A stretch of 64,000 nt of DNA, taken from contig OZ281495.1 in the NCBI GenBank assembly GCA_965637545.1, positions 22,196,001 to 22,260,000 of the forward strand. Direction: 5' to 3'. The notes beneath the pieces were generated by a model that made no database searches, was not told where the DNA came from, and saw only the letters and a program-made list of their open reading frames with translations. A program made the translations under genes and the position numbers. The DNA comes from Phallusia mammillata. Its lineage: Eukaryota. This document shows positions 1 to 64,000 of this stretch, one piece after another (position 1 is the first letter of the stretch; the number at the start of each line of letters is the position of its first letter).

Positions 1-1534
1 CTGCCCAGCACAGTATTGATTTTGGTTTGTTTTGTAGAGCACATGGGTTTGTAGTTTGCGACAAAGATTTAAAGACATAAGAAGGCCGCTTCATTCAGAT
101 GTGCAAATTGCTGCCATGAAAATAAAGTATGGCGGTCGAGAAAGGCAGGGTTCTTCAAAGAGGTTGTTTGAAGATGTGAGTATATAGATATGTTTATTAA
201 GAGTATTCTAGGTTTAGCCAGTTAGATAGGTTCAGTTTCAGTTAATCACCAAAACTAAGGTTGTGTTCCAAATTGTGTGTTTGCATACTTTAAGAGTTTT
301 GAAGATGAGGAATCCGTTGCACTGCATTCTAAAATAGCACGATTGGAGCTGGCCAAACCACATCCAAATCATGATTTAATAGAAGACCGCCATAAGCGTA
401 CATTCAAGTTTCGGAGAAATATCATTGCAAAAGGTGCAGCAAGTAATGACATTTTAGACCAGTTTCCAACACTTCGTGAAATCAATTTGGTAGGTGGATT
501 TGTTTACATTATATTTAATGTAACCATTTTTGCTTAAATTGGAATGTCCAGTGATTTGTCTGTTTCAGATATTTTTGGAAACAAAATTGATTCTTAAAGT
601 AGATGTATTGCAAACATTCATGGAAAAATTCGGTGACCAAAAAATGCTGCAGAGACTGGAGAATCTTATTAAACCTAATCATAATCACCAAGTACATTTC
701 ACAGGTATCTATTAATTTAAATTTCATGTTTTAAGATGTGTGTACTGTTTAAGCCAATGGGTGATGTACTAAGTATTATTTTGCTTTTTAGGAAGGATGG
801 AAAAAGTTCTATTGCTTTAGCCAACTATCTTAAAAGAAAACAGTGCATTTTATTTCACAACAATCGAGGTAGTTACATTTATTTATTTTTGTTCAATGAG
901 ACAGTAAAAAATGTTTAAAACGGTATTGTTAAATTATAATTGACTCTGAAATGATGCTAGTTTGCACAAATGCCGTGGGTTATAACTTGTTTTATGATAT
1001 ACAGGAGGATGAAAACATGTTTCCACATGTGTTTTTCGACAAACAAGAATACTCGGTGTTTGTTGATGGAAAGAAGTTATGTGTTGCACCTAATTTGCCA
1101 CAAGCCATAGTTGCAATGATCTGCAGCTATTGGGTGTTCGACATTTGCTTTCCGAAACAATTGGTCAAGTCTCTACAACTTTTCTGTTGTATTCTAAATT
1201 TACCACTGAAAAATCGTCACATTGGTGTACAGCGTGTTTTAAACAAGCTGTAAGCGTGCAAATTAAATTTTGTGAAACCTGTTTTGCAAATAAATTTTGT
1301 GAAACCCTGTTGTACTGGAACACCTTCGAAGGTGGAGACACCGACACCCTATGGTGGTGCAGACAGCTGAGTGGTGGTTGCCACCAAGGGGGGCAAATTC
1401 ACACCTACTATGGTGGAATTCACAGGTGGAACTTACCACCTTCGTTATCTAAAGGTGGGAAGCAACTCCACCCCAGGTTGGAGTTAGTGGACCACCAATT
1501 TTGGTGTTAGTTTCCACGACTACCATTTACAGTG
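1..1534. mobile_element. Right-hand part of a putative CACTA/EnSpm-type DNA transposon inserted in an intron of ABCC4-like copy A
   Basis: Ends ...CCATTTACAGTG (1523-1534; reverse complement CACTGTAAATGG) followed by TA. A GC-rich subterminal stretch (~1320-1520) is full of GGTGG/CCACC motifs. ABCC4 intron and acceptor sequence resumes immediately after. The left end lies outside the window, so TIR pairing and TSD cannot be confirmed. Confidence 0.5.
96..1253 (+). CDS. 3' part of a spliced, probably transposon-borne gene; last exon resembles the C-terminus of the so-called SAMD3-like transposon-associated proteins
   Basis: Several coding-like segments bounded by GT/AG (approx. 96-176, 292-490, 570-704, 792-868, ~1006-1253). 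The terminal exon encodes FVDGKKLCVAPNLPQAIVAMICSYWVFDICFPKQL. I could not reconcile all exon phases, and the family resemblance is from memory. Confidence 0.4.
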
Positions 1535-1575
1535 TAGTTGGTATCTGTTTTTAGTTTTGAAATTAACTTTTACAG

Positions 1576-3784
<2,209 letters not shown>

Positions 3785-6038
3785 GTGCACGCGACTATAT
3801 AGTCGTATGTTAAAAGTTTGCCATACTTAATCATTATGCCTATTCGTTTTATGTGCATGAAAACTGTTAGAACATTTTCTGGTTTGTGTGTGTTTGTAGT
3901 TAAATTTCGTTTCAAAGTAAGTATGAAATAGGTGTCTAATCTGTACAAAACATTTACAAGTGTAGTTGTAGTGTAGTTTTCACAAATGTACTAATCACAA
4001 TCCCATGAGCTGCTGCTGGAGGTTTTAAAGTAACTGTTTGGACGAACAACAACTGGTTTCTTAACTGTTTCAGGCATACAACGAAAAACGGATAATTGCG
4101 AGCCATAATTTCCGTTAAAGAGTGCAAAGTGTGTTTCATCTTCATTCTGCATGCTGCCGTGACCTTTGCTTCTTGTTTTAGACTCGATGCTTGTACTAGG
4201 AACATGTAGAAACAAACAAAGCACGTTCTAATCATGATGTTATGTTTTTTTATACCCATGTGAAACCAATTTCGTGAAGTTAGTAATTTTAATAAACATA
4301 AAACACACCTTTACTGAATTGATGATGTAAAAAGCACCAAGTTTTGTCAATTCCTAAAAGGGTTAAGGTGTGGCTGCGGGTGGTGAATTTTTGTGTGAAT
4401 AAGGTCGCCAAAAGTTATACGAATAAGGTATTTTCCTGTAGAAAAAAAGGAGGAAATTAGGTTGTGTTACGCGCAATTTTTGGTACCGCCACTATCATAA
4501 TGGTCATGAGACGCCGCCAAAGTGCGATCAAAAAGGTCATTGTTGCTGCAGCAGTTATTACGGTCTGGTCCCATGCAGTCGTTATCTGAGAGACCGTTTT
4601 TTAAAACCGATGACTAAAATATGCATTATAGCTGGATGCATTTACAGGGAACAAGCCTACCACTTACTTTCGAGTATTGCCAACTAGATCAGAGAACCGT
4701 TTTTCCCAAGCATATAACTTTACAATTCGCATCGCAACCAACAACTCGTTCATCGTTTGTATCCGTTTATTTGTTTGAAGCGCGGTTCGAAAACAATGCA
4801 AGCAGAAATTATTGAACAAGCAAAATGCAAATTCCAATTAGAAAATTTGATGATTGTAGGCATAAACCAGAAAGATGGTGTCAAAGTAAATGGTAGATAG
4901 CAGAGAGCTTTTATCATAATATACTTCACAAACAAGCGTTAAGAAAAAGGGATGAGACCAATATATTTACTTTATTTTACAACTATTAAGATTAGGTTAA
5001 GTCAAAACAAGACAACACTATCAGATTAGCTTGGTATCTCCACTTGTAGGTAACTCTTTCAATGCGATTCGCTTTAACCAGAATATTTACATATTTAGTA
5101 ACTGGACAATGTCATAGTACCTGATTTTACCAAAGCACGGTCCCACAAGTATTTGACTCAACAAAGAAAGAAAGATGATGCCAACGCTAACCAGTGCCGT
5201 TATTCCAAGCTCTTGCCACAGTTAATTCGTCACAACTGTCACCAGAATAGGACTTAACCAAATGTAATGAATAAAAGGGCTTAAAATAAGTTATAATACC
5301 AGAAAACATTCTGGTATTTTTATATGTACCGTATGTTTAAGCTTTACGTGTTAAAACAAAAACAAAAAACACGTTAATGGAACTTCTTGGTAACAAATAA
5401 AGCTTATAAAATATATTGAAATCTTAATTTCGAATAGAAGGATTATTCTAGTACTTATTAAAAATCAGGATAGCAACACGCTGGTGTTTTTAATTTAAAG
5501 GGAAATGATTAATACATTTCAATACGAGAAAGAAAACAACAATCCGAAAGCGCCGAAAAATATTTTTTTTAAAGTAGCACCTTTTATGTTTCTTTTCTAC
5601 TGTATCAAATCGTGAAACATGAGCCGTTGTGTTTGAAAGTGACAGCTGGTTGAGACGTAGGGTCTAAAATATTGACAATGTGTTTTTCCAGAATGCTTGG
5701 TTTTGCACGTCGAGCCTTATAAACAGGGTTGCCATACCGTTCTTATTTCTAAGATTTGTCCTTATTTTGAAAGGCTTTGTCTTAGAAAAGTTTATTGTCC
5801 TTATTTCTAAGAATTGTCCTTATTTTTGACCTGAGTCCTTCTTTTGTCTTATTTTCAACAATTACTGTTTAAATTCCTGCTACAAATGAAAGTAAACCTA
5901 GACCTGAGCTGTTGTGCGATGCACAAAGTATTTTCTACGAACAAGAAGTAACTGAAACTGATTGTTTCTGCCCAAATATTGCATATGATATGCCACGGAC
6001 TGAAAACTTTGACAAGTCTGAAGTCGTCCACCGTTTTA

Positions 6039-6085
6039 TTAGACATATATATTTCGCCTAAGTAATAGGCATCGTCAGTATCTAA
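6039..6085 (-). ncRNA. Minimal type I hammerhead ribozyme motif in the Penelope 3' terminal region
   Basis: Minus strand reads TTAGATA-CTGACGA-T-GCCTA(TTACT)TAGGC-GAA-ATATAT-A/TGTCTAA. This gives a 7-bp stem I (one G-U), a CUGANGA and GAAA core, a 5-bp stem II, a palindromic helix III and predicted cleavage after AUA. Confidence 0.8.
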
Positions 6086-6366
6086 AAACAAAACAGCGCT
6101 AAAAAATGGTATGCAAGTTTAACTATAAAGCACAAACAAACATATTAAAAACTGCTGACAGTAAGGTAGAACTGGGACCTGCAGATGGCGCGGCCAAACA
6201 CGCACTAGTAAAGATGGAAAGAAAAGGAAAAAAGGAAAAACGCTCAATCTGTGGCGCGGGGCAAAAGAAGGTAGATAAGAACGGCAGAAGCGTTGTAAAA
6301 ACCAATGGCGGAAACACTGATAAAAATGAACGGACAAAAGGCGCGTAGGAATAAACAAAAAAAATG

Positions 6367-8750
6367 TTATTTAATGTAGGGTAAAAACATTTTTGTAAGT
6401 TTATTTCAGCTCCAATCTTGCTGGCCCACTTACTTTCATAGATGTCCAGTAGATGGATAGGTGGCTGCTCCAAAAACTGCACCCGAAAACACGTGCTGAT
6501 AGGGTCACGGGCATTGGCGCTATGCTCTGTGGCATAGTGCTGACAAAGGGCTGCCTTTTCGTTATAATCACCCGGTTTGAAAGAATTCCACATAGATCTG
6601 TGTCCCGTCCAACGTACTGAAAACTTATTTTTTGTTTGACCGACATACTGCTTTTGGCATATTGTGCAGGTGGCAGCATATATGCCATAGTTGCGGCATG
6701 TGAGTGTTTGCCGTAACTTTGTTACACCCTTTTTGCTTTCTATGTTAGTGGTATAGTCAACCATTCCTTTGTGATTTCCAAAGTGTCCACACAAAGCACA
6801 GTGTCCACAAGGTGCAGACGAGCCCCCAATATGGAACTGTTTTCCCCGACTTGCGCTAGCCGTCTGTAGCGGGTAAGGAGGTTTCCGAGTGTTGGTGGTC
6901 GTTTGTATGTTGTTGTGATATTTTTTACCAAACTTCGGTCTTTTGCGGAAGGTTGTAGTAGTGATGGAAAGCTCGTTGCCCAAACATTCAGAGCCTTTTG
7001 CGAGCTGTTGCCATTCGAGGGTGGAAATCTGTTTGTCCACATACTTGCTTTTTCAATGACGTCATTTGTCATTGACGTAGGGAAGCAGGATAGTTTGGCT
7101 TTGATACGCAGTTTGCCAAGGCTGGCTCTGAAATCATCGTCACGTTCGTTTAAGCGCCGTAGTCGTTTTGACTCTCCATGTATAATGGACTTAAAAACGG
7201 AAGGAGGGTGGTGGGACCATCCGTTTAAAAATCGTCGGCCGGTTGCGGTGTCTTTGACGTAGTCTGTTGTTTTAAATTTAAATTGATTCTGTCGGCTGAT
7301 GACGTGGTTTACATCCAGAAATGGAATATACCCCTCGGTTTGGGCGGTTGTTAGGTAGTTGTGGGTTATTTCCAAACCGTGAGTGGCAAACACGCTCTCG
7401 ATACCCCTAATGGTTGTTCTGAAGATATCGTAGCCAAAACAGAGATAAATCATATCGTCAATGAACCTCATGAACAGTTCTGTCTTTTGTATAAAGCACG
7501 CTGCCTGCACCATGATATAATGAACGCCAATGTTGGCGAGCGAGACAGAATGGTTGTCACCAGTTACGATGCCCTTTTTCTGAGTGTAAAAATTGTCCCC
7601 GTGTTTGAGGATGGCATTTTCCAAACATAAGAATGTTAGTTCGATGAGGTTTTCTATACTATGTTTGCTGAAGTTGCTCTCCGTTGCAAGCGCGTCTTTA
7701 AGCGCCGCACGCAGGTGCGACCGGTCCATGTTGTTGTAAAGTGATTTGACATCTGCTGTTACGATAAACAGAGGCGTATCCGCAAGTTCTTTTTCAATTG
7801 TTGATGTTCTCTTGTCCTTCCAATTTAAAAGTTCACGTAAATAATGAGAACTGTCCCGGCAGTACTCAGGAACAACGGCTTGGTTGTATGAGACACTTAT
7901 TGGCTTTAACAGATATTCTAAGAACGCTGTAATTCTGGACATGGGTGTGTGACTCAGCGATTGCAGCAACCGAACAGGTATTTCACTGACGTCCATCTCT
8001 ACCAGTTGCTTCAAACCCACCTTGTGCGTTTTGAACAAGGGATAGGCGTATGAAGGTGTACAACATCAAAAGTGCTTAGCCGAGGGGCCAGGAACATGTT
8101 GATAGCTATTTCCCTTGCATTTTATACCGAGTGTGTGCCATAGCATTATGTCGCTTAAAACGTTATCTCTGTGAAGGTTTATGATTTTTTCTTCACACTT
8201 CTTTTTGGCCCGAGAAAGGTTTCCTAAGTATACTTCAGAGGAATATTCCAGCTTGACGTGTGTTTCGAGCGATTTTTCCATAACCTGTTGGTAGTCTTCA
8301 TAGTCAATGATTATGATTTTGCCATCCTTGTCCGATTTGCAAATGACAATTGTGTGGCTTGATGTCAGGTGAATCAGCTTGCGTAGACTCCAGTTCATGC
8401 TGGTATTAAGGTTGCATCGTTGGTGATACCGTTGCATTACCTTTGTTCCTAATTGACGCAGCTTGGCGAAGGCAATATCACCGTAAACTTTAATGGCGTC
8501 ACCAAGAAGGTCTTTATGTGGTCTGGAGTATTTTTGCACTTTTAGTTTTTCGGGTATCGCTGGTTCTTGGTGATTTTCTTCGAACAGTGAACTCCACTCG
8601 AGCCTCCGAACATGTTGGTAGGCATTTAACCACTCGCGATTTTCAATTGTTTCCGTCCACCGTGGTGTAGGAGCGAAATTGAGACCGTAACTAAGCAACA
8701 GCTATGATATGCCACCATCGTATAAATGCAAAGATTTGTTCAAGAACGTT
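6367..8750 (-). pseudogene. Penelope-type reverse transcriptase + GIY-YIG endonuclease polyprotein, disrupted
   Basis: RT motifs: LSYGLNFAPTP, YPLFKTHK, TADVKSLY, QKKGIVTGDNHSVSLAN, RFIDD, FLDV. Cys-rich linker CGHCALC. Endonuclease motifs GIYAATCTICQKQYVGQT and RWTGHR. Lesions: in-frame TAG (~8705), in-frame TGA (8066-8068), and 1-nt shortfalls in a G run (~6825) and an A run (~6392). Correcting the last gives the end QKMFLPYIK*. Confidence 0.9.
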
Positions 8751-9536
8751 TGTTTATTTCGTATGAAAATTTAATTTTTCGGTTGTCCTTATTTTTGGTT
8801 TCAAGTCGATGGCAACCCTGCTTATAAATAAACATAGCAGGAAAACTTCCTGCCTAGTTTTTGAGTTCGTGTTTGGGAGTAAGTACGTACCATTTTGTAC
8901 ATCAGGGCGCATGTCGCTGCCCGAGATAGAAAAAAACAAGAAACGTAAAGGCGATTGCAATTGCAGCCATGCCTGCGGAATACCAGTAAGCATGAGTCAG
9001 CGGTATTTGACCAGAGAAGTATTGCAACAATCTACCGTTCAGGAATGGACTTCATACCATGAAAAAAATACACCATCATTTGAAGGCGCTCTGTAAAAAA
9101 AACTCAGTTTTGGTGTAACAGTTTTGCGAAAAGCCACCATTGCAGCCAGGATGCATTGATTGCAGCTCGGATTAAATCAGTTTTTTTGCCCAAGGACAAA
9201 CTCGCTTTTAGTTGCAAATTCCAACTTATAAAACAACATAATTATCATAGGCATAAGAAGTAACCATCGCACAAAGTTTTAAATATGCTGAAGAAAGTTA
9301 CTTTTTAAGGCGATCCCAAGGTAGCAGTAAAGAGTTCTCCGTATGCAAATGGTCAAAATCTCTCTCCTGAAGGTCACATTTGTTGCCCCGTGAAAACAGT
9401 TCGTTCATTCGCCTAAAAATATATAGTAAATTAGTAAAAAGTGCTGTTTGTTTATGGGTTAGTTTAGCTTATGTTTCGACAAAAATAACAATGCTCATTT
9501 TACAAATGCATTTAAACCATTTTTTGTCATGACTTA

Positions 9537-10034
9537 CAGTGGTCACCAAACTACGGTCCTCGAGGTCATTTTATCCGGCCCGCGACCACATGCTTTGGTT
9601 TGCCTAATCGTATTCATAACTTGGTAACATTAAAAAAATAATCTAATCTGTACGAAAGTTTTCCTTTCGCGATATGTAGAATTGATAATACCTAGTTTCG
9701 TGGGATTACAAAGCCCAGGATTAATCCAAAGCCAGTTTGTTACATCACAGACATGCAAGACTACAAGCGTTAATTGTGCGCAAACAATGGCCTTCTTTGG
9801 TTACTTGTGACGGAATATAACAGCATTGCTCGTAAGATTAGACAAATTATATAATTTAACAGTTGCACCACCAGACTTAAAATGGGATTATAGAAAGACC
9901 ATATCTTGACGCCCCAATAAAAATCGCCTCACGGGCTAAGTTCGAAAAGACGGCGCTAGGGCATCTATATGCGGTTTGCGCGAATCATTATTAGACTTAT
10001 CCAGCCCGCAGTGAAAAAAGTTTGGTGACCCCTG
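9537..10034. mobile_element. hAT MITE (CAGGGGTCACCAAAC family)
   Basis: TIR CAGTGGTCACCAAAC / GTTTGGTGACCCCTG; interior homologous to 34101-34614. TSD only partly preserved (right ACTTACTA, left ends in ACTTA). Confidence 0.8.
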
Positions 10035-10580
10035 ACTTACTAGAATGCAATCTTGTGAAGGATGTTTGATGTTTGTGACGTCATGCTGCTCTGTCTCATG
10101 CACATTTAACAACCAATCAGCCTTCTTTGCAATCACATAAACTTCACAAGGATTAAACTTTTCATGTTGGCCGACAGCCAGGTAACATGACACCCTCACT
10201 AATGTCTATCGTCACGTGCTTTCACAGTATCTATTTCAAAAGTGTTAGCACGCCTTCTTGCCTTTTTCTCTCCTTAACTGGATTCTGTCGTGTTTTCACA
10301 GTTTTTCACAGGTCACTTTTGCTGCAATTGTTCCAGCCTCAATTTCTTTAGAGCATGTGTCGCACAAAACAACCTTTCCTGTATCTAGTTTTAGAGATTT
10401 GTTAGGCAACAGTTCGAACATTTTAAATTGGATTGGATCCAATTTCAACCCAATTTCTGTTTTTCCTGCATCACACTTGATCAAGCCACAGCAGTCTGAC
10501 CTTTGAGTTTGTACTGACTTTGGCGTTTTCCCCTCAGGTCTGCGAATGGTGCAAAAATCTTGTTATTGTTATCTTACGGT

Positions 10581-10931
10581 AGGGGTCACCAAACTACAGT
10601 CCGCGGGCCAGTCTTGGCCCTCGAGGTCATTTCATCCGGCCCGTGACCACATTTTTTGGTTTTCCAAATCATATTGATAACTTTGTGAAAATAAATCTAC
10701 TCGATACGAAAGCCTTCCTGGCACGATATGTAGAATTAATTTACCTAGTTTCATGGAATTACAATGCCCAGAACTGATCCAAAGCCAGTTTGTTACGTCA
10801 CAGGCAAGACTGCAATTGGCAATTGTGCACAAACAATTGCCTTCTTTTGTTACATGTGACCGTTTATACAAGCACTGCTCGTACAATTTGACAGTCGCAT
10901 CACCGTATTAAAAATGGGATTGTAGAAAGAC
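10581..10931. mobile_element. Truncated copy of the same CAGGGGTCACCAAAC-family MITE
   Basis: Left TIR TAGGGGTCACCAAAC and interior homology to 9537-10034 and 34101-34614; no right TIR. Confidence 0.7.
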
Positions 10932-12549
10932 CTTAATCATGTGCTGGTGCAAGCAAATTTATGGGCCCTTAGTCGATACGAGCCAGAAGCAAATTGGTTG
11001 ACAAATGGTACGGTATTGTAGCCTACGTTACGGTGTTGTACGTTACGATATTGTACGTTACTGTGTTACGCTCCATCACCAGAGCGGAAAACTGTTTATC
11101 GCGTAGATTTATCGCAGTGCCATTTTTCTAACAGGAGTAAAAACAGTTTAAGACTTCACTGCTTTATATTTTGTGATTGCGTAGCGTAGGTGATTGATAT
11201 GTAAAAGCGGTCTTCCATGCGCTACGGTGAATAGGTGAATAATTAAGTCAACTTTGCTTGAAAGTTGCGGAAGGGGTGAGAATCATTCGTTTATTGTCAG
11301 GGCAGTTTTGATAATTATGAGCCCCTTAATTAGACCACATGGGCCATGGAGCGGCGCACCGGCTTCACCCTCCTCTCGTGGGAACATAGTTGGACAAGGT
11401 GGTTAAACCAGTACTTTCACCTTTTGTGGGTTGTAAGTTAGATATACAAAAATGATTTAGCTGCTGACAATAATCGTTGACTTGGCCAATCTTTGCCCAT
11501 TTTAGTTTCTCAAAAAAAATTCTCATATAGGTTCTTTTTTTCTCAGATACGCACGACCACCATAATGAGCCTTAGTTTTCGGCAGTTTTCGAAAAAAATC
11601 TTGTGCCTTTTTGCAATGTGAGGTTAAGTGTTCCAATTGATGCGTGTTTCTGTGTTTAAGTTGATACTTATGGGGTTTCAAGCAATTGCAAGGCTTCGAA
11701 AGAAATAAACAAATTTTTGACCCGGTAAAGTAAAAACTTTAGCAAGTGTTCGTTGCCAAATCGTTGATTTAGAAATCAATATCAAGTTAAGAACCGGTTT
11801 CAATCCAACTACGGCAAACGTAGAGAATAAGCTAAAATGATAAACGTATGTATGCCCGGAAAACGAGTTAGGTCATAACAAAACAAAGTGAAGACATGTG
11901 TTCAAAACTCTCACATTTTATATTCGAATTGTAATAACATGACTAAGGTTTACTTAGAGGTATGAACATAGTCATAGCTTTCCTTTACATACGGTTTTAT
12001 GTGCGTTAGTCAAAGCCTTATATGTCATGATAAAACGGAAGTTATTACCATACTGACAAACACTGTCATGGGCGCCGGCAAAAAAGTTGAAAAAGTTCGC
12101 AAAATTTCGACTTTTTATGTATTATTACATGGATTGATTACAATATTAAGTTATTATAATAAAGACATAAATGTACAAAAACCTAAATTATGTACAGTAG
12201 TGATGGATCGCCTAAAACATAAAACATTCTACACTGGAATAAAATCCTTGGTTTGAAAAGCAACAAAACGACAAGACGTATGGAAACAATTAACCCCTGA
12301 AACTTAAAAAAGGCAAACATGTTTTTGACAGAATATGTTAAAATCGAAGTAAATTGAAATTTCAAGGGTGGCCAAGTGCCCACTCTTGTCCCTACCTGCG
12401 GGCGCGTATGCATACTCGTTGAATGAAAATATTTGTCAATTTCGCAATTATTTACACTGTACGTTTGCAATTGGTATGTAATTGTTTTTCATTGATGTAA
12501 TAAGGCAGAGATGAAGTAGAAAATTGGGTTGATTCTGATCAGTTTCGAC

Positions 12550-20884
<8,335 letters not shown>

Positions 20885-21080
20885 AACAGAGTTCCAACAT
20901 TTCACATTTTGTTTTTATTTCTTAAACCAGTGCTCCAATGTTATGAGCACTTCCACCCGTCTATTTTTCGCAGTAGTATTGATGTGAATAAACACTAGAT
21001 TTTTTTTACTTTCATTTTTGATTCCAAAGGTAATTGCGGTATAGAAGTATATTGATGTGGACAATGCAAGTCGCCTAGAC

Positions 21081-21617
21081 CAGGGCTTCTCAAACTGTGG
21101 GTCGCGACCCCAATTGGGTATACCTTCGTACATTTATTGTTTACTACATCAGGGATGCACAACCTTGCTGCGGCCGTACAGAGACTAGTCAAACTGCTCT
21201 AAACACATTTTGTTGATCTTAAACGAGTATTACCAGCCAAGTAGCCATATGTACCAGACTTTTTTATGTCTATTGTGTGCAAACAATGCGAAAAAGCAGA
21301 TACCACAAGCGTCACAATATAGATTATGACGTCATAAAAGCTAAGACTGTCAATTTGTGTGTCAAGTTAGAAATTAATTTAGGCTTTTTAGGCGCCATTA
21401 GATAGTATATGTATATATATAATGTAAGTATTTCTTTACATCAGTAATTTTAAAACACAAGCAAGTAGGCTATAAGCGGCCGCTGGTGAAATAAAGATCT
21501 GTGATGCGGCGTCATAGCGAAAAGGTTGTGCACTCCTGGCCTAAACCCATCGAGGGGTCGCGTAGAAATTTTTGTTTTAAAATGGGGTCGCAGAGCACGA
21601 AAGTTTGAGTAGCCCTG
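21081..21617. mobile_element. hAT MITE with a nested second element (21150-21538)
   Basis: Outer TIR CAGGGCT(T/A)CTCAAACT and TSD GCCTAGAC. Inner TIR CAGG(GA/AG)TGCACAACCTT with no TSD seen. The paralogous empty site is visible downstream of copy C (~35385-35400). Confidence 0.85.
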
Positions 21618-22806
21618 GCCTAGACCAAGCAAGCGAACAAATTACCTGATAACTTATTATATGTTATGACAACGAAAATGATGCTTTCACTAAAATAATT
21701 TTGCCTTTCATAAATAAATCAAACCGTAGAGACGCCACTTGTTTGAAATCGTAAATGTGAAATTGAAAAATGGTAAAGTGAATATTTTGGTTAAAACACA
21801 CTTTGTAGGAGCTAATGTTGAATTTTGTTGACGATATGTCGTTTGATTGGTTATTTTTTATTACCGTCAACAGTATCTCTGCGGTCATAATATTTAAGTG
21901 TTATAACAACGTTGGCATGCGACCCACAACAAAGAGTTTTTCTTGTTGCGGCCCTAGTACCGTTTTGAGTTGTGCAGGCCTGCTGTACGGGATTTATCGT
22001 AGTGCGCACGCTTCAACCATCGCTGTTGTTGGTTGTCAACTAAAAATGACAGCAGTGAACGTTTGTACTGCGATGCATTATGAATACAAGCTTTCTGACA
22101 GATGCGTTTATCGTTCAAAAACACATTATGTTTATCTTTCAAACGTAAAGGGAGTTGTTTGCATTGATAAAAGTTATATTTTTTGTTTTAGGCTTTCAAC
22201 GAAAGGTGCTTGAGAGCGCACCAATGAAGATAACACCGGAAAGAATATCATTCAAATGCTTAATTCTCGCTGCTTGCTGTAAAAAGGCATGTAACAATTG
22301 GCTGGATTAGGTCTTAAAATATTAACCAAAAATTAAGTTGCTGTTTTTTATTACGCTCCCAATACATCTAAATTGCTCTTCTCGCTTCGTCACCGACACC
22401 TTCCGCAATAAAAAAAGTCGGTATTGGTAACCCTTCCAAACCTTTTCGTAACCATAGTTTTAATATCATTTGGAGTACACATTTTAGCTTTCAACCAATC
22501 ACAGGACACCTTGATTTTAAAGTGCATGATGTGCAGCTAAGTGGAATAAAGCTTATCAAAAATAACGCGTGCGTATTTTTGTGTGGCTAGTGTCAATACA
22601 GCGATACGAAGCAGTAGGCTATATGCCAATGTCATAAATCTTTTGAAATCCTTTGCAAGTCATGTTAGTCAGCGGTATGGTCACAGAAAACGAGAATTTT
22701 TGGAGAAACAGTACCAAGAGCTGATGGGACAAGCAGCCTGAATATTTTGGTATTTTTGAATAATAGCTGCAATCGGGAAAAACAATTCGCAAATTTATTA
22801 TTTTAG

Positions 22807-22904
22807 GTATTGCAACAAGGCAGAGTTGTCGAGTTTGACGCACCACATACACTATTGACAAAACGTAATCTGAAAGCAAAGCATTGCGCAGTGCAGCTGG
22901 ACAG
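22807..22904 (+). pseudogene. Orphan, internally deleted copy of ABCC4 exon 29 plus downstream flank resembling copy A
   Basis: ttttag|GTATTGCAACAAGGCAGAGTTGTCGAGTTTGACGCACC ([17 protein letters not shown]), then a ~37-bp deletion, then ...GCAGCTGGACAG|gtatg. Sequence to ~23110 resembles 3707-3960. No upstream exons are present. Confidence 0.85.
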
Positions 22905-23216
22905 GTATGCTGTAGGAATAACCTTCCTGAGGTAAAGTTTTTACTGCTGAGTCATGTGTTAAAAGCTTGTTATACCCCATCGTTGTACAGTTTTGTTTCA
23001 TGCGCATTAATACAGAAAAATTTCTGCCATGTCAGAATTGAGTTGAATTACGTTTCAAAGTAAGCATGAAAATGTTTAATTTGCTCAAAATTTCTACAAA
23101 TGTAGTTGAAGTCTAGTCATAACCCAAATATTGGAGTAATTTTTTAACGAGCAACAACCAGGTGCTTAATTCATTCATCGAGAAACGGAAGATTGCGATC
23201 AACGATTCGACTAAAG

Positions 23217-23716
23217 CAGGGGTTCCCAACCTTTTTTCGATCTCGTACCACTTCGACGCTTTGTACTGCCACGCGTACCACTTCTTGCAGAACAACTTAT
23301 TTGATCGAATCATATTTTATTAAGAATAATAATATTGGCCTACTAAAATAACACTAAAGCAAATTTAATGATATTTTTGCTTTTGTTTACTGTCCACCAA
23401 TTGGCTGAGCAATCATTTGCCGTAATCAACGCCCACTGTCCCACAGCGTTGTACGGCTTTTCAAAGCAACTGTGCTTCTTGTTGGCAATTGACATGACCT
23501 GTAGTTTGTAGATCGCAATGATACGAAACAACAGAAATAGTTACGTAACAATAAGAAGAGGCTTGGGGAAATTTTTTTGTAAACAAAACCAGATAAACAA
23601 AATAGAAAGTTGTGAATCCAAATTTTTGTGAAAAAAAAGCGAAAGCTACTCGCGTACCACTTAAAAAACCTTCGCGTACCACTAGTGGTACGCGTACCAC
23701 CGGTTGGGAACCCCTG
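23217..23716. mobile_element. hAT MITE
   Basis: TIR CAGGGGTTCCCAACC / GGTTGGGAACCCCTG; TSD GACTAAAG; CGCGTACCA subterminal repeats. Confidence 0.92.
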
Positions 23717-24332
23717 GACTAAAGAGTACAACGATTTCGCTGACGATAACCTCTAAACATGTCTCATCTTCATACTATGTTTTATAATTATAGGCTTCAT
23801 AATAATTGCTTTTGACTCGTTGTTTGCATCCTATCGAACATATTTAGACATAAACAAAGCCAGTTGTGTAAAGGGTAATTATGTAAACGCCACAATCACC
23901 ATGGTTACGAGATGCTGCGAGAGTGCGAACGGTGCGGAAAGTGCTTTGGTGGGCAGCAGGTATTGCGGTCGGATCCCAAGTATTACCCGAGAGACCTTTG
24001 TGAATCGATGACAACCGGAAAGGGGGCTAGAATTTGTAAAACACTTTAATTAACAGCATTTTGTTGTTGTTTATATCTGAAAGTACTGTACGCGTGCAAT
24101 TTTAAATGAATTATAGCAGAAGTGGTGTTGCAAGTTCAGTGTTGTGCTCTCTGACAGAGAGTTCTAAGCGGGCCTGAAATTGAGACCTGAACCTAAAGTT
24201 ACAAGCCAAAAACCCAGCCGAAAGAGACGAGTTGTGCGTCCGTGAACATGTTTATTAAATTATATGTACTGGAGGCCGTAACGTAAATAAAACTCTTTTG
24301 CCACATATTTTGATTTTTAAATTGCTCTAAAC

Positions 24333-25507
24333 TAGGGTTGCCATATTTTATGATACACAATCCCTGACAAAATTTATCTCGGTTGCGTTAACCCAGTTTT
24401 TCTCAAACTTTAAGTCTGAATGTGTTAACGTAAGTCTGAATGTGTATTTCAGTAAAACAAAAGTTGATTGCAGGATTTTAGCTAGATCCAAATCTGACAT
24501 CACAGACAAAAAACAACATTACAATTGTGCGCGAACAATTGCATTTTTGATAGTTGTCATGCAATAAAGCCTATTGTTTAGCAATGGAGACGGTCGATTC
24601 TCACTTTCACTTTGATTTAAACTTATTCAGTTGCACAAACTGACGCCAAATAAGAATGTAGAATTACATCCACCTTTTGGAGGTCCCTGCAAAATGGACC
24701 GCGGACCCCAGTTTGAGAACCGCTGCGATAACCATTTTTGCGATCCAAACACTTCTCTATTCCGGAATTAATTTAAGTCACACGGACGGCGACACGAGAA
24801 ACCGTTACATACGATACTCTGATCCTTGTCAATTAACTTTCTGCGTAGGCTTTTGTTTAGTTAAGTTTATTAGGCTAAGCTCAGTACTCTTTACTCTTAC
24901 TATCCTTGAAACAGTAAGCACAAATATCAGGGGTCGCCAACTTTTACAACTCTAAAACCATTCGGACCAATCTCACACAGAACAAAAAACACTAGGAGTC
25001 ACAAAGACCTTTTTAAATTTGAAATAAAATGCCACTGTAAACATGTTTTTATGTCTCTCGAGATTTGACTTTTCGTTGTTAGTTAGTTCCTAGCATATTA
25101 GATACACAGTTGAAGCAAATGAAATTTTCCATGTTCCCATGTAGCATCGAATGCTGTGTTTTCTTGAGACGCGGATTTTTATGTGTATTTAACGCGTATT
25201 GAGTTAGACAACTACAACTAGCAACAAACAAACAGGTATTGTTACGCGCGAACACACTGCAAAACCAAACAGTATAACCTTGTATGTTAACCTCGGCGCC
25301 GCCAATTTACCTCTTTACGTTTCATGGTATAGACGCGGTTGTAGCTAACTACTAGAAACTTTCTCCGTTGGTACATTAATTTCATAGTATATATATTTTT
25401 TCTTAAATTCCTGACTTTTAAGTACATTTTAACATTTCTCCCTGACGCAGATTTAAACACTAAATTCCCTGACATGTCAGGAAAAATCGTGACGTATGGC
25501 AACCCTA
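24333..25507. mobile_element. hAT non-autonomous element carrying fragments of other MITEs, itself inserted in a GCACAACC-family element (remnant ends at 25859)
   Basis: TIR TAGGGTTGCCATA / TATGGCAACCCTA; TSD CTCTAAAC (24325-24332, 25508-25515). Internal MITE ends at ~24710-24725 and 24928. The flanks align with the interior of 21150-21538. Confidence 0.8.
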
Positions 25508-28500
25508 CTCTAAACAGTTGTTTTTGAGATACTAAAATGAGTATTACCAGCCTAGAAGCCATATACGTCGGCCTTTTTATACGCCCATTGTGTGGAAACA
25601 ATGCCAACAAAACAGATGCTTCCAACATCACAATGTAGACTATGACATCACAAACACTTAAGACTGTGCAGTTCACTCTGTGGACCAAGTTAGAAATTAA
25701 TCTGGGCTTTTAGGGCGTGATTACATGGTGTATATATATGATATAAACTAATTTCCTTAAATCAGTAATTTTAAAACAAAAATAAGCAGGTAAATGGCGG
25801 CCGTTAGTGAAAAAAGAATCCGCGATGCGGCCGTCGTAGGAAAAAGGTTGTGCACCCCTGGGTTAGGCATATGACCAAGTTTTTGCACGTTACCCTGTGT
25901 TATAGTTGCAACAACGGTCTTTGTGACAATGATTTGGCAACACTGATAATTCAAATTGTTTAGTTGGCAAATTTTTTAATTTTTTTCGGCCAGACCGTTA
26001 ATCCGGCACTGTTTGTAGGCAACGGATGTTCAGCTAACTTACATCGACAATTGCAGTTGTTTGAAACCGGTAATGTGCCTTTCTTTTTCGCCTCGCTTGA
26101 CTACGTTGATTCGTCATTGTGTTTTCAGCAGTTTTCGTTTAAAAAAGGTTCCTCAAAAGTAAAAATCTTTCACAAATGACTGGCACTAACATGCAAATGT
26201 ACAAAAGGGAAAATTTCAAAAGTTTATTGCACATGCTTTGTCAAACGCAATAGCTTTTAGTGAAGATTTAATCCAATCATTTCTTCTGTGAACAGTTGAT
26301 TATAAGTGTTTAGTTGCAATCAAACCAAGAAACATTTGTACAGGGCGCTCTATGCAGGCCAGGCTGAAACTAGGAAAATTTCGTTAAAAACTTAACAAAG
26401 CACATCTTAATTAATGAAAGCGTTTGGAAGCAATATAATCATCCGATTGTTTCATTGTCGGTTTGGTCTGTGGTTCAAATACAGACAAAATGTAAATTGG
26501 TGCTTATATGACTGTTCGGTACAAACGAAACTATATTTCGATTTCGCAATTTTTGACTGTGCAAGTTTAGTTTTGAATTGGCAATCATTGGTGTTGGTTT
26601 ATTAGACCGTGACGAGCTCGCAAACGTCGTGAGATAGTGCATAGCTTCGATATGATTTCCGAAGACAAGAAAGGGAAGGTGCCGTTAAAAAGAAACAACG
26701 TTTTCACCTTCTTACTGTTCTGGTAATACACAGTAAATAATATTTTTACTCGCCAAAGTGTAAAATCATCTATCTGGCTGTTTTTTTGTGTCTTGTGAAA
26801 TGTAATCTGTTAATATGAACAAGTTTATATTGCCTTGTAGCATGAAAAACCTCGATTTGTTTGGGGGGCACACACTGTATTAACTATAAACCTTTTGGCA
26901 CTTCCTTTTATCCATTACACTTCTAGTCAACCATTTACGTTGTTATGAGACATTTCATTTTATTACGAAATGTTTAAGGTGGATGAACGACCTCTACCAT
27001 CGGGGTTCCAAGAAAATCCTAAAACAGGAAGAGCTTTTTGCATTGGAAGAGGGCAGCACATCTTTGATACTCTGCGATCGACTCGAAACGTGAAACTACT
27101 GAATAAATTTATTTTTATTCAAAATTTGTACAATACATCTCACAATTCACCTATTGTAGAAACTGGAAGTTGATGGTGGAAAATGCCAGGTGTACCGGAA
27201 AACGACCAAGTCTTCTTAAAGCGGTTCAAAAAACCTTTGGGTTCCGTTGGTGTCTTTATGCTTTACTCGCATTGGTTAAGGTAACTAATCAAAATACTGT
27301 TAACTGAGAAAGGATAGTTTCCATCTTTTACCAAACTGTTTTATACAGGAGCTAATTTCACTTGCAATCCCAGTTATGATCGCTGGTTTTCTACGTTTTT
27401 TCGAAAACCGTTCTTCATTAAGTGAGGCCTATCTATTTGCGTCCGGTATAACTGTCACATCTGCTATCGTGGCTTTGTTACAACAATGGTGTTTTTACTT
27501 GAGTGAAGTAATGGGATGGCATCTTCGGGCGGCTACGTGCGCCCTTATGTACAAGAAGGTAAGGCTATTAAAAATCAAGCAAGGAATTTTGTTTTAAATG
27601 TTTCCAATAAGTGTTATGCATCCACTCAATTTGACCAACCAAATTTCGCCGTTTGCTTCTTCAGAAAAATTCAAAATTTCACTGACATGTTGTTCTATAC
27701 GTAATCTTGCTTTTTTTCCAGGTGCTCCAATTCCCGTATTTTAACTCGACAGCCATTTCCTGATTCTGTGTTACTGCTTTCTAGTGCAAAATGGTTTTTA
27801 TGTGGAACCTTAAGATAGTACAATGCAATAATAATAGATTACTTTTCGCAGACAATCCGATTGAGCCAAAAATCTCTGGCTACTACCGCCACTGGAGAAA
27901 TTATTAACTTGGGTGCAACTGATGTCCTACGATTTGACTTCGTAAATCAATGGTTCGTATAATAGTCAGTGTGTTTTACGCAAATTGCCATTTGTTTCAG
28001 CTCCCAAAGTATGCATTGTATATCTTCGTCGGACCAATTGTATCTATTGTGTTTGTGATCCTTTTGTGGCAAGTTGTGGGAGTTTCTTCTTTGGCTGGAT
28101 TTCTCGTCATCGTCATAGGGTTTGTAGGTTACAGCCTCACTGGGCTTTGTTTTGGAAAATTTAGGTTTGTAGTTCAGTTATTAAAAATACTCTTCAACTG
28201 AGACATACATAATATGCTTAATTTGCAGGTACAAAACCGCTCGACGCACCGACAAAAGGGTCCGCATGATGAATGAAATCGTGTCAGCAATGCGGGTTGT
28301 GAAGATGTACGCTTGGGAAAAGCCATACCCAAGTCTGATTGAAAAAATGCGAAGGTTAGGGTAATGTTTATATCTGGAGATACTTTATTAGTGACTCAAA
28401 CATAAATTTGTGTTGTAGCTCTGAAATAGATAAATTGCTCCAATCATCATATTTCCGAGCTTTGAGTTTGGCATGTTCGTACGTTGCAAACAAAGTCATG

Positions 28501-29507
28501 ATATTCGCAGTTTTTGTTGTCTATGTCTCCTTGGGCGGTCGACTTGTTTCATCGCAGGTATGTCCAAAAAGGTTGTGCACAAATATAAAAAAAAGTCACA
28601 ATAGAACTGTTATTGTTATTAGGTATTCGCCGCTGTGGCCTGGATTAACTTGATAAAATTCTCGACGGCAACAATTTTCAGCTTGGGTATCGAATACATA
28701 GCTGAATCTATGGTTAGCATAAGACGCATAGAGGTAACTGTTGCTGGCAATTTATGACCTACAGAATATAAAAAAATAACAATAAATCGTTTTTTTCAGT
28801 CATTTCTTTTACTTGAAGAAAATGCTACAAAAACTACAAAAAAATCGAATTTGGATGAAATTAAGAAAAACGCTAACAGTAACTCAGCAAGCATTGTTTT
28901 TGAGGAGTTTACGGCTGCCTGGAATGACGTTAATCTCGCGTATGTTACAGAAGTAAGTTGTTGTAACTGCACAAATTTAAGTTGTTGTTGTAACTAACAC
29001 CGCAATTTTTGCAGAGTGGAGACGCAACACAAACAAAGACGTTAGAAAATATCAACTTACAAGTGGATGACAGAAAACTGCTGGCTGTTATTGGCCCGGT
29101 GGGCAGCGGAAAGGTTTGTACAATACGTAATAAAAACAGAATTCAAAAGCATCAAATTCATAACGCACGTGCAGTCTTCACTTCTCAGTGCAATCTTAAG
29201 CGAACTTCCTGCCAAGCTGGGTTGCGTGAAAGTTCAAGGTCGAATTGCTTATGTTGGTCAAATTCCTTGGGTTTACTCCGGGTCAATCAAAGATAACATT
29301 CTGTTTGGTGAAAAGTACGAACCAGAGCGTTTTCAGGCAGTTGTTGAGGCCTGCGCTTTGACAAAGGTTGGTATAATGCATTGTTTTTAAAGACTACATA
29401 ATTTATTGCTTAAAAAAGCTCTGTTTACAAAAAGTTATTCGGTACAACTTGGTAATTTCGGTGTTTAATTTGCATTCGTTTTTATAGCTTACGTGACTTG
29501 CTTTTAG

Positions 29508-29780
<273 letters not shown>

Positions 29781-30313
29781 TAAATAAATGGTAAAATATA
29801 CGATGCTCATTCTTCGCAGATCAGGGTTCTCGTTACGCATCAGTTGCCTTTTCTAAAACACGCTGACTCAATACTCATACTAAAAGAGGTATAACCGTTA
29901 TTTCCTTTGAATTGTTTAAACTGTATGTATGTGGTTGCATGAACTATTTGCGTTTAGGGCTCCATTTCACATTCGGGAACTTACGAAGAGCTTCTTGCCG
30001 ATGGAACAGACTTCGCATGGTTGCTAAAGCGTGGCGACGACAAAACAACAAAACCCGTCGGGGCCCAACGTAAGGTTAAGACCAGTGTTTCGCAAAATCG
30101 CCAAAAAACTTGTTTGGGTCGCCTATCTTTGTAACAAAGGCACGTCTGGTTTTTAACTATTTTTCGTAGCATTTTTAATTTCCACAACTATAAACTGTTG
30201 CTTAATATTGATTTCGTAACAACGTGTTGTAACCTGATAAGCGTTTTGTTTGTAACGTAACTTGGCAGATCACCTCTGACTGGCTGATAAAATGCATCGA
30301 ACTCGCTCTACAG

Positions 30314-30668
30314 CAGTGGTTCTCAACCAGGGCCCAGGGCCCCCAGGGTGGGCACGAGCTGGGTTTCGGGGGGCCACGAGTGTATATTAACCAGAAGCAT
30401 CCACTAAAAGCCATTTTGTTTTTACCTTTATTCCCTAATTTAATCGACTATGTCACATACTATTTGTCTATATTGAGGTTTTTCACGACTACGGATTCTT
30501 AATTGTTTACTCTTTTCGATCTTTTTAAAGCCGGAATTAGTACCGAATTTCAACACGAGATTTACATTTTTAAGGGGGCCACAGGTCCTACAGAGTTACT
30601 TAAATGAGGCCACGAGGCCCCTAAGCTACTTTTAGGGGGCACGGTCCACGAATAGTTGAGAATCACTG
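30314..30668. mobile_element. hAT MITE in ABCC4-C intron 15
   Basis: TIR CAGTG(G/A)TTCTCAAC; TSD CTCTACAG; GGGCCAC subterminal motifs. Confidence 0.9.
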
Positions 30669-33600
30669 CTCTACAGTTTGAGCTTAATGGAAATGTTTGA
30701 GTTTCCTACGTATATTTCGGCCGTTATATTCGTTAAATTTCCAATCTGTCCCAACTATTTTCATGAGACCCAATGTTTTGAAATGCTTTCCTGCTTGCGG
30801 GTAATAGTGCAACTAAAATATATATGGGTCGTTAGACTCGTTACAAACCACAAGATTGGTTTTTTTGATACTTGGGTTACGTCAAAAAAAGTGTTGGAAC
30901 CGCTGGTTTAGATTGCTTACGTAACATGAAACGATGCGTTTAAATTAGCTGTATTTACCGAAATGGCATACGTTTGTTCTCGCATATTTGTATTATTTTT
31001 TTACTCATCATAGCTCCCAAAATATTTTTGTGAAACTTTACTCAGAAATTTACTTGTCAAAGAATTCACACATTTTAAAAATACTAATAAGATTGTGCAC
31101 AATCTGAAAATTGCCCCCAGTATAGGACAATCACAAAAACATTTGTATTTCCTTTCTTTATAGTATAATATTGGTGTTAGCTAATAGGTCAATTTACAGA
31201 AGAAATACTAAAGTTGATACACTACTTGGAATAGTTTAGTGTTTGTGTTCGAAGATTCACTCCAATTGGCATAATGATTACACTTACAACCTTAAATATG
31301 TTGTGGCAGACCGCTGCTTTAAACGTGATCGTGTGTGTTACCAGCCAAGTTTTGTGCAGTCAATAATTTGAAAAGACAGTTAATTTCAAACAAGTAAAGC
31401 GTATATTTGCAGGCCAAATGTCGTTGAAAACCTTCGTATTTTCAGGCCAAGTGTCGTTGAAAACCTCCGATCATCTATTGGTCGAACACAACAAGGAAAA
31501 TGGCGCAAACAATCAGGTATGGTAGTAATATGGTTGTTGGTAATTGTAAATAAGTCATTTTACCAATCTATTTCGTTCAACTTTATTTTCATCATTAACA
31601 CTTTAACTTGACAGTGCTTCTTTATATTAGGCTGAATTTGTTGCTGATGTCAGGGAAGAAGAACTAAAGGCACAAGGAAGTATTGGTTGGAGGTCTTACG
31701 CGGATTATCTAATAAACAACAAGTTTACATTTTTTCTTGTGGTCATACTTTTAATAATCAACCAAACTTTGTATGTTCTGATTGATTGGTGGATTTCCCA
31801 ATGGTAATGTGAATTAGTTTACAACCTGTTCAATTGTTACCTTTCATTCTCCTTTCATTGCAAGGTCGTCTGCCTTTGAAAGTGTCGAAATGAACTCCAT
31901 GCATTTAGGAGAAAACGTTACGAACCCGGATGTCACCACTTCAGCCAACGTCGCCATAATTAATAATCAATTTTACATTCTGATCTTGACCTGTAAGTAC
32001 TTTGGTAAAAATTTCATTTAACGGCCAAGCAGCTGCAAGCGTTGGACCCATAACATATATTTGTTTAAACGACATCATTATATTTTTCTCCAGACATTCT
32101 TGTTGGCTTTATTGCCACTATATTTATGCGTTACGCTCTCCAAATGCATCATTTGCTTGTGTCAGGAAAAGTTATGCACGACAAAATGCTGCAATCATTA
32201 TTTGACGCTCCAATTCGTTTTTTTGATGTAAACCCTGTTGGTAAGCAACACAAATTCTGAATTTTAAAACGCCTGTTTACAATTGACAATTATTCTTGTA
32301 ACGCAGGACGTATTTTAAACCGTTTCTCCAAAGATTTGGGCCAAGTAGATGATATTTTGCCTCGATTCTGTTTGTTGTTTTCTGCTGTGCGTTCATTTGT
32401 TTAGTTTTCTTTTGGGTTGGACAACAAGTAATAGTCATATTTTTATCTAGTCGTTTGGAATTGTTTTCTCAATTCTGATCGTTGCAGTGGTTGTGAATTA
32501 CTTTGTCATTATTCCCATTTTACCACTTTTGATTTACTTTTTGTGGCTGCGACAATACTATACCAAGACATCACGTGACATAAAGCGTATGGAGGGAGCA
32601 AGTAAGTTAGTCATCTTTTTATGAATGTTGTTGTAAATACTAGGAAAAGATAGTTGAGATCAAATGTTGTTGTTTTTTAGTTCTTGCATTTAATGCTCGT
32701 GTGTAATTACAAAATGGGTGCAGATGGTTGAAAAATTATTGCTGTTATGTCAAATCAAACAAATTTCGGTACTGAATCTGATAAAAACAACATGATCGAG
32801 ACTGTATGCAGCTCGATCGTTTTAAACTTATATTTACACCCCAATTGTGTTCTAAAGGTAACACGATCCACACCCATTATTACTCGCAGGCAGAAGTCCA
32901 GTGTTTTCTCATCTAAAATCAACGCTTCACGGTTTGACGACAGTCCGGGCTTTCAAAATGCAAGATGAATTTGAAAGTGATTTTCATCAGTTACAAGACT
33001 GTCACAGCTGTAGGTATTTTTCGTTTCAGCATCCACAATAGATTTAAAAATTTATAGTTTTTTGGAACAGGTGCTTGGTACGCATTTCTGACCGGATCAA
33101 GGTGGTTTGGGTTGCGATTGGATTTAATTGGGGCTATGTTTATCGGGGCAGTGATGTTTTTGTCGCTGATTACTGTGACAGTAACAGATTTAAACGCAGG
33201 GCAGGTTGGACTTGCTGTATCATACGCTTTGCTTGTGGTCGACACCCTTCAGTGGACAGTGCGGACAAGCACAGAAATCGAAAATCAGGTGACCATCACA
33301 GTGCTCATAATTTACACTGCAATTAACAGTAATTAATTGATTGTTCGTTGAAAATAAATGGGTATTGTTTAATCTTGCAGGATTTTGTAAGTAAAATCAT
33401 ACAAATATCAATTTCAAACTCTCAGATGACGTCAGTTGAGCGAATTCAGCAGTACCACAATCTTCCACGCGAGGCGGCCCACTACATATCTCGAACCGAC
33501 AAAGACCTTTCTAACGATTGGCCTTCACGTGGAAAAATAGAGTTTTCTAACTTATCATTTGCACACTACAATGGAGGGCCTGATGTGTTGCACGAGATTT

Positions 33601-33913
33601 CGCTTGTAATCCTTCCGAGGGAAAAGGTTAGTTTTTAGTTCCATGTGTCGGTTTAGCCTATACTTGTAAAGTATTCGCGACAACCTAGTTGAAGGTTTTT
33701 AATGCACACATAACGCATTCGACATCTATGCACAATAATATTTGTTTCAGGTTGGAATTGTAGGAAGAACCGGGGCAGGAAAAAGTTCATTTATTTCGTG
33801 CTTGTTTCGTTTGAACGAGTTTACATCAGGAAAGCTGATGATTGACGACGTAGATGTTTCCAAAATAGGATTGACTGCTTTGCGTTCATCCATTTCCGTT
33901 ATACCTCAGGTAG

Positions 33914-34081
<168 letters not shown>

Positions 34082-34100
34082 TAAACATAATAAATTAGAT

Positions 34101-34614
34101 CAGGGGTCACCAAACTACGGCCCGCGGACCGGATCCGGCCCGCGAGGTCATTTCATTCGGCCCGCGAACACATTTTTGGTTTGCCAAATCGTATTGATAA
34201 CTTTGTAACATTCAAAAATTAATCTACTCCTTACGAAAGTTTTCCTGTCGCGATATGTAGAATTGATATTACCTATAGTTTCATAGAATTACAACGCCCA
34301 AGATTGATCCAAACCGGTTTGTTACGTCACAAACAAGACTATAAGTGTTAATAGTGCGCAAATAATTGCCTTATTTTGTTACTTGTGACGTAATCTACAA
34401 GCATTGCTCGTAAGATGAGACCAACTGTACAATTTAACAGTCGCATTGCCAGATTTTAAATAGGATTGTAGAAAGACCATCTCTTGGCCCCCTATAAAAA
34501 TCGCCTCGAGGGATAAGTTTGGAAAAACGGCGCTGGGGCGTGCAAACTATGCGGCCTGCGTGAATCATTATTAAACTTATCCGGCCCGAGGTAAAAAAAG
34601 TTTGGTGACCCCTG
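34101..34614. mobile_element. hAT MITE (CAGGGGTCACCAAAC family) in ABCC4-C intron 26
   Basis: Perfect TIR CAGGGGTCACCAAAC / GTTTGGTGACCCCTG; TSD AATTAGAT. Confidence 0.93.
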
Positions 34615-34914
34615 AATTAGATTAATGTAAGTAGACGGTATGCCAGTTTTTGCCAATCCCTTTCCATATAGTGAAGATTAAATAGTTTCAATTAGTTAAA
34701 TTTTGGAATTAAAACCAACAAACGAAGCACAATAACAAAGAAAGTTATATAGGTGCAAATGAAAGAAACCATCGAACAATTTCCTTCAAAACTTCAAATC
34801 GAGCTTGCTGAATCAGGATCGTCGACATCAGGTTTGTCCATATTTGTAATGCAAAAGTGTCGGAAAGAGTAAGTAAACTGCTATCACGTATATCCAAACT
34901 ACATGTATGTATGA

Positions 34915-35085
<171 letters not shown>

Positions 35086-35616
35086 TAGGTTTTGCAACAA
35101 GGCAGGGTGGTCGAGTTTGACGCACCACATACACTATTGGGAAATCGTGACAGCGTGTTCAGTAATATGGTGGAAGCATTTGGGGAATCTGAAAGCAAAA
35201 TATTGCGTATTGGAGCTAAACAGGTACAGCAGGCCCAAACAGAGTAACAGCTTTTGACATGCCTTTTTTAATTTACTTGACCAGTGCTATGCTCCCTTGT
35301 TTGTTAGTAAACACTACGGTAGTTATTTCACTATTTGATGCCCGATGTAATTGCGTAAAAAGAGTAAATTGATGTGGACAGTGCAAGTCTCTTGACCAAG
35401 CAAGCGAACAAATTGTCCGATAACTTATTATATGACATCAAAAATGATGCTTTCACTGAAGAATTTTTCCATCCAAATTCAATCAAACGGTACACGCTCC
35501 AATTGTTTGAAATCGTAAATGTGGAATTGAAAAATGGTAAAATATTTTAGTTAAAATACACTTTGTAGGAACTAATCCGAAGACAAAAAAAGATAATTTG
35601 GAACACTGCATGGTAC

Positions 35617-35833
35617 CACATACGTACATGCGGACTTAAACTCTATAGTACGTACATGCGGACTACATACGTACATGCGGACTTAAACTCTACAGTACGT
35701 ACCTGCGGACTACATACGTACATGCGGACTTAAACTCTATAGTACGTACATGCGGACTACATACGTACATGCGGACTTAAACTCTACAGTACGTACATGC
35801 GGACTACATACGTACATGCGGACTTAAACTCTA
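35617..35833. repeat. 47-bp minisatellite, ~4.6 copies
   Basis: Unit TACATACGTACATGCGGACTTAAACTCTA(T/C)AGTACGTACATGCGGAC, with an internal 15-bp direct repeat. Confidence 0.9.
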
Positions 35834-37980
35834 AAATTAAACTGCCAGAGATATTTTGTTGACACTTTACAGCAGGTCCAAGTAGGGATTCAATTCTTGC
35901 ATGTGTACATGATCTTACTTTTCACCGTCAAAAAACTTCATTTTAGAGATTTGTGTTCTATGTTGATTTTTGTTGACGATATTTCGTTTGATTGGTTATT
36001 TTTTATCACCGTCAACGATATTTCTACGGTCACATTATATAAATGTTATAACAACAATGGCATGTGGCGCACAACAAAGAGTTTTTCCTGTTGCGGCCCG
36101 TACCTGTTTGGGCTGTGCAGGCCTGCTGTACGGGATATATCGTAGTGCTCACGCTTCTACCATCGCTGTTGTAGGTTGTCAACTAAAAATGACAGCAGTG
36201 AGCGTCTGCACTGCGATGCATTATATATACAAGCTCCCTGGCAGATACGTTTATCGTTTAAAAAAACATTATGTTTATCTTTCGAACGTAAAGGGAGTTG
36301 TTTGGATGAATAAAAATTATATTTTTGTTTCAGGCTTTCAACGAAAGGTGCTTGAGAGCGCAACAATAAAGCTAACACCGGAAAAAACATCATTTCAAAT
36401 GTTTAATTCTCGCTGCTTGCTGTAAAAACGCCTGTAACAATTGGCTGGATAAAAAAAAAATATATTAAACAAAAATGAGGTTGCATTTTTTTTATTGCGC
36501 TCTTAAAACATTTAAATTGCTCTTTTCGCTTCGTCACCGACACCTTCCGGAAGAAAAAAAATGTCCAAGGTATTGGCTACCCTTCCAACCCTTTTCGTAA
36601 CCATAGTTTTAAAACCGTTTGGAGTACACCTTTTTTAGCTTTTACCAATCACATGGCACCTTCGTTTTAAAGTGCAAGTGCAGCTAAGTGGAATAAAGCT
36701 TATCGCAGAAATAACCCGTGCGTATTTTTATGTGGCCAGTGTCAACACAGCGATAAAAAGCAACATAAGTCGATGACCTAAGTCATTAAAAAAATTGTTC
36801 TGCAAATCATGTTAGTGGTATAGCGACAGAAAACGAGGATTTCAGTAGAAACAATACCAAGAGCTGATCTGACAAAGTAGCCAGAATATTTGGTATTTTG
36901 GAATAATAGCTGCAATCGGCAAAAACATTTCCCGTTGTCATGTCCTGAGCTTCACATGCCAAAAAATGTTGCTGTTTTTACGCCTGCGGCCAGCTGCGAA
37001 TTTTTTGCATCGTCAGTATGTTTTGGTAACATTGTGTCAGTTCGATTTCGTTATCCATCAAAGAAAAACTATTTAGACTCTGGTACCATTGGGTCCTGTC
37101 ATTTTTGCCCTCAAACAACAAATGCACACATTCTCGGAATGTCCAAAACAGTTTTGTGCTTTTATTTTGAATTTTAGTGTCCACTTGTACTTTAAAAAAA
37201 GGTAAAACTTTTGAAGATTTTGTGGTGACAAATAGTTTTAAAACAAAAATGCTTAAACATGCTGTCCATAACACAGACAATACATGTAACGAGTTCACAA
37301 AACTTACATTAATTTTTGTTTCGAAGTAAAGACTAGAATGAACAATTGGTATGCTTTTACATAATGGCAAAACATGAGCAAGCATGTGCTGCAAACATCA
37401 GTACAAAGTTTTGTTAAAAACACAATGCATAAAGTAGTTGTCTAAACAGTGTATTTAAGCATTAGCCTTCTATTACAGTAATACACATTTACAATCTTAC
37501 AACAAGATTTGTTTTCTCAGTAAAAGTTTATTTGCTACCTTTGCCTTGACTCTATGATTTTACCAACAATACCTTCAACCAAAACACAAAAACTGTAAAA
37601 AAATACACATTTAGCATTGCTTAGGATTGATATGCACCATATAATTTAACCAATTATTTCATAAGCACATAAGCAACTAACAGGAATTATGAGTTTTGCA
37701 ACAAAAAGCGATTGTTGACTAAGCCTGCAAGGCAGTCAGTACATAGTTGATGCCATTTTACAAGTAATTAAATCAAATATAATTGCATGATTGCATTTTT
37801 TAGCATATTGTGTAAAATGTTAGATAGTGAAATTTAAATTTTGGATGGTGGCCAGGGTTGCTGCTGTAAATGAACTCAACAGGTACAATAGCATTTTAAG
37901 CTAAAATACAGACATTGCAGTTTGCTTCAGATAATTTTGTTGAGATTTTAATTTCTAAATTTGTAGCAAAATGCAGTGTT

Positions 37981-39648
37981 CTAATCATTCAAATTAGGTT
38001 TTAAGACTCTCAAGCAGCCTCCAACCAAATGTAAGCTTCCAGTTATTAACACTTGTAGATGGTCTGATCCACATGGATGGTTTGGCCATGAGTTTTCTAA
38101 ACACAACAATTGTGCTACTTGTTGCAGTTTATCATCCCTGCCTTTTGACATCCAGACAATTGCATCTGCAATACAGGCAAACACATATGACTGTTCTGCA
38201 ACCATCAGATCATTATTGTCTTTGCACAGAGCATTCCATTCATCCTTGTTTTGCAGCACTTGCGCAAGGCGTGATTCCACGGGGCATTGTAGATTGTTTT
38301 GGTCATTGAGATGAGTAGGTAAAAGTGTTGCAATGTTTGGAACAAAAATTGCCTTGGAAAAATTACACTGGTACAAAGTGGATAAAAAACTATATGCATC
38401 ACGCTTTTTGGTGACATTAAAGACAAGTGTTTTTGTGCAAGGTTTAGACAGCTTTGCTGCTTCAGCATCAGATTCCTTTTGAAACCATTCAGTTGCACAT
38501 TTAACACTTCGCATAGTGTGAGCCCCATCCAAATAAAATGTCATTGAGTCAAACTTTATCACTTGTGCCCTTCCATTCCATTCGCAATTTGCCAAACCAT
38601 CCACAGTATTTTTATCTAGTTTTTCACCACTGAACAAACTAACACCTAATTGTTTGAGAAGCCAACAGTTGGCCAATTCTATTGCAAGTGATGCATTAAC
38701 TTTCTGATATTCTCCAGAAAGACCGAGGTTAACATTCTGTTTTGCTGTATAGGTTGTAAAATCTTGTGCAATGTTTAGGCATGCTTGTTTTTTCTTTGCC
38801 ACCTCCTGCAATACTTCTAAACCATTTAATGGTTGCAGAACTGTAAAAGCAGACACACCTGATTTAAAGATCCCTGCTTTATGCCAGGCGATTGATGCAA
38901 TAGTATCTCCCAATAAATTAGTGTGGTCAATTCCTAATGATGAAACACCACATACAGTAGGATTCGTAACAACATTTGTGCAATCATAAGTTCCTCCAAT
39001 TCCTACTTCAAAAATAGCTGCATCCACTTTTTCATGCTTGAAAATGTAAAATCCCAAAACTGTAAGAAAGTAAAAATATGATGGAAATTCTACATCATAG
39101 ATGTCTTTATCAAGCTCCAGAAGCTTGTAAACTTGCCAAAAATAACTTGTAAATAGTTCCCTTGAGATAGGTTTCCCAGCAACTCGAAATCTTTCTCTGA
39201 CTTCTATTAAGTGTGGTGAACTAAAAAAACCCGTCTTTACCCCATGGTGACGTAATATACTTTCAACAAATGCACATGTTGACCCCTTTCCCTTGGTACC
39301 AGCTACGTGGACAATGTTCATGCCTCCAAGGTCATCGTCAGTAATCTTCACACGAGCAAGGAAGTTTCTCATGGCAATTAGTCCGTAGCCTTCATACTTT
39401 TTAGCAAGCGGCATCATTTGTGTGCCTTGCAGTTGATTTAAGGTCTTTACAGCCTCTTCATAGGGGTAGTCAATCATGGCCATTTTGTGTATCTGGCGCG
39501 TGGAAAAAGTCACACGACTATGCAGCGACAGCCTTGCAATACTTTTGCGAAAAATCAACAACATTGTTTGCCGGTACATATACGTAATGGGAGTTCCCCC
39601 AAATATGTCGCCTAGAAAAGGGAATGTGTCGTGTGTCGCGTCCGACAT
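37981..39648 (-). CDS. FPGS: Folylpolyglutamate synthase, single uninterrupted ORF with a probable mitochondrial leader
   Basis: 555-aa ORF. Motifs: P-loop IVHVAGTKGKGSTC, TGFFSSPHL..RERFR, FEVGIGGTYDCTN, IAWHKAGIFK, FYLDGAHT, LITGSLHLVG. In-frame ATGs at 39648, 39579, 39564, 39483 and 39477; the true start is uncertain. Confidence 0.95.
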   Translation of the reverse strand: MSDATHDTFPFLGDIFGGTPITYMYRQTMLLIFRKSIARLSLHSRVTFSTRQIHKMAMIDYPYEEAVKTLNQLQGTQMMPLAKKYEGYGLIAMRNFLARVKITDDDLGGMNIVHVAGTKGKGSTCAFVESILRHHGVKTGFFSSPHLIEVRERFRVAGKPISRELFTSYFWQVYKLLELDKDIYDVEFPSYFYFLTVLGFYIFKHEKVDAAIFEVGIGGTYDCTNVVTNPTVCGVSSLGIDHTNLLGDTIASIAWHKAGIFKSGVSAFTVLQPLNGLEVLQEVAKKKQACLNIAQDFTTYTAKQNVNLGLSGEYQKVNASLAIELANCWLLKQLGVSLFSGEKLDKNTVDGLANCEWNGRAQVIKFDSMTFYLDGAHTMRSVKCATEWFQKESDAEAAKLSKPCTKTLVFNVTKKRDAYSFLSTLYQCNFSKAIFVPNIATLLPTHLNDQNNLQCPVESRLAQVLQNKDEWNALCKDNNDLMVAEQSYVFACIADAIVWMSKGRDDKLQQVAQLLCLENSWPNHPCGSDHLQVLITGSLHLVGGCLRVLKPNLND

Positions 39649-40630
39649 TTTAACAATTTATTTAAACTTAGTTTGTTATGGTAGCTTATTTAACATAATG
39701 GCAGCCATGTATCATGGTAAGTTGTATAACATAAAAGCATTGCTTTGGTCATGAGCTCAAGTTTTAGCAGAAGCAAATAAATTGTGTAACAAATGTTGCA
39801 AAAAAATCGGAAAATCCACTATCATCACACCCCACCTGCGCATTTCGCTAAATATCGACAGATTGCGCAAACAGTACAAACACCTACATCTTAAGACTTA
39901 AGTGCTAGTAATTGCTGATTTCTATTGATTCCCGCTTTTTCTCACTACAACAATCCATCGCGTTGTGTGACGTAACAATTAACTGGCAGTTTTGTGTGAT
40001 AACGCAACGTGGTTCAGTTCTTTTCGTCACTGACTTTCGTTGAGCAGGTTGCTACATTGGTTGTGTAGTGGTCGGTTTATGTTAATGTTCGCTGACGAGT
40101 CTCAAGGTTATAACTGCGTCACTGCAAACTGAAGAGGTATAGGCCTACCACCGTCCTTAACCTCTTTCGTCATTCTGCTTCACATTAAATGTTCTGTACA
40201 TTTGACCAAGATGCTTAAGGTGCACTTTGTTCACTCAGTGTTACTGTGCTGTTTCCACGTAAAAGCGTGAAACATTTTTACCATTATAAAACGTAAAACA
40301 AGTTTACCATCTTCGCCATGTTTGTTTAATTTAGCGTATTTTCGACCGTGAGGTTTGTGCAGCAGTTGCAAATGATGATTTATAATCTTTCATGTTAAGG
40401 GTTGAACCGAGATGGATGCATTACAATTCACATGACCGCCAGTGCTTTTGGCGCTACCTATCAGTATTTAGCAAATTTGGTCTTATGTACGTTATGGTGC
40501 CAGTTTACTCTCTAACAACTCGTGTGTACGTAATAATTAACAAATCAATAAAGTCTGATTTGTATTCAATAAACAATTCTTGAAACTCCCATGGCGTAAT
40601 TAGTTTGGAGGTAGCAGAGGGTATGCGAAT

Positions 40631-41075
40631 TAGTGATGGGACGATACCAGGTTTCGAAGCGAGTACCGATACCGAGTACGAGTACCACATGTATATACCT
40701 TCGATACCGAGTACCGAGTACGATTACCGAGTACTTAAGTACAGTGTTGTACTTAGTTGTATATCACCTGCTAATTTATCTGCCATGGCCGGCGTACAGG
40801 CGTGCACACACACATGCAGAAAAAAGTAATCTCCATAAGATAGCAAAAAAATACGTAACCTGGCGGAACTTTTTCCCAAATTTGTACTGTCCGAAGCATA
40901 TATTGGCACAAAGTTTCCAGTGTTCTTATAGTGTAAATCGGCCTTCGGTACTCGCACGTTGGTATCGAAAACTGAGACAAAATATTTCGATACCGAGTAC
41001 GAGTATCGATACCACTGAAATCGTTCGATACCATCGATACCGAGTACCGAGTACCGGGTACCCGTCCCATCACTA
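40631..41075. mobile_element. hAT MITE
   Basis: TIR TAGTGATGGGACG / CGTCCCATCACTA; TSD ATGCGAAT; dense TACCGA(G) subterminal repeats. Confidence 0.92.
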
Positions 41076-41782
41076 ATGCGAATATGTTTTGCGTACAAAA
41101 ATGTTTTAGTGTAGCCTTTCCAACATTGCTGAAAATTTGTCCCAACTGCTTTCATTATTTGCAAGGTATCTAACGCTTTAGGATTATGAAGGAATCCCAG
41201 TTATGAATATGCGTTCATCTTAGTTTTTTTTTAAATCTAATACTTGCGGTTTTCTATATGGCCTTGTGCCCAAGGGACGCGTAAAAGTAAATGTTACATC
41301 CGTTTGAAACACGTTTTATATCGGGCGATTATCCATTAAGATGTTAACACGAATCATTAAACAGCATGTTTCATCAATCTTATGTCTAGATTTTGGTTGT
41401 GATTTTATAGTGGTTAAATTAAGTTCCTAATTTCACCATCAGACATCTTATGAGTACAAAAGTGTTAAAACGTTTAATCCAAGCAATAAAAGTGCGAAGT
41501 TTTGTTTTAGACAACAGTTCGAACTTATGTATTTGAGTTTGTAGCGGTCACATGCAATAGTGTAGAACGTAGGGCAAACGGATGTATACACTAAATTTTC
41601 CCACAGTATACAACGCGCTCTAACACGGCTCGGAGCGCTCGGGATTTCCCCAAATTCTTGCCTATATAAACCGCGAATTCTGGAAAAATTGCCATTTTGA
41701 TGCTATAACGCTTAGATTAGACAGACAGGAACTAAACAGAAAGCATGCAGACCTGCGTTAGTTTAGATAAGGCTAAGTTTTT

Positions 41783-42105
41783 AATTTTAACAGCAACTAG
41801 GAAAGTTATAAAGTTTTAATTTAATTGGAAGCCTCTGGGCTTAGAAATTTTAACAGCAACTAGGAAAATTATAAAGTTTTAATTTAACTTGAAGCTTCTG
41901 GAATTAGAAATATTAACAGCAACAAGGAACATTATAAAGTTTTAATTTAACTTGAAGCCTCTGGAATTAGAAATTTTAACAGCAACTAGGAAAATTATAA
42001 AGTTGTAATTTAACCTGAAGCCTCTGGGCTTAGAAATTTTAACAGCAACTAGGAAAATTATAAAGTTTTTAATTGAACTTGAAAGCGCCTGGACTTATAA
42101 AATTT
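41783..42105. repeat. 63-bp tandem repeat, ~5 copies
   Basis: The CAGCAAC marker recurs at 41791, 41854, 41917, 41980 and 42043 (period 63). Confidence 0.9.
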
Positions 42106-42948
42106 TGCGACCAGCGACCCATAAGGTCTAATTAAAACAAATTAGATCATCTGTTAATTAAACATAGACAAACTAGTGCCTTCACTATAAGGGGCTAGTG
42201 TCAGCGCTAACATTTATTAGAATAAATACATGTTTAGTTAGGTTTTAGTATGGAGATTAATACAGGTTTAACGGCTTTTCCTTTGTCTTTCTTTGCAACA
42301 CTTAGTATTAATTGCTGTTAATGTTAATTGGATTCTATTTGAATAAGCCTTCTTGAAACATTTCTGTCGCTGATAATCGAATAAACCAACAATGTAGTCA
42401 ACGGATTATACAAGTGGTGCTTTCTGGAGTTTATCTCCAAGGAATCTTGAGGTAGCAGTTTGAACTATAAACTTAGTGAGGCTCATAGCGCAAACCTATT
42501 GCGTTGTTAAATTGTGAGCGTAGCATTACCAGTCCTTGAAGCCGCCTGAACCCCCGCAAGTTGTCAGAAAAAGAATTGTAAAAACTACCCTAGGTTAGGC
42601 TACAAGACGCCAAATTTCTGGGCATTATAAGTGTTTTTGAAAATTATTTCCTGACATAGACTTTACGCAGAAATTTCGGACATGACCGGGAAATTCCGGA
42701 CGTCTGGTAACCTTAATATAGGAGAAATGTGAATTTGCACGCGGGCTATTTTCCTTAATATGGTAAGCATTTTGAATGAAGTGTTTTTCTTTATATCAAC
42801 TGAAAAGGAGCATTTGCTTCTTTTAATTTTTAATCGTACGTTAGACTAAAAGAAATAGCATTGGAAAGACAAACAAATTCTTATTATGCAGTAAGCAAAT
42901 GAAGTTCTTCTTCAGGCTTACTCTTTACATATTAATTACTCTACTTAC

Positions 42949-43000
42949 CGGCAAAAATAACGATATCAAGCATCCCAAAAGTGTTTTTTGTCGAAGTCAT
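42949..43000 (-). pseudogene. Orphan first coding exon of an SLC5 paralog (MTSTKNTFGMLDIVIFA), with donor, upstream region and intron-1 remnant
   Basis: 52-nt exon with GTAAGT donor, homologous to 48225-48174 and 61618-61669. Intron-1 homology continues at ~41250-41500 vs ~47640-47880. No SLC5 exon 2 was found downstream. Confidence 0.8.
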
Positions 43001-43508
43001 TTCACTTGGCATCAGTGATGTCTTATGCTTGCAGCTGAAAAAGTCATTTTGATGCAAGCTTTACTTTCATTATTTTTCGGTTTGTTTGACTTTTTTTTCT
43101 CTTTCTCGTTCTTCTGGGTGTTAAGCTGTTGACTGATCACATGCCTTGTTTACAGAAACCGATTACATGAAGCAGTTTTTTGAAAATACACTTCACGTTA
43201 AAAGCATATCTAAAGATTTCCAGTTTTAATATAATTAAGATATAGTGTGATTTTATTTTTAACTGTTACGGTAACCGATATTCAAGCGAGTAGAAATAAG
43301 GTATTCACAACAAACAACGCTGCTTGCTAGACTGGTTGCGATCCAAACATCTGGTCGCCTTTTAAATAGAAGACTTCAAACATTTTACAAATGATTAAAC
43401 AGAGTACACAAATTACACCTAACATAACCAAAACGATTAAACACTAAAACATTTATATGAATATATAAAACTGAAACAGGTGACAACACATGAATGTTCT
43501 ACCAAAAA

Positions 43509-46500
43509 TTACATGTCTTTCTGGTTTAACGGAAGAACTTCGTCTTTTGGACAAAAAGATTGACTTGAGGTAGAGGAATCCAGAGACCCTCTGTTCACTG
43601 CCACTTTCTCAAGTTGAAAATCATTTCTTTCTATATTCGCATCATTGTTTAACGGAGGAACACCAAAGCGAAAAAATCGAACAACTGATTTTGGTAGCCG
43701 AAGATTGTCGATAATTGGTACAAATAGCTTGGGATCACTTTTCTTTGGGTCTCTAAAACCTAAAAAATGTTCAAATGATGCCAAAGAAGAAAACTGTTTC
43801 AATACAACTTGTAAGAATCAATAAGGCTATTATCCGATAACTTGAAGGATACTATCAAGCTTGCTATAATATATAGGTACTGACCTGTGCAAGCGGACAC
43901 AATAATTCCAACCATGAAAGTAAGAAAAAACCCGGTTGTCGTGCAATACATGAATGACATAGCTTGTATTGGATCGTAAGTTTTCTCCACACTACAAAAA
44001 TATTTGGTCAAATACTTCTGCTTGTGTGTAAAACGACAATATCGGTAACAAACAAATTTGTATTACCTAATAATACAGTATAACTTTCACCTACCTGTCC
44101 ACATGTCCAGTAGTGAGGTTAATCCAATCGCTAGGTGTCGTTGTGGGGTTGATTGTTGAGTTGTATGACGTCTTTGTGTACTGGTCAACAACATACGTGC
44201 AATTTTCTATAGAAGTTGGTAGCGCGCGTTGCGTTTCTGGTGCCTTTCCGTTTATTAGCCCTCCCAATGCAATCCACAAGGTGGTTACAAATCCAACCAG
44301 TTGGCCAGCGAAAGCACCCTGTGGTTAAACGCAAAAGGGTTGTACCATTTGAGCAAATGTAACGTCTTGCTGATTAAATTCTTCACATTTTATTTTGCAG
44401 CATAAAAGATTTAAATAGAGTAATGATTTTCGAAATTAAGAAGAGATTAATGCATTTTTAATTTATCGAGTTTACCATGATGACACCATATGTCACACCT
44501 GATCGACCATGTTTGCACTTACTTTCGCATTGCACCAGGGAACAAAAACTCCAAGCGTAAAAAGGCCTAATATAGGTCCTCCAAAGGCACCACGAGCCGA
44601 AAAGATTATGGATACGATTGTTTGAGAACTCAAAGAAGACAAGAAAGCAATTGCCGTCACAAAACATCCAATTAAAAGAGCTAAAAGAAATAATAAACTT
44701 ATTAGTTTCTATTATAAGTTGCCTTAATTGTAGGCCACCGGTTATTTTTCCGATGAGAAGTTGTCTAAAATGGGTCATATGAGGTCTGCAGGGCATAACA
44801 AAATCTTCCAACACCATTGAACCGGCAGCGTTAATTCCAGACGATACGGAGCTACATAAACAAAGCGTCATGCGTATGCCTTTTTATCCAAGAACAATTT
44901 GGCATACCTCAACGTTCCACTGTAAGCCGCAGCCACAAAAAATCCTGACATCCCTGGAAGATTTTTGAACGCTTCATGTGCAAGGTATGGCATCATTTGG
45001 TCGGATTTTGCAATTTTTCCAGCTTTGATGGGATCACAACCCTCAAAGAAAGCGTACAATACACAACCACATAAGATGGATAAAAGGGTGATAGTAACTT
45101 TGGGCACAAGAGCAGCGAGAGCTGCACTGCAAACACAACAAAACGGTGGCTGGTAAAAGTGTCTCAGACTTTGACCAAATATATATAGATCACTTTTACG
45201 CACATTCTTGCATCTTTTACGGATCCACATGACAAATATCGTTGGCAAATCGACTGATCAATGCAAGTTTTTGCGGATTGTATAGAACCATATCCAATCA
45301 TAACGGTCCAAAAAGTTGTGCGAATTCTGGGGTTTAGGTCAAATCTAATAATAAAAACGACCCAACAAGTTCACGCTGCATTTTCGTTTTCCATGCGTGC
45401 TTTATTGGAACTTGACTGCTTTATTTGAGCAAAATCTATGAAATCGCGGTTGACTCACACAAAAACATTGTCCCTTCCGCTTCGTTTCAGCGCGTTCCAA
45501 ACATTCTCAACACCATCGAGCATTATTAAAGCCTGGATGAGAACTGAAAGAACTCCTATCAACATAATGACGGCTTGAAATGTATCAGTCCACACGACAG
45601 CTTTCAGTCCCCCCTGCGAGTGTAACATTTCGTTGAATGATTTTTGCAAAAAAATATTTTTTATAAAACTTTACAACTTACAACTGTGGTGTACATTGTG
45701 CAAATGACGCTGGTCATAACAATGCTCCACGCTATACTGATCGGGGTTACAGCGCTAAGCGCCAGAGCGGGAAGATAGACGATCACACCCATGTATATCA
45801 CCTGAAATGGAAGGCGAAAGTTTTAAATATACACATGCTAAAGGTAAGGTTGTTTAAATTGTTGTGGACGATAACAAATCTGAAAAGCATGAGAATATTT
45901 CCACCGACCATATTTGCAATATCCAGGGCCGATGTGATTTTTCGTATGACGGGATGAAACCTCAAGCCCAGATACTAAAATCAATGTTTGTAAGGTTACA
46001 ATTCGATTACAGTGTAGATTGTAAATAAGCTGTACCTCATATATTGTGTTCAAACGAAGTCTATGAATCAAGGGAATGTAGTACAAACAAGCAATAAATG
46101 TTGGTATAACAAGTGTTAAAGAATACCAAAATGTCACAAGCCCAAACAGGTAAGTCTCCGAGGGAAAGCCAATAACTGTGATGGCAGATATATAAGTAAC
46201 TGCAATTGAACATGCCAAAGGAATCTAAGCAAGAAAAAGCAAACGTCAATAACAAATGCTTCTGTGTACTCGCTTGCAGGGCTGCCACTCCTTGGGATTT
46301 TTCTCAAGATCTTGGGATTTCAGTGCTGAGCTTGGGATCTTGGGAAAACTTTTTCAACCTTGGGATTTTTTGAAATTATCTGTTTAATACGTTTAAGATC
46401 CAATTAATACTATTGTTGCAAACAAAAATGATCCTTTTGCAAAAATCATATTTTTATGTAACGATTTGCGTAACAGTGCTTCATCAATTTTGTGTTCGAA

Positions 46501-48225
46501 GCAGTGTAAGTTGATTGAAATTCCCTATCAAAACTAGTGAGTCAGGCCAGTACCACAGGTTTTTCAATGTATCATGTGCCAGTAAAAAAAAAAATTTTCT
46601 TTTGTATTTTTCTAGTATTTCATAGCGTCATTTCAAAAGTACGTGATGGCTGGGACCTGGTGTAATACAAAGATTATGTTGCCTCCGCCAGCTAGGATTT
46701 AAACTGTGTATTTGCCATTTTTTGGTTATCTTGGGATTTTTGGACAAACTTTTTTAGTGAGGGAACCGTGAGATATCTTAAAATTCTCAGTGGCAGCCCT
46801 GCTCGCTTGTATGTTTGAGTGTGTGTTAAAATGACTTACTGGTGACATCTTCCGGTCGCCGTAAAAGTAGTTTTCGACATTCTTTTTACGTCGATCTTTG
46901 ACAGCAAAAAATATTCCGATACTGGCTGATATTGCCAACGTTGCTAAAATCAAAACGCCGTAAGTTAATCTATGCATCAGAGCTACATTGGTGTAATTGG
47001 GACATCACACTCACAACAGACAAAAATTTGCTAAATGTGGGGAGTAACCCTAACCTCAACTCTTACCGTTAGCATTTTTTCCCCGGTGTTCGAACCCAGG
47101 ACACTCCAGGGGCCGAATCCCAATCAGGTTTTTTTAAGTCTATGGGTCAGGTGCGCTAGACAATTCGGCCAAATTCCTTCCCAACCGTTAGCATTTTGAC
47201 AAAAGTATCTTTAAATATTGCTTTTTGCGCCACTTATCGGTATTTGGTATTTCTTCTCTAATGTTGCTCAAGGTGTTAGTGTACTTTCTGACAACTCGTT
47301 TGTTATAATTGACAAAACAATTTCTGTCGCAATTGTTATTCCAGTAAACAATCATTTAAACTGTGACGTAATCAGTTGAGAAGCGGTAGTGAAGGGTAAC
47401 AATATATTAGGTAAAAAGTATTTGGGTGAAACCTGTGAAAAAAGGCTTAAATTTCGAACTGCATAAATATGAGAATATGAAAGTAAAAATTGATTTTAAT
47501 TTTGTAGCTGAACATTTTACATACTTAGCACATAAATTCCGCTCGTCCATAATTTGCACAAGCCAATAAAGCGGTTTGTTAGAAAATATATGAGCGTTTA
47601 TTACATAGCCTTATGTATAATGATTGCGTTGTTTCATGTCTTGGCCAAGGGACGTGTGAACAACATTCTTAAATTCGTTAAAAACCTGTGTCGATACACA
47701 TTTAAACGCTGTAAACACGACCAGTAAGTATGTGTCATGGAAAAGATTACGTCAAATCAAACTTGCTAGTTTTCAGCTTGCATCTAGATATTGACTAGGA
47801 TTTGATAGTGGTAAAATTAAGTTCTAAATATCTCTTCACAGCTGATCATACGTACAAAATATTTAAAACGTTCAAAAATAAAAATGTTTTTGGGTTTATC
47901 TAACCAAATTTCGATTGTAGAAAAACGTAACCTAATGCGTTTTTTTAGTATAACAATCATTTTCAATTCAGTTTTTATGTTAATATGAACTAAAAAGTAT
48001 TCAAGCATTGTTTTTTTGTTTTTTTATCATTTTTTAAACGAAATGCCATGTAATGCTAAAATACGATAGCTTAGGCTGACAAACAGTTTCCCATGGCAGT
48101 ACATACACAGGTCTTGAATTTCCGATAGATTATTGTTGCTTCACTCGTATAGCATATTAATTACTGCACTTACCGGCAAAAATGACGATATCAAGCGTCC
48201 GAAAAGCTGTTGTTGTCGATGGCAT
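43509..48225 (-). CDS. Sodium:solute symporter of the SLC5A5/6/8/12 (NIS/SMVT/SMCT) group, 13 exons, ~632 aa
   Basis: Exons 48225-48174, 46943-46840, 46224-46036, 45974-45909, 45801-45682, 45613-45459, 45344-45204, 45126-44908, 44851-44739, 44680-44523, 44318-44095, 43991-43885, 43759-43509 (1899 nt, in phase). Motifs: GGLKAVVWTDTFQ, GFPSETYLFG, QRYLSC, AAAYSGTLSSVSSGIN. The exact paralog cannot be resolved by eye. Confidence 0.9.
46277..46801. mobile_element. hAT MITE in SLC5 intron 2
   Basis: TIR CAGGGCTGCCACT / AGTGGCAGCCCTG; TSD CTCGCTTG; TTGGGA(T) subterminal repeats. Confidence 0.92.
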
Positions 48226-49959
48226 TTTCACCTTGTATCACTGAAGTCTTGTGCTTGTAACTGGAAGAGTGACATTGATGTAAGTTCCAACGTCATCATT
48301 TTTCGGTTTAGACTTTCTCTTTATCGTTCCTGATGCGGCGGTCCCATCCCTATTTAAAATGCCTTTGGATGTTGAGCGCCTTTATGTGCCGAGTGGCAAT
48401 CAACTGCATAAAGCATCTCAAAACGCATTAAGATTATGTCAAACGTTTGAAACATTTAAATATATCAAGAGTTCTAATGCAGATGATTGTGATTACTTTC
48501 TACTTGCCAGGCAATGCAAAATCGTAACTGGTTTCCACCATATCGTTGTTTCCGTGAACCCAGTCAAGCTTATATACAAAACTACTGGTAAAGTTAAAGT
48601 TATACAAGTAAAGTTAAAGTTGTGGGGTTGAGTTAGCAACAGGAGACGGATACTGAAGCTCGGAAAACTTGCCGATGAAGCGATGATACAAAGATGCATT
48701 CGATATAACGTAAAAATAATTGTTTTAAAAAAACATTACCTCCAAAATGTGATACAAAGGCCGTTCAGTCACACGAATAGTTTTTTGGATGCATAATAGA
48801 TGTTTTTAATGTGCTACATTCAACACAACAAATCGGATGTTTTAGTAATAATGACAATAATTTTGTCGAACCGTTGCGTTTTTTCGAAATCCAATAGGAA
48901 CTTGTTCTAAATAAAACGGATATAATACTTGCAACTAACCATTACACAGCACGCTGTACTAACATTTAGTCGTTTTTACAACTATTGATCGTACATGCTT
49001 TTTCATGTGTTTGTAACGTTTAGTTTCTAAATGATTTTCAACAAAAAGAACGAGAAGGTGTCGAAGAAGAGAAATGAACGTTTTGACTTTCTCTTCTTCC
49101 GGTAAAAGCCGCTTCTATTTACTAAAAAGCATGCTGCATTTTTTATTACAAAATGTATGCCAATATTAAGTTGATTTTAGTTTCAAGTGAGTTTTCACAA
49201 AAGTCCGGGTAACAGTATGTACTTTGAAAGCTTTTTGCCATTGCCAGCCTCTGCACCAAATAACAACAATTGATTAGATGTTAAAATTAGGCCAGTGGTT
49301 TTCAACCTGTGGTTCGCGACCCCCTTAGGAGGCATTTGTCTTTTTTCCAGGGGTCGCGACACCCTTTGATAATAATCATTAAAAAAATTGTTTGTCAGCA
49401 ATAACAAAATAAAAACATCTAAAACACGGCTACTCAAATAGCGGACCGCGGTCCATATTCGGACCTTTGGGGCGTTGAATGTGGACCTCGACGGCGATTG
49501 TTAGCGCACAATTGTATCTATGACGTAATACACTGTATTTTGTATGTCTTTGTTGCGCTTTATGCTGCCTTTTATAAATGTAGTGTATTGTCTTACGAAC
49601 ATCAGCTGGTAATTGAAATTGAGTCTTATTTATTTCACGATAACTATAAGGGTTGCTTATTCTGAAGTATGCAAAGCCACTGCATTTCAAGTAATTAGAA
49701 ATATCTTTAGCTAGTTAAAGCATTAAGCATACGCATCGAGACATGAACTACAGCGATCTACAACGTAAACGCGAAATGCCCAGTGGAGTGTGTTCTATGC
49801 ATGTGGACTGGGCTCTCTTTTCAAAAATCTCAAAGCAAACACAATATAGGCGCCGTACAGCGATAGTAACGAAAAAACGAAATGGTTGTTTAAATTTCAA
49901 CATAGCCATTGTTGTTTCGGAGTGTTTTAAAAAAAACAAAAAAAACAACGTATTACCAG

Positions 49960-50159
49960 CATATGAGCCGTCAACATACGCTAGGATTGTATAGGTAGGC
50001 AACCCAGTACGCATATACGCCGTCATGCATAAGAAATATATCAGGATGTTCTCAGGTTCATATGAGCCGTCAACATACGCTAGGATTGTATAGGTAGGCA
50101 ACCCAGTACGCATATACGCCGTCATGCATAAGAAATATATCAGGATGTTCTCAGGTTCA
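49960..50159. repeat. Perfect 99-bp tandem duplication
   Basis: CATATGAGCCGTC...CTCAGGTT occurs at 49960 and 50059. Confidence 0.95.
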
Positions 50160-51507
50160 AGTGGTTCTGTGCTCTTGGACGCGCATGACTGATTCGTTTA
50201 TGTTTTTTCGGCGATTTTTGGGCATTGCAAAGGAGAAAGGAAGTCTTCAAATCTGTTAGCGATTATTTTTTGTCCAAGGTTTGCAACTGCTGTTTGTCTT
50301 CAGCAAAAAAACAACGGTTGATTCTGTTTTGCCTAGGGTTTATACACTGGGTTTTGAATTGTCTTCAGCAATTAATGCTTGTTTAAAGTAGAGCTTGAAA
50401 TGCAAAGGCATGTAACGAGGTTTGATCAGACTCAAACTATGAGTAAAACACTACGTTTATAAAAAGTTTACTCCAAGGAGTTTTTTTTAATGATGGTGAT
50501 AGACGTGGTTTGACTTTGTGTAGCCTAGATATGATTTCCAACAACAAGAAGGAAAAGGTGCAGATGAAAAGAAACACTATTTTAGACTTCTTATTATTCT
50601 GGTAATACGCAGTCAATTTTGTAGTACACATATTTAACAGCATGCTGTATGTTTTGTTGTTGATGGCACCGTGTTTATAACAGCAGGTTTAAGTTGCTCC
50701 AATGACATTAAAAAGTCTCCCCCCCCCCCCCCCCCATAATATCTGGTACTTTTAAGCAACCATATCCGCACTAATTGTTCGATGATTTTAATAGTTGATG
50801 CAAATTTTTAAATTTAGGCTTAATAATATTTTTAATTATGATTTAGGTGGATGAACGACCTGTTCCATCGGGGCTCCAAGCAAAAATTAAAAGATGAAGA
50901 TCTTTTTGAATTGGAAGAAGACAGCACATCTTCGAAACTTTGCGATATGATCTTTTTTTTACAGAAACTGGAAATGGGTAATGGAAAATGCAAAACAAGC
51001 CGGTAAACGCCCTAGCCTTTTAAGAGCTATTTAAAAAAACATTTGGATTTCGCCTGTGCCTTTATGGCATCTTGGCGTTCGTTAAGGTACGCTATTGTAA
51101 CATTTGTCGGAAAAAATCATTTTCTTTAGTCACTAAATAAGTTATACTAAGCAATATGATGCAAACCAGTATTTGAGTGCTTTTTAGTTTTATGTTTTTT
51201 TGCAGGAAATGTCTGCGCTTGCAATGCCGTTCCTTTTGGCTGGTTTTCTTCGTTTTTTCGAAAATCGGTCCTCCATGACTGAAGCATGTTTCTTTGCCAC
51301 AAGTTTAACTGTCACGTCCGCTATCGTGGCTCTTTTGCATCAGTGGTATTTCTATTTGAATGGAATCACGGGATGGCACCTTCGCGCGGCGATCTGTGCA
51401 CTAATGTACAAAAAGGTAAGACCGCCGTTTAAATAATAACACAAATTTCACCTGGACAAGATATAGAGAACGTCTGTGTCACCACATTTACTGTGGTACT
51501 GGTACTT

Positions 51508-54514
<3,007 letters not shown>

Positions 54515-55922
54515 AAAAAATCTTTTGTTAGTATCAAACGCATAGAGGTAAGCGCTGCTGGGAATGTCTGTATTTTTAATATGGGTAATATATATAGTAA
54601 ACCTATGCGTTCCAGTCTTTCTTGCTACTCGAGGAAAAGACAGCAATTATAAGTTCGATATCAGACAAAGTAACGGAAAACCCAGAGATCAATTCAGCAC
54701 GTATTGTTTTCAAGAACTTCACTGCCGCCTGGAATGACGTTAACCTGGCGTATGTCGCAGAAGTAGGTTGTTGACAAACTTGTACAAATACGCTATATAC
54801 ATGTGTTAATGATTACAGAATGGCGACGCAACACACAGAAAGACGTTGGAAAGCATCAATTTACATGTGGATAACAAAAAACTGTTGGCTGTTATTGGCC
54901 CAATAGGCAGCGGAAAGGTTTGTACATTACAGAATAAAAACAAGTTATAAAAGCAACAAATATAATACACTCTTGTAGTCTTCCCTCCTCAGTGCAATCT
55001 TAAGCGAACTTCCTGCCAAGACGGGTAGCGTGAAAGTTCAAGGTCGAATTGCATATGTTGGTCAAATTCCTTGGGTTTACTCTGGGTCAATCAAAGAAAA
55101 CATTTTGTTTGGTGAAAAGTACGAACCTGAGCGTTTTAAAGCAGTTATTGGAGCATGCGCTTTAACAAAGGTTGGTTATATATGCTGTGTATTTGAAAAC
55201 TACAGGTGCACAGGTTGCAATTTTTAACACTTTTAAGTGTTGTAGAACCAGTGATGAAATTACAATAATTTTCTTAGCGGAACGATTCAATTTGTTAAAT
55301 TTTAAAAAGTAAAAAAAAGTAAAAAACACCAATTAAGGCGACGTCATTCGGGGATTTTAAATTAGATTTGTAATGAGCCAATACTGTTGAGGCGTGGATC
55401 AATTAGTGCAGGGGTCGGCAACCTTTTTTCTACTGCGGACCGTTTTTGAAACTGAAATTTTATTTGAAGGCGGACCGGCCTTCAAACAACTACAAATATC
55501 CAGCAACGAAAACGCCTTAATTAGTGTATCATTCCCGGGATACATGGGCAAAATGTTTTAAAACATTTATCCTGAAAAATTAGACTACGGAATTAGTGGA
55601 ACGCCATTCCTAGAATGATTTATTTACCGTTCTGACTTATCTTTTTACCACTGCTTAGTTAGAACAACAGAATGGTTCAAGATTTGGCGCGAAAGAAATC
55701 GTAGGTGTTGTTTGCAATCCATCTTAGTTCTGTGGGTAAAGTACCAGCCTGAATAGAATGTGGTTTGTGCATTTCAAAAATTACCCTGATATTGTATAAA
55801 TAACATTCGTATTTTTCAAGGGATACCTGAAATTTATATTTTAGTTTGCGTTTATTTAATTACTTCAAGTAATTTTAGGACATTCAGTCACTCCCAAACG
55901 GCGAGAACACTTTGGTGGGTGA

Positions 55923-56156
<234 letters not shown>

Positions 56157-56860
56157 TAACCCATCAGTTGCCTTTTCTAAAACACGCAGACACAATTCTC
56201 TCACTAAAAGAGGTGTGACCATTTTCGACGTTAACTTAAGTTACAAGTATGTGGTTTTTGTAAAGCATCCGTGCGTTTAGGGCGCCGTGTCACATTTCGG
56301 AACTTACGAAGAGCTTCTTGCCGATGGAACAGACTTTGCTGCATTGCTAAAACCTGACGACAATCCAAAATTGTTTGAAGGCCAAAGTACGGTTATTTAT
56401 ATTGTTAACCGTTTACCCCTAGTTGGGTTTACATCTCCGCAACACGTTGCTCAAAATATTTGTAAGCATGCTACAATAATATTGAATAAAACGCCGTTTT
56501 TTGCAATTTCGATAAATTGGAGTTACAAACCCCAGCCTATCTGTTAGGTGAACACAATAATGAAGAAAGCAACAATAACCAGGTATACTATGCTTACGTA
56601 TAAATTAAATAAAAATATTTTTACCGATGGAACTAAGTAAAGGATTTTATGATTTTGCAACTAGACCATGTTTTTTGGTATTAGGCTGATTTTGTTGCGA
56701 ATATCAAGGAAGAGGAACCAAAAACCCAAGGAGGCGTTGGTTGGAAGACTTACGCGGTTTATCTAATGAATAGCAAGTTGACATTCTTTCTTGTGATCTT
56801 CCTTACAGTAATCAACCAAACTTTGTATGTTCTGATTGATTGGTGGATCTCGAAGTGGTA

Positions 56861-57117
56861 GTTTATATCAGACTGAAAACTTTGACAAGTCTGAAGTCGT
56901 CCACCGTTTTATTAGACATATATATTTCGCCTAAGTAATAGGCATCGTCAGTATCTTATTCAAATAGAATGAAAAAAAATATATGTCTAATAAAACGGTG
57001 GACGACTTCAGACTTGTCAAAGTTTTCAGTCTGTTATTATATGCGACTGTTGTCTCCATCTGTCGTACTGAGTCTCAAGTGACTCGTGATTTATAATATA
57101 CTACACAGTTTATGGTA
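56861..57117. mobile_element. 257-bp insertion containing a Penelope terminal fragment as a 55-bp inverted repeat
   Basis: 56871-56956 matches 5998-6083. IR arms at 56869-56923 and 56979-57033. Flanked by duplicated TGGTA (56856-56860, 57113-57117). Absent from the sister copy (~51775). Confidence 0.85.
56914..56956 (-). ncRNA. Second copy of the minimal hammerhead motif (stem I shortened to 5 bp)
   Basis: Core, stem II and helix III identical to 6039-6085. Confidence 0.7.
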
Positions 57118-59127
57118 ATTTATATATACGTACTTTGGGGAACTTTTGACCGACTCGTCTTCGTCTTTTTGCAGGTCGTCTGCTTTTGAAAGTTTGAGTA
57201 TAAACTCTTCCTATTTTGAAGTATCGGAAAACGTCACGAAGTCCGATGTCACCACTGCAGCTAACATCATCGTCGTTGATAACAGACTTTACATATTGAC
57301 TTTAACCTGTACAACGCGTTCTGCGACGGTTTAAGTATTTAAAGCATTGGTTTTAGACCGAAAGATTTTTTATTTCTCCAGACTTGCTTTTTGGTTTTAT
57401 TGCAACTATATATATGCGCTACTTACTTCAAATGCATCATTTAATAGATTCCGGAAAAGTTATGCACGACAAAATGCTTCATGCCATATTGGAATCGCCA
57501 ATTCGGTTCTTCGATGTAAACCCTGTCGGTACGTTACATTAGTTTTTTTGTAGGTCCGGTATAATTTTAGCGTTTTGCAAATCAGGTCGCATACTAAATC
57601 GTTTGTCCAAGGATCTGGGACAAGTTGATGAGATTCTTCCCCGATTTTGTATGTGGTTTTCCTCTGTGGGTATTGATATACTGTTTTCTGTTCTCCTAAC
57701 GGATAAACACTACCCACGAATTTATTTTTCAGGTATTCGGTGATGTCTGTTCAGTCCTAATTGTTGCTGCAGTTGTAAATTACTTTGTTCTCATACCCAT
57801 TTTACCACTTCTGGTTTACTTCTTGTGGCTTCGGCGATACTATGCCAACACGTCATGTGACATCAAGCGGTTGGAAGGAGCAAGTATGTGTCTGACCATT
57901 TTGACGCCAATATGAAACCAAGATAGTCGACTTTTGCTGTTTTTTAGTTTTCTCGCCTATGTATGTTACAACGAACAAACCCCTGCTACAGTAAAAACAA
58001 ACACAAACCCCTGCTACAGTAAAAACCTACAGCCTAATTTGTTTCTTTTATCACAAGCAGGCAGAAGTCCGGTGTTCTCCCACTTAAAATCCACACTTAA
58101 CGGTTTAACGACAGTCCGAGCTTTTAAAATGCAAGAAGAATTTGAAAGTGATTTTCATCAGCTACAAGATTGTCACAGCTGTAGGTAATTCAAAATGCAC
58201 ATTTTATCTCTACATTTAACATCGCCTTCTTTAAAAGGTGCCTGGTACGCGTTCGTGGCTGGAACAAGGTGGTTTGGATTGCGGCTGGATTTAATGGGCA
58301 CTTTATTTGTCGGGGCAGTGACCTTTTTGTCACTAATTACTGTAACAGTAACAGATTCAGACGCCGGACAGGTTGGACTTGCAGTTACTTATGCATTGTT
58401 GCTAGTCGTTTTGATTCAATGGACTGTGCGCACAAGCACGGAAATTGAAAACCAGGCAAGTATATATAAAGTAAGCTAATTGTTTTCTCCTGCCACAGTT
58501 AACATGGATTCCATATTCCTAAATGTCCAAGGCCCCAAAACATCGTGGTTTTGAACGAAATTGTGGTACGTAAAAAAGGAGTTTTAGTTCAGACGAACTG
58601 GGACCAACAAATTACACGTTGTTAAACAAAGTCACTGTGTTACTATCTTTGCTATGTAGCTTAGAACACATAAAAATAATCGCTTACACCTTTAAATATT
58701 GTTAATAGTGGCAGATGACTTCCGTTGAACGAATCCAACAATACCTCAAGCTTCCACGGGAGGCGGCTCACCACGTACCTCAATTTGATAAAAGTCTTCC
58801 CAGTGATTGGCCAACTAGCGGGAAAATAGAGTTTTGTAAATTGTCCTTCTCACACTACATTGGAGGTCCTGCAGTGTTGCATGGTATTTCTTTCGTTATA
58901 TCTCCGCGTGAAAAGGTTAGTGCTTGATTAGGCATCAAACACTGATCCCCTGCAAACCTCGGATAACGCAAAATGAACAAAACTGAGTACTGCCAAAGTT
59001 ATAGTTTTCGTAACAACTTGTTTATAAAGCGTATGTGCTGTCAACGTTCAATGCGCTACAACCAACCCAGCTGATGCCCCTTTTTTCAACTTTTTACGTC
59101 AAAGCCTCGAGAAACAGTTCATCATAA

Positions 59128-59471
<344 letters not shown>

Positions 59472-59875
59472 TAAAAAAGTGTTTTTTTATGGTAACTTTC
59501 TTTAAAAATGTCGAAATCAACTGGATGGCAAACAAGTACATGGAAAATTACAACCATAAATATGAATCCATTATTTAAATCAGTCCTACAGCTTCGATGC
59601 AAATCAGCAATTACGACATAATATCTTAAAATACCATCAATTAGCCAATGATTTAATGAAATGGTGCAAGGGTTGTAATGCCAATTCATATCAACATATA
59701 TACGCGCTCTACCAACTGAGCTACACAGGCTCAGTGGAGAATCCGCCGAAAGTCGAATCACAAGCACCGTTGCCTGCCTCGTATGCTGCACATGTCAGCT
59801 TCGTGGTAGGGGATCGCCAGATTGACCAGTATCAGTTAAGATGAACATAAATTCATAACTGGGATCAGCCCTGAA

Positions 59876-59949
59876 GCCTGTGTAGCTCAGTTGGTAGAGC
59901 GCGAGTCCCGGAAAGACTCCTGTCGTGGGTTCGAATCCCACCGCAGGCT
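59876..59949 (+). tRNA. tRNA-like gene or SINE head with a full cloverleaf, nominal anticodon GGA, non-canonical
   Basis: Acceptor stem GCCTGTG/CGCAGGC, D stem GCTC/GAGC, anticodon stem GAGTC/GACTC with loop CCGGAAA, T stem GTGGG/CCCAC with loop TTCGAAT. A and B boxes intact; T5 at 59953-59957. C33, an extra base before the anticodon stem and a short variable arm argue against a translating tRNA-Ser. Confidence 0.55.
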
Positions 59950-60230
59950 AGATTTTTCTAGCCTACGCCTTGCCATATGGTGGTGAATGCTTGGTGACCG
60001 GCTGATTCGGTATAGCGCCTTCAATGGGCCTGGCGTACTGTGATTTATATATGAGTGTGCCGTGATCGCTGGTCTGCATAGACGCTTCAGGGCTGATCCC
60101 AGTTATGAATTTATGTTCATCTTAACTGATGCTGGTCAATCTGGCGATCCCCTACTACGAAGCTGACATGTGCAGCATACGAGGCAGGCAACGGTGCTTG
60201 TGATTCGACTTTCGGCGGATTCTCCACTGA

Positions 60231-60304
60231 GCCTGTGTAGCTCAGTTGGTAGAGCGCGAGTCCCGGAAAGACTCCTGTCGTGGGTTCGAATCCCACCGCA
60301 GGCT
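60231..60304 (+). tRNA. tRNA-like gene, copy 2 (identical head)
   Basis: As 59876-59949. Confidence 0.55.
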
Positions 60305-60585
60305 AGATTTTTCTAGCCTACGCCTTGCCATATGGTGGTGAATGCTTGGTGACCGGCTGATTCGGTATAGCGCCTTCAATGGGCCTGGCGTACTGTGATT
60401 TATACATGAGTGTGCCGTGATCGCTGGTCTGCATAGACGCTTCAGGGCTGATCCCAGTTATGAATTTATGTTCATCTTAACTGATACTGGTCAATCTGGC
60501 GATCCCCTACTACGAAGCTGACATGTGCAGCATACGAGGCAGGCAACGGTGCTTGTGATTCGATATTCGGCGGATTCTCCACTGA

Positions 60586-60659
60586 GCCTGTGTAGCTCAG
60601 TTGGTAGAGCGCGAGTCCCGGAAAGACTCCTGTCGTGGGTTCGAATCCCACCGCAGGCT
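60586..60659 (+). tRNA. tRNA-like gene, copy 3 (identical head)
   Basis: As 59876-59949. Confidence 0.55.
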
Positions 60660-61617
60660 AGATTTTTCTAGCCTACGCCTTGCCATATGGTGGTGAATGC
60701 TTGGTGACCGGCTGATTCGGTTGATTCGGTATAGCGCCTTCAATGGGCCTGGCGTACTGCAATTTCAGGATAATATATAAAAAATCTGAGGTGGTTGTGT
60801 TGGTCCATCTGTATATAAATGTATTTCAAAACTATCCCTATTATTTGGAAACCACAAATTAATCATAGATATCATATTGTACTATTTATACTTGTATTTC
60901 AGAAAAATACATAATCAACAAAAATACATGCACAAAACGTTGTGTTTGTTTTTGGTAAACTTGTTTAATTAAAAAGTTAATCCTCATACGTTCAACAGTA
61001 TGTTTTAATTCTCCAGGCATTTAACACCAAGCAAGATGCCAATAAACAACACCAAGATGCCAATAAAGATAGCATATTCTAAAATTGTTTTGTCTACAAA
61101 CTGTATGCTGCAATGAAGCATGAGAATATTTACTGCAGCACCACCTTTTAAATTCATGTTTGCAGTCAGAAACACATTTATCAGAAATAAAGTCTGCATA
61201 TACTATGTTGGCGATATACACCAACTGAACAGTTTTAAAACATTTTTATATGTTGTTGGATGTCGTTCACAGAAGATACAATCCAAAGGTTTGCCGACCT
61301 ATTAAATCTAAAGGTTGGTTAAAAATCAGGTGGCCAAAATCAACCGAAATTTGGTGGCAAAATTGGCACACAATCAGTACGTTTCAAAATGATTTCAAAA
61401 TTGTAAACTTTCTGCCGATGAAAATGGTTTAAAATGTATTTGACTTATTGGCGCATGCTTAGTTAGCAAATAGAACTCGTAGCGATGCGGTTACTTGACA
61501 ACATCGAGGATCGAAAAAGAGCAAATCATACAAACGAAAACATGTTCACGACCAAACCTTCATGCATGACTGTGGCTGTATCAGATTCAAATATATGCTA
61601 TTTCTTGTCCGACAAAA

Positions 61618-63942
61618 ATGTCAGTAATAAAGGCAGCTTTTGGGACCCTTGATATTGCTATTTTTGCAGGTAAGTCGAGTTTTAAGTGTAAATGCGGAAA
61701 AGATAAAATAAAAGTCGGCGTGAAGTTACGGTGTGTATTTCGGTAAAAGTTGTTTGTAACTGGCGTCATGAACACATATACTTCACTGTGAAGCAACAGG
61801 TAGCATCTCTAAATCATTCAAATGTTGAGTTGTCAGTTTTGTCATGACGTTTGTAACAATAAAAATGATAATAATTTTTATGAACTGCCGTAATAAACAA
61901 ACTTTTTTAAGCACCAAAAGTCACTAACAAACATGTAAATCGTAGCAAAATAGCAAGCAAAATGATGCGTGAGAACACCACGTATAAAATATGTGGTCTC
62001 GGTTGCGCAGTCAATAGCAAATTCAATCGCTGTACTTCGTTACAGCAACACTCGTTATATCTGCCGGTATTGGGATATTTTTTGCTGTCAAGGATCGAAG
62101 GAAGAAAAATGTCGAAAACTACTTTTACGGCAGCCGGAAAATGTCACCTGTGAGTTTCACTACATCTTCTATAGAGCAGTGGTCGGCAACCGCCGGTCCG
62201 CGGCCCAGTACCGGTCCGCGGCGAGTTGGTTACCGGGCCGTATACTTTTTCAGGTTAAATGCTACAAAACATTTTGCCCATGTATCCCGGGATGATAAAC
62301 TAATTTAAGCGTTTTTATTTCTAAATATTTGTAGTTTTTTGAAGACCGGTCCGCGATAAAATTTCACTTTCTAAAGCGGTCCGCAGTGCAAAAAAGGTTG
62401 CCGACCCTGTTCTAGAGTATACAATATAAATATATAAACACTTAATTCAAAATAATTTCAGATTCCTGTGGGATGTTCCATTGCTGTGTCCTTCATATCT
62501 GCCATCACAGTGATTGGTTTTCCCTCGGAGACCTACCTGTATGGGCTTGTAACATTTTGGTTTTGTTTCACTCTTGTTATTCCAACATTTGTCGCATGTG
62601 TTTACTACATTCCATTGATTCACCGACTGCGTTTAAACACTATATATGAGGTAAAACACGATTGCACTCGTCACACACTTTCTGTAATAATTAAGGATTT
62701 ACAAATTTATGTACGTTTCAGTATCTGGGTTTGAGGTTTCATCCAGTCATAAGAAAGATCACGTCAGCTATGGAGATCGTAAATTTGGTTCGAGCAATTA
62801 TCCACATATTTTTATCGGAGTCATACCAACATATATTTTAAAATTTGGGTGTTTGTGACATTTAAAAAACTTGTAAAACAAAACAGGCCTCAAATTTCTT
62901 TTACACTGATGTCGCGCAACCTCTATTTTAGATGATATACATGGGGGTGGTCGTCTATCTACCCGCTCTAGCGCTTAGCGCTGTAACCCCGATCAGTATA
63001 GAATGGAGCATAGTTATGACCAGCGTTATATGCACAATGTACACAACAGTTGTAAGTTGTAAAGTTTTATGAATTTTTTTTGGGGGGAGGGGAGGCAAAA
63101 ATCATTCATCAAAATTTTACATTCGCAGGGAGGACTAAAAGCTGTTGTGTGGACTGATGCATTTCAAGCTATGATTATGCTAACAGGATCCCTTTCAGTT
63201 CTTATCCAGGCTCTGATAATGGTTGGTGGATTTGGGAATGTTTGGGCAGCGCTTGAAAGAAGCGGACGAAATAACATTTTTGTGTAATTCAATCATAGAA
63301 TTATGTTTAAGTCAAAATTACTGATTTCTAGATTTTTTCAGATTTGACCCCAACCCAAGAATTAGAACAACATTTTGGACCATCATCATTGGATTCAGTT
63401 TGTCGCAAACTGTAACCGCTTGTGTCACCCAGTCGATTTGCCAACGATATCTGTCATGCAGATCGATCAAGGAAGCAAGAATGTGCCCAATAATGATACT
63501 ATTTTTTGATGTTATAAGACACACGCTAAAAACCTTTGTTTTTTTACAGTGCAGCTTTTGCTGCTCTTGTGCCCAAAATTACTATCACCCTTATATCAGT
63601 CTTGAGCGGTGGTGTAGCATACGCTTACTTTGAGGGTTGTGATCCCGTTAAAGCCGGAAAAATTTCAAAACCTGATCAATTAATGCCGTATCTAGCACTT
63701 AAAGTCTTCGAAGAACTTCCAGGATTGTCAGGATTTTTCGTGGCCGCTGCTTATAGCGGAACTTTGAGGTATGTGATATCGTATCTTAGTAAAATAACAA
63801 ACTTACATGACAATTTGGATATATTGCAGCTCCGTATCGTCAGGAATTAACTCAGCTAGTTCGATGGTGTTGGAGGATCTGATTATGCCCTGCAAACCTC
63901 ATTTGTCTCATATCAAACAGCTTGTCTTCGGAAAAATAATAG
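61618..63942 (+). CDS. Second SLC5A5/6/8/12-group symporter (5' nine exons; continues beyond the window)
   Basis: Exons 61618-61669, 62046-62149, 62462-62650, 62722-62787, 62932-63051, 63129-63283, 63342-63482, 63550-63768, 63830-63942. Lengths are identical to the minus-strand paralog (52, 104, 189, 66, 120, 155, 141, 219, 113). Confidence 0.9.
62177..62409. mobile_element. Small hAT MITE in intron 2 of the + strand SLC5
   Basis: TIR CAGTGGTCGGCAACC / GGTTGCCGACCCTG; imperfect TSD (CTATAGAG / TTCTAGAG); CGGTCCGC motifs. A related left end is at ~55408. Confidence 0.75.
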
Positions 63943-64000
63943 GTGGGTTGAAAGCAAAGCAATGGTTTGTAACAAAGACACTTTAAACTATTGTCCCAGC

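What the first reader, a model, noticed from the sequence alone, without database searches (positions are those of the whole stretch)
59703..60759. Inverted-plus-tandem array of a 355-bp unit built around a perfectly folded but non-canonical tRNA-like gene
Seen: three identical 74-nt cloverleaves with fully paired stems, intact A and B boxes and a T5 run 3 nt downstream. The anticodon loop is CCGGAAA (C33, nominal GGA), with an extra base before the stem and no long variable arm. The T5 run sits in the loop of an 8-bp hairpin (AGGCTAGA/TCTAGCCT, 59945-59964) that competes with the acceptor stem. The array opens with an inverted partial unit and truncates ABCC4-D. Established: eukaryotes generally lack tRNA-Ser(GGA), Ser tRNAs have long variable arms, and SINE heads usually lack an immediate terminator. 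Inference: a Pol III tRNA-mimic RNA with a possible termination/read-through switch, amplified as a unit. The inverted-then-tandem layout resembles Penelope-type or rolling-circle insertion products, so it could be a non-autonomous passenger of the Penelope machinery seen in this window.
Basis: partly seen in the sequence, partly recalled or inferred. Interest (0 to 1): 0.75.

Follow-up and report, generated by a model that had tools for sequence, protein, structure and literature searches.

The report
Penelope-style retroposon carrying a tRNA-like gene
This is one insertion of a young, abundant 355-base non-coding jumping element that carries a tRNA-like gene and is laid down as part-inverted, head-to-tail copies, the way Penelope-like retrotransposons insert; it is an unusual variant of a known kind, not a locally amplified new RNA gene.

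Summary
There are three identical 74-nt cloverleaves (Rfam tRNA, 55.3 bits), with A and B boxes, a CCGGAAA anticodon loop, a T5 run 3 nt downstream inside an 8-bp hairpin, a 355-bp unit repeated 2.4 times, and a 175-bp inverted piece in front.

It is not a local amplification. The same unit occurs at hundreds of places in this 240-Mb genome at 95-100% identity. Exact 27-mers of the unit occur 169-439 times each.

Insertions share two fixed 3' ends, at unit positions about 170 and about 250. Their 5' starts vary, they hold one to four head-to-tail units, and many have 8-14-bp target-site duplications. Many also carry an inverted 5'-truncated copy at the 5' side: 16 divergent pairs against 0 convergent.

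This is the published insertion signature of Penelope-like elements (PLEs). Genuine PLE fragments in this genome show the same signature, and intact PLE ORFs are present.

No hammerhead or other ribozyme was found, and no sampled PLE shares sequence with the unit. RNA data could not be obtained, so Pol III activity and the proposed termination/read-through switch remain untested.

This scan met the family before on other DNA of this genome. I rate it a new variant of a known kind, of moderate interest.

The parts
59703..59877 (-). Inverted, 5'-truncated piece of the unit (unit positions 210-355 followed by 1-29, read on the minus strand). It joins the direct array through a 3-nt microhomology (AGC).
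59875..60229 (+). Full unit 1 (355 bp). It equals the family consensus except at position 257.
60230..60584 (+). Full unit 2 (98.9% identical to unit 1).
60585..60759 (+). Terminal partial unit, ending at the family's canonical 3' end (unit position about 170, ...GGCGTACTG). It contains a 9-bp internal tandem duplication near 60713-60730.
59876..59949 (+). tRNA-like gene, copy 1 (A and B boxes; anticodon loop CCGGAAA).
60231..60304 (+). tRNA-like gene, copy 2.
60586..60659 (+). tRNA-like gene, copy 3.
59945..59964 (+). 8-bp hairpin enclosing the T5 run (59953-59957). Its 5' arm overlaps the 3' strand of the acceptor stem. It is repeated at +355 and +710.
54359..54514 (-). Second copy of the inverted piece (unit 229-355 plus 1-29), carried at the right end of a 3-kb duplicate of 56523-59858. 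It shows that the inverted piece predates that duplication.
5995..8698 (-). Penelope-like element in the window (RT and GIY-YIG reading frames with a truncated 3' end). It is one of many PLE families in the genome and a candidate source of the machinery.
56861..57112 (.). Inverted-plus-direct pair of the 3' end of that PLE family. It has the same layout as the 355 array and serves as an internal control. The empty site is preserved at 51771, and the target-site duplication is about 11 bp.

Best explanation
The array is one insertion of a young, dispersed, non-coding retroposon family whose repeat unit is 355 bp.

The unit carries a tRNA-derived module in its middle: a cloverleaf, A and B boxes, and its own T5 terminator. 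The rest of the unit matches nothing known.

New copies are made from RNA by target-primed reverse transcription of the Penelope type, most likely in trans by the RT/GIY-YIG protein of one of the genome's many intact Penelope-like elements. Priming occurs at one of two fixed 3' ends (unit positions about 170 or about 250). Copying stops at a variable point, which gives 5' truncation. It can run over more than one unit, which gives head-to-tail partial multimers. Second-strand events often add an inverted 5'-truncated copy at the 5' side.

Shown here: the dispersal, the youth of the family, the two 3' ends, the truncation gradient, the target-site duplications, the inverted-copy rule, and the same layout in genuine PLE fragments of this genome.

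Inferred: that a PLE supplies the enzyme, and that the partial upstream unit acts like a pseudo-LTR whose tRNA-type promoter drives read-through transcripts.

The tRNA-like module is not a decoding tRNA. It has C33, a nominal Ser anticodon without the long variable arm, and an extra base at position 26/27.
For: Dispersal: the unit matches places on all large contigs at 95-100% identity, with 5248 first-look candidates. Exact 27-mers of the unit occur 169-439 times, against 0 for the reversed controls.

Two 3' ends and a 5'-truncation gradient: counts rise 169 -> 244 -> 313 -> 387 from unit 259-285 to 144-170. They fall to 253 just after position 170, rise to 439 at 211-237, and fall to 169 after position 250. 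Alignments end at about 167-176 or 250-256.

Target-site duplications: 10 of 20 distinct loci have clear duplications of 8-14 bp.

Inverted copies: 9 of 20 long loci carry an inverted piece at the 5' side. In the unbiased probe lists there are 16 distinct close (-,+) pairs and no (+,-) pair.

Match to the literature: 5' truncation, partial tandems, an inverted 5'-truncated copy at the 5' end, and short terminal extensions are the published PLE insertion signature. Non-autonomous PLEs that form multicopy head-to-tail insertions are also described (PMC8557442).

Internal control: 3' fragments of a genuine PLE family in this genome show the same divergent pairs in 8 of about 40 loci, and an 11-bp duplication at a site whose empty allele is preserved.

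Machinery: at least 516 RT candidates in several families. These include intact 947-aa and 930-aa ORFs with RVT_1 plus a C-terminal GIY-YIG domain, and tandem PLE arrays.
Against: No sequence is shared between the unit and the window's PLE or about 8 other PLE families sampled with 1.5-kb flanks. The best gapped likeness to the PLE tail is at chance level (p about 0.04).

No RNA evidence could be obtained.

The only Pol III terminator lies directly after the tRNA-like gene. A Pol III origin of the mobile RNA therefore needs read-through, and the two 3' ends are not T runs.

The sample of long loci was chosen by best match, and only part of the genome's PLE diversity was examined.

This particular insertion has no target-site duplication.
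Confidence: 0.65

Rival explanations
1. An ordinary tRNA-derived SINE mobilised by a non-Penelope LINE. The inverted pieces would come from twin priming, and the multimers from template switching or from transcription of pre-existing dimers.
For: Target-site duplications of 8-14 bp, 5' truncation and fixed 3' ends fit any target-primed reverse transcription. 5' inversions are known from L1 twin priming (my own knowledge).
Against: There is no A-rich or microsatellite tail, and the ends are ...GTGAT(TT) or ...CATCTTA(A). The tRNA module is not at the 5' end of a fixed-length element. Head-to-tail arrays of up to about 4 units are common. The same layout is seen in genuine PLE fragments of this genome. 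No LINE partner was sought or found.
Confidence: 0.15
2. A retrozyme-like element that propagates through a circular RNA copied by rolling-circle reverse transcription. The tRNA-like structure would replace the hammerhead as the processing signal, cut by host RNase P and RNase Z.
For: Unit size (355 bp), tandem copies, co-occurrence with PLEs and variable 5' ends with lengths over one unit fit the model for metazoan non-LTR retrozymes (PMC7229834; bioRxiv 10.64898/2026.07.22.740005).
Against: No hammerhead or other ribozyme at Rfam E<=1 on either strand, and no CUGANGA core. Insertion ends lie at about 170 and 250, not at the tRNA borders (positions 1/2 and 75/76) where RNase P and RNase Z would cut. 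GC content is 52%, against under 50% for retrozymes. The unit folds only modestly better than shuffles (z -2.3) and is not rod-like. RNase P and RNase Z ends are not substrates of the RtcB-type ligase (my own knowledge).
Confidence: 0.1
3. One reading: a functional Pol III tRNA-mimic gene with a termination/read-through switch, whose copies are kept because the small RNA serves the host.
For: A perfect cloverleaf, consensus A and B boxes, a T5 run at the normal distance, and a hairpin that displaces the acceptor stem only in read-through RNA.
Against: Hundreds of near-identical copies with truncations, inversions and target-site duplications show a selfish repeat. The identity between copies is the same inside and outside the cloverleaf (0.98-1.00 against 0.96-1.00 per 15-nt bin), so nothing singles out the RNA gene. 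C33 and the absence of a long arm exclude a Ser tRNA.
Confidence: 0.07
4. A satellite-like repeat spread at the DNA level by unequal crossing-over, rolling-circle DNA replication or a Helitron.
For: Tandem units with a precise 355-bp period.
Against: Arrays are short (4 units or fewer), dispersed over all contigs and flanked by 8-14-bp target-site duplications. They have fixed 3' ends and graded 5' ends.
Confidence: 0.03

Closest known systems
Metazoan non-LTR retrozymes (Cervera and de la Pena 2020, PMC7229834; Li et al. 2026 preprint 10.64898/2026.07.22.740005)
   Same: Non-coding repeats of 150-450 bp in short dispersed tandems. Target-site duplications are longer than 4 bp. They are found in genomes rich in PLEs and are regarded as non-autonomous PLE derivatives.
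   Different: The defining type I hammerhead ribozyme is absent here. GC content is 52%. No similarity to a PLE pseudo-LTR was found. No circular RNA has been shown. A tRNA-like gene is present instead.
Sm-alpha / Sj-alpha SINE-like elements of schistosomes (Ferbeyre 1998 and Laha 2000, as cited in PMC2770079 and PMC8490949)
   Same: A unit of about 335 bp, both tandem and dispersed, whose tRNA-related part is called as thousands of tRNA pseudogenes by tRNA finders (2,342 'tRNA-Gln' calls in S. mansoni).
   Different: Sm-alpha carries an active hammerhead; this element has none. The host phylum differs.
Non-autonomous Chlamys PLEs such as MRC1 of Chlamydomonas (Craig et al. 2021, PMC8557442)
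   Same: Short non-coding elements that form pseudo-LTRs and multicopy head-to-tail insertions by PLE machinery, without canonical hammerheads.
   Different: Those elements share their 3' ends with autonomous families; no such sharing was found here. They carry no tRNA-like gene.
Classical tRNA-derived SINEs
   Same: A tRNA-derived A/B-box module, high copy number, target-site duplications, and dependence on a partner's reverse transcriptase.
   Different: The tRNA module sits in the middle of a circularly permuted unit and keeps its own terminator. There is no A-rich or LINE-like tail. The element inserts as multimers with inverted 5' copies.

Membership tests
Functional (decoding) tRNA gene | Cloverleaf that scores above the tRNA model threshold | tested here: met
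   RF00005 55.3 bits against 29; the minimum-energy fold is a cloverleaf.
Functional (decoding) tRNA gene | Canonical anticodon loop (U33), and for Ser a long variable arm | tested here: not met
   The loop is CCGGAAA with C33. The variable region is short, and there is an extra base before the anticodon stem.
Functional (decoding) tRNA gene | Expression, CCA addition and aminoacylation | not testable with these tools
tRNA-derived SINE (LINE-mobilised) | Pol III A and B boxes in a 5' head that starts the element | tested here: inconclusive
   The boxes are consensus-like. But the module lies 95-170 nt upstream of the 3' ends in a permuted unit, and no pile-up of 5' ends at its start was seen.
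tRNA-derived SINE (LINE-mobilised) | A-rich, microsatellite or LINE-derived 3' tail | tested here: not met
   Ends are ...GTGAT(TT) or ...CATCTTA(A).
tRNA-derived SINE (LINE-mobilised) | Dispersed copies with target-site duplications | tested here: met
Metazoan non-LTR retrozyme | Type I hammerhead ribozyme in every unit | tested here: not met
   No Rfam ribozyme hit at E<=1 on either strand, and no CUGANGA core.
Metazoan non-LTR retrozyme | Short tandem repeats of 150-450 bp, dispersed, in a PLE-bearing genome | tested here: met
Metazoan non-LTR retrozyme | Expression as circular RNA | not testable with these tools
   No reads were available.
Non-autonomous Penelope-like element (PLE-type insertion) | Frequent 5' truncation toward a fixed 3' end | tested here: met
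   27-mer gradient 169/244/313/387 and 253/439; alignment ends.
Non-autonomous Penelope-like element (PLE-type insertion) | Partial head-to-tail tandems (pseudo-LTR) | tested here: met
   All 20 long loci; arrays of up to about 4 units.
Non-autonomous Penelope-like element (PLE-type insertion) | Inverted 5'-truncated copy adjacent to the 5' end | tested here: met
   9 of 20 loci; 16 (-,+) pairs against 0 (+,-); the same in genuine PLE fragments.
Non-autonomous Penelope-like element (PLE-type insertion) | Short (30-40 bp) terminal extension at one end | tested here: inconclusive
   Pieces of 38-49 nt that end at the canonical 3' end sit at the 5' side in L004 and L028. There are too few cases to judge.
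Non-autonomous Penelope-like element (PLE-type insertion) | 3' end similar to an autonomous PLE of the same genome | tested here: not met
   No BLAST hit to about 9 families. Gapped alignments are at chance level. Not all families were sampled.
Non-autonomous Penelope-like element (PLE-type insertion) | Intact RT plus GIY-YIG PLEs present in the genome | tested here: met

The most novel reading that the evidence does not exclude
The element is a true Pol III-driven parasite of Penelope-like elements, a 'PLE-SINE'. The tRNA-type promoter of the upstream partial unit plays the role of a pseudo-LTR promoter. Most transcripts stop at the T5 run and give an abundant tRNA-mimic RNA of about 80 nt. 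A read-through fraction, in which the hairpin unfolds the acceptor stem and hides the RNA from tRNA processing, becomes the template that PLE reverse transcriptase copies from the position-170 or position-250 ends. This would be a ribozyme-free route to what hammerhead retrozymes do.
Probability: 0.3. Interest if true: 0.65.

Novelty: new variant of a known kind. Interest (0 to 1): 0.42.

Why it matters
Penelope-like elements are the least understood class of retrotransposons. Their only recognised non-autonomous passengers in animals are the hammerhead-bearing retrozymes.

A young, abundant passenger that has the full PLE insertion signature, carries a tRNA-type Pol III module and has no ribozyme would show two things. 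First, the ribozyme is not needed for trans-mobilisation. Second, it would offer a short, active template, with two defined 3' ends, for studying how PLE reverse transcriptase chooses and copies RNA.

For annotation, the family produces hundreds of false 'tRNA-Ser(GGA)' calls. It also sits at rearrangement points of genes, as in the decaying ABC-transporter paralog here.

Tried and rejected
Expression, RNA ends and RNA circles are therefore untested.

2. A larger unbiased set of loci. I used exact 27-mer counts and their coordinate lists instead.

3. Relatives in other organisms, for covariation. An exact 22-mer of the anticodon arm found nothing in the metagenome contigs. Within the family, copies are 97-100% alike, so no covariation test is possible.

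4. A shared 3' end with a PLE. BLAST found nothing. A long-gap alignment to the window PLE's tail (CGTACTG ... TGATTTATA) is at chance level, with 12 of 300 shuffles as good. Forty further tests gave two at p about 0.02, as chance predicts. That script read only the plus strand of each locus, so it was uninformative for loci whose PLE lies on the minus strand.

5. Hammerhead or other ribozymes in the unit and in the PLE. None at Rfam E<=1 in the unit or E<=10 in the PLE loci, and no CUGANGA core.

6. RNA ends defined by RNase P and RNase Z. Rejected, because insertion ends do not lie at the tRNA borders.

7. A pile-up of 5' ends at the tRNA start, as a Pol III start site would give. Three apparent cases shrank to two after inspection. 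The junction probe (116 copies) is confounded by a G/A polymorphism at unit position 1.

8. The hairpin as a fossil of an old inverted junction. Rejected, because the inverted homology does not extend beyond 10 nt.

9. tRNA-like genes inside PLEs. None in 33 PLE loci.
Full report
THE OBSERVATION

- tRNA-like genes. ARAGORN calls three tRNA-Ser(gga). Rfam's tRNA model scores each at 55.3 bits against a gathering score of 29. Its alignment shows one inserted base before the anticodon stem, the loop CCGGAAA and a short variable region. The 74-nt RNA folds by itself into a complete cloverleaf.
- Promoter and terminator. The A box (TAGCTCAGTTGG) and B box (GGTTCGAATCC) are consensus-like. The only T run of four or more in the whole unit is the T5 that starts 3 nt after the tRNA-like gene.
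- Hairpin. The 8-bp hairpin lies exactly at 59945-59964 and is far more stable than shuffles (-14.2 kcal/mol, z -5.6). In a 95-nt read-through RNA it forms at the expense of the acceptor stem.
- Array. TRF gives a 355-bp period, 2.4 copies and 99% matches. A 175-nt piece at 59703-59877 is the reverse complement of unit positions 210-355 plus 1-29.

In this report, unit position 1 is window 59875. The tRNA-like gene covers positions 2-75.

WHAT IT IS

The array is not a local amplification.

- Dispersal. A search of the window's own 240-Mb assembly finds the unit on all large contigs at 95-100% identity, with 5248 first-look candidates. The window copy equals the family consensus at all but one position.
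- Copy profile. Exact 27-mers taken along the unit occur 169 times (259-285), 244 (316-342), 313 (26-52, the anticodon arm), 387 (144-170), 253 (181-207) and 439 (211-237). Reversed controls occur 0 times.
- Reading of the profile. The steady rise toward position 170, the drop after it, the peak before position 250 and the drop after it are what 5'-truncated copies ending at two fixed 3' ends would give.
- Ends. Alignments do end at about 167-176 (...GGCGTACTGTGAT(TT)) or about 250-256 (...GTTCATCTTA(A)). The window's array ends at the first of these.
- The 20 distinct long loci I could read. The 5' start is variable. One to about four head-to-tail units follow. Ten loci have clear target-site duplications of 8-14 bp. 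Nine carry an inverted 5'-truncated piece at the 5' side.
- Orientation rule. In the coordinate lists of two probes, which are unbiased samples, there are 16 distinct close pairs in the divergent (-,+) order and none in the convergent order.

HOW IT MOST LIKELY WORKS

[quoted passage not shown] Non-autonomous PLEs that make multicopy head-to-tail insertions are also known (PMC8557442).

The genome supplies its own controls.

- PLE in the window. The window holds a PLE at about 5995-8698 on the minus strand, with RT and GIY-YIG frames.
- Same layout. The feature at 56861-57112 is an inverted-plus-direct pair of that family's 3' end.
- Empty site. A recent duplicate preserves the empty site at 51771 and shows a duplication of about 11 bp.
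- Genome-wide control. 3' fragments of this PLE family form the same divergent pairs in 8 of about 40 loci.
- Machinery. PLEs are abundant and diverse, with 516 RT candidates in families that are 38-98% identical to the window's copy. [quoted passage not shown]

I therefore read the 355-bp family as a non-autonomous retroposon copied in trans by PLE machinery.

The enzyme assignment is an inference. No sequence is shared between the unit and about nine PLE families that were sampled with their flanks. The best gapped likeness to the PLE tail is at chance level.

THE tRNA-LIKE MODULE

It is tRNA-derived but is not a decoding tRNA. It has C33, a nominal Ser anticodon without the long arm, and an extra base at position 26/27. 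From memory, its D and T arms resemble Lys- or Ala-type tRNAs; this was not tested.

Its role is open. As in classical SINEs, it could be the Pol III promoter. In a PLE-type partial tandem, the upstream partial unit would then act like a pseudo-LTR promoter.

The T5 run directly after it should stop most Pol III transcripts. Yet insertions almost never end there: there was one inverted piece ending at position 86. The two real 3' ends have no T run. The terminated small RNA is therefore not the mobile RNA. Any Pol III route needs read-through.

Conservation cannot help. Identity per 15-nt bin is equally high inside and outside the cloverleaf.

ALTERNATIVES

- LINE-driven SINE with twin priming. 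This explains the duplications, truncation and inversions. It does not explain the missing tail, the multimers, or the match with genuine PLE fragments.
- Retrozyme-like circular RNA with rolling-circle reverse transcription. This fits the size and tandem form (PMC7229834; preprint 10.64898/2026.07.22.740005). Against it:
  - There is no hammerhead or other ribozyme.
  - Insertion ends do not sit where RNase P and RNase Z would cut.
  - GC content is 52%.
  - The unit folds only modestly better than shuffles (z -2.3).
- Host tRNA-mimic gene, or DNA-level satellite. Both are disfavoured by the dispersal pattern.

CONTEXT OF THIS COPY

The array lies about 240 bp after the last recognisable exon of an ABC-transporter paralog. 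That exon spans 59140-59465, and its Walker A region matches ABC_tran. Two other paralogs have their signature/Walker B exon at about that distance, and no such exon follows in the window.

The paralog is already broken.

- Duplicate. A 99.7% identical 3-kb duplicate of 56523-59858 sits at 51508-54514. It replaces about 1.5 kb of exons and carries an in-frame stop.
- PLE fragment. One sits at a splice donor of the paralog.
- No duplication at this insertion. The array has no target-site duplication.
- Downstream DNA. It is unrelated to the paralogs up to 62057, and then matches 44735-46932 in inverted orientation.

The array therefore marks a rearrangement point. Whether its insertion removed the exons cannot be decided. 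The duplicate ends inside the inverted piece (54359-54514), so that piece predates the duplication.

COMPARISON WITH KNOWN SYSTEMS

- Metazoan non-LTR retrozymes. They have the same size, tandem form and PLE association, but the defining hammerhead was tested and not met.
- Sm-alpha/Sj-alpha elements of schistosomes. These are 335-bp units whose tRNA-related part gives thousands of false tRNA calls, but they carry a hammerhead (PMC2770079; PMC8490949).
- Non-autonomous Chlamys PLEs such as MRC1.

I found no description of a tRNA-bearing, ribozyme-free, PLE-style retroposon in the papers searched. That is not proof of absence.

EARLIER NOTES OF THIS SCAN

The scan found the same family before on other DNA of this genome (s1-355927, s1-395759) and reached the same reading. 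I re-derived it independently here.

I added the genome-wide 27-mer profile, the orientation rule, the PLE internal control with an empty site, and the negative partner tests.

Those notes call the host a sea squirt. I did not verify the species; a protein-atlas look at a neighbouring gene only says eukaryote or chordate.

LIMITS

- No RNA data were available.
- No further genome letters could be fetched after 72 loci.
- The long loci were chosen by best match.
- Only part of the PLE diversity was sampled, and no LINEs were.
- The consensus used to place probes was of the non-coding 355-bp repeat only.

VERDICT

This is a new variant of a known kind, of moderate interest.

Noticed in passing
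window 51508-54514 and 56523-59858: A 3-kb, 99.7% identical intrachromosomal duplicate that keeps its introns. Its right end lies inside the inverted 355 piece (unit position 229) and is followed by 6-7 A. It replaces about 1.5 kb of exons of the ABC-transporter paralog. Only a weak CTTTT repeat flanks it. PLEs are reported to retrotranspose intron-containing host sequence (PMC8557442), but a DNA-level duplication is equally possible.
   Followed up: partly
window 56861-57112: The 'mini-palindrome' at a splice donor is an inverted-plus-direct pair of the 3' end of the window's PLE family. The empty site is preserved at 51771, and the target-site duplication is about 11 bp. Rfam finds no ribozyme in it at E<=10, only spurious miRNA-hairpin matches.
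   Followed up: yes
L032-L035 (contig 3, about 3.21 Mb) and L067-L072 (contig 8, about 5.58-5.60 Mb): Head-to-tail arrays of whole PLEs with periods of 3286 bp and 3300 bp, some with open frames of 930-947 aa (RVT_1 plus a C-terminal GIY-YIG domain). The PLEs of this genome look young.
   Followed up: partly
unit position 1 (window 59875, 60230, 60585): The base just 5' of the cloverleaf is polymorphic in the family (G in 25 and A in 17 junctions read), which suggests two subfamilies. The window copy has A.
   Followed up: partly
window 57060-57100 compared with 60030-60060: The PLE tail and the unit share CGTACTG and TGATTTATA, separated in the PLE by a 16-nt hairpin. That hairpin's stem (GAGTC/GACTC) is the same as the anticodon stem of the tRNA-like gene. 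Statistically this is at chance level (p about 0.04).
   Followed up: partly
L020, about 1960-2035: One family copy has an 11-nt piece of the unit (GAATGCTTGGT) expanded into a short microsatellite-like run inside the array.
   Followed up: no
window 37981-39648 (minus strand): A single-exon 555-aa ORF for a folylpolyglutamate synthase-like protein (a weak Mur_ligase_M match; atlas clusters named FPGS) lies between the ABC-transporter paralogs.
   Followed up: partly
window 62057-63946 compared with 44735-46932: Inverted homology of 76-86% identity just downstream of the array, so the array lies next to an inverted segmental duplication.
   Followed up: no
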